64,000 nucleotides of DNA from a candidate division Hyd24-12 bacterium UBA5074 (GTDB taxonomy: Bacteria; Fermentibacterota; Fermentibacteria; Fermentibacterales; Fermentibacteraceae), in the NCBI GenBank assembly GCA_002414865.1, contig DIAQ01000098.1:1039-65038 (forward strand), written 5' to 3'. Each line of letters begins with the position of its first letter. Position 1 is the first letter of the stretch. Of the stretch, positions 1 through 64,000 are shown in pieces. Both the position numbers and the translations under genes were made by a program. Under the pieces are notes generated by a model. It did no database searches. It saw only the letters and a program-made list of their open reading frames with translations, and was not told the DNA's origin.

Positions 1-37
1 GTCTGCCTTGCCCTTCTTGTGCTTGATCGTACTCCAT

Positions 38-826
38 TTATTGTGACCGGACATCGCTTCCTCCCCCTTGTGCGCGCGGCACCGTGTGGTGTTCGATTCG
101 CCCTTCAGGAACCGTTCTATCGCTGATGACCGGCTGGTCGACGCTCCTGCCGAAACAGCCGAGGATGGCCCTCGCATCGGCAAGAGAGTTATATGGCACA
201 ACGGACTTCACCCCCGCAACGGAGAATCCGCCGTCCACCGCAGTGAACGGTATCGCGGCAATCCGGGAGTGGAGAGGGGCCACCGACACCTCCGCGCAGG
301 CCAGGCTCCCGGGCTGCCGGACCTCCCTCGAGAGGACGAGTATCCGGGCCAGCTCGATCGCATCGTCCAGGCTCACGCATCCTCCGGCCATCATCGAAGG
401 TCCCGTCGAAGCCCACCCGAGGTCGCCCGCCGATCTCGTCAGCTCCAGCCCCAGGTCAATCGCCCTCTCGGTCAGGAAGGCCGGGACGAAGAGCATTTCA
501 CCGCTCCTCCGGGGAGGCGCTTCGATCAGCCCCGGCCGCCCCTCGACGAGGAACTCCGGAGTGTCTGCCGGGAAGCCCGACTCCCTTGGTCTCGAGAAGC
601 GCTTCGTGATCTCAGTCTCCGCTTCGAGCATCCAGAACGGGAGATGCCCGGTGCAGCCCCCTGGGCCCGGCTCCGCGGACTCCAGGGCCAAGGGCGTTAG
701 CGAGGTGCCCGCGATCTGCCAGCAGACGCTGCAGCGCGGACAGAGGAAGAGCAGGTCGCCGGGCAGGCCTTCGAGCCCTCCGCCGCACCCGCCGCAGCGC
801 AGGAGTATCATGCCCTCAGACGACAT
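38..826 (-). CDS. Zinc-ribbon protein of unknown function (array member A)
   Basis: Complete 262-aa ORF. N-terminal C-x2-C...C-x2-C ribbon (RCGGCGG...CPRCSVC). No recognisable catalytic domain. Start overlaps the stop of the upstream paralog-like gene by 11 nt. Confidence 0.5.
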   Translation of the reverse strand: MSSEGMILLRCGGCGGGLEGLPGDLLFLCPRCSVCWQIAGTSLTPLALESAEPGPGGCTGHLPFWMLEAETEITKRFSRPRESGFPADTPEFLVEGRPGLIEAPPRRSGEMLFVPAFLTERAIDLGLELTRSAGDLGWASTGPSMMAGGCVSLDDAIELARILVLSREVRQPGSLACAEVSVAPLHSRIAAIPFTAVDGGFSVAGVKSVVPYNSLADARAILGCFGRSVDQPVISDRTVPEGRIEHHTVPRAQGGGSDVRSQ

Positions 827-1886
827 GGTCGTTTCCTCTCCGCTCTATCCCGTCGAGGACCGCGAGCAGCTTGACGGTGGCCGCGACGAGCGCCACCAGA
901 ACGGCCAGCATCACGGCCGGGCAGCCTGTCGCGGGCGCCGATGGCGAAGCAGTGGCCATCCGCGCCAGGGAGACCGCGATCGACGGGACCAGCGCCCCCC
1001 AGACGGCTCCCGCGACGGCGGCCACTATGTGCCTGTCCTCCCTCGGCCCGGGGAACCTGCCGCTCAGGACCGAGCCGGTGCGGCCATCCACGACGACCTT
1101 GTAGCGCGAGCCCCAGGCGTCGAAGGACATCACCCAGAGAGGGTAGTAGATGAGGGACACCCTGGTTCCCGTGACCGCCACCCTCGCCCATTTCTGCTCC
1201 AGACCCCGGGAGACGCCCTGCGAGAGCCTCTGCAGCACGGTCGAAGCCTTGGCCACCGCAGTGCTGACATGCACGGTGGGATTCACCAGCACGCCCGCGG
1301 CCACATCGGAGCGATCCAGCACCACGAGACCTTCCGGAACAACATCCTGCTGTATTTCCATGCCTTCGATGGCGAGCTGCGACCTGTCGGACAGCGATGG
1401 TATGCCGAGTGCCTCGAGGTCCGCCCCGCTGATGTTGATCCCGGTGAGGAGGCGGATGTCCTTCTCCACGGCCCGCCAACCCGATCTCGTCCTGATGGTG
1501 CGCCGCGCCGTGGTGCTCCAGCTCTCCTGGTTGTCGCTCTCGCTCACGACCGGGACCTCCTGCTCGCGCCATACCGGCTCCACACCCAGAGCCACGCCGG
1601 TCACCTGGGCGTTGATCCGCCAGTACGGGACGAAATAGAGAACGGGAGGCCTCACCCTTGCACGGGTCGCCGTGCCACGGCGCACGTCCGGGCCGTCGAG
1701 GATCCGCCTCACTATCCTCATGCACTCCGTGGAGTCGGTCAGCGAAGGCATCAGGAACCTCGGGATGCCCTCCGCCAGCCTGACGGAGCTCCCGCAGCTC
1801 GCACAGGTCCCTGCCACGTCGCCATCCCTCATCTCCAGGGGGCTGCCGCAGGCAGGACAGGTCAGGGCGCGGGCGAACTCAGACAT
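816..1886 (-). CDS. Zinc-ribbon tail-anchored membrane protein (array member B)
   Basis: 356-aa ORF. N-terminal CPAC...CASCG ribbon, central YFVPYW and VVVDGRTG motifs, single C-terminal hydrophobic helix. Shares motif order with member C. Confidence 0.55.
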   Translation of the reverse strand: MSEFARALTCPACGSPLEMRDGDVAGTCASCGSSVRLAEGIPRFLMPSLTDSTECMRIVRRILDGPDVRRGTATRARVRPPVLYFVPYWRINAQVTGVALGVEPVWREQEVPVVSESDNQESWSTTARRTIRTRSGWRAVEKDIRLLTGINISGADLEALGIPSLSDRSQLAIEGMEIQQDVVPEGLVVLDRSDVAAGVLVNPTVHVSTAVAKASTVLQRLSQGVSRGLEQKWARVAVTGTRVSLIYYPLWVMSFDAWGSRYKVVVDGRTGSVLSGRFPGPREDRHIVAAVAGAVWGALVPSIAVSLARMATASPSAPATGCPAVMLAVLVALVAATVKLLAVLDGIERRGNDHVV

Positions 1887-2544
1887 GTCGCGGATCGACC
1901 ATCCTGGCCACTGCGCCGGCCGCGAATGCGGAGATCATCGAAACGCCCATGCAGGCAGCCTCCGAAGCCCCGGCCAGCGAGCAGGCTCCGTAGGCGAGTA
2001 CCGATGCGCCCGAGGCGAAGGCAAGGATCCTGAAGAACGTCCGGGAGGGCATGGCCGAGGGGGAATCGTTCCCCGGCGGGGCTCCCGACGAGGTGTCGAG
2101 TCCGGAGACCCCGTCCACGAAGGTCATCCTCGCGCTCCCGGGGTTCCTGCAGGTGACCTCGTAGAAGGGGTGGAAGACCACCCTGCCGGCTCCCGGATCG
2201 TCGTACATCGGGATGAGGGAGTCGGGATCCGCCGCTTCCTCCGAGAGCACCACCCCGGTGCCTGCCGGAGGGGTGTAGCCTGCAAGCTCGGGGACCGGAT
2301 GGCTGTAGAAGGGTCTGAGTCTCCCGGCGTCGATATAGGGGAAGTAGACGAGCCTGAGGGACAGGTCGGCTCCCGGGGGAAAGAGCCTGACGACGTCGTC
2401 CTCGCATGCGACGGGTCTGACGATCGTCACGTCGCTGCCCGGACTGCGGAACAGGTTCCGGGCGGAGCAGTGAGGGCACTTCAGGTAGAACTCCCTCTCC
2501 ATGACCGGGAGGGAGGCGCCGCACTGGCTGCAGCGCACCTTCAC
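1879..2544 (-). CDS. Zinc-ribbon tail-anchored membrane protein (array member C)
   Basis: The track ORF 1879..3408 runs out of frame through the upstream GT4 gene. An in-frame GTG at 2542-2544 overlaps the GT4 stop (GTGA) and gives a 221-aa protein. It has a CSQCG...CPHCS ribbon, LVYFPYI and TFVDGVSG motifs paralogous to member B, and a C-terminal TM helix. Confidence 0.5.
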   Translation of the reverse strand: MKVRCSQCGASLPVMEREFYLKCPHCSARNLFRSPGSDVTIVRPVACEDDVVRLFPPGADLSLRLVYFPYIDAGRLRPFYSHPVPELAGYTPPAGTGVVLSEEAADPDSLIPMYDDPGAGRVVFHPFYEVTCRNPGSARMTFVDGVSGLDTSSGAPPGNDSPSAMPSRTFFRILAFASGASVLAYGACSLAGASEAACMGVSMISAFAAGAVARMVDPRHV

Positions 2545-3665
2545 CGGATACCCGCCAGGGCGGTGAGGAACTCCTCGAGCGAGTCGAGCATGGCGTCCAT
2601 CCCGAACATCCTGCGGACCCTCTCCGCTGCCGCTGCGCCCATCCTCCCCCGGAGAACGGGGTCCGACAGGAGGGATTCCAGATCGGATGCGAGGGACGCG
2701 CAGTCGTCGAGAGGGAATATGAGGCCGGCGGCACCGTCCGCCCCAGCCACCTCGGGGAGGCTGCTCGCGTCTGACACAACGACGGGGACTCCGCAGGACA
2801 TGGCTTCGGCGGCCGCATAGCCGAACCCTTCGTTCTCGGACGGCATCGCGAGGATATCCAGGGAGTTGTAGCAGGCCCTCATTCCCGAGACGGGTCCGGT
2901 GTACACGACGCGGTCGGCTATCCCGCAGTCCCGCGCCGACTGCTCCACGGAGCGGAGGTGGATCGGCTTCGGGGAGGGACCGCACACGAGGATGCGCAGG
3001 TCGGGAAACCTCCCGGCCAGGGAGGCGGCTGCCCTGAACAGGGTGATGTGCCTCTTCCTCGGGAGGAGGCTGCCCACGATCCCGACCACGAGGTCGGACT
3101 GCCCGAGGCCGTGCAGGAGTCTGAATGCCTGTCCGGCTGACCTTTCCGGGAAGAAGGCGTCGGTGTCGATGCCGTTGTAGATCCTCACGACCTTCTCCGG
3201 CGGCAGCCACGCGTTCCTGGAGAGAACGCTCCTCCTCGTGGAGTCGCTGTTCACCAGGATCCTGTCGACCAGGTGGCGATAGGTGATTCTGTACCTGAGG
3301 CTGTTCTTGAAGCCGTAGTCGCTCCCGCGCCTGCGGGCGAACGGGATCCTCCCCGCAAGCCTCGCCGCCACCCCGAGAGTGCGCACCTCCCTGTCGAGGT
3401 TGCAGCACACGGCCTGCACGCGGGCCTCCCTGAGCATCCTAGCGGCCCTCAGCACGAGCGGCGGATCGAAGTCTCCCCTGATCGCCATGGCGCGAACCGA
3501 GAGGCCTCGCGCAGGCGCTCCGAGCGCCCGCTTCTGCAGCTCTCCGCCCTCCTGGCAGACGAGCATCACCTCGTGCCCCCTCGCCGCGAGTCCCGAGGCG
3601 GCGGTGAGGCTCCAGTTCTCCCCGCCTCCCCAGGTGCGCATGGAGTTGCTGATGGCGACCCTCAC
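2541..3665 (-). CDS. Glycosyltransferase family 4
   Basis: 374 aa with typical GT4/GT1 fold motifs (EGFGYAAAEAMSCGVPVV, PSxxEG). GTG start at 3663-3665 overlaps the metH stop (GTGA). Confidence 0.85.
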   Translation of the reverse strand: MRVAISNSMRTWGGGENWSLTAASGLAARGHEVMLVCQEGGELQKRALGAPARGLSVRAMAIRGDFDPPLVLRAARMLREARVQAVCCNLDREVRTLGVAARLAGRIPFARRRGSDYGFKNSLRYRITYRHLVDRILVNSDSTRRSVLSRNAWLPPEKVVRIYNGIDTDAFFPERSAGQAFRLLHGLGQSDLVVGIVGSLLPRKRHITLFRAAASLAGRFPDLRILVCGPSPKPIHLRSVEQSARDCGIADRVVYTGPVSGMRACYNSLDILAMPSENEGFGYAAAEAMSCGVPVVVSDASSLPEVAGADGAAGLIFPLDDCASLASDLESLLSDPVLRGRMGAAAAERVRRMFGMDAMLDSLEEFLTALAGIR

Positions 3666-6079
3666 GGGGAGCCCGCCCCTCCAGGGCCCGCCCTCGATGC
3701 GAGGAGCCCCTCGAGCACTCTGGCCGCGGCCACGGCGTCCTTCCCGTACAGCGCGCCGATCTCAGCCGCGAACTCCTCCGTGATCACGGCGCCTCCCACT
3801 ATCACGGCAGGCCCGCCACCCCCGGATGCGGACCTGAGGAGGGCGACCGTGGAGCGCAGGACCGGAAGGCTCGGAGTGAGCAGCGCGCTGAGCCCAACCA
3901 CGTCGGGCTTCTCCCTCGAAACGGCCGAGACGATCGCCTCGGCGGGCACGTCGCGGCCGAGGTCGACCACTTCCCATCCGTGGCCCTCGAGGACCGATGC
4001 CACGATGTTCTTGCCAATGTCGTGGACGTCACCCCGGACTGTTGCAAGCACGATCCTGCCGACCGCTCCCTCCCCGCCGGAGCGCCCGATGGAGGCGAAC
4101 GCCATCCTGACGGTTTCGGCGCCGGCGATGAGGGTCGGGAGGAAGAGACTCCCCGCCTCGTACCTCCTGCCCAGCTCCCTGGAGGCCTCGAGGAGGCTCC
4201 GCGCCGCCGACGCCCTGCCTCCCGGCCCTTCCGCCTCCGACGCCGCGAGTCTGGCCGCCGCCTCGGGATCTCCGGCCAGCACGGCATCCAGCAGGGTCTG
4301 CTCCCTGCCGGACCCGGGGGGCGCGGTGTCCTCCTGCCGCCCTCCTCCGCGGGAGCTCGAGACGAAGCGGGAAAGGGCCTCCGCATCCCCCGTCAGGGCT
4401 CCCGACGCGACGGACAGAGACATCAGACCGGGGTCGAGCGGATCCAGGATGGCGGCCGACAGCCCGGACTGGATCGCCCCTGCCAGGAACGCCCTGTTCA
4501 GGAGCCTCCTCCCGGGAAGGCCGAACGAGCAGTTGCTCAGACCGATGATCGTCGGCAGCCTGTACATGTCGCGGATCTCCCTGATGACCTCGTTCGTGAT
4601 CCGGGCCGACCCCGGCGAAGAGGCCTCCGCCATCACGACCGGGTCGATCAGGATGTCGGACGAGCCGAGTCCATTCCGATGCGCCGTCTCGAGCATGCCG
4701 TCGAGCAGCCTGAGCCTGCCGGTGGCGCTGCCAGGCACGCCTTCCGGACCGATCAGGAGGAGGATGGCGGCCGCCCCGTGCCTGGCCGCGAGCTCCAGTT
4801 CCCGCTCCAGCCTGTCCGGGATTCCCGGGATGGAGTTCACGACCGGCCTGCCCGCGTACTCGGCCATCCCTGCGTCGAGGACGCCCTCGTCCGAGGAGTC
4901 GAAGAGGAGAGGGGCCTGGGTGATGTTCTCCAGCGCCCTGGTCGCGAGGGGCACGAATTCCCTCTCCCTTGCCGGATCGCCCGTGCCGATGTTGAAGTCG
5001 AGCATCTCGGCGCCGGCGGAGGTCTGCTCGGCTGCGATCGCCTTCAGCACCGGGAGGGCTCCCCTGGCCACGGAGTCGGCGAGCTTCCTCCGGCCGGTGG
5101 GATTGATCCTCTCCCCGACGGGCCGGAAGGGATGGCCGGGACCCACGGGGAGGAAGACGAACCTGGAGGACGCCACGAAGCCGGCCGCCGGGGAGCGCTT
5201 CCTCACAGGCCTTCCCCTCACCGCAGCTGCGATCGCCGCCGTGCATTCCGGAGTCGAGCCGCAGCAGCTGCCGATCACCGAGGCGCCGATCTCCATCGCC
5301 TTCTCGGCGTAGGCGGCCATCCCGGCGGGGCCGGCCGGCCAGGAGAGGCAGTCCCCTCCCTGGACGGGAAGCCCTGCGTTGGACTGGACGGCCACGGGCA
5401 GGGGTGAAGTGCGCACAAGCTCCCGCAGGGCCTCCAGATTGCTCTCGATCGAGTCCCCGCAGTTGAGCCCCGCTGCTCCCGGACCCCACGCGGCCGCGAC
5501 CGACGAGAGAACTCCGGCCGGGGTGCCCGTCACAGTCCGGGCCGATCCCGAGAAGCTCATCTGCATGAGGATCGGGATGCTCCTGTCGAGCTCCCTGACC
5601 GCCATCACCGCGAGCCTCAGCTCCCTGATGTCCGTCATCGTCTCTATGGAGATCAGATCGACTCCCGCGCAGACCAGCAGCCTCGCGATTCCCCGGAAGC
5701 AGTCGAGGGCTTCGGAGGTGGCGAGGGGGCCGAACGGGAGCAGGAAGTCCCCCAGCGGGCCGATGGAGCCTGCAACGGCTGTCCTGGAGCCGCGGCAGCC
5801 ATCCCTTGCCGCCCTGACGGCCCTGTCCACTATCTCGGCCTGCCGCCCCTCGAGGCCGTGGCGCGCCAGCTGGATCCTGCCCGAGCAGAAGGTGTCCGTG
5901 GTGACGATGTCCGCACCTGCCTCGGCGTAGGCCTTGTGCAGCCTCGTCACCGCTCCGGGATCGCTCAGGAGCAGCTCGTCGGGCAGGCTCCCGCGGGGCA
6001 GCAGCGGCGACAGCATCGTCCCGACGGCTCCATCGGAGACGAGTATCTCCCTGCCAAGGCGCCCTAGAGCTTCCGCCAC
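3662..6079 (-). CDS. metH: Cobalamin-dependent methionine synthase core (Hcy-binding, pterin-binding and B12-binding domains; no C-terminal activation domain)
   Basis: 805 aa. Hcy S-methyltransferase domain (GAVGTML, CCGSTPE), pterin-binding barrel, and a B12-binding domain with D-x-H-x-x-G (GDVHDIGKNIV). Ends right after the B12 domain. Confidence 0.9.
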   Translation of the reverse strand: MAEALGRLGREILVSDGAVGTMLSPLLPRGSLPDELLLSDPGAVTRLHKAYAEAGADIVTTDTFCSGRIQLARHGLEGRQAEIVDRAVRAARDGCRGSRTAVAGSIGPLGDFLLPFGPLATSEALDCFRGIARLLVCAGVDLISIETMTDIRELRLAVMAVRELDRSIPILMQMSFSGSARTVTGTPAGVLSSVAAAWGPGAAGLNCGDSIESNLEALRELVRTSPLPVAVQSNAGLPVQGGDCLSWPAGPAGMAAYAEKAMEIGASVIGSCCGSTPECTAAIAAAVRGRPVRKRSPAAGFVASSRFVFLPVGPGHPFRPVGERINPTGRRKLADSVARGALPVLKAIAAEQTSAGAEMLDFNIGTGDPAREREFVPLATRALENITQAPLLFDSSDEGVLDAGMAEYAGRPVVNSIPGIPDRLERELELAARHGAAAILLLIGPEGVPGSATGRLRLLDGMLETAHRNGLGSSDILIDPVVMAEASSPGSARITNEVIREIRDMYRLPTIIGLSNCSFGLPGRRLLNRAFLAGAIQSGLSAAILDPLDPGLMSLSVASGALTGDAEALSRFVSSSRGGGRQEDTAPPGSGREQTLLDAVLAGDPEAAARLAASEAEGPGGRASAARSLLEASRELGRRYEAGSLFLPTLIAGAETVRMAFASIGRSGGEGAVGRIVLATVRGDVHDIGKNIVASVLEGHGWEVVDLGRDVPAEAIVSAVSREKPDVVGLSALLTPSLPVLRSTVALLRSASGGGGPAVIVGGAVITEEFAAEIGALYGKDAVAAARVLEGLLASRAGPGGAGSP

Positions 6080-6666
6080 CCCACCACCCCCGTCACCGTC
6101 TTGAGAGGGACGAGCATGAACCCCTCCCCGACCGTCACTCCCAGCCCGGGAAAGAGCTGCGTGAAATAGGCCTGGTTCTCCAGGCCGAGGTCCCCGAAGC
6201 CGGGGCTGAATCTGGCGGTCGCCCTCGAGCCCGTGGCCTCGGCTGCTTTCTTCTCATTGCGCTGGAACCATCTGGCGCATTCCTCCACGGTCTCGGACGC
6301 CGCCGCATCGAGGATCAGATGCCTGAGCGCATCGCCGCGCGCCGCGGATACGAGGGAATCGATGTCCGGGCCCAGCGTGGTCATGAAGAGGGTGGCGGAG
6401 GAGCACCCTTCCAGCCTCTTCGAGAGATCCGCGCTGTCGAAGACATGACGGGGGAGCTCGACGAGCCCCGGCCTCACCGACACCACCGCCTGCCTGCAGA
6501 ACGCCAGCCTGGCGTGCGATGCGGCCGCGACGTCGAGGAGCGCCTCCCGGAACCCCCGCGGGACATCCCCGGGACCGGCCTTCCTGCCCCTGCGCAGACG
6601 TGAGAGCACCCTGCCCGCGTCAGCCCTGCAGAGCATCTCCTCAACGCAGGAGATCGTCGAGCACAT
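6064..6666 (-). CDS. Standalone methionine synthase activation (AdoMet-binding) domain protein
   Basis: 200 aa. C-terminal region RFSPGFGDLGLENQ...LGVTVGEGFMLVPLKTVTGVVG matches the MetH reactivation-domain signature RxSPGYGDW...GV.LTES..M.P.KSVSG. Overlaps the metH start by 16 nt. Its own start could be the internal Met at ~6636. Confidence 0.7.
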   Translation of the reverse strand: MCSTISCVEEMLCRADAGRVLSRLRRGRKAGPGDVPRGFREALLDVAAASHARLAFCRQAVVSVRPGLVELPRHVFDSADLSKRLEGCSSATLFMTTLGPDIDSLVSAARGDALRHLILDAAASETVEECARWFQRNEKKAAEATGSRATARFSPGFGDLGLENQAYFTQLFPGLGVTVGEGFMLVPLKTVTGVVGWRKL

Positions 6667-8536
6667 CGTATCCGGAGAGCGCCGGCATGATGCAGATGCC
6701 CTCCACCCCCATCCCCCGCAGCGAGGCCATCACGGACCTCGTGAACTCGACGCCCTTCTCCCTCTGGCCCGCCTCGTCCCCCCCCGTCCTGAAGTACTCC
6801 ATGATCCGATCTGGTATGGAGATGCCCGGCACTTCGTTGCGCAGGTACTCCAGGCCCGCGAGGTCGGGCACGGGCATGACGCCGGCTATCACGGGCAGGC
6901 CGGTCTCCCCCAGCCTGCGGTAGAACGGCTCGAATGCCTCGACGTCGAATACGGGCTGGGTCTGGAGGAACCTGAGGCCGGCGCGCTGCTTCCTCTCCAC
7001 CGCCCTGATCTCGGAGTCGGGATCGCCGGGCGAGGAGGACACGCCCGTCCCGCAGAACACCCCGGTCGGGGCGTTGAGCCTGTTGCCGAGTATGTCCCTG
7101 CCCCTGTTGAGGAAATCGATCACCCTGACGAGGCCTTCCGACCGCACGTCGTAGACTGCCGTGGCGAACGGATAGTCGCCGATGCTGGGAGGATCGCCGG
7201 ACAGGGCGAGAACGTTCTTCAACCCCATGGCCGAGAATCCGAGGATGTCGGACTGGAGCGCGATGAGGTTCTTGTCGCGGCAGGTGGCGTGGACTACGAC
7301 CTCCAGGTTCAGCTCCCGCTGGACCAGGAGGGAGAAGGCCACCGGGGACATCCTCAGCCTTGCCATGGGCCCGTCGGAGACGTTCACCGCGTCCACGCCG
7401 CTGCCCTTGAGCCTCCTGAGCCTTTCGAGGAGCTTGGTTCCGTCGGGGCCCCTGGGCGGGTCCACTTCGACGCTGAGCACGGTGCGCCGCTCGAGCATCC
7501 TCGCGAGCGTGGTGTCGGGCCGGGGATCCGGCTCTCCTTCGTCAGGGGACGCATGGGCGATCCTCACGGGCTTCCTCGGACCCGGCGCGGAGCCTTCGAC
7601 CGCGGAGCGCATGGCGGCCACGTGTGACGGCGTGGTCCCGCAGCAACCTCCCACGAGACTGCATCCTGCGGCCACGAACTTCCCTGCGTAGTGCGCCAGG
7701 TGCTCGGGGTGACGAGGGTAGACGAACCTGCCTCTCTCGAAGCTCGCCAGTCCCGCGTTGGGCATGGCGCAGAGCCTGCGGGAGATGGTCCCGGCCAGCG
7801 CGCGGATAACCTTCAGCATGTCCATGGGACCCGTGCCGCAGTTGGCGCCGAGCACGTCGGCCCGTATCCCCTCCAGGGCGCTCCCGGCATCGAGGGGGTG
7901 CATGCCCCCGAGGGTGGTCCCGCCTTCGAGGAAGGTGAGCAGGGCCACGCAGGGCACGGAAGGATCCAGGGTCCTGAGCACTTCCACGCCTGCCTCCAGC
8001 TCGCAGGGATCTGAGAAGGTCTCGAACACGACGAGATCGACCCCCGCGGACAGCATGGCGGATATCTGTACCCGGAAGGCCTCCTCCATCAGCTCCGGAG
8101 GCGTCTCCACCAGGACCTCGGCCGGCCGTGTGAGAGGGCCGACCGACCCGGCGACGAGCCTCCCGCGGGCGGCCGACCTGGCGAGCCCGACTCCGGCGGC
8201 GGAGATGTCGGCGGACATGTCGCCGAGCCCGTAGTAGCGCTCGAGGATCAGGGGATTGGCGCCGAAGGTGTTCGTGGTGATCAGGTCGGCCCCGGCGGAG
8301 GCATAGTCCTCGTGCACGGAGCGGACGATCTCGGGCCGGGTGAGGTTGAGCTCGTCGTAGCAGCTGCCTCCGGGGGCTCCGCGATCGTACAGGAGGGTGC
8401 CCATGGCCCCGTCGAACAGGAGCACCCGGCCTTCGTCCAGCATCTCGAGGAAACGGCTCAAGGCGACCTCCGGAATCCGCTGCCGCGCGGGATCTTCCCG
8501 CCGGAACACCCCGGCTTTATGCATGAAAGCCCTCAC
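6641..8536 (-). CDS. Bifunctional homocysteine S-methyltransferase / 5,10-methylenetetrahydrofolate reductase (YitJ-like fusion)
   Basis: 631 aa. N-terminal Hcy-binding domain (FDGAMGT, GGCCGTTP) fused to a MetF/MTHFR TIM-barrel C-terminal half. Confidence 0.85.
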   Translation of the reverse strand: MRAFMHKAGVFRREDPARQRIPEVALSRFLEMLDEGRVLLFDGAMGTLLYDRGAPGGSCYDELNLTRPEIVRSVHEDYASAGADLITTNTFGANPLILERYYGLGDMSADISAAGVGLARSAARGRLVAGSVGPLTRPAEVLVETPPELMEEAFRVQISAMLSAGVDLVVFETFSDPCELEAGVEVLRTLDPSVPCVALLTFLEGGTTLGGMHPLDAGSALEGIRADVLGANCGTGPMDMLKVIRALAGTISRRLCAMPNAGLASFERGRFVYPRHPEHLAHYAGKFVAAGCSLVGGCCGTTPSHVAAMRSAVEGSAPGPRKPVRIAHASPDEGEPDPRPDTTLARMLERRTVLSVEVDPPRGPDGTKLLERLRRLKGSGVDAVNVSDGPMARLRMSPVAFSLLVQRELNLEVVVHATCRDKNLIALQSDILGFSAMGLKNVLALSGDPPSIGDYPFATAVYDVRSEGLVRVIDFLNRGRDILGNRLNAPTGVFCGTGVSSSPGDPDSEIRAVERKQRAGLRFLQTQPVFDVEAFEPFYRRLGETGLPVIAGVMPVPDLAGLEYLRNEVPGISIPDRIMEYFRTGGDEAGQREKGVEFTRSVMASLRGMGVEGICIMPALSGYDVLDDLLR

Positions 8537-8564
8537 CGGCGCAAGGAAGGGCGCAGGGAGCCCG

Positions 8565-9008
8565 TCAGACTGCCAGGGACTTCCTCATGTATCGCAGCCC
8601 GTCGCGCACGACATCGTCGCGCCAGCCCTCGTGGAGATAGAAGCCGTAGGCCCTGAGGGAGGTGTCGACGTCAGTGGTCAGCCAGGACTCCGACCACCCC
8701 TCGGCCGCCAGCCATCGCTCGACCAGGGAGATGAGCCGCGAGCCGATGCCGCGCCCCTCGTACTCCGGGAGGACCGCGATGACCCACATCTCGCCGGTGC
8801 CTGAGTTCCCCATCGCGAACCCCACGGTCCGCCCGCCTTCCTCGCAGAGCCATCCCCTGAAGCCCTCCGAGAGCATTTCCGTCACGGTCTCGGGCGTGAT
8901 GCCGAGCCTCTCCAGCTCCTGCATCGAATATGCGTTCTCCCGCGTGGCCACCCGCACCTCGAAGATGGAATCCATGTCGGAAACGGCGATCTCCCTGTAC
9001 TCTGGCAT
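8565..9008 (-). CDS. GNAT family N-acetyltransferase
   Basis: Acetyl-CoA-binding motif region (IAVLPEYEGRGIGSRLI). The track ORF has an 11-aa N-terminal extension; the start is more likely the Met at ~9008. Confidence 0.7.
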   Translation of the reverse strand: MPEYREIAVSDMDSIFEVRVATRENAYSMQELERLGITPETVTEMLSEGFRGWLCEEGGRTVGFAMGNSGTGEMWVIAVLPEYEGRGIGSRLISLVERWLAAEGWSESWLTTDVDTSLRAYGFYLHEGWRDDVVRDGLRYMRKSLAV

Positions 9009-9108
9009 CCGTCCTCCCCGGGAAGTGCTCCCGGCGCCCACCGGTTATCCCGATATATGAAGGGAAGGCGGCCGGTCGAAGAGGCCGGCGGAACCCGGGG
9101 AGGGTGCG

Positions 9109-10344
9109 ATGCTCTGCCTCTATGTAGTTCTGGCCTGCTCCTCGCCGAACGGGGAGGGCTCCTCGGAAGCGGTTCCGTCACCCGATCAGACGGAGCTCTC
9201 GGCCCTCGCGGAAGGGGATACCGAGTTCGCCCTCGGGCTGTTTGCACAGCTCGGCGGCGAGGGCGTCGAAGAAAACATCTTCTTCTCGCCCTTCAGCATC
9301 TCCACCGCCCTCGCCATGGTGCACGCCGGCGCAAGGGGCGGGACGGAGACCGAGATGTCCGAGGTGCTGCGGTTCCCCCTCCCGGCGGACAGGGTGCCGG
9401 GCGCCTTCGAAGCCCTCCTCGACAGGCTCGGCCCGGGAGGGCGAGGGAGCTTCGCCCATGGCGAGGGCGACCCGCTCACGCTCACGATCGCGAACGCTCT
9501 CTGGGTCGAGAGATCGTATCCGCTGCTCGACTCGTACACCGGTCTCGCGGACTCCTGCTACGGCGCTCGCGCTTCCGGGCTCGACTTCATCGGCGACCCG
9601 GAGGGTTCCGGGGCCGCCATCAACGGATGGGTCGCGGAGAGGACGGGGAACAGGATCCGCGACCTCGTGCCTCCCGGGATGATCGACGAGATGACCAGGC
9701 TCGTGCTGACGAACGCCGTCTATTTCAAGGCTTCCTGGCTCTTCGCCTTCGACGTGCACGCCACGGCGGAAGGCGATTTCACGACGGGATCCGGAGATGT
9801 CGTGCGCGTGCCGATGATGCACCAGACGGAGAGGCTGGCGCACTCGCACACAGGCGGGTGCAGGGCTGTCTCCCTCCCCTACTCCGACGGCAGCGCGAGA
9901 ATGCTGATCCTGCTCCCCGACGGCGATCTGGAGGCGTTCGAGCGGTCGCTCGACACAGCGTTGCTCCGCACCGTCACCACCTCGCTCACAGGTGGAGAGG
10001 TCGATCTCGCGATGCCCAGGTTCGAGTTCACGAGCTCGTTCTCGCTGGTGGACGCCCTGCGGCGGATGGGCATGGAGAGAGCCTTCGACCGCTCCGCGGA
10101 CTTCAGCGGCATCACGGGGAACAGGGATCTCCACATCTCGGCTGTGGTGCACAAGGCTTTCGTGAAGGTGGACGAGAGCGGAACCGAGGCGGCGGCGGCG
10201 ACGGCCGTCATGATGGCCCTGGGCTGCGCGGCGCCGGAGCCCCCGTTCGAGATGAGCCTCGACAGGCCTTTCCTCTTCCTCGTCACCGACGAACTGACGG
10301 GCTCGGTGATCTTCATGGGCAGGGTCTCGAACCCCTCGGAGTGA
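9109..10344 (+). CDS. Serpin (serine protease inhibitor), predicted lipoprotein
   Basis: 411 aa serpin fold. Inhibitory hinge GTEAAAATAV before the reactive-centre loop. N-terminal signal with lipobox VLAC-S. C-terminal FLFLV..TG..IFMGRV serpin signature. Confidence 0.85.
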   Translation: MLCLYVVLACSSPNGEGSSEAVPSPDQTELSALAEGDTEFALGLFAQLGGEGVEENIFFSPFSISTALAMVHAGARGGTETEMSEVLRFPLPADRVPGAFEALLDRLGPGGRGSFAHGEGDPLTLTIANALWVERSYPLLDSYTGLADSCYGARASGLDFIGDPEGSGAAINGWVAERTGNRIRDLVPPGMIDEMTRLVLTNAVYFKASWLFAFDVHATAEGDFTTGSGDVVRVPMMHQTERLAHSHTGGCRAVSLPYSDGSARMLILLPDGDLEAFERSLDTALLRTVTTSLTGGEVDLAMPRFEFTSSFSLVDALRRMGMERAFDRSADFSGITGNRDLHISAVVHKAFVKVDESGTEAAAATAVMMALGCAAPEPPFEMSLDRPFLFLVTDELTGSVIFMGRVSNPSE

Positions 10345-10357
10345 TGCGGCGGTCCGG

Positions 10358-10381
10358 CCCGCAACCGCCCGGGCCGGAGCG
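10358..10381 (+). terminator. GC-rich hairpin just 3' of the serpin gene (possible intrinsic terminator lacking a U-tract)
   Basis: CCGGCCCG-caaccgcc-CGGGCCGG is a perfect 8-bp inverted repeat 12 nt after the serpin stop. No following T-run. Confidence 0.25.
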
Positions 10382-10506
10382 GGGGATCGCCCGGCCGGCC
10401 CTGCCTGCGTGCTGCGTGAGCTGGGCGCTCATGATCTGGCGAGGCGCCTCCCGGCGCCGTTAGGATACCCGGGCGAAGCGGAGTCCGATAATCCGGAAGG
10501 GCTGAG

Positions 10507-12524
<2,018 letters not shown>

Positions 12525-12528
<4 letters not shown>

Positions 12529-13055
12529 CGGTAGTGCGACGTCCCGACGACACGGCCCGACGGGTCGAAGCGCACGCCTTCCATCTCGAGAAGCTCCCTC
12601 TTCATGGCCCCGCCGCCCTGGTAGCCTCCCGGGGATCCGTCGGACCGGACCGCCCTGTGGCACGGGATGACGACAGGGAACGGATTCCCGGCCAGCGCGG
12701 AGCCTGCGGCCCTCGCTCCCCGGGGGCAGCCGACCCGCGCGGCCAGCCCCGAGTATGTCGTGACGGAGCCCCTGGGGACCGCATGCTCGGCGAGCAGGAC
12801 ACTCCTCTGGAAGGCCGGGCAGAGATCAAGCCTGATGACCCCGGTGTCGAACGACACGGGCACGCCTTCGAGGAATGCGGCGACCGCCGCGGCGACCTCG
12901 TCGATCTCGCGCGCGCTGCCCCCCGGGAAGTCCCCGGCGGGCTCCGCCCTGCCGGGCAGCGTTATCCTGAGTATGCGGGCGCCGCCCTCCCGGAACGACC
13001 AGAAGATAGCCATGCGGCCGAACCTCGTCCCGAACTCCATGCGGGAAACGTTCAT
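12525..13055 (-). CDS. ogt: Methylated-DNA--protein-cysteine methyltransferase
   Basis: Active-site PCHRV motif (IPCHRAVRSDG) and C-terminal MGMT fold. The track ORF start at 13193 adds an improbable Arg/Pro-rich 46-aa extension; ATG at 13053-13055 chosen. Stop overlaps the hutU stop convergently. Confidence 0.8.
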
Positions 13056-13391
13056 TCCCGCGGCACCAGCCAGGGGGGCGATCCGCACCGGCGGCCGGCA
13101 CCCGGAGGCGTCCGTCATCCCCCTGCGCACCCGGCCAGACGGAGGCCGGCTCCGGAGGACCATTCCAGGAGGGCCTCCTCGCGAGCCTTCCACGGACCCG
13201 AGACGAAAGCCACGAGCCCCGGGGACACATCCAGCCGAAGCTCCCCCGAGGCATCCGGGATGCAGTCGCCCGCGAGATGGGACACGCGCCTGCCGAGCAG
13301 TTCCGCGAACCTCACGGACAGGCCGGGGAAGGCCTCCGCGAAGAGCTGGACCTCCTCCGAGAGCAGATCCCGCGGCCAGGACCGCCGGGTT

Positions 13392-14864
13392 TCAGAGGTA
13401 CAGGTCGCGCTCACCTGCGCGGATCCTGGCCAGATAGTCCTCCACGATCCTCCTCGTGGATTCGTCTCCCAGGCTTCCGATCTCCCTCTCGACGAGCTTC
13501 CAGCCCTCCTCGCGGACGCCCGGCGAGGCGAAATCCTCCAGGTACTCGGCAAACGTGAGGATCGCGTTCGGCATGCAGAAATTCTGGATCTTCCCGTCCT
13601 TGGACAGGCTCATGAAGCAGCCGCCGGTACGGCCGCACCGGTAGTCCGCGGTGCAGAAGCTGGTGATCATGCCCATCTTCGAGAGCTCGCCGACTACTTC
13701 GTCGAGCGTCCTGTTGTCGGAGAGCATGAACTGCTGGCGATCTCCTATGACATGTCCGTCGGAGTAGCCCTTTATGCCGATGTTGGAGCCGGCGTCGATC
13801 TGGGTGATGCCCAGCGGGATGAGGTCACGCCTCACCGCCGCCGGCTCCCGGGCGGTGAGGATGAGGCCGGTATAGGGCACCGACAGCCTGATCACCGTCA
13901 CGATCTTCCTGAAGAGGTCGTCGGGCACGCTGAACTTCGGGTTGTCCAGGAAGGGCGTGTTCACCGCGGGCTCCAGGCGGGGGACGCTTATGGTGTGAGG
14001 ACCCACCCCCCCGAAGCACCTCTCCAGGTCCATCGTGTGCAGCAGCATGGCCATGACCTCGAACCGGCAGTCGAACAGGCCGAACAGGGTGCCCATGGCG
14101 ACGTCGTCGATGCCTGCCTCCTGGGCGCGGTGGAGGGCGTAGAGCCGCCACTGCATGTCGCCCTTGAGAGTGCCTGCGGGATGGGCGCGGGCATAGGTCT
14201 CGTGGTGGTAGGTCTCCTGGAAGACCTGGTAGGTGCCGATGCCCACCTCCTTGAGCTTCCGGTAGTCGCCCACGCAGAGTGGAGCAGCGTTCACGTTGGC
14301 GCGCCTGATCTCGCCGCCGGCGTCCTTGACGGTGTAGGCCAGCCGGATCGTATGGGCGATGAAATCGGCATCGGTCGAGGGGTGCTCGCCGTAGACCATG
14401 ACCAGACGCTTGTGGCCCAGCCTGATGAGCGCGAGTATCTCCTCCTTCAGATCGTCGTCGCTCAGGCATCCCCTGACGACGGACCTGTTCTCGCGCCGGA
14501 AGCCGCAGTACTGGCAGTTGTTGACGCAGTAGTTGGAGACATACAGGGGGGCGAAGAAGACGATGCGCCTGCCGTAGACCGACTGCTTCACCTTCAGCCC
14601 GGCCCCGTGCATCTCCTGCCAGAGATCCTCGTCCGTGCAGTTGAGGAGCGCCGCCGTCTCGGACGGTTCGAGCCTCTTAAGAGACAGGGATTTCGCAATG
14701 ATGTCCCGCACCCGTGCCGGATCCGGGTCCCGCTGCTTCTCCAGCTCGGTCCAGATCAGGCCCTCGTCGACGAAGTCGCGTCCGTCGACCATGTACCGCT
14801 CGTTTTCCTCGTGCCTTATCTGCCGGTCGATCCAGCTTTTCTCATTGACGCTCAGCTCGCTCAT
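13392..14864 (-). CDS. HydG-like radical SAM protein (ThiH/HydG tyrosine-lyase family)
   Basis: 490 aa. CxxxCxxC radical SAM motif (CVNNCQYCGF). HydG-length C-terminal extension carrying a second Cys cluster (SFCTADYRCGRTGGCF...NFCMPN). ThiH itself is about 370 aa. Confidence 0.8.
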   Translation of the reverse strand: MSELSVNEKSWIDRQIRHEENERYMVDGRDFVDEGLIWTELEKQRDPDPARVRDIIAKSLSLKRLEPSETAALLNCTDEDLWQEMHGAGLKVKQSVYGRRIVFFAPLYVSNYCVNNCQYCGFRRENRSVVRGCLSDDDLKEEILALIRLGHKRLVMVYGEHPSTDADFIAHTIRLAYTVKDAGGEIRRANVNAAPLCVGDYRKLKEVGIGTYQVFQETYHHETYARAHPAGTLKGDMQWRLYALHRAQEAGIDDVAMGTLFGLFDCRFEVMAMLLHTMDLERCFGGVGPHTISVPRLEPAVNTPFLDNPKFSVPDDLFRKIVTVIRLSVPYTGLILTAREPAAVRRDLIPLGITQIDAGSNIGIKGYSDGHVIGDRQQFMLSDNRTLDEVVGELSKMGMITSFCTADYRCGRTGGCFMSLSKDGKIQNFCMPNAILTFAEYLEDFASPGVREEGWKLVEREIGSLGDESTRRIVEDYLARIRAGERDLYL

Positions 14865-14951
14865 TTTGCACTCCGATGCTTGTCCGGATGCCCTTTCCAG
14901 TTGTCATAATATAACGGGAAGGAAACGACCCGGTTTCAGCCGGAGGGCTGC
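14865..14951. promoter_or_regulatory. Divergent intergenic region with AT-rich island (candidate -10 element) between the HydG-like and HAD genes
   Basis: ttgtcATAATATaacgg stands out in an otherwise ~65% GC sequence. Lies between divergently transcribed genes. Confidence 0.25.
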
Positions 14952-15665
14952 ATGGGCGGACGCTGGGACTGCATGCTCTTCGATCTTGACGGAACGCTCC
15001 TGGACTATGCTGCGGCGCAGGAGATGGCTGTCCGGCGGGCGCTCGCCCGGCTTCAGGGATCACATCCCGACCTCTGCGCGTGGCTCCGTTTCGTGCGTTC
15101 CGAGGCCTTCCAGTGCAGGGAGGCATGCCGCAGGACCGCCCCGGCCATCACCGATCCCTGGATGCCGGGCGAGGCTCCCTCGTGCGGGCCGTCTCCGGAA
15201 GAGTTCACGAAGGCCTACCTGCATGCGCTGTCGTCGTGCCCGGGGACTCTCGCCGGCGCCCTCGAGTGCTTAGGAGGCGCCCGCAGGGGAGGTTCTGCGA
15301 CGGGCATCGTCTCGAACGGCATAGGATGGGTGCAGAGGTCCAGGCTTCTGGGCTCGGGGCTCATGGGGCTGGCCGACTGCCTCGTGATCAGCTGCGAGGT
15401 GGGGCTGGCCAAGCCCGATCCGGAGATCTTCCGCCTGGCCGTCCGCCTCCTCGGGGCGGAAGCGGCGCGCACGGTCGTGATCGGGGACGGCGCCGGCAGC
15501 GACATGGCGGGTGCCGACGCTGCAGGTCTCGATTTCGTCTATCTCAGGACGGACCGGAACTTCGCGGCGATGAAGCCCGGGCACCTCCCGGCGGCCACTC
15601 TCGCGGAAGTGGCGGACATCCTTGCGGGGGCCGAGGCCGTTGACGGCGCTCCCGGGCGCGGATAG
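14952..15665 (+). CDS. HAD superfamily hydrolase
   Basis: N-terminal DxDGTL motif (FDLDGTLLD). Downstream motif III/IV (VIGDGAGSDMAGADAAG). Confidence 0.75.
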   Translation: MGGRWDCMLFDLDGTLLDYAAAQEMAVRRALARLQGSHPDLCAWLRFVRSEAFQCREACRRTAPAITDPWMPGEAPSCGPSPEEFTKAYLHALSSCPGTLAGALECLGGARRGGSATGIVSNGIGWVQRSRLLGSGLMGLADCLVISCEVGLAKPDPEIFRLAVRLLGAEAARTVVIGDGAGSDMAGADAAGLDFVYLRTDRNFAAMKPGHLPAATLAEVADILAGAEAVDGAPGRG

Positions 15666-15698
15666 CTTCGCATCGTCAACTCAAGCCAAGGGGGAAGC

Positions 15699-16196
15699 AT
15701 GCGGTCAGTCATTCTGGTCCTTGCAGTTCTCGCGATTCCGGTTTCCGCAGGCATGACCCAGTACGGCCTCCATGCCGGCTTGTTCATCCCGACCGGAGAC
15801 CCCGCGGATGTCTACAACCTCAGCCCCATGATCGGCGGACAGATCCTCGTCCACATGCCGGTCTACGCCATCGAGGGCAGCGCCTCGTACGTCTTCCTGT
15901 CGGCGGACTCGGAGCTGGATGGATTCTCGGCTCACATGATCCCCCTGTCGGCGGGCCTCAGGTCCTACTCGGGACCGATCTTCTTCGGAGGCGGCGCCGA
16001 ACTGGCCATCTCGAGCGTCAGCTGGGACGTCTCGGCTGACAGCACGTACGAGGATTCCGAGAGCGACTTCGGGGCCTACGGCACCCTGGGAACGACCCTG
16101 CCGCTCGCCGGTTACGAGGTCGAGCTGACCGGCAAGGCCCACTGGGTTGACTTCGACGACATCTGGATGTCAGTCCAGCTCTCGATGTACCTCTAG
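15699..16196 (+). CDS. Small outer-membrane beta-barrel protein (OmpW/PF13505-like)
   Basis: Signal peptide (LVLAVLAIPVSAG). Alternating hydrophobic beta-strand pattern. Gly/aromatic-rich, 165 aa. Confidence 0.55.
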   Translation: MRSVILVLAVLAIPVSAGMTQYGLHAGLFIPTGDPADVYNLSPMIGGQILVHMPVYAIEGSASYVFLSADSELDGFSAHMIPLSAGLRSYSGPIFFGGGAELAISSVSWDVSADSTYEDSESDFGAYGTLGTTLPLAGYEVELTGKAHWVDFDDIWMSVQLSMYL

Positions 16197-16251
16197 ACGA
16201 TTCCTTAGGATTCCTGCCGGCCGCGGACGGGCTTCCGCGGCCGGTCGGCTT

Positions 16252-17376
16252 TCATGCCCGCCCTGCATTCTCCAGGGCTGCTTTCGCAAGGTTCCCGATC
16301 ACCCCGGTGATGTCGAACACGTCCGCGGCTCTGGCGGCTCCGCGCCGGCCCATGGATTCCATCAGCCCCGGGTTGCCGCACAGATCGGCGGCCTCCGACA
16401 CGAAACCCTCCCTCGAGCACAGGATGCCGGTGATCCCGGGGAGCACTGCATCCGGCACGCCTCCCTCGGCGAGCCCGGCGCAGGCGGCGCCGCAGGCCGC
16501 AGCCTCCACGAAGGTGAGCCCGAAGCCCTCGACGTCGCCGGTGCGCTCGTCGGACTGGCAGGGGGAGATGAAGAGGTCGGCCGAGCGGTAGCGAGCGGCC
16601 AGGCTCTCGTCGTCGACCGGGCCGAGAAACCTCACCCTCCCGCCCAGATGGGCGGCCCGTTCCCTCAGCTCAGTCTCGAGCGGACCCTCTCCGGCGATCC
16701 ACAGCCCGGCGTCGACGCCCCTTCCGACAGCCTCCTGCAGCACTGCGATGGCGAGATCCATCCGCTTGCGCGGGACCATCCTCCCAGCGGTGACGAGCTG
16801 CACGGGGAACTCCCCCGGGAAGCCCGGGGGACCCGGCCTGAAGAGCCCGGTGTCGACTCCGTTGATGCCGATCGCGATCCTGGCGCGAGGCGCCACGGAG
16901 GCAGCCCTCCCGGCGGTGAACCTGCTGGCGCACGCCGCGATGGAGGACCTCTCGAGCGCCGCCCTCCTGCGCAGCCCCGCCAGGGGGGGCAGGCTGGCGA
17001 AGACCTCCATGCCGTGCACCGCGCAGACGACGGGACAGGAAGGCGCTGCGAGCAGGGCCCCTTCGGTCACGAACCAGGTCGAGCAGAACACGATCGAAGG
17101 GTGCGCACCGGCCTTTCGGAGCCTGCTCATGGACCGGGCGAAGTGCAGTGCCCTGAGGGTTGGGAAGTTTCTGCCCGGCACCTGGATCACCTCGATCCAG
17201 TCACGGGGGCGCGCCGATTCCGCCCTTTTCGCGAAGACCTTCACGCTCCAGCCCAGGCGGCTCAGCGCAAGGGCGGTGTTGGATGCCCATCTGGATATCC
17301 CGCCCAGCTTGGGCGGAAAGTCCTCGGTGGCGATCCAGGCCTCCGGCCTGCCGTTGTCCGGAACCCCTCCTCTCAC
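16252..17376 (-). CDS. Glycosyltransferase family 4
   Basis: The track ORF 16252..18378 is 708 aa, but its upstream 333 aa are an out-of-frame read through the MFS gene. A GTG at 17374-17376 overlaps the MFS stop (GTGA) and gives a 375-aa GT4 (EGFGLTFVEAAACGA, FISPCQ). Confidence 0.8.
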   Translation of the reverse strand: MRGGVPDNGRPEAWIATEDFPPKLGGISRWASNTALALSRLGWSVKVFAKRAESARPRDWIEVIQVPGRNFPTLRALHFARSMSRLRKAGAHPSIVFCSTWFVTEGALLAAPSCPVVCAVHGMEVFASLPPLAGLRRRAALERSSIAACASRFTAGRAASVAPRARIAIGINGVDTGLFRPGPPGFPGEFPVQLVTAGRMVPRKRMDLAIAVLQEAVGRGVDAGLWIAGEGPLETELRERAAHLGGRVRFLGPVDDESLAARYRSADLFISPCQSDERTGDVEGFGLTFVEAAACGAACAGLAEGGVPDAVLPGITGILCSREGFVSEAADLCGNPGLMESMGRRGAARAADVFDITGVIGNLAKAALENAGRA

Positions 17377-18644
17377 GCCGGAACCCGTGCGCGGGGCTCC
17401 TGCAGGGCGAAGCGCCTGAGGAACAGCAGCCCGGCGAGCGTGAACAGCCCGGCCGAGACAAGGAAGGTGCTCGACATCCCGCATGACTGCAGGATCGCAT
17501 TGCCCATCAGCGGGGCGATCAGACCTCTCACGGCGGTGAGCGTGATGTGTATCCCCTGATATGTGGCGGCCTGGCCTTCCGGTGCGAAATGGAGGCTCGA
17601 GAGGTTCCACGAGACGTTGATGCCGGCCATCGCCACCGAGTAGACGGCGAAGGCGGAGTAGAAGAGCTGCACGCCTATCGAGGTGAACAGGCCGCCCATG
17701 GCTATGAGCAGCGGGTAGGCGGCCAGGAGGAGGCAGACGAGGCCCGTGAAACGGAACGGGTGGAGCTTCTCGACCCTGATCCCCATGAACGGGCTCAGGA
17801 GGAGTATCCCGATCTGGGCGAGAACTCCCTTCGCCATGGCGTACTGCTCGTAGCGCAGCCCGAGGACATCCCGCGCGAAGAAGGGTATTGCAGGCAGGAC
17901 CATCATGAAGGCGAACCCGTACACCATGAAGAAGGCCTCGAACAGGGCGAACTGACGATCGGCCGCGAGTATCCGCAGGAGCGGCCCGAGCAGGCCCGGC
18001 TGTCCTCCCTCCCCTCCACCCTTCGCAAGCCCCCTGGCCATCCTGGCGAAGATCATCGCGTGGGCGAAGCCGAAGAGGGCCATGCAGACGTAGAGGATCC
18101 GGAAAGCCTGGAAGTCGGCGTCGAGCATGTGCCCCACCAGCACGGAGGCCGGGAGGCTGAACAGCGTGAAGAGGCTGACCGCCCATCCGAAGAGGAGGCC
18201 GCGCCTGCCCTCGCCGTACTTCTCCCGCAGGATGGAGTTCAGGACCGGGACGATCACGCTGTCCGCCGCGGAGAACAGGCCTATGAGGATCAGCATGACA
18301 TCCGCGCTGTCCGTGAAGAACATCAGGGCCACGGGCAGCCGCAGGAAGGCGGCCGCGATCACCGCTCCCACGTGGCATCCCCGCTTCTCTACCATCGAGT
18401 TGATCAGGAAGGAGAGCAGGTTGCTGAAGGGCATGATCATCATGAGAAGGGTGATCTGCCAGGCGGTGGCGCGCAGGCCGTTCGCCATGATGTACTCGTT
18501 GTTGAGCATCACGCCCGACACCGCCGCGGACGCCAGCGAGGAGAGCAGGTGGAGCCTGTAGGTATGCCTCTCGACGGGGCCCAGCCCTCTCATGGCGTGC
18601 CAGGGCGACACGCTTCGGAGGAAGCCGGGGGGCAGAGTCGGCAT
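17373..18644 (-). CDS. MFS transporter
   Basis: 12-TM hydrophobic profile, MFS-type loops. ATG at 18642-18644 overlaps the cysC stop (ATGA). Confidence 0.8.
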   Translation of the reverse strand: MPTLPPGFLRSVSPWHAMRGLGPVERHTYRLHLLSSLASAAVSGVMLNNEYIMANGLRATAWQITLLMMIMPFSNLLSFLINSMVEKRGCHVGAVIAAAFLRLPVALMFFTDSADVMLILIGLFSAADSVIVPVLNSILREKYGEGRRGLLFGWAVSLFTLFSLPASVLVGHMLDADFQAFRILYVCMALFGFAHAMIFARMARGLAKGGGEGGQPGLLGPLLRILAADRQFALFEAFFMVYGFAFMMVLPAIPFFARDVLGLRYEQYAMAKGVLAQIGILLLSPFMGIRVEKLHPFRFTGLVCLLLAAYPLLIAMGGLFTSIGVQLFYSAFAVYSVAMAGINVSWNLSSLHFAPEGQAATYQGIHITLTAVRGLIAPLMGNAILQSCGMSSTFLVSAGLFTLAGLLFLRRFALQEPRARVPA

Positions 18645-19258
18645 CAGGGCTTCCCGGGGATCACTCCGCGTTCCTCGAGGAAGGCCATCAGCAGGCGCGC
18701 GCAACCCCCGGCGTCCATCTCGTCGGTATGGAGGTGGACATCCGGCGAGAGGGGCTCCTCGTAGGGGGCGGAAATGCCCGTGAACTCACGCAGTTCCCCT
18801 GCCCGGGCCTTGCGGTACAGGCCCTTGGGGTCCCTGGCCTCGGCGACCTCGAGGGGCAGGTCGACGAAGACCTCCACGAAATCGCCGGGACCCTGGATCG
18901 CGCGGGCTCTCGCCCTGTCGTCCCTGTAGGGGCTGATGAAAGCGACGATGTTGATTATGCCGAACGATGTGAAGAGCTTGGCCACCTCGGAGATGCGCCT
19001 GATGTTCTCCGCCCTGTCGGCGGGCGAGAAGCCCAGGTCGCTGTTCAGACCGTGACGGACATTGTCGCCGTCGAGCACGACGGAGTACGCGCCCCGGTCG
19101 TGCAGGAGCCCTGCCAGCTCGCCGGCGATGGTGGACTTGCCGGACGAGGGCAGGCCCGTCATCCATACGGTCACCCCCCGGGAGCCGAGGAGACTCTCGC
19201 GATCGCTCCTGCCCAGGGAATGCTCGTGCCAGGTGATGTTGTTGTCGCGGCTTGCCAT
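18644..19258 (-). CDS. cysC: Adenylyl-sulfate (APS) kinase
   Basis: Walker A P-loop GLPSSGKST. Full-length 204-aa APS kinase fold. Confidence 0.9.
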   Translation of the reverse strand: MASRDNNITWHEHSLGRSDRESLLGSRGVTVWMTGLPSSGKSTIAGELAGLLHDRGAYSVVLDGDNVRHGLNSDLGFSPADRAENIRRISEVAKLFTSFGIINIVAFISPYRDDRARARAIQGPGDFVEVFVDLPLEVAEARDPKGLYRKARAGELREFTGISAPYEEPLSPDVHLHTDEMDAGGCARLLMAFLEERGVIPGKP

Positions 19259-19503
19259 AGGATCTTCCTTTCGGTCCGGTCATGGGCATGCGGGAGTTTG
19301 CGGAAATGACGCCCGACATGTTCCGGTCGAGGCGCCCGGCGAACATAACAGGGTGGAGGGACTGGGCCACACGAGCGACCGTGCTGGCTGGCGCCGATCG
19401 CTACGCGAAGACAGGCTGTTTCGCTATTTTAGCAGTTCATGGGAAGGAAGGCGGGCCCGGTCGCCCGCCGGGCGCAGCGCGAAGAACCGGAGGCGGTCCC
19501 CAG

Positions 19504-20781
19504 ATGAAGCTACGCGCAATGGCACTTGCAGCCGCCTGCGCCGCCGCGGCCTGCGGGCGTCCCGTGCCCGGGGGCCCCAACGTGCTCCTCGTGATAATCG
19601 ACACTGTCAGATCCGACCACCTCGGCTGCTACGGATACTCCAGGAACACCACTCCCTCGCTCGACAGCCTGGCCTCCCGCGGCACCCTCTTCCTCAACAC
19701 GATGTCCCAGTCGCCGTGGACCATTCCATCGACTGCATCTATCTTCACGGGGCTCACCCCGGCCGTCCACCGGGTAGGGATGATCGACGGGGTCATCTAC
19801 GGCCTCGATCCCGCCCTGCCGACCGCCTCGACTCTCATGTCCGACGCAGGCTATGCCACTTTCGGGGAGTTCAGCGTGGCCTGGCTGAGGGCCGAGATGG
19901 GATTCGACACCGGCTTCGACCACTTCCACTGCTACTCCGACCATAGGAGCCACTGCGGGGAGATCGTCGACTCCCTCGCCGCCTGGATCGACAGCCTCCC
20001 TGCGGGCAGGCCGTGGTTCGCGATCATCCATTTCTACGAGCCGCACGACCCGTATGCCCCGCATCAGCCCTACGACACGCTCTTCGCCGGGCGGACGCCT
20101 CCCCCGTTCCAGGGCGACAGCATTTGGTTGCTGGACGACTCCGAGAGGCTGATCGAGCCCCTCCAGAGGGAGGCCCTCGAGATCAGGTACGACGGCGAGC
20201 TGCGCCAGGTCGACGACTCGCTCTCCAGGCTCTTCGGATTCCTCAGAGCCGGAGGTCACGCGGGGAACACCCTCGTCATCGTCACTGCCGACCATGGCGA
20301 GGAGTTCCTGGACCACGGAGGCACGGGGCACGGCCGCACCTTCTACCAGGAGATCCTCTCGGTGCCGCTGATCCTGTCGGGCCCCGGCATCCCGAGGGCC
20401 GGGAAGCGGAGGGACCTGGCCGCAGGCATAGACATCCTCCCCACGATCCTCGAGACCGCCGGCATCCCGCTCCCCGACTTCCTGGAGGGCGTCAGCCTCC
20501 TGGGACCGGCGCCTGACAGGGCCGTCCCCGCGAGCAGCCCCAAGGACGGGAACATGGTCTGCATCGGCAGGGGGATGCAGCGACAGATCTGGGATCCCGC
20601 GGACGGGAGCGTCTCGAGGTTCGATCTGACGACCGACCCGGACGAGCTGAACCCCCTCCCCGCAGACAGCACGATGATGGACGACCTGGGCGAGTACCGC
20701 GCCCGCACTCCCCTGGGCAACCCGGCGGCGACCCCGGAAGGCGAGCTGGACAACTCCCTGAGGGATCTGGGGTACATCTGA
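19504..20781 (+). CDS. Sulfatase-family (alkaline-phosphatase superfamily) lipoprotein, FGly Cys replaced by Thr
   Basis: Sulfatase N-terminal domain (LLVIIDTVRSDHLGCYGY, ADHGEEF). Signal/lipobox AAACAAAACG. The position of the canonical C-x-P-x-R reads W-T-I-P-S-T. Start taken at the Met of MKLRAMALAAA; the track start is further upstream. Confidence 0.8.
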   Translation: MKLRAMALAAACAAAACGRPVPGGPNVLLVIIDTVRSDHLGCYGYSRNTTPSLDSLASRGTLFLNTMSQSPWTIPSTASIFTGLTPAVHRVGMIDGVIYGLDPALPTASTLMSDAGYATFGEFSVAWLRAEMGFDTGFDHFHCYSDHRSHCGEIVDSLAAWIDSLPAGRPWFAIIHFYEPHDPYAPHQPYDTLFAGRTPPPFQGDSIWLLDDSERLIEPLQREALEIRYDGELRQVDDSLSRLFGFLRAGGHAGNTLVIVTADHGEEFLDHGGTGHGRTFYQEILSVPLILSGPGIPRAGKRRDLAAGIDILPTILETAGIPLPDFLEGVSLLGPAPDRAVPASSPKDGNMVCIGRGMQRQIWDPADGSVSRFDLTTDPDELNPLPADSTMMDDLGEYRARTPLGNPAATPEGELDNSLRDLGYI

Positions 20782-20794
20782 AAGGAGACGCGTC

Positions 20795-21760
20795 TTGATC
20801 AGCAGGGAGACCATCCGGGCTTCTCTCGGGAACTGCCTCACCGACACATCGGGACTCGGGCTGCCGGGTCTGCGCAGAGGAAAGGTCCGCGACATCTACG
20901 ACCTGGGGGACCGCCTGCTCATCGTCACCACCGACAGGCAGAGCGCCTTCGACAGGATCATCGCCTCGGTCCCGTTCAAGGGACAGGTGCTCAACCAGGT
21001 GAGCGCCTTCTGGTTCGAGAGCACATACGACATAGTGCGCAGCTCCGTCATCGAGATACCGGACCCGTGCGCGACCATCGCCGAGAAATGCAGCGTCCTC
21101 CCCGTCGAGTTCATCGTCAGGGGCTACCTCACGGGCAGCACTGCGACATCCGCCTGGACTCTCTACAGGGAGGGAGTCCGGGACATCTGCGGCAACAGGC
21201 TCCCCGACGGGATGGTCAAGAACCAGCGCTTCGCGAGGCCGATCCTCACCCCGACGACCAAGAGCGACATCCACGACGAGCCGCTGACGCCAGCCCAGAT
21301 CGTCGACAGGGGCCTCATGACACGCGCCCGGTGGGAAGAGGCCTCCGAAGTGGCGATGAGGCTCTACGACAGGGGGGTGGAGACAGCCGCATCGAACGGA
21401 CTCGTCCTCGTGGACACAAAGTACGAGATGGGTCTCGACAGGGAGGGGCGACTGACGCTGATCGACGAGGTGCACACGCCGGACTCGAGCAGATACTGGC
21501 TGGCCGGGACCCTCGAGGAGAGGCTCGCAGCGGGACTCGAGCCGGAGAACATCGACAAGGAGTTCCTCAGGCTCTGGTTCGTCGAGCACTGCGATCCCTA
21601 CGGCGACGCCGAGCTGCCGAAGGCTCCGGACGACCTCGTGGTCGAGTTGTCGTCGAGATACATCAGTCTCTACGAGATGATCACCGGCGGGGAGTTCGCG
21701 CCGGCGCCGGGCGAACCCCTCGAAAGGCTCCGCGCGGAGCTGGCCTCGGTGACCCGATGA
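20795..21760 (+). CDS. purC: Phosphoribosylaminoimidazole-succinocarboxamide (SAICAR) synthase
   Basis: 321 aa, long-form PurC with GKVRDIY hallmark. Confidence 0.9.
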   Translation: MISRETIRASLGNCLTDTSGLGLPGLRRGKVRDIYDLGDRLLIVTTDRQSAFDRIIASVPFKGQVLNQVSAFWFESTYDIVRSSVIEIPDPCATIAEKCSVLPVEFIVRGYLTGSTATSAWTLYREGVRDICGNRLPDGMVKNQRFARPILTPTTKSDIHDEPLTPAQIVDRGLMTRARWEEASEVAMRLYDRGVETAASNGLVLVDTKYEMGLDREGRLTLIDEVHTPDSSRYWLAGTLEERLAAGLEPENIDKEFLRLWFVEHCDPYGDAELPKAPDDLVVELSSRYISLYEMITGGEFAPAPGEPLERLRAELASVTR

Positions 21761-23088
21761 AGGCCGGATCCACCCCGGGGTGCTCCCGGGTCTCCCGGAG
21801 GGCGGCGGTGGCAGCCTCAGCGGTCCTCCTCGCCGCGCTCGCCTGTTCCTGCCGGGAGCACAGGACCGGCGGCCCCTCGGTGCTGATCTTCATCCTCGAC
21901 AGCGTCCGCGCCGATCACCTCGGATGCTACGGCTATCCCCGGGAGACCTCTCCCGTCATCGACAGCCTCGCGGCGGCCGGGACCATCTTCCTGGAAGCGC
22001 AGAGCCAGGCCTGCTGGACTCTCCCTTCTGTGGCCACGGTCCTGACAGGGCTCACGCCTCAGACCACAGGCGTCTCCGAGCGCGAAGGAGTCCTGTACGG
22101 GCTGGACGGCACGGTGCCCTTTCTGCCGGAGCTGATGGAGGACGCCGGGTACCACAGCTTTGCCGAGATGTGCATACCCTGGCTGGGGCCCGATTTCGGC
22201 TTCGACAGGGGCTTCGACGAGTTCATATGCCACACCGACAGGGCGCTCGAAGGCCATCTCCCCGAGAGCGCCGTCCACCTCGCGGACTGGCTGCGCCCGA
22301 TCCCTGCAGGGGAACGCTATTTCGCCGTGATCCACGTCTTCGAGGCCCACAACCCCTTCGACCCATCGCCGCCATGGGACACCGTGTTCGTCGACGACAT
22401 GTCCACGTCCTGGAGGGGCATCTCGAATTTCTCCCTGGACAGCTCTGGCAGGGCGATGTTCCCCGATCAGGCGCCCTACCTCCTCTCGCAGTACGACGGC
22501 GAGATCAGGATGATCGACGAGGGCATCGGAGCAGTGATGGACTCGCTGCGCGCACTCGGGAGGGACCGGGAGACAATTGTGGTGATCCTTGCGGACCATG
22601 GCGAGGAGTTTCTCGAGCGCGGGGGGAACGACCACGGGCACACGATGTTCCAGGAGATGCTCCATGTGCCCCTGATCTTCTCGGGACGCGGCATCCCGCA
22701 GGGCTCCCGGCGGATCGAGGTCGTCGGCCTGCTGGACGTGACCCCGACTCTCCTGTCGGCGGCGCGGGTCCCCGTCCCCCAGGTCGTCGAGGGGCTCGAC
22801 CTCTTTGCCGGAGAGCTGCCGGACCGGGCCATGCCCTCGGGACATACGATGGAGGGAACGCGCTACTGCGTCAGACAGGGGGACATGAAACTGGTGCTGG
22901 ACACTGCCGGGAGCAGCCTCACGCTGTACGACCTGGCCTCCGATCCGGAGGAGCTGCGTCCCCTCCCCCCGGACAGCTCTCTGGGGGACAGCCTGATGAG
23001 ATACCTCAGCAGGCGGCCGATAGGCGCGTCCGGCGTGACGCCCGACAGCGACGCGACGGAGACATTGAGAGGGCTGGGCTACATCTGA
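21757..23088 (+). CDS. Sulfatase-family lipoprotein, paralog of 19504..20781, FGly Cys replaced by Thr
   Basis: The track ORF N-terminus is an alternate frame of purC. ATG at 21757 overlaps the purC stop (ATGA). Lipobox ALACSC. Same motifs as the paralog (VRADHLGCYGY, ADHGEEFL, terminal LRGLGYI). The FGly position reads W-T-L-P-S-V. Confidence 0.8.
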   Translation: MKAGSTPGCSRVSRRAAVAASAVLLAALACSCREHRTGGPSVLIFILDSVRADHLGCYGYPRETSPVIDSLAAAGTIFLEAQSQACWTLPSVATVLTGLTPQTTGVSEREGVLYGLDGTVPFLPELMEDAGYHSFAEMCIPWLGPDFGFDRGFDEFICHTDRALEGHLPESAVHLADWLRPIPAGERYFAVIHVFEAHNPFDPSPPWDTVFVDDMSTSWRGISNFSLDSSGRAMFPDQAPYLLSQYDGEIRMIDEGIGAVMDSLRALGRDRETIVVILADHGEEFLERGGNDHGHTMFQEMLHVPLIFSGRGIPQGSRRIEVVGLLDVTPTLLSAARVPVPQVVEGLDLFAGELPDRAMPSGHTMEGTRYCVRQGDMKLVLDTAGSSLTLYDLASDPEELRPLPPDSSLGDSLMRYLSRRPIGASGVTPDSDATETLRGLGYI

Positions 23089-23092
23089 CCCG

Positions 23093-25216
23093 TCAGGGCT
23101 GTTCGAAGAGGTCGCCCTGATCGAGCCCGGAGGCTTCCCTGAGAAGGTCGGAGGCCTTGGAGCGCAGGGCTTCCGCATTCCGCAGTATCTCGTCCACATC
23201 CTGTGATGGAGCGTCGGGCATGGGCGGCCCTGGCGCTGGCAGGGCATCTCCTCCGGCGGCTCCGCCGTCCTCCGGAGCGGCCGGCGCTTCCCGGGCGGCG
23301 GGTTCGGCCTCGGCGGCCTGCTCCACGATCCTGATGGAGGAGATGATCCTCGTGCCCCCCAGCCTCACTCCCCTCGCGGAGGGGCTCCTCTCTGCGATGC
23401 CGGCTGCGGGCACGCAGCCCTTCCTCGTCCTGGCCCCGCGGCGCTTCTCGAAGAAGAATTCGAGGGAGATGCCCTGTCTGTCGCTCAGCAGGAGGAGCTC
23501 GGCGCCCGGCGGCACCAGCGAGTATTCCTTCTCGAGGATGAAACTCTCGATCCTGAAGCGCTTGCAGTAGCAGAACCTGTGCTCGGGCTCCCTGTAGACG
23601 GCCGTGAAGAGCCTGTCCTTGTCCTGGATGCCGCAGAAGACGGTCTCCTTGCCGAGGAAGTGCTTGTCGCCCATGGGCAGCAGCTTGTAGGTGCCGTCCT
23701 CGAAGATCGCCAGTATCCGGTCATACTCCGAGGCGTCGAAGGTCACATCGCCCTTCACCTGGGTTCCTGCGAAACCGCCCTTCTGGTCGAAGCCCACCTT
23801 CAGGTTTCGAAGCGAGACCCCCTTCACGTCTATGTCGTCGAAGGCCTCGATCCTGGTCCTCCTAGGGAAGCGCTTCCCGTACTTCTTCGCCAGGGCCTGC
23901 AGCCAGCGCACGGTGAAGGCGGCCAGATCGGACAGGTTTCGCGAGGATTCGTCCATGGCTGCTCGGATAGTGCCCATCTCCGTTCTGTGGGCCTCGATGT
24001 CGAAACGGGAAATCCTGCGTATCCTGATGGCCAGGAGTTTCTCCAGGTCGTCGTCGCGCAGCTCCAGGTCTCCGAGGTGGGGCGCCATTCCGGTCCTCAC
24101 GGCCGAGGCCACCGCCTCCTCTGAAGCGGCCTTCTCGAGGCCCGAGTAGACGCGGTTCTCTATGAAGATCTGCTCGAGCGTCATCCAGCGGAGCCTGGCT
24201 CCGAGGTCCGCGAGCTCCAGCTCGAGCTGCCTGCGCATGATGTCGAGCAGCCGGTCGGCGCTCCTGTGCACGAGATCGGAGACCGATGTCTCCAGGGGCC
24301 TCCCCCCGCATATGACCAGTCCGTTGGAGGTCCAGGTCACCTCGCAGTCGGTATGCGCGAAGAGCTGGGCCACGGTTTCCTCGGGCTCCGCTCCTCTCGC
24401 GAGGCTGAGCTCTATCTCCACCGAGCCTGCCGTGAAGTCGTCGATCGAGCTTATCCTGACCCGGCCCTTCCGCGCGGCCGCCTCTATCGAGGCGATGAGG
24501 CTGTCCGCGGTCGTGCCCCAGGGTATCTCCCTTATCACGAGCTTCTTCAGGCCCTTCTTGCGCTCGATGGTAGCCCGGTTGCGGATCCTGCCGGTGCCGT
24601 CGGCGTAGGCGGATGCATCGATGCTGCCGCCGTGCGGAAAGTCTGGGTAGAGCGAGAAATCCTGCCCCCTGATGCAGGAGATCATGGCCTGCACCACCTC
24701 GCCGAAGTTATGGGGGAGGATCCTGGTGGACATCCCGACTGCGATTCCCTCGGCACCCAGAAGCAGGGCGACGGGAAGCCTGGCCGGGAGGCTCACCGGC
24801 TCCCGGTTGCGGCCGTCGTAGCTCTCGATGAACTCCGTGAGCCTGTCGTCCAGCAGCACCTCGCGCGCGAGCTCCGTGAGCCTGCACTCGATGTAGCGCG
24901 GCGCCGAGGCCTCGTCGCCGGTGAGCTGGTTGCCGAAGTTGCCCTGGGTCTCGATGAAGTAGCCCCTGTTGGCCAGCGAGACGAGCGCGTCGCCGATGGA
25001 CTGGTCTCCGTGCGGATGGTAGCGCATGCAGTGGCCTATCACGTTGGCCACCTTGTTGAAACGGCCGTCGTCCATCTCCCGCAGGCTCCAGAGGATTCTG
25101 CGCTGCACCGGTTTCAGCCCATCCGCCTCGTCAGGGATGGCCCTGTCCTTGATGACGTATGAGGCATACTCCAGGAAGTTGTCCTGGAACAGGTTCTTCA
25201 GCGCGGCATCGGTCAT
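23093..25216 (-). CDS. parC: Type IIA topoisomerase subunit A (topoisomerase IV ParC-like, short FCB type)
   Basis: 707 aa. Catalytic Tyr region of GyrA/ParC (HPHGD, RYIECRL...). Short divergent C-terminal domain. ATG overlaps the parE stop (ATGA). Confidence 0.85.
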   Translation of the reverse strand: MTDAALKNLFQDNFLEYASYVIKDRAIPDEADGLKPVQRRILWSLREMDDGRFNKVANVIGHCMRYHPHGDQSIGDALVSLANRGYFIETQGNFGNQLTGDEASAPRYIECRLTELAREVLLDDRLTEFIESYDGRNREPVSLPARLPVALLLGAEGIAVGMSTRILPHNFGEVVQAMISCIRGQDFSLYPDFPHGGSIDASAYADGTGRIRNRATIERKKGLKKLVIREIPWGTTADSLIASIEAAARKGRVRISSIDDFTAGSVEIELSLARGAEPEETVAQLFAHTDCEVTWTSNGLVICGGRPLETSVSDLVHRSADRLLDIMRRQLELELADLGARLRWMTLEQIFIENRVYSGLEKAASEEAVASAVRTGMAPHLGDLELRDDDLEKLLAIRIRRISRFDIEAHRTEMGTIRAAMDESSRNLSDLAAFTVRWLQALAKKYGKRFPRRTRIEAFDDIDVKGVSLRNLKVGFDQKGGFAGTQVKGDVTFDASEYDRILAIFEDGTYKLLPMGDKHFLGKETVFCGIQDKDRLFTAVYREPEHRFCYCKRFRIESFILEKEYSLVPPGAELLLLSDRQGISLEFFFEKRRGARTRKGCVPAAGIAERSPSARGVRLGGTRIISSIRIVEQAAEAEPAAREAPAAPEDGGAAGGDALPAPGPPMPDAPSQDVDEILRNAEALRSKASDLLREASGLDQGDLFEQP

Positions 25217-27069
25217 CTCAGGTTGTCCATGATGAACTCGCGCCTCTCGGGCGTGTTCCTGCCCATGAAGAACTCGAGCATGTCCGGGACTTCCTTCATC
25301 CTGCCGATGGAGACCGGGAGGAGCCTCATCTCTCCCTTGATGAAGCGGCCGAACTCGTCGGGGGAGATCTCACCCAGACCCTTGAACCTGGTTATCTCCG
25401 CGCCGCGCCCGAGGCGGGTCAGGGCCTGCTCGCGCTCGCGAGGGCTGTAGCAGTAGACCGTCTCCTTCCTGTTCCTTACGCGGAAGAGCGGCGTCTCGAG
25501 TATGAAGAGATGGTTGTCGAGGACGAGCCCCTCGAAGAAGTGCAGGAAGAAGGTCAGCAGCAGGTTCCTGATGTGCATCCCGTCGACGTCGGCATCGGTG
25601 GCCAGCACTATCCTGTTGTATCTCAGACCTTCGACACCAGCTTCTATGTTGAGGGCCTGCATTATGTTATAGAATTCCTCGTTGTTGTAGAGGGTTTCCC
25701 TCCTCAGGCCGTGGCAGTTCAACGGCTTGCCCCTCAGCGAGAAGACGGCCTGAGTGGAGACGTCGCGGCTCGCGACGATGCTCCCTGACGCGCTCTGACC
25801 CTCGGTGAGGAAGATCGTGCTCTCCTCGGCGAGGGGATCGGCGTCGCCCAGGTGGACCCTGCAGTCCCTCAGGCTCGGTATCCTGATGGCGATCTTCCTG
25901 GCGCGCTCGCGGGCCTTCTTGCGGACGCTCTGGAGCTCGGTGCGGATGCTGAGGTTCACCTGGATCTTGGCCAGGAGAGCCTCGGCGATCTGGGGGTTCC
26001 TGTGCAGGATCTGCTCGACCTCCTGCCTTATGGTGTTGACCAGGGGACCCCTTATCTCCGTGTTCCCGAGCCTCGTCTTGGTCTGGCTCTCGAAGACCGG
26101 CTCCTTCAGCCTTATCGCGACGATGCCCGCGATGCCCTCCCGGATGTCCTCCGGGGCGAAGTTCTTTCCGGCATAAGAGTTGATGCCTTTGAGCACGCCC
26201 TCCTTGAAGGCCGAGAGGTGTGTGCCGCCCGCACTCGTGTACTGCCCGTTGGCGAAGGACATGTACTTCTCCCCGAAGTCCTGCGTGTGGGAGAAGGCGA
26301 ACTCCAGCGTGTCGCTCCTGTGGTAGACAGGAGGATAGATGATGGACTCGCCGGCCTCGTCGTTGAGGAGGTCGCGAAGCCCCTCCTGCGAGATGAAGCT
26401 CTCGCCGTTAAGGACCATCCTGAGCCCGGTGTTGAGGTAGGCGTAATGCCTCGCCCGGTGGACCAGGAACTCGGTCCTGAAGGAGTAGCCGGGGAAGATC
26501 TCCGAGTCGGGGGTGAACTCGACCCGGGTGCCGTTGCTGTCGCTGGTCACGCCGGAGTCCTCCGAGACCTTCACGCCCCTGCAGAAGCAGATCTCGGCGA
26601 AGCGCCCGTCACGGCATGTGACGACGCGGAACCTCTCCGAGAGGGCGTTCACCGCCTTGGCGCCCACTCCGTTGAGCCCGACGCTGAACTGGAAGGCGTC
26701 GGTGTTGTACTTCGCACCCGTGTTGATCACGGAGACGCACTCCTCGAGCCTGCCCAGGGGGATGCCCCGGCCCCAGTCCCTCACCTTGCAGGAGGCGCCG
26801 TCGCACTCTATCGCGATGCGGCGCCCGCACCCCATGATGAACTCGTCCACCGCATTGTCCACGACCTCCTTGAAGAGGACGTAGATGCCGTCGTCGGGAT
26901 GCGAGCCATCGCCGAGGCGGCCGATGTACATGCCTGTGCGGAGGCGGATGTGCTCGACGGAGCTCAGGGTCCTCACCCTGGACTCGTCGTAGGTCCCAGC
27001 CGCGCTGCCTGTCTCGGGAAACCCTTCAGCCACCATATCTGAACTCCGGGATATCGACGTGTACGACAT
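25213..27069 (-). CDS. parE: Type IIA topoisomerase subunit B (topoisomerase IV ParE-like)
   Basis: 618 aa. GHKL ATPase and Toprim motifs (EGQSASGS; the DADVDG acidic motif appears as TDADVDGMHI). Confidence 0.9.
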   Translation of the reverse strand: MSYTSISRSSDMVAEGFPETGSAAGTYDESRVRTLSSVEHIRLRTGMYIGRLGDGSHPDDGIYVLFKEVVDNAVDEFIMGCGRRIAIECDGASCKVRDWGRGIPLGRLEECVSVINTGAKYNTDAFQFSVGLNGVGAKAVNALSERFRVVTCRDGRFAEICFCRGVKVSEDSGVTSDSNGTRVEFTPDSEIFPGYSFRTEFLVHRARHYAYLNTGLRMVLNGESFISQEGLRDLLNDEAGESIIYPPVYHRSDTLEFAFSHTQDFGEKYMSFANGQYTSAGGTHLSAFKEGVLKGINSYAGKNFAPEDIREGIAGIVAIRLKEPVFESQTKTRLGNTEIRGPLVNTIRQEVEQILHRNPQIAEALLAKIQVNLSIRTELQSVRKKARERARKIAIRIPSLRDCRVHLGDADPLAEESTIFLTEGQSASGSIVASRDVSTQAVFSLRGKPLNCHGLRRETLYNNEEFYNIMQALNIEAGVEGLRYNRIVLATDADVDGMHIRNLLLTFFLHFFEGLVLDNHLFILETPLFRVRNRKETVYCYSPREREQALTRLGRGAEITRFKGLGEISPDEFGRFIKGEMRLLPVSIGRMKEVPDMLEFFMGRNTPERREFIMDNLR

Positions 27070-27135
27070 GTAGTATACGAATGCAGCGGCACTCGCGCAT
27101 TCCCCGCCCTATTGTGGTTCGGAGGGACCCGGGTA

Positions 27136-28587
27136 CTACCCGTTGGTCCGTCGTCGGCGGAACCTCGCAGGCAGCAGCATGTCGGCGCCGCCCGAATGAA
27201 TCCAGGGGATGGCGAAGACCGCCGCAGGCACCGCTGACCTCAGGAGGAGCGGCGCCCGGCCGAGGAGGAGGGCGGCGGCCACGGCGGGCAGCGCGCAGAG
27301 GGAGGGCTTCACGAGGGCCGAGAAGATCCCTGCGCCGGTCCACCTTCTTAGAGCCGCGAGAAGGACCGCCGACATGAAGAGGTTGGTCGCGAGGTAGGTC
27401 GTCGCGGTGCCTTCGATCCCCAGGAGAGGAACCAGAGCCAGGTTACCGGCGGTCGCCACGACCAGTCCGGCGGCTGCGGCTCCCATGGCGCTCTTCCTCC
27501 TGCCCGCGGCCATGGCCCCCGCCAGGAGGAAGTTCATCCAGAAGGCGGGCACGATGGCGGCCAGGGAGAGCGCATAGGCGGTTCCCAGGGTTCCCTGGTC
27601 CAGACCCCTGAGATAGCCTCCTCCCCAGACCAGCTCGAGGACCGGGAGGCCGCCCGAGGCGAAGACCAGGAGGCACATGACGGCAAGCCCCGTCACCAGC
27701 TGGGCAATCGAGCGCATGGCGGCCCTCGCCTCCGCCTGCCCCTCCTCCATGGCCCTGCAGAGGGCCGGGAACAGAGCTCCGGGCAGCAGCGCAGGAGTTA
27801 TCAGCAGGGTCAGGGAGTCCACTATCCTGTAGCATTCCTGCCACGCCCCCACGACCCTCTCGCCCGCGGCTCCCGCGAGCACCAGGTTGTCGACGCGCTG
27901 GAGCACGATCATCAGGAGCCCCATCACCCCCAGGGACCAGCTCTCGCGCAGCAGATCCGCCGAGGCTTTGCGCGAGAAGGACGGGATGAGCGAGAATCCG
28001 AAGCCGCCCAGGAAGATCGCCACCGAGAACAGCATCAGCATGGACCTCAGCGCGTAGGTGGCCGCTGCCGCATGGATGCCCAGGTCGAGCTGTGTCACGG
28101 CGACGAGCAGCAGGATGGATGTGACTCCGGACACGGCCCGTGAGACTCCCTCGCCCGCCGTGCGCTCGGCACCCCTGAAGACCGCGAAGCCTATCTCGGA
28201 GAATGCGTCGAAGGCGAAGGACGCCAGGATGAAGACCGCGGGCAGGAAGAACGAGGAGCCGAGGCAGAGCCGGCAGAACACGATCGCTGCCGCACCGGGC
28301 AGACAGACGGCGGCCAGCCTGAGACCCGAGGCCTGCCTCACGAGCCGGCCCATCCCGGGCCTGGAGGTGCTCATCCTCCTGTTCAGGGTCATCGAGACGC
28401 CCATGTCGGCCGCGAAGAAGAAGATCTGCCCGATGGCGACCGTGAGGGTCAGGAGGCCGAACTCGCCGTCGTCCAGATACCGTGAGAGCAGCATCATCCC
28501 CGCGATGAAGCAGCCCTTCGTCATCACCTGTCCGACGAGGAGCGTTGCGCTGTTCCTGGCCGGTGAGGAGCGCGCCCTGCCCATCAT
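27136..28587 (-). CDS. Polysaccharide/oligosaccharide flippase (Wzx/MOP superfamily)
   Basis: About 480 aa with 12-14 TM. The track ORF's N-terminal 161 aa are Arg-rich junk in the frame of the upstream gene. An MM start at ~28585 overlaps the upstream stop. Confidence 0.75.
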   Translation of the reverse strand: MMGRARSSPARNSATLLVGQVMTKGCFIAGMMLLSRYLDDGEFGLLTLTVAIGQIFFFAADMGVSMTLNRRMSTSRPGMGRLVRQASGLRLAAVCLPGAAAIVFCRLCLGSSFFLPAVFILASFAFDAFSEIGFAVFRGAERTAGEGVSRAVSGVTSILLLVAVTQLDLGIHAAAATYALRSMLMLFSVAIFLGGFGFSLIPSFSRKASADLLRESWSLGVMGLLMIVLQRVDNLVLAGAAGERVVGAWQECYRIVDSLTLLITPALLPGALFPALCRAMEEGQAEARAAMRSIAQLVTGLAVMCLLVFASGGLPVLELVWGGGYLRGLDQGTLGTAYALSLAAIVPAFWMNFLLAGAMAAGRRKSAMGAAAAGLVVATAGNLALVPLLGIEGTATTYLATNLFMSAVLLAALRRWTGAGIFSALVKPSLCALPAVAAALLLGRAPLLLRSAVPAAVFAIPWIHSGGADMLLPARFRRRRTNG

Positions 28588-30152
28588 CACTTCCGCCGAA
28601 CCACGAAGATCGAGAAGGGGCCCCCGCTGTTCTCCAGCGGGATCTCCCTGAGCAGGGAGCGGACCTCGAGGGAGGTTATCAGATTCCTGTCCGCCATCAC
28701 GTCGCTTCCGGAGCCGATGACGCTGTCGGCGCCCGTGAGGACCGGTCCCCTGGTATCCCGGGGATCGTTCGCCAGGAGCAGATAGGGGCCGCCGGCGGCG
28801 GAGTCCCACACCGCGACGAGGGAGTCGGTGTCGTGCATCATGTACCCGATCGCGGCGACGGGGCTGTCGAAGATGAAGCGCCTGGCTGCAAAGGCTTCCC
28901 GGTAAGGATGCCAGACGATCGCGGACGGGTCGGTGCCGGTCTGGTCGAAGTGATAGAGGAACGCCAGGGTCGTGTAGGAATCGAGGTAGCAGACGATCGG
29001 CAGGTCCTCCCCCCCGTTCTCGGCAGCCGCGACCGAAGCGGCCTCCTGAAGATCCCTGTCGAAGGTGCATCTCTGCGGGAGCGTGTGCCGGGTGGCGAAG
29101 GGCACGCAGAGAGCCAAGGACATGCCCACCGCGAGGGCGGTGGCGGGCTTCCTCAGCCTTCCGGCGCTTTCGAGCCCTGCCGCGGCGATGGACATGAATG
29201 CCGGCAGGGCCATGGCGAAGTGCCTTGCGGACGGCCTGATGAAGCTCAGCGGAACGAGGGTCCAGAGGAGGATGAACAGGGCTGCGGGACCCGCTCTGCG
29301 GGCTCCCCTGACCGCCGCTGCACCGAGCAGCGCCAGCTGGGCGAAGCCCAGGACAGGCCAGACGCCCATAGAAGCCGGTGAGAACCGGTCGAAGTCCGCC
29401 GAGGCGGTTCCGGAGGCGAACCTGAACAGCGTGCCCGCAATCGAAAGAGGAGCTTCCACGAGGGCCATGATGGGCGCCCTCTGGGAGATCAGCATGCTCG
29501 TGACTTCATCCTTCGCGCCCGCCAGCCTTTCCGCCTGCCCGCCGACTTCCGGGAGCCAGGGCAGGAACAAGAGAAGCGGGATCGCCACCGCGAGGGCCGC
29601 CAGGCCCGGTCTCCTGCGGAGGAAGAGCAGGGATGCCGCGGCCACCACTCCGAGCCAGGCGAAGTAATGCACCCAGACGGCGACGCACAGACATGCGACG
29701 AGCAGGATCGCATCACGAGGGCTCCGCCTCTCGAGCACCCGCTCCAGGAGGACCAGCTCCACCCCTCCGAGGAGCGCCATCAGGCCGTACATCCTCAGCT
29801 CGACTCCCAGGTGGAGGAGGAACGGGCTCACGCAGAGCAGGAGTGCCGCGGACCGGCGCATCGTGAGGGCCGCCATCGCGCACAGGACGAGCGCTGGAAG
29901 GAGGGATGAAGTGCGCAGGGTGAGGAGCCCCGTGCCGAGAAGCCGGCCCCATGCTCCGAGGTACAGGAAGTGGGCGGGAAGGTGCACATCGACAGCCGCA
30001 TTGGAGTAGACGGCGGCGGGGGGCGACATCGAGACCGCGATGCTGTAGGCCTCGTCCCCCGTCAGGCTGCGGTTCCAGGAGAGCGCCCAGAGGCCCGCGA
30101 ACGCCAGAGGCAGGAGCAGCAGGACTGCAGGCCCCGGCCGGTCCCGGATCAT
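28587..30152 (-). CDS. Polytopic membrane glycosyltransferase-like protein (GT39/GT83 ArnT/PMT-like fold)
   Basis: Start at the Met of MIRDRPGPAVLLLLPL (ATG overlaps the ligase stop, ATGA). Multiple TM helices followed by a soluble C-terminal domain. The family call is by architecture only. Confidence 0.5.
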   Translation of the reverse strand: MIRDRPGPAVLLLLPLAFAGLWALSWNRSLTGDEAYSIAVSMSPPAAVYSNAAVDVHLPAHFLYLGAWGRLLGTGLLTLRTSSLLPALVLCAMAALTMRRSAALLLCVSPFLLHLGVELRMYGLMALLGGVELVLLERVLERRSPRDAILLVACLCVAVWVHYFAWLGVVAAASLLFLRRRPGLAALAVAIPLLLFLPWLPEVGGQAERLAGAKDEVTSMLISQRAPIMALVEAPLSIAGTLFRFASGTASADFDRFSPASMGVWPVLGFAQLALLGAAAVRGARRAGPAALFILLWTLVPLSFIRPSARHFAMALPAFMSIAAAGLESAGRLRKPATALAVGMSLALCVPFATRHTLPQRCTFDRDLQEAASVAAAENGGEDLPIVCYLDSYTTLAFLYHFDQTGTDPSAIVWHPYREAFAARRFIFDSPVAAIGYMMHDTDSLVAVWDSAAGGPYLLLANDPRDTRGPVLTGADSVIGSGSDVMADRNLITSLEVRSLLREIPLENSGGPFSIFVVRRK

Positions 30153-31939
30153 ACGCCGAACACGGCTCCCTGCTCCAGGCCAGCCTCTTTCAGGACCTCG
30201 CGCCTGCGAATCTTGCGGGTGGTGGTCTTCGGCAGCTCGTCTTCGCGGATCATGAAGCTGGATATCCTCTTGTAAGTCGGCTGGGAAGCGTTGAAATGCC
30301 GTATCTCGCGGGAGACCACCTCGACGGCGAACCCGGTGGAAAGGCTTCCGCCCTTCTCCTCGGCCCGGGCGATCAGCTTCTCCATGTCGGGGACCACGAT
30401 GGCCCAGATCTCCTCGCCCTTGAGCTTCGATTCGTGTCCGAAGACCATCGACTCGAGGATGAAGTCCGACTTCGTGAGCTTGGTCTCGATCTCCTCGGGA
30501 TAGACGTTCTTCCCGTTCTTGGCCACTATTACGTTCTTCTTGCGCCCCGTGACGTAGAGGAAGCCCTCCCTGTCGACGAATCCGAAGTCGCCGGTCTTCA
30601 GCCACCCCTCCGGGGAGAGGACCCTGGCGGTTTCCTCCGGGTCGTTGTGATAGCCCAGCATGACGTTGGGTCCTCTGACCACGATCTCTCCCACACCCTC
30701 CTCGTCGGGCTCGTCGATCCTGACCTCGACCTCGGCCAGGGGAGGGCCGACGGAGGAGGGCTTGTTCGCTTTTTCGCGGTTGGCGGAGAGAAGAGGGGCG
30801 GCTTCGGTGAGCCCGTAGCCCTGCAGCATGACGAAACCCAGGCTGGTGAAGCCGCGCACGACGTCGGGATCGATTCCGGCGCCCCCCGATATGAGGAGCC
30901 TTATCTTCCCGCCCAGCTTAGCGTGGACAGGGGAGAAGACCTTCCTGCGTATCGAGCTCCCCATGACGAGCGACGCGACATCCGCCACGACCATCCCGAC
31001 CCTGAAGCGGAGCCTGCCCGCTGGCTGGGTCCTGATGCCCCCGAGAATCTTCCGGTACATGGACTCCCACATGAGCGGAACGGTGAGGATTACGGTCGCT
31101 CCGGAGAGCAGGATGTCCTCCGCCACGTACCTCAGGCCCCTGCAGATGTAGTACGTGGACCCTGCCGAGAGCGGCGCGAGGAATCCGCAGCTGCATTCGT
31201 AGGTGTGGTGCAGCGGCAGCACCGAGAGGAAGATGTCGTTGGGGAGGATGCGCACGAACTGCTGCTCCATCCTGACCACGGACAGGAGGTTGGACTGGGA
31301 CAGGACCACCCCCTTGGCCGATCCCATCGTGCCCGAGGTGTAGTAGATCGCAGCCGGGGCATGCCTGTCGAACGACGAGGGCAGGAGCTTCTCAGACCTC
31401 CTGCCGGACGCGAGGAAGTCGGGGAACTCGATGCAGTCGGCATCGCCGGGCCCGTTCATGACGATCATGGATAGCGGCCTGCCGTGCACGGCCGCCCTGA
31501 AGTCCTGGAGATAGCTGCTGTCGAACAGGACGATGTTCGCGCCGGAGTAGTGAAGGATCGTCCGCATCTCCTGCACGGGCAGCTCGCGGTCGATGGGCAC
31601 GGCCACGCCCCCGCAGCGCATCACGGCCAGATACGCCGAAGCCCAGCTGATGCTGTTCCTTCCGACGATCCCCACGACGGGGGACTCGCACTCCGAGAGC
31701 ATCGCCCTGGCAAGGCTGTCCACGTCCGACCTCAGGTCGCGGTAGGTGATGCTCTTGACTGTGCCATCGTTGTGGGGCTCCACGATGGCGATCGAGTCGG
31801 GATGCCTCCCGGCGGCTTCTGCGAACATCGAGGAGATGCTCTCGAAGTCCGGCACATCGTTGAGAGGGCCGCCGGGGATCTGGCGATTCACTTCAGGCCA
31901 CCTCCGTGTCCGGCGTTGACGGAAATCAGTGGGGACCAT
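30149..31939 (-). CDS. Long-chain fatty acid--CoA ligase (AMP-dependent synthetase)
   Basis: AMP-binding motifs (YTSGTMGSAKGV, GYGLTE, TGDFG). 596 aa. Confidence 0.85.
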   Translation of the reverse strand: MVPTDFRQRRTRRWPEVNRQIPGGPLNDVPDFESISSMFAEAAGRHPDSIAIVEPHNDGTVKSITYRDLRSDVDSLARAMLSECESPVVGIVGRNSISWASAYLAVMRCGGVAVPIDRELPVQEMRTILHYSGANIVLFDSSYLQDFRAAVHGRPLSMIVMNGPGDADCIEFPDFLASGRRSEKLLPSSFDRHAPAAIYYTSGTMGSAKGVVLSQSNLLSVVRMEQQFVRILPNDIFLSVLPLHHTYECSCGFLAPLSAGSTYYICRGLRYVAEDILLSGATVILTVPLMWESMYRKILGGIRTQPAGRLRFRVGMVVADVASLVMGSSIRRKVFSPVHAKLGGKIRLLISGGAGIDPDVVRGFTSLGFVMLQGYGLTEAAPLLSANREKANKPSSVGPPLAEVEVRIDEPDEEGVGEIVVRGPNVMLGYHNDPEETARVLSPEGWLKTGDFGFVDREGFLYVTGRKKNVIVAKNGKNVYPEEIETKLTKSDFILESMVFGHESKLKGEEIWAIVVPDMEKLIARAEEKGGSLSTGFAVEVVSREIRHFNASQPTYKRISSFMIREDELPKTTTRKIRRREVLKEAGLEQGAVFGV

Positions 31940-31987
31940 AGCAGGAAGGCCGCCGGGGAGGAAACCGCCGCCGGGTCGTCCCGCACC

Positions 31988-33214
<1,227 letters not shown>

Positions 33215-33285
33215 GCCGAGGGCGATCTCCGGGACGAGTGCGGGGCTCAGGCCGGGATGGAGGCCCCCGCTCCTGCCCCTGCCCT

Positions 33286-34671
33286 CTACCACTTGTTCCG
33301 GAGGGCGGCCCTGGCGTCGACCACGAGCTGGCCCATCCTCACATCCCGCAGGAACCGCTTCCACATGTAGGACGGCCTGAAGTAGAACTTCCTGTGGAAG
33401 GAGTTGTAGTATCTGTGGATGGTGTCCCAGTCGAGGTTGTCGTGCTTCCAGACCTCGCTCGTACAATGGAAGTTGTACCTGTCCCAGTCCTCGGAGAGGA
33501 GGCGCCCGTCCTCCTTGATGATCCTGTACAGGGGAGACGAGGGGAAGGGCAGGGTCATCGAGGCCTTCGCATAGGTCAGGGGCAGGCTCAGCGCGAACGA
33601 GGTGGTCTTCTTCATCGTCTCCTCGGTCTCCCCGGGGAGGCCGAGCATGAAGTTGCCGAGGGTCTCGAGTCCGGCTCTGTCGGCCATCACGACCGCCTTC
33701 CTCATCTTCTCGAGGCTCTGCGGCTTGTTGACACCCTTCAGGATATCCTCGTCGCCACTCTCGATCCCGAACGCCACCTGGTAGCAGCCGGCCTTCCTGG
33801 CGAGGGTGAAGAACTCCTCGTCGACATCGTGCACGTTGACCCCGGTCGGAAGCGCCCAGGGGGCGTCGAAGCCCTCCTCCACCAGCATCCTGCAGATGGT
33901 CTTCGCGCGGCCGATGTCAGCGGTGAAGTTGTTGTCCTTTATGTGGATGTCCCTGAAGCCGAAGTCGAGCATGCGGAACATCTCGTCGACCACCCTGCGG
34001 GGCGACTTCGCCCGTATCTTGTGCCAGAAGATGTTCTGACTGCAGTAGAAGCAGTTGTGGTTGCAGCCCCTGTTCGTCTCCATGTAGCCAACCGGGTTCC
34101 GCCGGGAGGCGATATGCGGCGCCCTGTAGCGGCTGAGGTCGAAGAGCTGCCAGGCCGGCAGCGGCAGGTCGTCGAGATTCTCGATCATCGGGCGGGCCTG
34201 GGTGGCCGTGAAGGTCCCGTCCTCCAGGAAGGCCACCCCCGGGATGTCCCGCGGCGGGATCCTGCTGCAGACATCCACTACGGTCCTCTCACCCTCGCCG
34301 ACCACCACGAGGTCGAAGGCGCCGCTCCTGAGAACCTCCTCCGGGAGGGTCGTGGCATGCACGCCCCCGGCCACCAGGACTGCGGTGGGCAGCTCGATGC
34401 GGGCTATCTCGGCAAGGCTCCTGGCATCCCCCCACAGGGGGGTGGTGAATGTGATCCCGACGAAGTCGGGCCTCCATTCACGCAGCCTCGACCGGTACAC
34501 TCCGAGGGGGTCCTCCTCGATCATCAGATCGGCCACCGAGGCCTCGTGACCAGCGTCCAGGAGGGCGGCCGCAAGGCTGGCGAGAGTTATGAACGGAGCG
34601 GTGGTCATCCCCACCTTCACATGGCTCTTCTCGTAGATGCCCAGGGCGGAAGGCGGGTTCACTAGCAGCAT
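33286..34671 (-). CDS. B12-binding domain radical SAM protein (class B)
   Basis: N-terminal cobalamin-binding LVNPP region. CxxxCxxC (CNHNCFYCS). About 460 aa. Confidence 0.8.
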   Translation of the reverse strand: MLLVNPPSALGIYEKSHVKVGMTTAPFITLASLAAALLDAGHEASVADLMIEEDPLGVYRSRLREWRPDFVGITFTTPLWGDARSLAEIARIELPTAVLVAGGVHATTLPEEVLRSGAFDLVVVGEGERTVVDVCSRIPPRDIPGVAFLEDGTFTATQARPMIENLDDLPLPAWQLFDLSRYRAPHIASRRNPVGYMETNRGCNHNCFYCSQNIFWHKIRAKSPRRVVDEMFRMLDFGFRDIHIKDNNFTADIGRAKTICRMLVEEGFDAPWALPTGVNVHDVDEEFFTLARKAGCYQVAFGIESGDEDILKGVNKPQSLEKMRKAVVMADRAGLETLGNFMLGLPGETEETMKKTTSFALSLPLTYAKASMTLPFPSSPLYRIIKEDGRLLSEDWDRYNFHCTSEVWKHDNLDWDTIHRYYNSFHRKFYFRPSYMWKRFLRDVRMGQLVVDARAALRNKW

Positions 34672-34818
34672 TCGACTCAACGGCGTGCCCCCTGTATCTG
34701 TGCGGAGTCCGGCATACATGGCGAAAGGGCGAATTTACTCCAGGAGCGTCCCTTCCACCAGTGCCGGACCCGGCCTGCAGACTTGACGCGGCTGCTTCCG
34801 CGCGAACAGGAATGGCCC

Positions 34819-37701
34819 ATGCATGAGAACCCGCCGTCGAAAAGGGACCCGACGGGAGCGGTGCTGGCAGTCCTGTTCGGAGCTGCCGCGCTGATCCTGC
34901 AACCCTCCACATCGGACACCACTCTTGTCAAGCTGGTTCCCTTCTATGTCGCCGGAGTCCTCGCTGCTGCCCTGGTGGCGGTCAGGACAGCGCGCCGCTC
35001 CCTGGATGCGCCCGGGCTTCCCCTGCTCGCATTCGCGCTCCTCCCCGCAGCCTACCTCCTCGTTCGCACCGCGTCCGGGCCACCCAGCGACAGGGGTCCC
35101 GTCTACTGCTTCTCGGTCCTGTCCGGGACGCTCGTCATGCTCGCGCTGGCCACCCCGGGAGACCGCGCCAGGCGGGGCGAAGCGCTGCATCTGCTCGCGG
35201 CGGGAATGGCCGTGGCGCTTGCGGTGCCGCTCATGCAGGCCCTCGGTCTCGACCTGTCCAGCCTCTATGGCCCCACAGCCGACGGCGGGCGCCTCTCCGG
35301 CTCGACGGGAAACCCCACGCTCCTCGGGAGTCTGGGCGCCTCCGGAGCTGTCATGGGAGCAGGCTTCGCGCTGCGGAGAGGTCCCATGAACAGGATCGCA
35401 GGGCTCCTCCTCTCCGCGGAGGGCGTGGCCTCGGTGGTGCTCAGCGGAACGCGCGCGGGCCTGCTCGGGATGCTTGCGGGAAGCATCCTGCTGGTGTGCC
35501 TCGCACCCCTCCGCCGCCGCTCCAGACTCGCGGCGGCAGCGCTCCTGATCGCAGCGGTCGCGGCTGCCTCGGTCGCCATGTGGCCTCGCCTCCGCGAAGC
35601 CGCGGACCCCGGGTCGGGAAGCGTCGCGGTGAGGCGCCTGCTGTGGTCCGGGGCCTGCGGCATGTTCGAGGCAAGGCCGTTTCTCGGGTGGGGGACCGGG
35701 TCCTTCCAGAGGGTCTTCCCCTCCTTCCGCGATCCTGACTACGCCGTTCTCTTCATGAGCCACAGCTCGAACATGGCCCATAGCGAGTACCTCCAGACGC
35801 TGGCAGAGGGAGGGCTGGCCGCGGCGGTTTCGTGGGTGGCCCTCGCATGCTGCGGAATCGTCATGCTGGCTCGCCGGGGCCGGTCGATGGAAGCCCTCGT
35901 CCCCCTGGCGGGAGCGGTTTCCGTGCTGGCGGAGTCCGCGGTCTCCATATCCCTGAGGCTGCCCCTTCAGCAGTTCCAGCTCGCGGTGCTGGCCGGGCTC
36001 TCCCTCGCGGGCGCCCGCTCGGGGCGCACGGCGCCGAGGGCGGCGGCGCTGCTGCCGATCGCGGGCGCCGCAGCGCTTCTCGCCGGGGGCTTCGGGGCGG
36101 CCTTCACCGCCATGAGGTCCGGCTCGCTCCTCCACTCCGGAGGCATCGTCGCCTACGCGGAAGCCGAGGCCGGCCTGGCTGCGGCCGATCGCGCCGGAGA
36201 TCCGTCGGTCAGGCAGAGCCTCCTCGGGCTGTCGCTCACCGACTGCAGGACGGCGGAGTCGGACTGCAGGCGCTGCGTTGAGATCAATCCGGAGGAGCTC
36301 GCGGGATGGTACGCCCTCGGGAACTCGTCCCTGCTCGAGGCGGACATCCTGTCGGAGTCGGGTGCGGACCCGGCTGCGGTGACCGCCGCCCTCCGGAGCG
36401 CGCTCGCCGCCTACGACTCCCTGTCGAAGAGGGCGCCCGATTTCGCCGAGCTCCAGTACAACTACGCGTTCCTCTGCTACAGGCTGGGTCTGCTCCCCGG
36501 GTTCTTCGAACATCTCGCGCGCACCTACACGACACTCCCCCACAGGATCGCGGACCTGGGCGCGGTCTTCCTGTTCCTCGAGCCTCTCTGCAGCGACATC
36601 TCCGGGCTCGAGGCCAGACAGATCGCGCTGCTCGACCGCGCCTTCTCCGTCGGAACGGACGGCATCGGGCCCGAGAGGGCCCTGCCGGCGGCCACCGCCC
36701 AGATACTCGAGGCGGACGCCCTCACGGCCTCGCTGCTGGCAGTCAGAGACCCGGAACTGGCCACTGCCGCGGCCTGGAGACTGACCGCCCCGCTTCTCAG
36801 GCTGGGGGTCCCGTCATGGCTCGCCGCCTGGAGGGGCAGGGTGATCGAGTCCGCCCTGGCTCAAGAGGGGGAGGCGCTTGCTGGAAGAGCTGCGGCCGGG
36901 GATCCCGGACTGGATCCGGAGCCGATCCTGGACCTCCTGGAGAGGACCGGGCTCCCCCTGCCGTATCACAGATTCGCCGCAGCCGCAACACTGCTCGACC
37001 GGGGAGACAAGGCAGGCCTGCCCCTGATGTCGGAGCTGAATGCAGGGCTGGTGAACGCGGGCAGACAATCGCCCGCCTGCTGGCCAGGCGGCGGAAGCTC
37101 GCTCCCCCGGGCCGCCCTGGCTGCGCTCGCAGATCCGTCAGGGCCCGATCTCGATTCGTACTTCGCAGCGGTGGACGAGCTGATCCTCGCCGACTTCCTG
37201 GTCTCCTCCTCCCTCACCCTGGCGCAGAGGCAGTTTCCCGGCTCCGTGGACAGCGGGCTGCTCTCCTCCCTGGACAGCCTGGACGCCAGGCTCGGCGGCG
37301 CGCTCCGTGCCGCAGGCGGTCCGGTGCCGGGCCTGTGGACCGATCCCGGGTACACGCGCGACGTCGTCCTGGGAATCCGGTCCCTGTCCGCCTCGCTAGG
37401 GCCTGACGACCCCACCGCCGCCGTCCTGGGCTTCCGCATCCATTTCAGGTTCCTCTGGTCGCTGCTGGAGGCGGGTTACGGGGAGGACTCGCCGGCGGTG
37501 TCCCTAGCCCTCGCGGGATGCGACAGCTGCATCGCCTCCGCGGCCGGGACCGCCGGAGAGGCCGAGGCACTCGGACTCTGCAGGGAAGGCGTCGAAGAGG
37601 AACAGGGGTTTGCGCTCATGAACCAGTTCGATTCCAGCCCCGCCGCGGATCTCCTGGAACGGCACCTGTCCGCGGGACAGGCCCCGGGCGCCGGCATCTA
37701 G
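34819..37701 (+). CDS. O-antigen ligase (Wzy_C) family membrane protein with about 550-aa C-terminal helical/TPR-like extension
   Basis: About 400 aa with roughly 10 TM. Wzy_C signature (GTGSFQRVF...SHSSNMAHSEYLQTLAEGG). Long Ala/Leu-rich soluble C-terminal region. Confidence 0.7.
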   Translation: MHENPPSKRDPTGAVLAVLFGAAALILQPSTSDTTLVKLVPFYVAGVLAAALVAVRTARRSLDAPGLPLLAFALLPAAYLLVRTASGPPSDRGPVYCFSVLSGTLVMLALATPGDRARRGEALHLLAAGMAVALAVPLMQALGLDLSSLYGPTADGGRLSGSTGNPTLLGSLGASGAVMGAGFALRRGPMNRIAGLLLSAEGVASVVLSGTRAGLLGMLAGSILLVCLAPLRRRSRLAAAALLIAAVAAASVAMWPRLREAADPGSGSVAVRRLLWSGACGMFEARPFLGWGTGSFQRVFPSFRDPDYAVLFMSHSSNMAHSEYLQTLAEGGLAAAVSWVALACCGIVMLARRGRSMEALVPLAGAVSVLAESAVSISLRLPLQQFQLAVLAGLSLAGARSGRTAPRAAALLPIAGAAALLAGGFGAAFTAMRSGSLLHSGGIVAYAEAEAGLAAADRAGDPSVRQSLLGLSLTDCRTAESDCRRCVEINPEELAGWYALGNSSLLEADILSESGADPAAVTAALRSALAAYDSLSKRAPDFAELQYNYAFLCYRLGLLPGFFEHLARTYTTLPHRIADLGAVFLFLEPLCSDISGLEARQIALLDRAFSVGTDGIGPERALPAATAQILEADALTASLLAVRDPELATAAAWRLTAPLLRLGVPSWLAAWRGRVIESALAQEGEALAGRAAAGDPGLDPEPILDLLERTGLPLPYHRFAAAATLLDRGDKAGLPLMSELNAGLVNAGRQSPACWPGGGSSLPRAALAALADPSGPDLDSYFAAVDELILADFLVSSSLTLAQRQFPGSVDSGLLSSLDSLDARLGGALRAAGGPVPGLWTDPGYTRDVVLGIRSLSASLGPDDPTAAVLGFRIHFRFLWSLLEAGYGEDSPAVSLALAGCDSCIASAAGTAGEAEALGLCREGVEEEQGFALMNQFDSSPAADLLERHLSAGQAPGAGI

Positions 37702-38513
37702 GCGGGAGCGGGACCCGTTCCGGCGCGGCCCTTCCTCCCGGTGGCGAGATGCATCCCGATCAGCGCCGAGACGAGCACCGCGGTGAGGGCGGCGGAGCCT
37801 TCCGGCCCGAACCCGCCCCAGGGCGGCGGAGACGACGGCTCGAGCAGCGAGGGCAGCCGGTAGCCGCTTACCTGCGCTCCGAGGACGACGCCGGTGACGC
37901 CGTTCCAGAGCCAGTGTACGAGGATGGGCGCCTGCAATCCGCCGGTCGCGGTCCTGAGCCTGCAAAGGAGGAAGCCGAACAGGCCGATGTTGAACAGGCC
38001 CAGGGGAGTGATGGCGGGATTGCCGGAATGGACCGCGGCGAACAGGATCGAAGAGATGATGGAGGCGGGCAGGAGGCGTCCCCTGTAGGTAAGAGCGTCC
38101 TGGAGATATCCCCGGAATCCGATCTCCTCGGCCGCCGCCGCCGGCAGCAGGGCGAGCAGGGCGCCGATCCAGCCGGTTCCGGCTCCCGCCGGTGCGATTC
38201 CTCCCGCCAGGGAGACGGCGAAAGGCAGCAGGAGGTAGGCGGACAGGACCAGAGCCGATGGAATTCCCCGAAGGCCTGCCGCGCGGGAGGAGCTGAACGA
38301 CAGCCACGCCGGTCCGACAATGGCGCAGGACATGGCTCCGGAGACGGCGAAGCCTGTCACGAGACCGGCATGCCCGCCTGTGAGGGCGGTGGCCAGGAAC
38401 CTCGAGGCGGAAATCAGCACCAGGAATGCTGCCAGGAGCCCGAGCCGGGCAAGGAGCTCCGGCACCGGCCTCAGCCGGCCGGGATCGAGCGCTCCCGGGC
38501 GGATGCCCCTCAA
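37698..38513 (-). CDS. CPBP family intramembrane metalloprotease (CAAX protease / Abi)
   Basis: EExxFRG (AEEIGFRGY), FxxxH (FAAVHSG) and HxxxN (HWLWNG) motifs. The track ORF extends out of frame through tpiA. A TTG at ~38513 overlaps the tpiA stop; a GTG at 38465 is an alternative start. Confidence 0.6.
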   Translation of the reverse strand: MRGIRPGALDPGRLRPVPELLARLGLLAAFLVLISASRFLATALTGGHAGLVTGFAVSGAMSCAIVGPAWLSFSSSRAAGLRGIPSALVLSAYLLLPFAVSLAGGIAPAGAGTGWIGALLALLPAAAAEEIGFRGYLQDALTYRGRLLPASIISSILFAAVHSGNPAITPLGLFNIGLFGFLLCRLRTATGGLQAPILVHWLWNGVTGVVLGAQVSGYRLPSLLEPSSPPPWGGFGPEGSAALTAVLVSALIGMHLATGRKGRAGTGPAPA

Positions 38514-39262
38514 GCCCTCGCGGACCTCGCGATCGAGAGGAAGCCTTCTGCGTCCAGGCTGGCGCCCCCGACAAGAGCGCCGTCGACCCCCGGCGCAGCC
38601 AGGATCTCCGCGGAATTGCCGGGCTTGACGCTTCCCCCGTAGATGATCCGGACGGGTGAGGAGGCCTCTCCGAACATCCCGCCCAGAGCCTTTCTGATAT
38701 GGAGATGCATCCCGGAAACCTGTTCCGGGGTGGCGATGCGCCCGGTTCCGATCGCCCAGACGGGCTCGTAGGCGATCACGATCCGGCCGGGATCGTCGGG
38801 CAGCCCTCCCGCGAGCGCCGCCGACAGCTGATCGCGAACCACGGACTCCTGCCCGCCGGCATCCCTCTGCTCGAGAAGCTCGCCGAGACAGAGGACCACC
38901 GAGAGCCCCCCGCCGAGGGCGGCCTCGAGCTTCCTCCTGACCACCTGGTCGGACTCGCCGAGGATGTGCCTGCGCTCGCTGTGGCCTGCGAGCACCCAGG
39001 AGCAGCCGGCCTCGACCAGCATCGAAGGGCTTATCTCTCCCGTGAAGGCTCCGGCGGTCTCGTAGAACACGTCCTGGGCTCCGAGCCCGATACCGGCCTC
39101 CCTCGCGTCCTCCGACAGGGCCGGGAGCAGGGTGAACGGAGGAAAGACGACGATCTGCGCCGGGTCGTCGGCCACGGCCAGGGACTTGGCGGTCTGCAAC
39201 CATGACAGGCCCATGGGCCAGCTGCCGTTCATCTTCCAGTTGGCGCCGAAGAAGGGTTTCAA
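38510..39262 (-). CDS. tpiA: Triosephosphate isomerase
   Basis: GNWKMN, AYEPVWAIGTG and GGS motifs. A TTG start at 39260-39262 overlaps the pgk stop (TTGA). Confidence 0.9.
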   Translation of the reverse strand: MKPFFGANWKMNGSWPMGLSWLQTAKSLAVADDPAQIVVFPPFTLLPALSEDAREAGIGLGAQDVFYETAGAFTGEISPSMLVEAGCSWVLAGHSERRHILGESDQVVRRKLEAALGGGLSVVLCLGELLEQRDAGGQESVVRDQLSAALAGGLPDDPGRIVIAYEPVWAIGTGRIATPEQVSGMHLHIRKALGGMFGEASSPVRIIYGGSVKPGNSAEILAAPGVDGALVGGASLDAEGFLSIARSARA

Positions 39263-40461
39263 CGCGCCCCTCCTCCCAGGGCCTCGAGAGCCACCAGCTC
39301 CCTGCCCTGCAGGAGGGTGAGGGAGACTCCGCCACCCGTGGACACGAAGCTGACCCTCTTCTCCACGCCGGCCTCGGTGACGGCGCGGGCGGAGTCGCCT
39401 CCGCCGACGATGGTGACGGCTCCCGAGCGGTCGGTCGCCTCGGCCAGCGCCAGGGCCAGGGTCCGCGTGGCCCTGTCGAACGGAGGCGATTCGAACAGGC
39501 CCATCGGGCCGTTCCACACCACCGTGCCGCTGCGCCCGATCACCGCTGCGAACTCGGCGGTGGCCGCGGGTCCTATGTCCAGGCCAGCCGATCCGGGCGG
39601 TATGGCGGCGGCCGGAACCGCAGCAGCTCCGGCTCCATCCGCCGGCGATGCCGCAACCACGATGTCGGAGGGCAGGATGACCTTCACTCCGGCCTTCGCG
39701 GCGCGCTCGAGGATGGCCGAAGCCATCGGCACCCTGTCCGGCTCGAGGAGGCTCTTCCCGACCTCGAGGCCGAGCGCCTTGAGGAAGGTGAAGGCCATCC
39801 CTCCCCCGATCAGGATGTAGTCGGTCCTGTCCAGGAGGTTCTCCATCACCGGTATCTTGTCGGCCACCTTGGCGCCCCCGAGGAGCAGCGTCATGGGCTT
39901 GCGCGGTTCTTCGACCGCTCCGAGCAGGAAGTCGAGCTCCTTCTCCACGAGGAACCCGACGAAGCCGCCTCCGAGGGCGGCAGGCACGCCTGTCATCGAT
40001 GCGTGCGCCCTGTGGCAGGTGCCGAAGGCGTCGTTCACGTAGGTGTCCGCCAGGGAGGCGAGCTGCCCCGCGAACCCGGGATCTCCTGCCTCCTCCCCGG
40101 GATGGAACCTGAGGTTCTCCAGGAGCAGGATGTCACCTGGCTTCAGGGCCTTCGCCATCGATTCCACGCGCATCCCGACACAGTCCGGCGCCAGGACGAC
40201 GGTTCTTCCCAGGAGCTGCCCGAGGCGCCTCGCAACCGGGGCGAGGCTCATCCCGGGCACCACCTTCCCGTCCGGCCTGCCGAGGTGGCTGGCCACGACG
40301 GCCGAGGCGGGGGCTTCCAGGATGGCCCGGATGGTGGGCAGCACCGCCTCGATCCGTGTGTCGTCGGCCACCTCGCAGTTCTCCAGGGGAACGTTGAGGT
40401 CGGCCCGGAGGAACACCCTCCTGCCTGCGAGGGAGGCGTTCCTTATCGATGGGTACTTCAC
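39259..40461 (-). CDS. pgk: Phosphoglycerate kinase
   Basis: RADLNVP and GGGD..A motifs. GTG at 40459-40461 overlaps the gap stop (GTGA). Confidence 0.9.
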   Translation of the reverse strand: MKYPSIRNASLAGRRVFLRADLNVPLENCEVADDTRIEAVLPTIRAILEAPASAVVASHLGRPDGKVVPGMSLAPVARRLGQLLGRTVVLAPDCVGMRVESMAKALKPGDILLLENLRFHPGEEAGDPGFAGQLASLADTYVNDAFGTCHRAHASMTGVPAALGGGFVGFLVEKELDFLLGAVEEPRKPMTLLLGGAKVADKIPVMENLLDRTDYILIGGGMAFTFLKALGLEVGKSLLEPDRVPMASAILERAAKAGVKVILPSDIVVAASPADGAGAAAVPAAAIPPGSAGLDIGPAATAEFAAVIGRSGTVVWNGPMGLFESPPFDRATRTLALALAEATDRSGAVTIVGGGDSARAVTEAGVEKRVSFVSTGGGVSLTLLQGRELVALEALGGGAR

Positions 40462-41459
40462 ATCCCCACCCCGCTCATGAGGCGCAGCATGTCCACCATC
40501 CTCGACGAGTAGCCCCACTCGTTGTCGTACCAGGACATGACCTTGACCATCCTGGGACCGACCATCCGGGTGAACTCCGAATCGAACACCGAACTCGCGT
40601 CCCTGCCAATGATGTCCGTCGAGACGAGCGGCTCCTCGCTGTAATCGAGTATCCCTCTGAGCCTTCCCTCCGACGCCTTCTTCATGGCGGCGTTCACGTC
40701 GGCCACGGTCGCGTCCTTCTCGAGGACGCAGGTGAGATCGACCAGGGATCCGTCGGCCACGGGCACCCTGACCGCGAACCCGTCGAGCCGTCCCCTGAGC
40801 TCGGGGATGACCTCTCCTATGGCGCTCGCGGCACCGGTCGTGGTGGGGATGATGTTGAGGGCGGCGGTCCTCGCCCTGCGGAGGTCCTTGTGGGGGAGGT
40901 CGAGGACGCGCTGGTCGTTCGTGTACGCATGCACGGTGGTCATTATGCCCGTCGCTATCCCGAAGGTCTGGTGCAGCACTGAGGCGACCGGCGCCAGGCA
41001 GTTCGTGGTGCAGCTCGCGGTGGATATCACCGAGTGGATCGCAGGATCGTACCTGTCCGAGTTGACACCCATCACGATCGTCAGATCGGCCCCCTTGGCG
41101 GGTGCGCTTATCATCACCCTGCGGGCTCCCGCGGCGATGTGGGCAGAGGCCTTGTCCTTCGAGGTGAAGAGCCCCGTGGACTCGATGACGATGTCGATCC
41201 CCATGTCCTTCCAGGGCAGGGCTGCAGGGTCCCTTGTCGAGAGGACCCTGAACGATCCCGCCCGGGTGGTGATCGTATCGCCCTCGACCTTCACCCCTCC
41301 CTCGAACCTGCGGTGAACCGAATCGCGCTCGAGGAGGTTCGCCAGCGTGACGGGATCGGTGATGTCGTTCACCGCCACGATTTCGATGCCTCCGACCTCG
41401 GCGGCCCGCCTGTAGACCAGCCTGCCGATCCTCCCGAACCCGTTGATGGCAACCTTCAT
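40458..41459 (-). CDS. gap: Glyceraldehyde-3-phosphate dehydrogenase
   Basis: INGFGRIGR Rossmann motif. Catalytic ASCTTNCLAP. Confidence 0.95.
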   Translation of the reverse strand: MKVAINGFGRIGRLVYRRAAEVGGIEIVAVNDITDPVTLANLLERDSVHRRFEGGVKVEGDTITTRAGSFRVLSTRDPAALPWKDMGIDIVIESTGLFTSKDKASAHIAAGARRVMISAPAKGADLTIVMGVNSDRYDPAIHSVISTASCTTNCLAPVASVLHQTFGIATGIMTTVHAYTNDQRVLDLPHKDLRRARTAALNIIPTTTGAASAIGEVIPELRGRLDGFAVRVPVADGSLVDLTCVLEKDATVADVNAAMKKASEGRLRGILDYSEEPLVSTDIIGRDASSVFDSEFTRMVGPRMVKVMSWYDNEWGYSSRMVDMLRLMSGVGM

Positions 41460-41479
41460 CTTGCCCTCCCAGTATTGGA

Positions 41480-42517
41480 TCAGCCGAAGAAGAGCTTCGC
41501 GACCGAATAGCGCTCGAGCGGGACCTTCTTCAGCGTGCCCACGGCGTCAGCCAGATCGGCATCCACCACTTCGCCTCCGCGAAGGGCGGCCATCCTGCCC
41601 GTCATCCCCGACTCGGCCATCTCGACCACCTTCACACCCAGACGGGTGCCGAGCACCCTGTCGAAGGCGCTCGGCGGTCCCCCCCGCTGGAGGTGTCCGA
41701 GGACGACGGATCTCGTCTCGAGGCCCGTGCGGTCCTCTATCTCCTGGGCCAGCACCTCCGCGACTCCGATACCCGTCCCCAGCTGTACATGTCCGAAGGC
41801 ATCCTTCTCCTGGGCATGCATCACGTGCCTGGTCAGCTGCGGGTCCATGGCGCCCTCGGCCACGGCGACCAGCGCCCAGTGCCTGCCCTCGTCCCATCTG
41901 CTCCTGAGGATGCGGCACACCTCGTCGGTGTCGAAGGGCTCCTCCGGGAGGAGTATCACGGATGCCCCGCCGGCCATGCCGCCATGCAGAGCCATCCAGC
42001 CCGCATGCCTTCCCATGATCTCGACGACCACCACCCTCTCGTGGCTCCTGGCAGTCGTCTCGAGCCTGTCGAGAGATTCCATCACGATATTGATCGCGGT
42101 ATCGAAGCCGAATGTGTAGTCGGTCGCCGCCAGGTCGTTGTCTATGGTCTTCGGGACCCCGAGGACCTTGAAGCCCGATTCGGAGAGCTTCCTCGCCACG
42201 CCCAGCGTGTCCTCGCCTCCTACGGCGATCAGGCAGTCGATGGAGTTCCTGGACAGGGTGTCCGCGATCCTCTGCATCCCGTTCTCGACCTTGAACGGAT
42301 TTGTCCTCGAGGAGAGGAGGATGGTGCCCCCCTGCTTGTGGATATCGCGCACGTCCTCGATTCCGAGGTCCCTCCCCTGGTCCTCGAGGACGCCCTTCCA
42401 TCCCCGCAGGAAGCCTGTCACCCTGTGCCCACCCGAGACGGCTCGGTAGACGACCGCTCTGATCACAGCGTTGAGACCGGGGGCGTCGCCCCCTCCCGTC
42501 AGGATAGCGAGATGCAC
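41480..42517 (-). CDS. pfk: 6-phosphofructokinase, pyrophosphate-dependent type
   Basis: PFK fold. GGEDT (Asp at the E. coli Gly104 position) and PKTIDND (Lys at the Gly124 position) are the established PPi-PFK discriminators. Confidence 0.85.
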   Translation of the reverse strand: MHLAILTGGGDAPGLNAVIRAVVYRAVSGGHRVTGFLRGWKGVLEDQGRDLGIEDVRDIHKQGGTILLSSRTNPFKVENGMQRIADTLSRNSIDCLIAVGGEDTLGVARKLSESGFKVLGVPKTIDNDLAATDYTFGFDTAINIVMESLDRLETTARSHERVVVVEIMGRHAGWMALHGGMAGGASVILLPEEPFDTDEVCRILRSRWDEGRHWALVAVAEGAMDPQLTRHVMHAQEKDAFGHVQLGTGIGVAEVLAQEIEDRTGLETRSVVLGHLQRGGPPSAFDRVLGTRLGVKVVEMAESGMTGRMAALRGGEVVDADLADAVGTLKKVPLERYSVAKLFFG

Positions 42518-42546
42518 CTTTCGACCTCCCGTTCAATCCCTGGCGT

Positions 42547-43317
42547 TCACGCCCAACCGCCGGCGGGCCGCATCTCCGCCGCCAGCTTCGAAAAGGCTTC
42601 CAGATCCAGCGACTGGTCACCGTCGGAAAGCGCCCGAGCGGGATCCGGGTGGATCTCGATCATCAGGCCGTCGGCCCCGGCCGCGAGGCAGGCCTTCGAG
42701 AGGGGTTCCACGAGATCCCTGCGCCCGGCGGCATGGCACGGGTCGGCGATGACCGGGAACCCTGCCTTGCGGCGTGCTATGACGATCGCAGCGAGATCGA
42801 GGGTGTTCCTCGTCCATGGCTCGATGGTGCGGATGCCCCTCTCGCAGAGGACCACCCTGTCGTTGCCTTCGTTGATCAGGTACTCCGCCGCGAGCAGCCA
42901 CTCCTCTATCGTCGCCATGAAGCCCCGCTTGAGGAGCACCGGCCTGCCGCACCTGCCCAGCTCCGTAAGAAGGGCCGAGTTGTGCATGTTGCGGCTGCCC
43001 ACCTGGAGCATGTCCGCAGCTTCGGAGACCGGACCTATCATGTCCGCGGACATGACCTCCGAGACCACTGGTATCCCGAGTGAGCTGCGGACCGATGCGA
43101 GCATGCGGAGACCCTCGAGCCCCAGGCCCTGGAACTTGTAGGGGGAGGTGCGCGGCTTGAAGGCTCCGCCCCTGAGCATCGAGGCTCCCGCCGACACCGC
43201 CGCCCTGGCGCACCTGTCGAGCATCTCCTCGTCCTCGACCGCGCACGGGCCCGCGATCAGCACCGGCCTGGGTCCTCCGAACTCGACTCCGGCAACTGTC
43301 ACTGGACGCAGAGACAA
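42547..43317 (-). CDS. 3-deoxy-7-phosphoheptulonate (DAHP) synthase, class I-beta (KDO8P synthase family alternative)
   Basis: 256 aa. PCAVE and GAFKPRTSPY motifs typical of the AroA(I-beta)/KdsA TIM-barrel family. KPRTSPY favours DAHP synthase over KdsA. Confidence 0.7.
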   Translation of the reverse strand: MSLRPVTVAGVEFGGPRPVLIAGPCAVEDEEMLDRCARAAVSAGASMLRGGAFKPRTSPYKFQGLGLEGLRMLASVRSSLGIPVVSEVMSADMIGPVSEAADMLQVGSRNMHNSALLTELGRCGRPVLLKRGFMATIEEWLLAAEYLINEGNDRVVLCERGIRTIEPWTRNTLDLAAIVIARRKAGFPVIADPCHAAGRRDLVEPLSKACLAAGADGLMIEIHPDPARALSDGDQSLDLEAFSKLAAEMRPAGGWA

Positions 43318-43319
43318 GG

Positions 43320-45035
43320 CTACCTCCGTGAAATCGTCTCGATCATGAATGCCAGCATCTCTCTCACGGCATCGTCGGAGACAGGGCCGGGGTTGTGACC
43401 CACGGCGCTGTCGAGCTGCTCCTCGACCCAGTCCGGGTCATAGGGGTCGGAGACCGCTCCCGTGAGGGCCGCCCTGTGGTTGATGAGCTTCACTATCTCG
43501 ATGTCCGTCCTGAGGAGGTCGCTCCTCCATTCCGTGCCCGCCGGCGGCCGCCCCAGCGCAGCCCTGTCCACCTTGCCTCCGGGGGTGCGGGGGAGGTCGG
43601 GGACCATCCTGAAGGTACGCGGGATCTTGTAGTCGTCCAGGAATCCCCTCAGGAAGCTCCTCAGCGAGGCGGGCGAAGGCTCGCAGCCCGGCCGGGGGAC
43701 GACCCAGGCGGCCACGGTCTCCCCCCGCGAGGAGTGGACCTCGCCAGCCACGACCGCGTCGGACACGTCGGGGTGGCGGAGGAGAGCAAGCTCGACCTCG
43801 AGGGGGTACACCTTGAGGCCGGCCGATTTGACAAGACCTCCCCGCCTGCCCACGAACAGCAGCCTGCCGGACGACCTGCGGAAGACGTCGCCGGTCCGGA
43901 ACCAGCCCGACGAGAAACTCTCGGCGGTGGAGACCCGGTCACCCAGGTATCGCTCGGCCACGGCATCGCCCCGGAAGCGCAGCTCGCCCTCCCCGTCGCC
44001 CTCGATCCGGTCTCCGGAGGAGTCGATCAGCTCGGCCTCGTATCCTTCGACGACGGAGGAGAACCCCTCCGTCCCGGGAGCGCCCACCAGCGCCACTCCC
44101 GAGGTTTCAGTGCTGCCCCAGACCGGCGTGACGTCGATCGATGTCAGGGAGCGGAAGAGGGAGAGGAAATCGGACGAGATGTGCATGCCCCCGGCTTCGA
44201 TGATCCGAAGGGTGCCCAGGCCGGCGCCCCGCCTCCCCGCGACTCTGGCGAGGCCTTCGAGCTGCGGCGGGAGACCCATGAGAAAGGTCACTCCGTGCCT
44301 CTCGATCAGGTCGAGGGCCTCCCTCGGGTAGCGCGTTGCGGTGAGCACGCTTGTGCCGCCCAGCAGGAGCGCCCTCGCGAAGAGCTCGTGCGGGTGTCCG
44401 ACCGAGGAGAACAGGGACATGTGGACGTCGCTCCCCGCCAGTCCGAGCGCGGCGCTGATGCCGCGCGTGTTGGCGAGCAGCTGCTCGGAGGTGGTGGCCA
44501 CTATCTTGGGCATGCCGGTGGAGGCTGATGTCACGTTGAGGTAGACCACCGAGGACGGAGCCGGGTCGGGCAGCTCCACATCCCCGGCCGGGACGGGGAG
44601 CGACGAGGCCGGCAGTGCCGGGAAGCCGCTCCAGGCCTGGGGAGGCGCCTCGTCGCAGGCCACGAAGGTCCTGCCCGCGATCCTGGCGATCCTCCTGGCC
44701 ACGGCCCCGGGCCATGACGGGCTGACGGAAAGGAACCGGCAGCCCAGCATCGAGGCTGCGAGGAAATGCACCGGCAGCCACGCGGACTTGGCGCCTGCGT
44801 AGGCAAGCGTGTCCCCCTCCCGGATGCCGGAGGCCAGGAGCGAGCAGGCCACCGCCCGGGAGCCGGCGAGCCATTCCGCGTATGTGAAGGCCCGCGAGTC
44901 GTCGGCCAGGGCTGTCCTGCCCGGGAAACGCTCTGCGGCCGACGCCAGGTATCCGTGCAGGCTACAGGCTGTCGGCCTACTCAATCTTGTTGCCGCACTC
45001 GGGGCAGAACTTGCTCCCCGGCGACATGTCGGCAC
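43320..45035 (-). CDS. AMP-dependent synthetase/ligase (adenylate-forming enzyme)
   Basis: AMP-binding motifs (TSASTGMPK, TGDV). There is no ATG, GTG or TTG between the SPFH stop and the conserved N-terminus. The start either overlaps the SPFH gene by about 58 nt or is non-canonical. Confidence 0.7.
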   Translation of the reverse strand: MPTCRRGASSAPSAATRLSRPTACSLHGYLASAAERFPGRTALADDSRAFTYAEWLAGSRAVACSLLASGIREGDTLAYAGAKSAWLPVHFLAASMLGCRFLSVSPSWPGAVARRIARIAGRTFVACDEAPPQAWSGFPALPASSLPVPAGDVELPDPAPSSVVYLNVTSASTGMPKIVATTSEQLLANTRGISAALGLAGSDVHMSLFSSVGHPHELFARALLLGGTSVLTATRYPREALDLIERHGVTFLMGLPPQLEGLARVAGRRGAGLGTLRIIEAGGMHISSDFLSLFRSLTSIDVTPVWGSTETSGVALVGAPGTEGFSSVVEGYEAELIDSSGDRIEGDGEGELRFRGDAVAERYLGDRVSTAESFSSGWFRTGDVFRRSSGRLLFVGRRGGLVKSAGLKVYPLEVELALLRHPDVSDAVVAGEVHSSRGETVAAWVVPRPGCEPSPASLRSFLRGFLDDYKIPRTFRMVPDLPRTPGGKVDRAALGRPPAGTEWRSDLLRTDIEIVKLINHRAALTGAVSDPYDPDWVEEQLDSAVGHNPGPVSDDAVREMLAFMIETISRR

Positions 45036-46119
45036 CGCACTTGGGGCACTTCACGACCCCTGTCTTCGTCCCGCACTCGGGGCAGAACTTCGCCCCGGGC
45101 GCCAGGATCGCGCCGCACTTGCCGCACGTTGCGGAGAGCGGCTTGCCGCACTCGGGGCAGAACTTGCCCGGCACGACCATCTTCGAGCACGCGGGGCAGG
45201 CCACGAGAGCGGCGGCCGGAGCTGCCGCCGTGGGGGCCGGAGCAGCCTGCTGAGGCTGTCCCCCGCCCATCATGCCCTGTGCCATCATGTTCGCCATCGC
45301 GGCGCCCATGCCGACTCCGGCGCCGAGGCCGACGCCCGTGCCGGCGGCTCCGCCGGCCTGGTTCTGGGCTGCGTCGCTCACTGCGGTGGCGGTCTTGAAT
45401 CGCATGTAGTCGTTCATGTTGCCGAGGGCGGCCATCGAGGTGCGCTCGTCGATGCGCTTCTGGACCTCGTCGGGCGGCGTGATGGCGTTGATGTAGAAGT
45501 CCACGAGCTGGATGCCGTACTTCTCGAAGTCGTCGCCCAGCCTGGCCTTGGCCAGCGTGCTTATCTCGTCGTAGGACTGGGCGAGGTCGAAGATGCTGGT
45601 GAGGGTTTCGCCCATGAGATCGGCCAGCCGGGAGATGATGACGCCTTTGAGATAGCTCTCGACGGCATCGGTCGTGTAGCGGCCCTCCGTGCCCACGAGC
45701 TTGTTGATGAAGAGCTGGCTCTGGGAGACCTTGATGGAGAACTGCCCGAAGGCGCGCAGGCGCACCATGGCCAGTTCCTTGTCACGGAAGATGATGGGTT
45801 CCTTGGTGCCCCACTTCATGTCCGTGAAGGTCTTCTTGTTCACGTAGTAGACTTCGGCGCGGAAAGGCGAGCCTTCCCCCTCGAAGGCCATGCCCGCGAG
45901 CTCGGCGAGGAGGGGGATGTTCTGGGTCGTCAGCGTGTGCCTGCCCGGCCCCATCGTATCCATCGCCTTGCCGTCGCGGAAGAAGACGGCCTCCTGGCTC
46001 TCCCTCACAACCAGCTGGCTGCCTATCCTGAACTCACCCGAACCGGTCTGGGGTTCGCGATGGACGATCTCCTTGCCGGTGTCGTCGAGCCATTCGATGA
46101 TCTCGGGTCGCTTTATCAT
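44977..46119 (-). CDS. SPFH/band-7 domain protein fused to three tandem double-zinc-ribbon repeats
   Basis: N-terminal SPFH domain (about 250 aa). Gly/Ala/Met-rich linker. C-terminal repeats: CPACS..FCPECG, CGKCG..FCPECG, CPKCG..FCPECG. Confidence 0.8.
   Translation of the reverse strand: MIKRPEIIEWLDDTGKEIVHREPQTGSGEFRIGSQLVVRESQEAVFFRDGKAMDTMGPGRHTLTTQNIPLLAELAGMAFEGEGSPFRAEVYYVNKKTFTDMKWGTKEPIIFRDKELAMVRLRAFGQFSIKVSQSQLFINKLVGTEGRYTTDAVESYLKGVIISRLADLMGETLTSIFDLAQSYDEISTLAKARLGDDFEKYGIQLVDFYINAITPPDEVQKRIDERTSMAALGNMNDYMRFKTATAVSDAAQNQAGGAAGTGVGLGAGVGMGAAMANMMAQGMMGGGQPQQAAPAPTAAAPAAALVACPACSKMVVPGKFCPECGKPLSATCGKCGAILAPGAKFCPECGTKTGVVKCPKCGADMSPGSKFCPECGNKIE
44985..45215. repeat. Intragenic ~75-78 bp tandem repeat (3 copies) encoding the zinc-ribbon units of the SPFH protein
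   Basis: Near-identical 21-24 nt cores ccgcactcggggcagaacttg recur at about 44993, 45071 and 45146. Confidence 0.6.
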
Positions 46120-46140
46120 TCAGGTCCTCCCGGGCTTTCT

Positions 46141-46668
46141 TCAGTCCATGGGCTGGTTGTGCTCGAGATCGATCATCAAGTCTCTCCTCGAGGCCATCTT
46201 CTCGCTGAATCCGAGCAAAAGGCCGATCAGGCCGTCGACATGGCCGCTGATCGTATCGCCGGCTCCGGCTGCCGAATAGAGGGCCTTGACGGCTTCCTCG
46301 ATCGCCTGCACGTCCTCGGCCAGGGCGACATCGAATGCATACAGCTTGTCGAGCTCGTCCTCCTGGACCTTGTGCACATCGAACCAGCCACGGTATCCCC
46401 TGTCGGCGAAGCGGATCTCGTCGGTGACCTTCTCGAGCCGCTTCTGGAGCCTGTCGATGTCGCCCACCTTGGCCAGCAGGTCCGGGCCGTGCAGGCTGTT
46501 GACGGTCTCGCCGACGCTGGTCCTGACCTTCTCCAGCCTCTCGACGAGGAGCATGCGGAACAGCTGGTCGTTGTCACGCCGCTCTTCCTTGCGTTTGTAA
46601 CCCTTGTAGCCCGGAATGAGGCGGATGGCCTTCTCCAGGATGTTCAGGCTCCTCCCGTCTTCGCCCAT
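46141..46668 (-). CDS. Helical hypothetical protein, partner of the SPFH gene
   Basis: 175 aa, charged/coiled-coil-like. 22 nt upstream gap to the SPFH gene, same strand. Confidence 0.5.
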   Translation of the reverse strand: MGEDGRSLNILEKAIRLIPGYKGYKRKEERRDNDQLFRMLLVERLEKVRTSVGETVNSLHGPDLLAKVGDIDRLQKRLEKVTDEIRFADRGYRGWFDVHKVQEDELDKLYAFDVALAEDVQAIEEAVKALYSAAGAGDTISGHVDGLIGLLLGFSEKMASRRDLMIDLEHNQPMD

Positions 46669-46731
46669 CTCCCCCGTCCTTTCCGCTGGTGATAGTCCAG
46701 TCCGGTCAAGATACCAATGGCCATATCCGCG

Positions 46732-47739
46732 TCAATGCACCGCATGCGACCTTGCCGTGCGGATGTTGGCGAGGTGCCCCGCGAGGTCCCTTGCGAAGAG
46801 GTGGGTCCCGCTGCCGTCCTCCCTGCTCACGAAGTAGAGGTACCCGGCCGTGGTGTCGGGATCGGCCACCGCAGCCAGCGAGGCCGTGCCGGGCGAGCAT
46901 ATCGGCCCGGGCGGGAGCCCGCCATGCCTGTAGGTGTTGTAGGGGCTGTCGATCCTCAGGTCGGCATAGGAGAGGCGCTCGCGGACCTCGCCCAGGGCGA
47001 ACTGAACCGTGGCGCAGCTCTCCAGGCGCATCCCGGCGCTCAGCCTGAGCAGGAATACGCCGGCGATGGCGGGTCTCTCCGAATCCACCCTCGCCTCGCG
47101 TTCCACGATGGAGGCGAGGACCACGGCCTGCCGACGGGACAGCCCCATCCGCTCGAGGGCAGGATCCCATGCGGGCTCCCACCGCCGCAGTCCGGTATCC
47201 ACGATGGAGGTCAGCACTTCGCGCGCCCCCAGCGAGTCGGCGAACTCGTAGGTCTCCGGGAAGAGGTATCCCTCCAGGCCAGGCGCCCCCGTGAGGGCCA
47301 GCAGCGAGGAGTCGCCGGCAGCCTGCTCGAGCGAGTCCAGCGGGATGCCGAGCGAGGCCGAGAGCGTCTGCAGGCTCTGCGGGAGCGTCAAGCCCTCGGG
47401 CAGGGTCACCCAGTGCGTCGGCACCGGTACGACACGGCCTTCGGCGATCCGCATCAGGATGGTGTCGAGGGGCATGGAGGAGTCGAGGAGATAGGTCCCG
47501 GCCTGGAAACGGTCCGCGACGCCCGTCCTCTCGGCCCTCCAGAGGGCGAAAGTCGACCAGCGCACCAGTCCGGAATCCTGGAGCGCCCCGGCTATCCGCC
47601 CCGCACCCCAACCCCTGGGAACCGGGAAGAGGACCTCCCTCCCGCCGCCGGGCGGAGACGAGACCCAGCGGAAGGAAAGGAGGGCGGCCGCTGCGAGGAG
47701 AACCGCAGCTAGAATGCCGGCGGACGCTCTTGCCTTCAC
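46732..47739 (-). CDS. mltG: Endolytic murein transglycosylase MltG (YceG-like)
   Basis: YceG domain. GTG at 47737-47739 overlaps the ruvX stop (GTGA). N-terminal TM anchor. The track ORF start is an out-of-frame extension through ruvX. Confidence 0.8.
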   Translation of the reverse strand: MKARASAGILAAVLLAAAALLSFRWVSSPPGGGREVLFPVPRGWGAGRIAGALQDSGLVRWSTFALWRAERTGVADRFQAGTYLLDSSMPLDTILMRIAEGRVVPVPTHWVTLPEGLTLPQSLQTLSASLGIPLDSLEQAAGDSSLLALTGAPGLEGYLFPETYEFADSLGAREVLTSIVDTGLRRWEPAWDPALERMGLSRRQAVVLASIVEREARVDSERPAIAGVFLLRLSAGMRLESCATVQFALGEVRERLSYADLRIDSPYNTYRHGGLPPGPICSPGTASLAAVADPDTTAGYLYFVSREDGSGTHLFARDLAGHLANIRTARSHAVH

Positions 47740-48119
47740 GGTATGTGCAGATGTCTCTTGAGGATGCTTACTGCCGCGAGCGAGTCCAGCGCTCCGTCCC
47801 TCTTCCAGCGACCGGGCAGGGAGGCCCTGGCCTCGGCCGTGGTCCCCGTCTCGCGCTCGAGCACGACCTCGAAACCTTCGAGGCGCAGCCGCCCTGCCAG
47901 CGACTCGACCTCTTCGCACAGCTCGGTACGGCGCCCGGATGCCGAGAGAGGAAGGCCGAGGACCACGACGAGGGCCTCGCCTGGCTCGGAGAGGGCATGG
48001 AGTCTCGACAGGAGCTCCGTCCATCCCCCGGACACCGGCTCCAGGGGGAGGACGATCCCTGCGATTATCGAGGCGAGGCCGGTCCTCCTCCTGCCATAGT
48101 CGACCGCGACGGTTGTCAT
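47736..48119 (-). CDS. ruvX: Holliday junction resolvase-like protein RuvX/YqgF
   Basis: 127 aa. N-terminal VAVDYGRRRTGLA RNase H-fold motif. Confidence 0.8.
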   Translation of the reverse strand: MTTVAVDYGRRRTGLASIIAGIVLPLEPVSGGWTELLSRLHALSEPGEALVVVLGLPLSASGRRTELCEEVESLAGRLRLEGFEVVLERETGTTAEARASLPGRWKRDGALDSLAAVSILKRHLHIP

Positions 48120-48120
48120 C

Positions 48121-49806
48121 TCAGAAGTCCCTGGCGGCCATCGACCTGTACGCGCCGCGCATGGTGAATACGGTCAGCGCGGCGGTCACCGGGACCAGGA
48201 AGAGGGCGAGGAGGGACATGGGCTGAACCATGGCGCGCTCGCGGAAGCCTTCCGACAGGTAGGCCTTCGTGGCCATCGAGAGCGCGGATACGACCACCAG
48301 CACATAGCCCATCGAGGCGAAGGCGGCGATGATCCCCCCCTGCCCGCTGGCGATGCTCGCTGCGCTGTTGTCGTCGAACCTGGGGAAGATCGCCCCCAGG
48401 GAGATGTTTATGCTGACGAGGGCGAAGCAGAGGAGGAGTATCGATCCGAGGGCCTCGGCCATCAGGATCGCTCCGGCTCCCAGCTTCCAGGTCGAGTAGA
48501 AGCCCGTGAGCAGCATGACCGGCAGTATCCCCGTGAAGGACTGCAGCCACTTCGACCTCAGCATGAACCTCCTGGCTCCGGGGACCTGGAGGAGGAAGTT
48601 GAGCCCGGGTCCCTCGAGGCTTGTCGAAGGGAAGCAGAACCTCACCAGCAGGGTCGCTATCACGAAACCCGTGAACGAGATGTTCATGTATACCGCGACA
48701 CCCAGCCAGAGCCGGGAGGCGATGGCCAGGGGGAAGCGGCCCAGGCTCCCGGCGTAGAGCACGAACAGCCCGAGCAGGAGGCCCAGCTGACTGAGCTGGA
48801 CGGGGTCGCGCAGGAAGAGGATGGTGTCCTTCTCCATCATGGCCCTCACGGGTCCGCCGAGCCTGAACACGGGAAGGCTGCGCTCCGGTCTCCCGCTGTC
48901 CCCCGAGACCGCGGAATACATCCTGCGGAAGCCGGGGCAGACCAGGAGAGCTGCCGCGGTGCATACGACGAAGGCTTCGCCCCAGAGCATGAGGGACGCT
49001 CTGATGGCAGTCCCTGCGCCGTTCCCGGAGGCCGCCGAGGAGAGAACGGAGGCGAAAAGCGCCGAGGGCCATGGCGAGTGCCCCGCCTGCGGAAGGCCTG
49101 CCACGAATCTCTGGACGGCGTCCAGCGATGCGCTGGAGTCAGGGATGACGATGCCGGAAGGCTGCATGCCCTGGAAGAACACGGCCAGCCCGGCGGCGGA
49201 GAGGACCACCGCCCCGGCCGCCCCCCTCCTGAGCCCGGTCATGCCTCCCACCCTCGAGAGCAGCGACATCACGACCGTCCCGAGAGCCACGGATACCAGG
49301 ACGAGCGGGATCAGCATCAGGATCCCCGCCAGCGCGGCGGAGGCCGGGCGGCCCGTCTCGGACGCGAAGGCGGCGATGATGGGTATGCCGAGCAGGATCG
49401 TGGACCATCCCGCATAGAACCAGCTCTCGAACATCCTGAAGAGCGCCGCGTGCCCGGCCTGGAACGGCATACCCAGCAGGAATGCGGTCTCGCCGGACCT
49501 GAACAGTGTCGAAGTGCCGCTTATGAGGGACGACACCGCCAGGAAGACGGTGAACGCCATGAAGGCCGAGGAGAGGAGCCGCGCCGAGAGCGCCAGCCCG
49601 AAGTCGGGCGAGGGCAGGGCTACGAGCTGCGAGAAGAGGAACCTGAAGAGCAGGAACATGGCCGGTGCTATGATGGAGAGGGTCAGGGCTCCCGCGAGCA
49701 CCTTCAGACGGTTGCCTTCCCACATCGATGCCATGGCTCCCCGGAGGGAGCGGGCCTTCATGGACAGCAGGAGCGCCAGTACGCGAAGCACTCCATAACA
49801 TAGCAC
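48121..49806 (-). CDS. Polytopic membrane protein of unknown function (ABC-2/permease-like topology)
   Basis: 561 aa, about 12 predicted TM helices. No catalytic motif recognised. Confidence 0.5.
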   Translation of the reverse strand: MLCYGVLRVLALLLSMKARSLRGAMASMWEGNRLKVLAGALTLSIIAPAMFLLFRFLFSQLVALPSPDFGLALSARLLSSAFMAFTVFLAVSSLISGTSTLFRSGETAFLLGMPFQAGHAALFRMFESWFYAGWSTILLGIPIIAAFASETGRPASAALAGILMLIPLVLVSVALGTVVMSLLSRVGGMTGLRRGAAGAVVLSAAGLAVFFQGMQPSGIVIPDSSASLDAVQRFVAGLPQAGHSPWPSALFASVLSSAASGNGAGTAIRASLMLWGEAFVVCTAAALLVCPGFRRMYSAVSGDSGRPERSLPVFRLGGPVRAMMEKDTILFLRDPVQLSQLGLLLGLFVLYAGSLGRFPLAIASRLWLGVAVYMNISFTGFVIATLLVRFCFPSTSLEGPGLNFLLQVPGARRFMLRSKWLQSFTGILPVMLLTGFYSTWKLGAGAILMAEALGSILLLCFALVSINISLGAIFPRFDDNSAASIASGQGGIIAAFASMGYVLVVVSALSMATKAYLSEGFRERAMVQPMSLLALFLVPVTAALTVFTMRGAYRSMAARDF

Positions 49807-49846
49807 CGACGGCGGAGGCGCGCCTCTTCCCGGCGGCCCGGGCCGC

Positions 49847-50830
49847 CTATCTGACCACGACCACCGCCTGCGTGACCGGGACCTCTCCGGGAGCCTCGAG
49901 CCTGACGAAGTAGACGCCCGGCTCCGCGATCGAGAAGGAGCCGTCGCCTGCGGAGACGGAGCCGCAGGACCTTCCGTCGATGGAGTAGAGAGTCACGACG
50001 CCGCCGCTGCCGGGAGCTTCGGAATGCACGGTGACAAGGCCGCTCGAGGGCGACGGGTGCGCCTCGAGCACCATCCCGCCGGCTGCGGGGTCTTCACCGA
50101 TCCCGGTCTCGAGGAGTTCGCTCATCCTGACCATGTGCGAATTCAGGATCTCGGCGGTCGCAATGGACTGGACGAACGTCGTCAGGTAGAGCTGGTCCCA
50201 TTCCCATGACGGGTCCACCAGGTAGTCGACGTCGAGGAGGATCGTCTCGGGTGACGAGGAGAACGACACCGTCGTCCCATCGGATCCGAATAGATTGTCC
50301 CGCAACGCATAGTTGAAATCGACCCCCTGCGTCGCGAAGGTGCCCGTGCCGGGGATCCCCGATTCGCTGACCATCGCGTGGACGGTGGCCTCGGTATCCA
50401 TGCCCATGTCGGTCGACAGGCTGATGGTCAGCGTTCCGGACGAGGGCGACGACGCCTCCGAGGCCTCGACGCCGATCCCCACGTGGCAGGGCACAGCCAT
50501 CCTGGTGCTGAAGTAGTCAGGGATCGTCTCGAGAGGCCAGGCATCGTAGAGGCCGTCGATCATGATCGTCGGGAACGCCGAGATGCCGTAGAAGTCCAGC
50601 CTGGCCTGATGGTCGGCGGGATCCGCGGCATAGACAGGGTCGCTCGAGCTCCCGTAGTGGATCGCCACGAGAGCGGCCTGGCCGGGATGGTCATCCAGGA
50701 ACTGCTCGACAGTGACCGCACTGCCAGGGCAGGAGCCTCAACCGTCCCAGGTGAATTCCTCGAACATGACGCATCTGTCCGCCGCCGAGGCCAGCGCGGA
50801 CAGGATCAGGAACGCAGGCAGGAAACGCAT
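49847..50830 (-). CDS. Secreted thioredoxin-fold protein with T9SS C-terminal sorting domain; in-frame TGA (50738..50740) at a U-x-x-C redox motif (candidate selenoprotein, alternatively a disrupted gene)
   Basis: ATG at 50828-50830 gives signal peptide MRFLPAFLILSALASAADR, then VMFEEFTWDG-TGA-GSCPGS in the same frame as track ORF 49847..50668. That sequence parallels thioredoxin FWAxWCGPC. Downstream YGISAFPTIMIDG parallels the Trx cis-Pro strand. The C-terminus has a T9SS-like CTD (GVYFVRLEA...VVVVR). Confidence 0.45.
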
Positions 50831-50902
50831 CCAGGACCTCCTTGAACCAGCATCCGTGCTGGAGGATGGGCGCAACCCCGTCCGGACCGGGGATGCGTCC
50901 GG

Positions 50903-51247
50903 TCAGCGCTGCCGAGCCATCCCGTCGAGCTCCTCCCGGGCCTGCGGTACCATCGCGAGGAACTCCCCGATGGTCGGGCAGGCCTGGTAGTCCTCGCAGG
51001 CGCCGCAGCCCGCAACGCCCCTCGCCATGCCGCACATCCGGATGCCGCACTCTCCGCAATGCCCGATGTGCCTGCCCTCGACGACTGTGCAGCCCACGCA
51101 GTCGATCTCCGAAGGCGGGATGTCGGAGGAGTACATCTTCGACCACTCCTCAGCGGTCCTGGCCCTCAGCTCGTCATCACCTGTCAGCCTCGCCACGTAT
51201 GCGGGACACTCCGAGCAGACCAGACCGCAGTACGAAACCAGCTTCAT
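50903..51247 (-). CDS. DUF3795-like cysteine-rich small protein
   Basis: 114 aa from MKLVSYCGLVCSECPAY with several CxxC pairs. ATG overlaps the MATE stop (ATGA). The upstream part of the track ORF is Arg/Gly junk. Confidence 0.6.
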   Translation of the reverse strand: MKLVSYCGLVCSECPAYVARLTGDDELRARTAEEWSKMYSSDIPPSEIDCVGCTVVEGRHIGHCGECGIRMCGMARGVAGCGACEDYQACPTIGEFLAMVPQAREELDGMARQR

Positions 51248-52611
51248 GCCTCTCCCCCTTCCTCCGCCGCCGGACGTCTCACGACGGCGACGGCCCTGCC
51301 CTTCCATCTTCCTCCCGAGTAGTAGATCGCCGCGGCGGCGCACCCCACGACCCAGCCCGCGGGGATCGAGAACCAGATCCCGTCCGTCCCTGCGAACGAG
51401 GAGAACCAGAGGGCACAGGGTATCCGGACGACCCACAGGGCGAGGATGGTGTTGAGAAGAGGAGCCATCGCCTCGCCCGCCCCTCTCAGGACGCCGTTGA
51501 CGACGAACATGGAGGAGAAGACCATGTAGAATATGCCTACGATCAGGAGATAGTGCTCACCGATCCTCACCACCTCAGGATCTCCGTTGAACAGCCCCAT
51601 GAGGGGCCTCGCGAAGAGGATGACCCCCAGGCTCGTCAGCCCCGAGATCACGAGGGACATGATCAGACCTGCCCGCAGGCCTCTCCGCACCCTTTCGACC
51701 CTCCCCGCCCCGATGTTCTGACCCGTGAATGTGGACATCGCCTGGCTGATGTTCATGGCCGGCATCATGGCGAAGGAGTCGAGCCGCCCGGCTGCGGTGT
51801 AGGCAGCCAGGGCATCCGTTCCGAACCCCCCCACGATCCTGGTGAGGACCATCAGACCCGAGGCCACCAGGGTCTGCTGGAGTCCTGTGGGCAGCCCGAT
51901 GCGCATGGAGTGCCCGAAGATCTCCCTGTCGAAGCGGAGCTCGGAGAGGGAGAGCCTGACAAACCTGTTGCGCCGGTTCAGGAACAGGACGGCGCCCGCG
52001 AAGGAGGCGGCCTGGGAGATCACGGTGGCCCAGGCCGCTCCGGCCACGCCCCAGGAGAACACGACGACGAAGAGCAGGTCGAGGACGACGTTCAGCAGAG
52101 TTGCGAACACCAGGAGGTACAGGGGGGTCCTGGAATCTCCCAGACCCCTGAGGATGGCCGCCACGGCGTTGTATCCGAAGGCGGCGATCGTCCCGGTGAA
52201 GAGGATGTGCAGGTACGTCACCGCCTGCGGCATGGCTTCCGGAGGCACGGCGAGCATCCTCAGTATCGCGCCCGTGGTCAGGTACCCAACAGCCGTCACC
52301 GCGAGGGCCGCCCAGAACAGGAAGATGAAGGCCGTATCCGCGGTGGCCCTTATCCTGGCGGAGTCCCTGGCTCCGAAGAACTGGGCGACCAGGACGGTGG
52401 TACCCATCGTGACGCCCATGATGAGGGCGACCATCAGGAAGAGCACCGAGAAGGACGCGCCGACCGCCGCGAGGGCCGTCTTGCCCAGGAAGTTGCCCAC
52501 CACGATGCTGTCCACCATGTTGTAGAATTGCTGGAAGACGTTGCCCAGCAACATGGGAAGGGTGAAGAACAGGATGCCCCTCGCCTCGCTCCCGCTCGTG
52601 AGGTCGGTCAA
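51244..52611 (-). CDS. MATE family efflux transporter
   Basis: 12-TM MATE (NorM/DinF-like). The track ORF N-terminus is Ser/Trp/Arg-rich. A TTG about 18 codons before the conserved ILFFTLPMLLGN is the probable start; exact coordinate ±1. Confidence 0.75.
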   Translation of the reverse strand: MTDLTSGSEARGILFFTLPMLLGNVFQQFYNMVDSIVVGNFLGKTALAAVGASFSVLFLMVALIMGVTMGTTVLVAQFFGARDSARIRATADTAFIFLFWAALAVTAVGYLTTGAILRMLAVPPEAMPQAVTYLHILFTGTIAAFGYNAVAAILRGLGDSRTPLYLLVFATLLNVVLDLLFVVVFSWGVAGAAWATVISQAASFAGAVLFLNRRNRFVRLSLSELRFDREIFGHSMRIGLPTGLQQTLVASGLMVLTRIVGGFGTDALAAYTAAGRLDSFAMMPAMNISQAMSTFTGQNIGAGRVERVRRGLRAGLIMSLVISGLTSLGVILFARPLMGLFNGDPEVVRIGEHYLLIVGIFYMVFSSMFVVNGVLRGAGEAMAPLLNTILALWVVRIPCALWFSSFAGTDGIWFSIPAGWVVGCAAAAIYYSGGRWKGRAVAVVRRPAAEEGGEA

Positions 52612-52642
52612 ATCCCGGAGGCCGTGTCGGGGGATGACTCCG

Positions 52643-52876
52643 CTACTCCCCGCCTCCGCAGCAGGAGCAGCCGGATCTCCTCCTGAGCATGCCGCCGACC
52701 AGGACCAGGACGATGCCACCCACCAGTATCGCTGCCGCCCCCGGAACCGTGGTCGGAAGCGAGATGCCGGCATAGGCGACGCTGAACCTGCCGGAGATGA
52801 CGCCTGCAAGGCTTGCTGCGCCTGCTATCACGCCCGCCCATCCCAGCCACTGGACCAGTCCCGTGACGAAGCTCAT
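52643..52876 (-). CDS. Small two-TM membrane protein with C-terminal CSCCGGGE tail
   Basis: 77-aa ORF just upstream of the MATE gene. Two hydrophobic helices, then RRRSGCSCCGGGE. Confidence 0.35.
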   Translation of the reverse strand: MSFVTGLVQWLGWAGVIAGAASLAGVISGRFSVAYAGISLPTTVPGAAAILVGGIVLVLVGGMLRRRSGCSCCGGGE

Positions 52877-52898
52877 GCCGCACCTCCGGAGATGGAAA

Positions 52899-54059
52899 TC
52901 AGTTTCCCGACCCGCCTGTGAGGATCCTGGACGCTTCCCTCAGCTTCTCTCTCACAGGCAGGCGCTGCGGGCACCTGCTCTCGCACAGGCCGCAACCCGT
53001 GCACCTGTCGGCCCGGGCCTCGGGCTTGAGGGAGCTGTTGTAGTCCATCCCCGGGATGCCCGATCCGGGGAACATGCAGGCCTCGTTGTAGATCATGAAT
53101 ATCCTGGGAATGGACACTCCGGCCGGGCACGGCATGCAGTAGCCGCACTTCGTGCAGCCCACGCCGTGGAGGGATCTGTACGCCCTCTGGACACCGCCGA
53201 CGGCCTTCAGGGCGGAGGCTGTCAGCGTGCCCGGGAGGACTGCCGAGGCCACCCCGGCGTTCTCGTCCAGCTGGACCCGTGTGTTCATGCCGCTCAGCAC
53301 GGTCGAGACGCCCGGCTGATCGAGCACCCAGGACAGGCACCACCCGGCGGCGCTCCTGGCCCTGCCTGCGCGCTTCCATGCGGTCTCGACGGATTCCGGC
53401 AGGCCTCCCGTCAGATCCCCTCCCCTGAGGGGCTCCATGACGACGACTCCCAGTCCCTTTCCGGCGGCGTACTCCAGCCCGGTCCTGCCGGCCTGCTCGT
53501 TCTCGTCGACGATGTTGTACTGGATCTGGCAGAAATCCCATCCATAGGCGTCGACTATGGGAGCGAACGCGGCGGGCTTGTCATGGAAGGAAAACCCCGC
53601 GAAGGAGATACGCCCATCCTTCTTCAGGCTGTCGAGGAATTCGAGGACCCCGAGATCGCATACCCGTGCGAAGGACGACTCGTTGAGGGCGTGAAGGAGG
53701 TAGAAGTCGACGTGCTCCACACCGAGCCTCGAGAGCTGCACCGAGAAGAGCCGTTCGAAGGAGGTCCTGCGCCTCGCCAGCCAGACGGGCAGCTTCGTCG
53801 CGATGTGGAGCCCCTTGCGTGACCCCGCTGCGCGGAGGAACTCGCCGACGACGGATTCGCTCTTGCCTCCCATATAGTTGTATGCGGTGTCGAAATAGTT
53901 GACGCCCGCGTCCCGGGCTGCCATGAGGAGCGAGATAGCGGCTCCCGTGTCGAACCTGGGACCCCAGGTGGGTCTGCCCCTCCTGTTGAGGAATCGCATG
54001 CAGCCGAAGCCGAGCGCGGAGACGGAGACTCCCGTCCTGCCCATGGTTCTGTAAAGCAT
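52899..54059 (-). CDS. Aldo/keto reductase with C-terminal 4Fe-4S ferredoxin domain (COG1453-type)
   Basis: AKR TIM-barrel N-terminus (GFGCMRF, FDTAYNYMGG). Two Cys clusters (CTKCGYCMPCP, CTGCGLCESRCP). Confidence 0.85.
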   Translation of the reverse strand: MLYRTMGRTGVSVSALGFGCMRFLNRRGRPTWGPRFDTGAAISLLMAARDAGVNYFDTAYNYMGGKSESVVGEFLRAAGSRKGLHIATKLPVWLARRRTSFERLFSVQLSRLGVEHVDFYLLHALNESSFARVCDLGVLEFLDSLKKDGRISFAGFSFHDKPAAFAPIVDAYGWDFCQIQYNIVDENEQAGRTGLEYAAGKGLGVVVMEPLRGGDLTGGLPESVETAWKRAGRARSAAGWCLSWVLDQPGVSTVLSGMNTRVQLDENAGVASAVLPGTLTASALKAVGGVQRAYRSLHGVGCTKCGYCMPCPAGVSIPRIFMIYNEACMFPGSGIPGMDYNSSLKPEARADRCTGCGLCESRCPQRLPVREKLREASRILTGGSGN

Positions 54060-54114
54060 GGCCGGAACATGGGGCAGCCCGGGGGCGGGTGCAATCCCGC
54101 CTCCGGGGAGCCCG

Positions 54115-54453
54115 TCAGCGCTGGAATCCGGGGATGTCGGCGGGCACGGGGAGCGAGAGCTCGACGAAGCCTCTGAAGATCCCGTCCTCGAACAGCGGAC
54201 TCTGGTAGATCAGCTTCCTCCGCCCGTCCCTGAGGATGAAGTAGGCGTTGGGAACCTTCCGCTCGTATAGCTCTCTGACCTTCGCCAGGGCGCGGGGCGG
54301 GTGACAGTCGAAGACACTGGTACCGATCAGAGAAGCTCCTCCGCTGGAGGCGAAGGTCTCCTGCGATATCCCGTTCATGTAGACCACGGTCCCGGCTTCG
54401 TCGCAGACCGTCACCGCAAAGGACGCGAGGTCTGCCCACTCATCGATCATCAT
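54115..54453 (-). CDS. Small PAS-like domain protein
   Basis: About 112 aa from MMIDEW with PAS-like core (VTVCDEAGTVVYMNG...LIGTSVFDCH). The track ORF N-terminus is an Arg/Cys-rich extension. Confidence 0.45.
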   Translation of the reverse strand: MMIDEWADLASFAVTVCDEAGTVVYMNGISQETFASSGGASLIGTSVFDCHPPRALAKVRELYERKVPNAYFILRDGRRKLIYQSPLFEDGIFRGFVELSLPVPADIPGFQR

Positions 54454-55132
54454 CTGCAGCCCCTCCTCCGCACGGCAGAGTGCCTGCCCTGGACATCTCC
54501 AGCACCTCGGTGAAGCTGGCCGGCGGAGGGCACTCGAGGCGCAGCACGGTTCCTCCCGGCGCCTCCACCGTAAGCACGAATGCATGGAGCATCATCCGGG
54601 GAAGGAGGATCTGGGACGACCTGCAGCCGTACCTCCTGTCTCCGGCGATGGGATGCCCCGAAGCGTACAGGTGGGCTCTTATCTGATGCCTCCTCCCCGT
54701 GCGCGGGCGGACGGCGAGGAGCGAGTGGCTTTCGTGCCGTTCCAGGACCTCGTAGTCGGTCACCGACGGCTTTCCCCCCGGGATGTCCACCGCCACCCTC
54801 CCCGATCCGAAGACCCGCAGAGGCAGGTCGATCGTCCCCCTGTCCTCACGGGGCCTTCCGAGCACGAGTGCGAGGTAGACCTTCGACGCCGTGCCGTGCT
54901 CGAACTGCATCGACAGCAGCCTGTGGGCATCGGGGGTCCTCGCGAACACGACAAGCCCGCTGGTGTCCGCGTCGATCCTGTGAACCACGAACAGCCTGCA
55001 GGCCGTCTCCTGCTCCAGGACCCTGCGGAGGTCCTCCCTGCCGGGAGACCTGTCGGGGATGACCGGCATCCCCTCGGGCTTGGAGGCTGCGATCAACTCG
55101 GCGCTGTCGTAAAGTATCCGGGCAGTCCCCAA
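54440..55132 (-). CDS. RluA family pseudouridine synthase
   Basis: HRIDADTSGLVVFA catalytic Asp motif and GRRHQIRAHL. Confidence 0.85.
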   Translation of the reverse strand: MGTARILYDSAELIAASKPEGMPVIPDRSPGREDLRRVLEQETACRLFVVHRIDADTSGLVVFARTPDAHRLLSMQFEHGTASKVYLALVLGRPREDRGTIDLPLRVFGSGRVAVDIPGGKPSVTDYEVLERHESHSLLAVRPRTGRRHQIRAHLYASGHPIAGDRRYGCRSSQILLPRMMLHAFVLTVEAPGGTVLRLECPPPASFTEVLEMSRAGTLPCGGGAADDDR

Positions 55133-55305
55133 TGAGCCTCCATCGTTCCCCGGCGGTGCCGGCCAAAAACGTTGCGCAGGCCGGTAACATGTCTATCGTG
55201 GTCGACAGGCGCATATTCCGCCTGCCGTCCGGGCCGCGCCGTCGCCCGGCGCGGCGGTGACGAAGGCCTTTCGGGGCGGGGCGCCCCTTCGGAGGATGAC
55301 TGCCG

Positions 55306-55746
55306 ATGATACCGGCCATTCTGCTCGCGCTGCCCCCGGCTGCCGATGCAGGAGCCATCGGGGGGGATCTCTGGATGTTCGATGCGGACATCCGCCAGGC
55401 AGGCCAGGAGCCCTGGATGGAGGAGGTCCTGGTGGTCTTCAGGGCCGAGGACTACTTCGTGGGCATCGCTCCTCGGGAGTCGGCGGAGGCTTCGTACTCC
55501 GCGACGCTCCTCGCTGAAGGCCCGATCGATCTGGAGGCCTGCAGGCTGGTCCACCTGAGGCCCGGAGCGGAGCCGCCCCCGGATATGCCCGGGAGGACGA
55601 TCCTGGCCAGGGGCTCCATCGTCATCCTGCGCCTGCCGGAGCCGACGGACGGACCGGTCGGGATGGAAGGGGTCTTCTTCGTCCAGCCCCTGAGGGTCTA
55701 CCGCGTCAGGCCGGTCTCTCCAGCGGGTCCGGACGGAGGCGGCTGA
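55306..55746 (+). CDS. Hypothetical secreted protein (lone plus-strand ORF in a minus-strand run)
   Basis: 146 aa. N-terminal hydrophobic signal (MIPAILLALPPAADA). Balanced composition, unlike the Arg-rich antisense ORFs around it. Confidence 0.4.
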   Translation: MIPAILLALPPAADAGAIGGDLWMFDADIRQAGQEPWMEEVLVVFRAEDYFVGIAPRESAEASYSATLLAEGPIDLEACRLVHLRPGAEPPPDMPGRTILARGSIVILRLPEPTDGPVGMEGVFFVQPLRVYRVRPVSPAGPDGGG

Positions 55747-55871
55747 GACGGCATGGTCGAGGACATCGTGCCCTCGGGCAGCGAGGACGGCGTCTGGGCG
55801 ACCACACCGGGTGCCGACGGAAACGGGGGCGGACCGGCGCAAGGTGCCGGGGAGCTGGGCGAGGGAGGCCG

Positions 55872-57593
55872 CTAGATGACCACCAGCCTCGCCGAGAACA
55901 TGCCCGCGGCCGTGTTCAGCCTCACCAGATAGACTCCCGCGGCCGGTCTTCCCCGGCCGTCCCCCGCCCAGCCGAAGGAGTGCGGCCCGGGCTCCAGCGT
56001 GCCCGAGAAGACGATATCCACAAGCCTCCCGGAGAGGTCGTAGATCTCCAGGGTGGCCCGCCCCGCGGAATCCGTCGCGAAGTCGAGCGAGACGCTCCCT
56101 GCGGAAGGGTTGGGGCACACCGAGAGCCGGCAGGCCGCCTCTCCTTCAGCGCCCGTCCCGGTGGTCGGACCCAGCCAGCCGTTGAGGCTGACCCCCTGCG
56201 CATAGATCCCGTAGTCGTTCCTGTAGTCGCACCAGGCATAGAGAGCGCTCTGACCCGTGCCCTCGCACAGGACGAGATCGTCCTTGCCCCCGAGGCTCGC
56301 AGCCGAGAGCGTGACCGGACCCCAGTCGAGCACTCCGTCGCTGCCGAGCCTCATGGAGCGGACCGAGGTCCCTGAAGCCCCGCGGAAGAATCCGACATAG
56401 ACTCCTTCGGCATCCGCGAGCGCCCTGACGAAGGATATCTGCTGAGACCCCAGAGGCACGAGCTGGAGGCCGGCATCGGTCCACTGCCTCGCGCCGGATG
56501 CAGAGAAACTCTGGCCGTAGACGCCGTACTGATCCTGGTTGTCGTTCTCCTCGACCCAGAAGACCACCGTCTGGTCCTGATCCGGGAAGTACGCGGCGGA
56601 GGGGTACATGTGCAGCCGGTTGCTCGTGTTGGTCGATGCCTGCGCCCCGTTCATGGGGAACAGCATGTCCCCGGACGCGTCCATGTGCTGCACCCAGACC
56701 TCGAAGGTCGAGAGGTCGACCGCGTCGTACCAGCTGCAGACCGCTCCGCCCTCGCCGTCGGACAGCACCTCCGGGTTGGTCCATGCCGAGATGTGGCCCG
56801 AATCGTAGATGAGCACGGGCGATCCTCCCCATGCCCAGCTCCCGGACGGATCCAGCATGCCTGTGTACAGGTGGGTGACCGGATACGGGAAGTTCCCGGT
56901 CGAGCTCTTCCAGAGCAGGATGGCATTGTCCCCCGAGGCGGGCGCAAGGCGCGGGAGTGTGAGGTTGCGGACCGGGTCGTCGAGGATGATGCCGTCCTCC
57001 CCCCACAGCTTGTCGCCGTCCGGCGACAGCTTCTGGAGGACGATCGTGTAGTCGGTGCCGGACTTCCCCCAGGCGATCACGGCGTTGCCGCTCTCTGTCA
57101 CGGCGACGGACGGGGCTGCCTCGAGGCTCGGCTCCGAGGTGTCGGAGAGGCTTACGCCGTCCGGGCCCCACAGGAACGTGCCGTCGCTACCGATCTTGTA
57201 CGCGGAGATGTCGAACTCACCCGCGGTGTGGCGCGAGTCCGCGAACGCTATCACCGCGTTGTCCGAGGCGTCCACCGCCATGTCGTAGTCGACGAGCCAG
57301 GACTCCTGCGGGTGGCTGCTGACCAGCAGCCCGTCGACAGCGAACATCTTGTTCCCCTGGGCATCCAGGCGCTGCAGATACAGACAGTAGCTTCCGCTGC
57401 GCGAATCGAACCACGAGATGAAGCAGCCGCCGTCCGAGGTGGCCGCCATCTTGGGCGTGCATTGCTCGCCTGTGAGATCACAGATCTGGAGATTCTGAAG
57501 GGAGTCGGCGCCCCATTGCGCCGATACGGCAGACGGCAGGAGCAGAAGGAGGACACCGATAGCTATGGGCACCATCCTTTTGGACATACTCAC
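55872..57593 (-). CDS. Secreted repeat/beta-propeller-like protein with T9SS C-terminal sorting domain
   Basis: Signal peptide. C-terminal about 80 aa matches the Por/T9SS CTD pattern (CPNPSAGSVSLDF...LEIYDLSGRLV...AGVYLVRL...ARLVVI). Confidence 0.8.
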   Translation of the reverse strand: MSMSKRMVPIAIGVLLLLLPSAVSAQWGADSLQNLQICDLTGEQCTPKMAATSDGGCFISWFDSRSGSYCLYLQRLDAQGNKMFAVDGLLVSSHPQESWLVDYDMAVDASDNAVIAFADSRHTAGEFDISAYKIGSDGTFLWGPDGVSLSDTSEPSLEAAPSVAVTESGNAVIAWGKSGTDYTIVLQKLSPDGDKLWGEDGIILDDPVRNLTLPRLAPASGDNAILLWKSSTGNFPYPVTHLYTGMLDPSGSWAWGGSPVLIYDSGHISAWTNPEVLSDGEGGAVCSWYDAVDLSTFEVWVQHMDASGDMLFPMNGAQASTNTSNRLHMYPSAAYFPDQDQTVVFWVEENDNQDQYGVYGQSFSASGARQWTDAGLQLVPLGSQQISFVRALADAEGVYVGFFRGASGTSVRSMRLGSDGVLDWGPVTLSAASLGGKDDLVLCEGTGQSALYAWCDYRNDYGIYAQGVSLNGWLGPTTGTGAEGEAACRLSVCPNPSAGSVSLDFATDSAGRATLEIYDLSGRLVDIVFSGTLEPGPHSFGWAGDGRGRPAAGVYLVRLNTAAGMFSARLVVI

Positions 57594-57753
57594 TCGCTCT
57601 CCGCGTCCCCTCAGGGGCGCAAGCGCAACCCCCTGTCCCGGGGCGGCCCCGCCGCCGCAGGACTCCGTGGTGTCAATCTGGGTCCCGGCCGCCGCCGGGG
57701 CAAGTGCCCCCTTCCGGAGCTGCCCGACCGGGAGCGCGGGCTGGATCAGGCCT

Positions 57754-58806
57754 TCAGGGGAGCCCCGGGGCCGAGAACAGGTGCGCTTCCTCTAGGAAGG
57801 CGGTGAGGAGCTCGATCGCAGTCTCCACGTCGTGTCGATGGATGACCGCGCCAGGGCCGTGTCCATACCTTGTCGGGATGGATATGCAGGCGGCGTGGGG
57901 ACCGGCGCCCCACCGCTGGATGACCGAGGTGTCCGTGCCGCCCGCGAGGAGTATCTCCATCTGGTGGTCGATGCCCCGCTTCTCCGCCATGCCCCTGAGG
58001 AACTCCACGAGCTCCGGCGAGCTGATGACGGAGCCGTCCATGAACTTCACTGCGGCCCCCCCGCCGAGGGGACAGATCTTCAGCCTGGGGGGATGGTCGG
58101 GGATGTCTCCGGCCCCTGTGACGTCCAGCGCGATGGCCAGGTCGGGTTTCACGTCCATGGCGGCCACGGTCGCACCGCGCAGGCCTACCTCCTCCTGGGA
58201 GGTGCCGACTGCGTACACGTCGATGGCGGGATTGCGATAGCGCCTGAACGCCTCGGCCATCACGAACACGCCGACCCGGTCGTCGAACGCCTTCGCCAGG
58301 AAGCAGTCCCCCATCTCGGCGAAGGGCGTGGCCATCGAGACCCAGTCACCCCGGGAGATCTTCGCCCTGGCGTCCTCCGACTGCATGCCCGTGTCGATGT
58401 AGATCTCGTCGAGCCTGGTCTGGCGGTTGACGTGCTCGGGCAGCCATGCCGCCCTGCGCTGAACCACTCCGGGGATCACGGCGCCCTGGCGGGTGTGGAT
58501 CCTCACGGAGTGCCCGATGATGTTCTCGGCAGCCCAACCGCCTATGGGCGCGAGCGAGATGAATCCGGCGTCGTCGATGTTGAACACGAGGAAGCCGATC
58601 TCGTCCATATGTGCGGCGAGCATCACTTTGCGTATGCCTTCGCCACCCTTGCGCACCGCCGTGAAGTTCTTCACCGCGTCGACGCGGGTCTCGTCCGCCA
58701 GACCGCCGATCTCCTCCTTCAGCAGGGAGATGACGCCATCCTCGCGGCCGGACACGCCGTCGACCTCGCAGAGCCTCTTCAGCAGCCCGGTGTTCAGCTC
58801 ACCCAT
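57754..58806 (-). CDS. M42 family metallopeptidase (glutamyl aminopeptidase / FrvX-like)
   Basis: 350 aa from MGELNTGLLK. M42 metal-binding motifs (AHMDEIG, GTSQEEVGLRGA). The track ORF upstream part is an out-of-frame extension. Confidence 0.85.
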   Translation of the reverse strand: MGELNTGLLKRLCEVDGVSGREDGVISLLKEEIGGLADETRVDAVKNFTAVRKGGEGIRKVMLAAHMDEIGFLVFNIDDAGFISLAPIGGWAAENIIGHSVRIHTRQGAVIPGVVQRRAAWLPEHVNRQTRLDEIYIDTGMQSEDARAKISRGDWVSMATPFAEMGDCFLAKAFDDRVGVFVMAEAFRRYRNPAIDVYAVGTSQEEVGLRGATVAAMDVKPDLAIALDVTGAGDIPDHPPRLKICPLGGGAAVKFMDGSVISSPELVEFLRGMAEKRGIDHQMEILLAGGTDTSVIQRWGAGPHAACISIPTRYGHGPGAVIHRHDVETAIELLTAFLEEAHLFSAPGLP

Positions 58807-58814
58807 CGCAGTGC

Positions 58815-59753
58815 TCACCTTCCGTCGCGCGGTGCGATCCATTCGAAGCCGGCGGCCTCCAGGCAGCACCCCGCCCTCGCGCCGGCGAAATCCATGCTTC
58901 CGGTGACCGCCTCGCAGGCTTCCAGGGGTGTCAGTCCCTTCTCGAGGATCAGATCGAGGTACAGGATCTCGAGTATCCCGCTCGCCGCCCAGTCGACGCT
59001 GTTCCGGTAGCCGGACACCACGAATCCCTCCGGCCAGTCCCTCCTGGAGGAGGCGATGGTCCGCGGGATGTCCCCCGCCATCATCAGGCATGACGAGAAG
59101 TGGATCATGGCGAGGTTCCTGCAGGGCTCGAGAGCGTCGAGCAGCTCCTGCCGCCCTATCGTGCCCTCGGCCACGGCCACGCCCTCGCTCGACGCATGGG
59201 ATGAGACCAGCAGGCAGACGGTGCCGGGGAGCATGGCCGTCTCGGCGCAGAAGAGCTCGAGGTCGGACGAGTCGTGGATGAACCTCTGCCTGACTTCGAC
59301 GCCCTCGACCCGGCTGAACCAGGCTTCCAGCATCTCGCCGAACGAATACTCCTGCTCGTCGAGGCCTGACTGCCACTCGGCCTCGAGAACCACCAGCCAC
59401 TTCGTCGAGCTCCCGGAACCCGACCGGAATCCCTCCCACGAGCTCCACGAGGAGGAGCCCTCGGCCCTCCACATGCCGCTGAAGCTGTTCCCGTCCGGCG
59501 AGAGCTCGAACCATCCCTCGCCCCTCGCGGACGGTTCCTCGTATTCGAAGACGAGACGCCCCTCGGGGTTCGTCCTCCCCCTGACCGTGCAGAGCCCGCC
59601 CATCGTGTAGTAGCCCTGGACGGTGCCGCCCACCTCCTGGACGAGGTTCAGGCTGCCGTAGGTGGTCTCCCAGAGGCCGGTGAAGTCGGGTGCGGATTCC
59701 GCGGAGAAGGCCGCAGGGGCGAGACACAGCAGCGCCAGGCGGGCGAATCTCAT
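58815..59753 (-). CDS. Secreted hypothetical protein
   Basis: Signal peptide MRFARLALLCLAPAAFSA. 312 aa, Trp-rich. ATG overlaps the alaS stop (ATGA). Confidence 0.6.
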   Translation of the reverse strand: MRFARLALLCLAPAAFSAESAPDFTGLWETTYGSLNLVQEVGGTVQGYYTMGGLCTVRGRTNPEGRLVFEYEEPSARGEGWFELSPDGNSFSGMWRAEGSSSWSSWEGFRSGSGSSTKWLVVLEAEWQSGLDEQEYSFGEMLEAWFSRVEGVEVRQRFIHDSSDLELFCAETAMLPGTVCLLVSSHASSEGVAVAEGTIGRQELLDALEPCRNLAMIHFSSCLMMAGDIPRTIASSRRDWPEGFVVSGYRNSVDWAASGILEILYLDLILEKGLTPLEACEAVTGSMDFAGARAGCCLEAAGFEWIAPRDGR

Positions 59754-61537
59754 TCCAGCACCGCCCTTATCCTGCGGATTCCCGAGGACGAGCTCTTCTC
59801 GGACTGTATCCTGAATCTGCCCAGCATTCCGGTGCGCTCCACGTGCGGCCCTCCGCAGATCTCGACCGAGAAGTCCCCGATCGAGTAGACCTTGACCCTC
59901 TCGCCGTACCTGTCCGTGAAGAGCCCTATCGCACCGCGCGCAGAGGCCTCGTCGACCGACATCTCCTCGCAGCCCACGGGGAGGTCGCGCGTGATGGCCT
60001 CGTTCACCAGCCTCTCGACCTCAGCGACCTGCTCGTCGGTCATCCCTCCGGGATGGCTGAAGTCGAACCTCAGCCTCTCGGCAGTGATGTTGCTCCCCCG
60101 CTGCTCCACGTGATCTCCCAGGACCGTCCGGAGCGCCTTGTGAAGCAGGTGCGTGGCCGTATGGAGCCTCGTCACCATGTCGCTGTGATCGGCCAGGCCG
60201 CCGCCGAACTTCCTGTCCATGCCCGCACGGGACAGCTCCCGGTGTTTCTCGAAGGCCGCCTGGTATCCCGCCGTATCCACAGTCATGCCGTTCTCAGCCG
60301 CCAGCTCGGCCGTGAACTCGACAGGGAACCCGAAGGTGTCGTACAGAGTGAAGGCCACGCGCCCGGGGATGATCCTGGCCGGGTTCTTCATCAGGTTGGG
60401 GAGCAGGCGCTCGAATTCCCTGATGCCGCTCTGGAGAGTTTTCGCGAACTGGGCTTCCTCCCTGCGGATCTCCTCCAGGACGAAGGCGCGGTTGCGGGAG
60501 AGCTCCGGGTGCACTCCGCTCTCCGTGTCCATGACCACCCTGGCGGCATCCTCGAGGAACTGCCGCTCGATGCCCATCTTCCGGCCGTGTCTTATCGAGA
60601 GCCTCAGAAGGCGCCTCAGGATGTAACCCTGGTCTAGATTCGAGGGGGGCACGCCGGAGTCGTCGCCCAGGATATGGGCGGAGGTCCTCACGTGATCGGC
60701 CACGATGCGGAGGGATCTCAGGAACCCGGCGTCGGGCGCCGACGCCACGCCGGCCTCTTTCAGCAGGAAATCGAGCAGGGGTCTGTAGACAGGGATGTCG
60801 TAGACCGACGAAGCCCCGTTCATCATGGCCACGGTGCGCTCGACGCCCATGCCGGTGTCGACGCATCGCTGCTCGAGAGGGATGTATCTGCCTTCCCTCG
60901 TCCTGCAGTACTGAAGGAACACGTCGTTCCAGACCTCGAAGTATCTGCCGCAGCCGCATCCCGGCCTGCACTGCCCGCTGCAGGCGGGCCGGCCCGTGTC
61001 GATGAACATCTCGGTGTCCGGTCCGCAGGGGCCCGTCGCCCCGGCGGGCCCCCACCAGTTGTCTTCGCGGCCGAGGAAGTGGATCCTTTCCCTCGGGATG
61101 CCGAGCTCCTCCCAGGTGGCTGCGGCCTCCTCGTCGGGCGGCACTTCGTCGTCCCCGGCGAAGACCGTGACGCTCAACTTCGACTGGTCGAAGCCCAGCC
61201 ACGAGCGGTGGGTCAGGAACTCGTAGCTCCAGGTGATGGCCTCGCGCTTGAAATAGTCGCCGAGGGACCAGTTCCCGAGCATCTCGAAGAACGTCAGGTG
61301 CGAAGGGTCGCCCACGCACTCGATGTCGCCGGTCCGGATGCACTTCTGGAAGTCCACCAGGCGGCGCCCCGCAGGGTGCGTCTCCCCCATCAGGAAGGGC
61401 ACCAGCGGATGCATGCCCGCGGTTGTGAAAAGTACGGTCGAATCGTTCTCGGGGATCAGCGACGCGCCCCGGATGCGGGCATGGCCGCGCCTCTGGAAGA
61501 AATCGATGTACATCCCCCGCAGCTCGTCAGATGTCAT
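59750..61537 (-). CDS. alaS: Alanine--tRNA ligase, short form lacking the C-terminal C-Ala/DHHA1 region
   Basis: AlaRS class II catalytic core (FTTAGMHPLVP..., GNWSLGDYFK). Editing-domain Zn motifs (HTATHLLH, CGGPHV). Only 595 aa. Confidence 0.85.
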   Translation of the reverse strand: MTSDELRGMYIDFFQRRGHARIRGASLIPENDSTVLFTTAGMHPLVPFLMGETHPAGRRLVDFQKCIRTGDIECVGDPSHLTFFEMLGNWSLGDYFKREAITWSYEFLTHRSWLGFDQSKLSVTVFAGDDEVPPDEEAAATWEELGIPRERIHFLGREDNWWGPAGATGPCGPDTEMFIDTGRPACSGQCRPGCGCGRYFEVWNDVFLQYCRTREGRYIPLEQRCVDTGMGVERTVAMMNGASSVYDIPVYRPLLDFLLKEAGVASAPDAGFLRSLRIVADHVRTSAHILGDDSGVPPSNLDQGYILRRLLRLSIRHGRKMGIERQFLEDAARVVMDTESGVHPELSRNRAFVLEEIRREEAQFAKTLQSGIREFERLLPNLMKNPARIIPGRVAFTLYDTFGFPVEFTAELAAENGMTVDTAGYQAAFEKHRELSRAGMDRKFGGGLADHSDMVTRLHTATHLLHKALRTVLGDHVEQRGSNITAERLRFDFSHPGGMTDEQVAEVERLVNEAITRDLPVGCEEMSVDEASARGAIGLFTDRYGERVKVYSIGDFSVEICGGPHVERTGMLGRFRIQSEKSSSSGIRRIRAVLE

Positions 61538-61549
61538 GGCCCTCCGGGA

Positions 61550-62677
61550 CTAGAGCTGTCGCTCGTAGATCCTGTATGTCTTGTAAGGGTCGGCGGACAG
61601 CTCCTTCTCCAGGATCCGCCGCATGGGCAGGTTGTCTTCGAGTATCCACGAGAACTCTCCCCAGGCGCAGCCGGCCTTCAGCCCGTTCTCGATGAGGTGG
61701 GACATCAGGAGGGCGTCGAGCCCGCAGGAGCGCCATTTCTCGCGCACTCCGAGCAGCAGCACCCGGACCCCGTCGATCCTCACCTTGAACGGCGGCACCT
61801 TCAGGGCGAGAAAGGCCCTCAGAGCGCTGCCCCTGGCCTTCAGGAAGGCCTGGTTGGCGTCCGGCAGCCCCACCGCGAATGCCACCGGCTGTCCGTCGAC
61901 GTACGCGATCGGCCCCATCTCGGGCACCACGAGAAGGCCGAGGTCCTTCGCCATCTGCCTGAACTCGCCGTCGGTCATCGGGACGAAACCCCAGTTGCGC
62001 TTCCAGCACTCGTTGTAGATGTCCATCAGGACGAGGACGTCCTCGTAGAGGTCATGCCTGCGCAGGGGCCGGATGACAGCCCCCGTGCGCTCCAGCACGA
62101 TGCTGGAAACCCGCTTCATTCGTGTCCAATCGAGGTTCTTCGTGTCCAGGTAGTAGGCCAGGACGTCCTTGACCTTCTCGAAGCCGCATGCCTCCACGGC
62201 AGGCTGATACCAGGGAGGATTGTAGGTCATCATCAGCACGGGGCTCCTGTCGAAGCCCTTCACGAGAAGGCCTATCTCCTCGTTCGTGGAGAAGTTCATG
62301 GGGCCGCGCATGGCGGTCATCCCCCTGGACGACAGCCAGCTCCCGGCGGCATCGAAGAGGGCGGCGAAGACCCCGGGGTCGTTCACGGCCTCCAGGAAGC
62401 CCCAGAAGCCCGTAGTGTCCCCGGCGTACTCGTTGTGGGCGCGGTTCACTATGGCGGAGATCCTGCCCGCCACCCTGCCGCCATCGCCGCGAGCCAGGAA
62501 ATGGATAACTTCCGCGTGCTCGTGGAAGGGGTGCCCGGCCGAGGGATCGAGGAGCTGGCGCTGAACCGGTCTCAGGGGCGCGACCCAGAGAGGGTCATCC
62601 GAGTAGAGCCTGAAGGGCAGGGTGATGAATTCCGAGAGGGCCCTGCGGCCGCTCACCTGCTCGATGCAGATGCCCAT
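61550..62677 (-). CDS. GNAT/FemAB-like acyltransferase-fold protein of unknown function
   Basis: 375 aa from MGICIEQV. No exact family recognised. 6 nt downstream of the alpha-oxoamine synthase gene on the same strand. Confidence 0.5.
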   Translation of the reverse strand: MGICIEQVSGRRALSEFITLPFRLYSDDPLWVAPLRPVQRQLLDPSAGHPFHEHAEVIHFLARGDGGRVAGRISAIVNRAHNEYAGDTTGFWGFLEAVNDPGVFAALFDAAGSWLSSRGMTAMRGPMNFSTNEEIGLLVKGFDRSPVLMMTYNPPWYQPAVEACGFEKVKDVLAYYLDTKNLDWTRMKRVSSIVLERTGAVIRPLRRHDLYEDVLVLMDIYNECWKRNWGFVPMTDGEFRQMAKDLGLLVVPEMGPIAYVDGQPVAFAVGLPDANQAFLKARGSALRAFLALKVPPFKVRIDGVRVLLLGVREKWRSCGLDALLMSHLIENGLKAGCAWGEFSWILEDNLPMRRILEKELSADPYKTYRIYERQL

Positions 62678-62682
62678 GCGGG

Positions 62683-63870
62683 TCAGGGGATCAGGCCGAA
62701 CCTGCGGCCGACCTTCTCGAAGACTTCCAGCGCGCTGTCGATCATCTCGTCGGTGTGTGTGGCCATGTAGCTGGTCCTGAGCATGGCCCTGTCGGGAGGA
62801 ACCGCCGGACTGACCACTGGATTCGTGAAGACTCCGCCCTGGTCGAGGGCCTGCCAGACCCTGAAGGTGGTCAGCGTGTCGCCGATGATGATCGGAACTA
62901 TGGGCGCCTCCGAGTTGCCGACGTTGAACCCCATGGAGCGCAGCCCGCCCCGGGCTCTCTCGGCGGCCTTGTGCATCTGCACCATGAGCTCGGGCTGCCG
63001 CTGCAGTATCTCGAGGGCCGCCATGACCGTCGCCACGGCGGCGGGGGGGAGGCTGGCGGAGAAGATCTCGCTCCTGGCCTCGTGCTGCATGAAGTCGATG
63101 ACCTTGTCCGACCCCGCTGCGAAGCCACCGATGCAGGCGAAGGACTTGCTGAAGGTCCCCACGTGGAGGTCGACATCCCTCTCGCAATCGAAGTATTCGG
63201 GGGTGCCCCGCCCGTGGGCGCCCATGACACCCACCCCGTGGGCGTCGTCGACCATCAGCCTCGCGCCGTGCTTCCTGGCGAGCTTCGCGATCGTCGGCAG
63301 GTCGGCCAGGTCGCCCTCCATGCTGAAGACGCCGTCGGTGATGATGATGGCTGGATCCTGCTCGCGCTCGAGGAGGTGCTCCAGGTGCTCCATGTCGTTG
63401 TGGTGGTACTTGACCACGCGGGCGTAGCTGAGTCGCGTGCCGTCTATGATGGACGCGTGGACCGAGCGGTCGACCAGGATGAGGTCGTCCTTCTGGCACA
63501 GGGCCGAGATGGCGCCCAGGTTGGTCTGGTATCCGGTGCTGAAGGTGAGAACGCGCTCCCTCTGCAGGAACCCGGCCAGCTTCTCCTCCAGCTCGATGTG
63601 GAGGTCGAGCGTGCCGTTGAGGAACCGGCTGCCGGTGCAGCCCGTGCCGTAGCGCTTGATGGCTTCAGCGGATCTGGCCATCACCTCGGGGTTGTTCGTG
63701 AGCCCGAGGTAGTTGTTGGAGCCCAGCATGATGACCCGGTGGTTCTCGATCATCATGACCGGACCGACCTGTCCGCTCAGGGGCTTGAAGTAGGGGTAGA
63801 GCCCCATCTGCTTGACCTCGTCGGCCCTCGTGTAGTCGATGCACTTCTTGAAGATATCGGGGCGTCGCAT
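62683..63870 (-). CDS. Alpha-oxoamine synthase family PLP enzyme (serine palmitoyltransferase / 8-amino-7-oxononanoate synthase-like)
   Basis: PLP-lysine motif GTFSKSF. Class II aminotransferase fold. ATG at 63868-63870 (MRRPDIFKK) preferred over the track start. Confidence 0.85.
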   Translation of the reverse strand: MRRPDIFKKCIDYTRADEVKQMGLYPYFKPLSGQVGPVMMIENHRVIMLGSNNYLGLTNNPEVMARSAEAIKRYGTGCTGSRFLNGTLDLHIELEEKLAGFLQRERVLTFSTGYQTNLGAISALCQKDDLILVDRSVHASIIDGTRLSYARVVKYHHNDMEHLEHLLEREQDPAIIITDGVFSMEGDLADLPTIAKLARKHGARLMVDDAHGVGVMGAHGRGTPEYFDCERDVDLHVGTFSKSFACIGGFAAGSDKVIDFMQHEARSEIFSASLPPAAVATVMAALEILQRQPELMVQMHKAAERARGGLRSMGFNVGNSEAPIVPIIIGDTLTTFRVWQALDQGGVFTNPVVSPAVPPDRAMLRTSYMATHTDEMIDSALEVFEKVGRRFGLIP

Positions 63871-64000
63871 CTTGTCAGTTCTCCCGGCTTGCGATAACAT
63901 AGGCCGAGATTGTAAGCACCCCTTCGTCATAAGTCAACGGAGGTGCGACATTGGAGCGTGTTTTCGTGACAGGGGCCTCCGGCTTCCTCGGAAGCAGGCT

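What the first reader, a model, noticed from the sequence alone, without database searches (positions are those of the whole stretch)
49847..50830. In-frame UGA at the redox-motif position of a secreted thioredoxin-fold protein: candidate selenocysteine (U-G-S-C) protein with a T9SS sorting domain
Seen in sequence: an ATG at 50828-50830 opens a classic signal peptide (MRFLPAFLILSALASAADR). The frame continues VMFEEFTWDG, then TGA (50738-50740), then GSCPGS... in the very frame the ORF track resumes (49847..50668) at a GTG 24 codons later. Strand + W/C-G-P-C is the thioredoxin active-site layout, and the stop falls exactly on the first Cys (FTWDG-U-GSC versus FWAEW-C-GPC). The downstream YGISAFPTIMIDG matches the Trx cis-Pro strand. 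U-x-x-C is the standard selenoprotein redox motif. The mRNA just 3' of the UGA can form GC-rich hairpins (CUGCCCUGGCAG; GGUCA...ACUGUCGAGCAGU...UGACC) at roughly +7 to +50, the zone where bacterial SECIS elements lie. The C-terminus looks like a T9SS CTD. A secreted, T9SS-sorted selenoprotein would be unusual.
Basis: partly seen in the sequence, partly recalled or inferred. Interest (0 to 1): 0.8.

Follow-up and report, generated by a model that had tools for sequence, protein, structure and literature searches.

The report
Unannotated selenocysteine thioredoxin-like surface protein
A gene that annotation pipelines cut short at an internal "stop" codon very probably encodes a secreted thioredoxin-like enzyme that uses selenocysteine as its catalytic residue; it is a divergent, differently sorted relative of a selenoprotein family already predicted from ocean metagenomes.

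The parts
49847..50830 (-). Full read-through coding sequence: 327 codons with Sec at codon 31, plus the TAG stop at 49847-49849
   Evidence: Identical in 6 assemblies. Orthologs of 325-330 aa have the same layout.
50837..50843 (-). Shine-Dalgarno sequence AAGGAGG, 6 nt upstream of the ATG
   Evidence: Sequence. SD-like sequences precede the upstream ATG in 10 of 13 Sec-form genes, and none precedes the annotated GTG at 50668.
50783..50830 (-). Predicted Sec-pathway signal peptide, residues 1-16 (MRFLPAFLILSALASA, A-S-A cleavage motif)
   Evidence: Read from the sequence; no predictor was run. The homolog model shows an N-terminal helix followed by a linker. All homologs have an equivalent hydrophobic leader.
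50738..50740 (-). In-frame UGA, the proposed selenocysteine codon (residue 31)
   Evidence: Conserved in 13 distinct Sec-form sequences. Cys occupies this column in about 100 homologs. It aligns with the U of GOS_C.
50729..50740 (-). Redox motif U-G-S-C (residues 31-34), at the start of helix alpha1 of the Trx fold
   Evidence: In the P0027 model the equivalent CxxC is at residues 34-37, between strand 24-30 and helix 35-49.
50702..50732 (-). SECIS-like element. Lower stem CUGC/GCAG (50732-50729 with 50705-50702). Conserved upper stem GGCAGUG/CACUGUC (50725-50719 with 50714-50708), plus U50726:G50707. Apical loop CGGU (50718-50715).
   Evidence: Core helix paired in 90 of 91 cells, with one G:C to A:U double change in L005 and L036. 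Synonymous codon identity 0.97, z=5.1, the gene maximum, against z=0.2 in Cys-forms. Free energy -8.9 kcal/mol for the core and -13.4 with the lower stem. 19 nt from UGA to loop.
50477..50773 (-). Thioredoxin-fold domain, about residues 20-118, including the cis-Pro motif YGISAFPT (P87, 50570-50572)
50117..50476 (-). Omp28-like beta-sandwich middle domain, about residues 119-238
   Evidence: Model strands 123-240. Foldseek hit to the Omp28 domain 2r2c, TM 0.61. Weak PF11551 hit.
49850..50056 (-). T9SS type A C-terminal sorting domain, about residues 259-327
   Evidence: TIGR04183 scores 18.8 bits for this protein, below the cutoff of 23. 29 of 30 family members hit it, best E 8e-12. Family profiles hit solved T9SS CTDs 8glk, 5ag8, 7pq4 and 5hfs at E 2e-6 to 1e-4.
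49847..50668 (-). The truncated ORF as called by gene finders (GTG start, 273 aa = P0001); an annotation artefact
   Evidence: Gene callers also emit a separate 30-aa ORF for the fragment upstream of the TGA.

Best explanation
The gene encodes a 327-residue selenoprotein of a Candidatus Fermentibacterota bacterium (GCA_002479745.1). Proposed mechanism:
1. Translation starts at ATG 50830, behind a strong Shine-Dalgarno sequence.
2. At UGA-31, SelB carrying Sec-tRNA(Sec) is recruited by the hairpin 14-34 nt downstream (apical loop CGGU). Selenocysteine is inserted instead of terminating.
3. The preprotein is exported by the Sec translocon through its N-terminal signal peptide.
4. It is then passed across the outer membrane by the type IX secretion system through its C-terminal sorting domain. 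It is either released or anchored on the cell surface.
5. Its thioredoxin-fold domain uses the U-G-S-C selenol/thiol pair as a thiol-disulfide oxidoreductase. This is by analogy with P. gingivalis HBP35, whose CxxC gives thioredoxin activity.

Shown here: the conserved UGA, the Cys/Sec correspondence, the RNA-level constraint on a hairpin that meets SECIS criteria, the Trx fold, the CTD, and the fact that UGA is otherwise a stop codon. Inferred: SelB dependence, actual Sec insertion, export route, surface location and redox activity.
For: UGA conservation:
- Same column in the window plus 12 other distinct sequences, forming a monophyletic clade.
- Identical in 6 independent assemblies.
- A second small Sec subclade (L059/L060) has UGA in the same column.

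Cys correspondence:
- The first Cys of a near-universal CxxC in about 100 homologs.
- U aligns with U of the catalogued selenoprotein GOS_C (hhalign 97%, E 1e-10).

The upstream fragment is coding:
- dN/dS 0.19 over the 13 codons before the UGA.
- An SD precedes the upstream ATG and none precedes the GTG.

SECIS:
- Meets all four published criteria (PMC13188914): 4-nt loop, 7-8 bp stem, G at loop position 2 followed by G, 19 nt spacing, -8.9 to -13.4 kcal/mol.
- Helix paired in 90 of 91 cells with one compensatory pair.
- Synonymous constraint z=5.1 in Sec-forms against z=0.2 in Cys-forms.
- Mean folding energy -11.1 against -5.7 kcal/mol.

No code change:
- TGA ends 31 of 48 predicted genes.
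- atpA and atpD on the same contig read through without TGA.

Fold and sorting. HBP35 biochemistry: PMC2907840.
Against: - No selA, selB, selD or tRNA-Sec in the window, in 17.5 kb of contig extension, or in about 440 kb of related loci. That is a small sample of a roughly 2.5-Mb genome, so the machinery is untested rather than absent.
- No Rfam hit.
- Covariation is thin: one compensatory pair, in two related sequences. Shuffle controls on the pair counts are not significant.
- A hairpin that passes the bSECIS criteria follows 8-11% of random TGAs here.
- The window protein's own T9SS-tail score is below the curated cutoff (18.8 against 23).
- The structure was modelled on a Cys homolog, not on the window protein itself.
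- One nested lineage (L007) has lost the whole redox motif, so the rest of the protein can function without it.
Confidence: 0.82

Rival explanations
1. UGA terminates translation. The locus produces a 30-residue leader peptide and, separately, a 273-residue protein that starts at GTG 50668, as annotated. The downstream product could be a cytoplasmic truncated form, as seen for HBP35.
For: This is how gene callers annotate it in every assembly. HBP35 of P. gingivalis does yield N-terminally truncated 27- and 29-kDa forms (PMC2907840). A nested lineage lacks the redox motif altogether, so the C-terminal domains have a function of their own.
Against: There is no SD before the GTG, while a strong SD precedes the upstream ATG. 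The truncated product would lack the signal peptide that a T9SS CTD protein needs, and would also lack strand beta1 and the active site of the Trx fold. The upstream fragment is under purifying selection in the same frame (dN/dS 0.19) and is homologous to the N-termini of full-length Cys-forms. Synonymous constraint on the hairpin just 3' of the UGA is specific to UGA-forms. The motif-less lineage L007 reads through in the same frame.
Confidence: 0.08
2. The UGA is read through without selenocysteine, either by near-cognate tRNA (Trp/Cys/Arg) or by a hairpin-stimulated read-through mechanism. The result is a full-length protein that is not a selenoprotein.
For: Sec machinery was not found in the sequence available. 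Downstream hairpins can stimulate read-through in general (own knowledge).
Against: The UGA sits exactly on the catalytic Cys of a CxxC, which is the classic Sec/Cys exchange position. It aligns with the U of a known selenoprotein family. The loop carries the GG/GU feature of SelB-binding SECIS elements at canonical spacing. Trp or Arg at the nucleophile position would kill the redox site, yet the resolving Cys and the CP(G) context stay conserved in all 13 UGA-forms.
Confidence: 0.07
3. Artefact or decay: a sequencing or assembly error, a recent pseudogene, or a genome-wide reassignment of UGA.
For: The source is a metagenome-assembled genome with scaffold gaps elsewhere on the contig.
Against: Six independent assemblies are identical. 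Twelve further diverged orthologs keep the UGA, with 51-59% protein identity in the tblastn matches. Purifying selection acts on both sides of the UGA. TGA is the commonest stop in the window. The interruptions in atpA and atpD are runs of N, not TGAs.
Confidence: 0.01

Closest known systems
Hypothetical protein GOS_C = NCBIfam NF045500 'Omp28-related selenoprotein' (Zhang & Gladyshev 2008, PMC2398784; Table 1 of PMC13188914)
   Same: Homologous Trx-like domain plus beta-sandwich (hhalign 97%, E 1e-10, 204 columns). UxxC follows the same VV(M/L)xE(D/E)FT strand and precedes a Pro, and U aligns with U. Both are only computationally predicted and of unknown function. Both are truncated by gene callers.
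   Different: About 26% identity over 86 residues. The window protein scores 39 bits on NF045500 against a cutoff of 200, while GOS_C relatives score 337-433. GOS_C proteins end in a thrombospondin-type-3/dockerin-like region with no T9SS tail, whereas this family ends in a T9SS type A CTD. GOS_C was found in the Global Ocean Sampling marine metagenome, whereas this family is so far seen only in Fermentibacterota MAGs.
HBP35 (hemin-binding protein 35) of Porphyromonas gingivalis, PDB 5y1a
   Different: HBP35 has Cys, not Sec. Sequence identity is about 14-15%. The sequence profile reaches it only through the CTD (E 0.003). Hemin binding is not predictable here. Different phylum (Bacteroidota).
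Omp28 outer-membrane lipoprotein family (Pfam PF11551; NCBIfam NF033782; PDB 2r2c)
   Same: The middle beta-sandwich matches the solved Omp28 domain (TM 0.61). Weak HMM hits. Several family members have precomputed PF11551 hits.
   Different: Scores are far below both cutoffs (15 against 34.9 bits; 31 against 150 bits). There is no lipobox: the signal peptide ends A-S-A|A-D-R, and the nearby Cys20 is not conserved.
Sec-containing thioredoxins, DsbA-like and thiol:disulfide interchange selenoproteins (UxxC class; Table 1 of PMC13188914)
   Same: Trx fold with Sec replacing the N-terminal nucleophilic Cys of CxxC. A bSECIS lies immediately downstream within the coding region.
   Different: Those are single-domain or periplasmic proteins. 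None is described with a T9SS sorting domain, and a literature search for selenoprotein plus T9SS found nothing relevant.
UGSC-containing protein (NCBIfam NF041046)
   Same: The same U-G-S-C tetrapeptide.
   Different: No HMM match at E<=1 in the NCBIfam scan. The shared tetrapeptide appears coincidental.

Membership tests
Bacterial selenoprotein gene (Sec-UGA plus bSECIS) | In-frame UGA conserved among orthologs, with coding sequence under selection on both sides | tested here: met
   13 distinct sequences plus 6 identical assemblies. Upstream dN/dS 0.19.
Bacterial selenoprotein gene (Sec-UGA plus bSECIS) | Homologs carry Cys at the aligned position | tested here: met
   About 100 Cys-forms, first Cys of CxxC.
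Bacterial selenoprotein gene (Sec-UGA plus bSECIS) | bSECIS consensus: loop 3-9 nt, stem 4-16 bp, G in the first two loop positions, 16-37 nt from UGA, MFE <= -7.5 kcal/mol (PMC13188914) | tested here: met
   Loop 4 nt (CGGU), stem 7-8 bp, spacing 19 nt, -8.3 to -13.4 kcal/mol. The criteria are unspecific here: 8-11% of all TGAs pass.
Bacterial selenoprotein gene (Sec-UGA plus bSECIS) | RNA-level conservation or covariation of the hairpin, specific to UGA-forms | tested here: met
   Synonymous identity 0.97 (z 5.1) against 0.45 (z 0.2) in Cys-forms. One compensatory pair; the shuffle test on pair counts is not significant.
Bacterial selenoprotein gene (Sec-UGA plus bSECIS) | selA, selB, selC (tRNA-Sec) and selD present in the same genome | not testable with these tools
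   None in the window, in 17.5 kb of flanks, or in about 440 kb of loci.
Bacterial selenoprotein gene (Sec-UGA plus bSECIS) | Selenium incorporation shown by 75Se labelling or mass spectrometry | not testable with these tools
   Requires experiment.
NCBIfam NF045500 Omp28-related selenoprotein (GOS_C) | HMM score at or above the curated cutoff (200 bits) | tested here: not met
   39 bits. Positive controls score 337-433 bits.
NCBIfam NF045500 Omp28-related selenoprotein (GOS_C) | UxxC at the homologous site of a Trx-like fold | tested here: met
   U aligned to U. hhalign 97%.
NCBIfam NF045500 Omp28-related selenoprotein (GOS_C) | C-terminal region of the model (positions about 280-377; TSP3/dockerin-like) | tested here: not met
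   The window protein's match ends at model position 271. GOS_C relatives have TSP_3 and no T9SS tail.
Thioredoxin fold | beta-alpha-beta-alpha-beta-beta-alpha topology, CxxC at the N-terminus of helix 1, cis-Pro before strand 3 | tested here: met
T9SS type A cargo (TIGR04183 / PF18962 CTD) | C-terminal sorting domain at or above the curated cutoff | tested here: inconclusive
   Window protein 18.8 bits against a cutoff of 23. 29 of 30 relatives hit it at E<=0.01, best E 8e-12. Profile hits to solved CTDs.
T9SS type A cargo (TIGR04183 / PF18962 CTD) | N-terminal Sec signal peptide | tested here: met
   Hydrophobic leader with A-S-A motif, judged from the sequence only. No predictor was available.
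T9SS type A cargo (TIGR04183 / PF18962 CTD) | T9SS machinery encoded in the genome | not tested
   Indirect only: another CTD protein in the window (55872-57593, 34 bits).
HBP35-like surface thioredoxin | Trx domain, beta-sandwich and CTD architecture | tested here: met
HBP35-like surface thioredoxin | Disulfide-reductase activity, hemin binding, surface anchoring | not testable with these tools
   Known only for HBP35 itself (PMC2907840).
Omp28 lipoprotein (PF11551 / NF033782) | HMM score at or above cutoff, and a lipobox | tested here: not met
   15.1 against 34.9 bits and 30.8 against 150 bits. No lipobox in the sequence.

The most novel reading that the evidence does not exclude
This would be the first recognised selenoprotein that is cargo of the type IX secretion system: a selenol-based oxidoreductase displayed on, or released from, the cell surface of an anaerobic fermenter. 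The family offers a natural series for asking what Sec buys an extracellular redox enzyme: a Sec clade, about 100 Cys-forms, a second independent Sec subclade that seems to use a different downstream RNA element, and a lineage that discarded the redox site.
Probability: 0.55. Interest if true: 0.6.

Novelty: new variant of a known kind. Interest (0 to 1): 0.45.

Why it matters
The practical point is annotation. In every public record examined, this gene is split into a 30-aa ORF and a truncated "T9SS type A sorting domain-containing protein", so its active site is missing. That holds for at least 13 distinct orthologous sequences, and for the catalogued GOS_C family in the protein database as well.

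The biological point is location. Known bacterial selenoproteins are overwhelmingly cytoplasmic or periplasmic. A Sec-containing thioredoxin-like protein routed through the T9SS to the cell surface would extend selenium-dependent redox chemistry to the outside of the cell. It would do so in a poorly studied candidate phylum that is common in anaerobic digesters.

The family also gives a compact comparative system for studying Cys/Sec exchange and SECIS evolution: two Sec origins, many Cys-forms and one loss.

It does not overturn anything. The protein class (Trx-fold UxxC, Omp28-related) and the recoding mechanism are both established.

Tried and rejected
- Rfam, at gathering thresholds on the whole window and permissively on 151 nt around the UGA, gave no SECIS family, only chance hits (mir-34, HTT-AS1).
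- tRNA-Sec: ARAGORN on the window and 40 loci found none.
- Sec machinery:
  - A motif scan for SelA, SelB and SelD hallmarks over 62 sequences (440 kb) found none.
  - Contig extensions at both window ends found none (RuvABC and pyrBI on one side, an ATP synthase operon on the other).
  - One edge-gene look-up failed because the start codon differed.
- Literature: searches for Omp28 + selenoprotein, Fermentibacter + selenocysteine, Hyd24-12 + seleno and selenoprotein + T9SS returned nothing relevant. No BSepDB supplements are held.
- Structure:
  - The window protein could not be submitted with U replaced by C or with '*'.
  - It was redone with 113 sequences.
- Gene context: tblastn of the window's neighbours against 18 ortholog loci gave no hits, while the positive control worked. 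There is no conserved operon.
- General UGA recoding was considered because atpA and atpD looked broken on the contig. It was rejected: the breaks are runs of N.
- The single-sequence fold z-score and the generic bSECIS criteria were rejected as evidence because they are at chance level here.
- Membership of the UGSC-containing protein family (NF041046) was rejected: no HMM hit.

Full report
**1. The observation**

On the minus strand an ATG at 50830 opens MRFLPAFLILSALASAADRCVMFEEFTWDG. A TGA follows at 50738-50740, and the same frame continues GSCPGSAVTVEQFL... to a TAG at 49847-49849. ORF callers restart at GTG 50668 and give a 273-aa product.

The window is part of contig DLOW01000076.1 of GCA_002479745.1, a Candidatus Fermentibacterota MAG. 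The whole 984-nt CDS, TGA included, is identical in six independent assemblies, so the TGA is not a sequencing error.

I scanned the window and a 10-kb contig extension for ORFs split by a single TGA with strong third-position GC signal on both sides. Only this gene came back.

**2. UGA is otherwise a stop codon here**

In a rough gene map of the window, TGA ends 31 of 48 genes. These include genes confirmed by family models: MATE, MltG, RluA, aldo-keto reductase and HydG.

The atpA and atpD genes further along the contig looked broken. The breaks are scaffold gaps (runs of N), and both genes otherwise read through without any TGA. Genome-wide reassignment of UGA is excluded.

**3. Comparative evidence for recoding**

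A protein-pattern scan, independent of the UGA region, fetched 30 loci from GTDB species representatives and 28 from metagenomes. All named sources are Fermentibacterota.

- Thirteen distinct sequences, the window included, carry TGA in the same column: FTW[DN][GA]-U-[GSP][ST]-C-P.
- They form one clade in an NJ tree.
- About 100 full-length homologs have Cys there, as the first Cys of a near-universal C-x-x-C.
- The 13 codons before the UGA have dN/dS of about 0.19 in that frame.
- A Shine-Dalgarno sequence precedes the upstream ATG (AAGGAGG at 50837-50843; 10 of 13 orthologs have one). None precedes the annotated GTG.

Two further variants are informative. L007/P0010/P0014 sits inside the Sec clade but has replaced the motif with S-P-Y-D, and it reads through in frame, so this is a secondary loss. 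L059/L060 sits deep in the Cys clade and has an independent TGA in the same column, U-S-G-C.

**4. The SECIS-like element**

The conserved structure is GGCAGUG-[C/A]GG[U/G]-CACUGUC (window 50725-50708). An extra U:G pair and a lower CUGC/GCAG stem are present in the window.

It meets each published bSECIS criterion (PMC13188914):
- loop of 4 nt;
- stem of 7-8 bp;
- G at loop position 2, followed by G;
- 19 nt between UGA and loop;
- free energy of -8.9 kcal/mol for the core and -13.4 with the lower stem.

Taken alone this is weak evidence. The 76-nt fold is no better than shuffles (z +0.32). In this 67% GC window, 8-11% of all TGA trinucleotides have a qualifying hairpin.

What carries weight is conservation:
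- The core helix is paired in 90 of 91 cells, with one G:C to A:U double change in L005 and L036. That change alters two amino acids in a coordinated way (S to N, T to I).
- Synonymous codon identity peaks on exactly these codons, at 0.97 against a gene mean of 0.43. That is z=5.1, the highest value in the gene.
- The same positions in 29 Cys-forms show no such constraint (0.45, z=0.2).
- Cys-forms fold more weakly there, at -5.7 against -11.1 kcal/mol.

Covariation itself is thin, and the shuffle controls on pair counts are not significant.

In the second Sec subclade, the 45 nt starting at the UGA are 93% identical between L059 and L060, against 68% overall. No clear hairpin emerges from only two sequences.

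**5. What the protein is**

The window protein could not be submitted for modelling because of the U residue. I modelled P0027, a 43%-identical full-length Cys-form, with a 113-sequence alignment (pLDDT 92.6). The model has these parts:
- a leader helix;
- a thioredoxin-topology domain, with the CxxC at the start of helix 1 and a Pro before strand 3, which matches the window's YGISAFPT;
- a beta-sandwich;
- a C-terminal beta-sandwich.

Structure searches:

| Match | Score |
|---|---|
| Omp28 domain (2r2c), middle domain only | Foldseek TM 0.61 |

At the sequence-profile level, the family reaches thioredoxin 6ali (E 1e-4) and solved T9SS C-terminal domains (E 2e-6 to 1e-4). Of 30 family members, 29 hit TIGR04183. 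The window protein itself scores 18.8 bits, just under the cutoff of 23. Another T9SS-tail protein lies 5 kb away in the window.

HBP35 is an experimentally studied T9SS cargo on the cell surface. Its thioredoxin activity requires both Cys of its C-x-Y-C-P-G motif (PMC2907840).

**6. Relation to known selenoproteins**

NCBIfam NF045500, "Omp28-related selenoprotein", is the GOS_C family predicted from ocean metagenomes in 2008: Trx-like fold, UxxC, 74 Sec sequences and 312 Cys homologs, function unknown (PMC2398784; Table 1 of PMC13188914).

A GOS_C representative from the deep-Sep supplement scores 337 bits on NF045500. The window protein scores 39 bits against a cutoff of 200.

The two are nevertheless homologous. 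hhalign gives 97% probability and E 1e-10 over 204 columns. In the BLASTP alignment U pairs with U: DRCVMFEEFTWDG-U-GSCP against SRVVMVEDFTGLN-U-PYCP.

GOS_C relatives end in a thrombospondin-type-3/dockerin-like region and have no T9SS tail, even at E<=0.1.

The window gene is therefore a divergent branch of a known selenoprotein superfamily, with Sec at the homologous site. It fails that family's curated membership test and differs in how it is sorted. No paper in the searchable library links selenoproteins with T9SS, or with Fermentibacterota.

**7. What could not be done**

The key refutation test is the presence of selA, selB, selC and selD in the genome, and it is out of reach here. Nothing was found in the window, in 17.5 kb of contig extension, or in about 440 kb of related loci. 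That samples only a few percent of one genome.

The gene has no conserved neighbours, so context gives no functional clue.

**8. Verdict**

The best explanation is SelB/SECIS-dependent insertion of selenocysteine at the nucleophilic position of a UxxC thioredoxin-like active site, in a protein that is exported by the Sec pathway and then sorted by the T9SS. Confidence is about 0.8. The remaining doubt is mostly the untested Sec machinery.

It is a new variant of a known kind and is unannotated in the public records examined. Interest is moderate.

Noticed in passing
L059:2423-2425 and L060:304-306 (loci fetched through P0131 and P0129): A second, independent Sec subclade sits inside the Cys clade: ...IERFTNSG-U-SGC-YSSEPT..., with TGA in the same column. 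The 45 nt starting at the UGA are 93% identical between the two loci, against 68% overall. No canonical hairpin is evident, so this may be a different SECIS type.
   Followed up: partly
L007:6001-6984 (also P0010, P0014): A lineage nested within the Sec clade has lost the redox motif: FTWNA-S-PY-D-PL, with AGT at the U column and GAC at the Cys column. It keeps the rest of the protein in frame. The beta-sandwich and CTD parts therefore have a function that does not depend on the UxxC site.
   Followed up: partly
window 50470-50487 (-), residues 110-115 (RMAVPC): A further Cys (C115, motif RMAVPC[HY]) is conserved in the Sec clade and in the nearest Cys-form branch of the tree (L008-L012, L014, L017, L029, L045, L048). 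It is replaced (R.AVPA) in most of the more distant Cys-forms. It could be a third redox-relevant residue.
   Followed up: no
window 55872-57593 (-): A second protein with a T9SS type A sorting domain (TIGR04183, 34 bits), 573 aa, otherwise without family hits. It shows that this genome encodes other T9SS-type cargo.
   Followed up: partly
window 50903-51247 (-), immediately upstream of the selenoprotein gene: A small Cys-rich DUF3795 ORF (...CEDYQACPTIGEF...) lies between the MATE transporter gene and the selenoprotein gene. The arrangement is not conserved next to orthologs in other genomes.
   Followed up: partly
window 49806-49847 (-), just after the TAG stop: A GC-rich stem-loop (GGCGGCCCGGGCCGCC... 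and an extended pairing, about -26 kcal/mol) follows the stop codon directly, with no T-run. It may be a terminator or an mRNA-stabilising hairpin.
   Followed up: no
L069:2150-3950 and 4700-6450 (contig DLOW01000076.1, outside the window): atpA and atpD of the F-type ATP synthase operon are each interrupted by a run of N (160 and 176) flanked by duplicated sequence. These are scaffolding gaps in the MAG, not biological interruptions.
   Followed up: yes
Stop codons of the 13 Sec-form genes (window 49847-49849 and orthologs): 12 of the 13 Sec-form genes end in TAG and only one in TGA, although TGA is the commonest stop in the window (31 of 48). This may reflect avoidance of a second UGA in a selenoprotein mRNA, or shared ancestry.
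   Followed up: no
window 13392-14864 (-): A clear [FeFe]-hydrogenase maturase HydG (470 bits), consistent with a fermentative, hydrogen-producing anaerobe.
   Followed up: no
P0132-P0147 (GOS_C / NF045500 relatives in the protein database): Every one of these is N-terminally truncated just after the Sec position (73-78% coverage). The catalogued selenoprotein family is therefore also systematically mis-called in metagenome gene predictions.
   Followed up: partly
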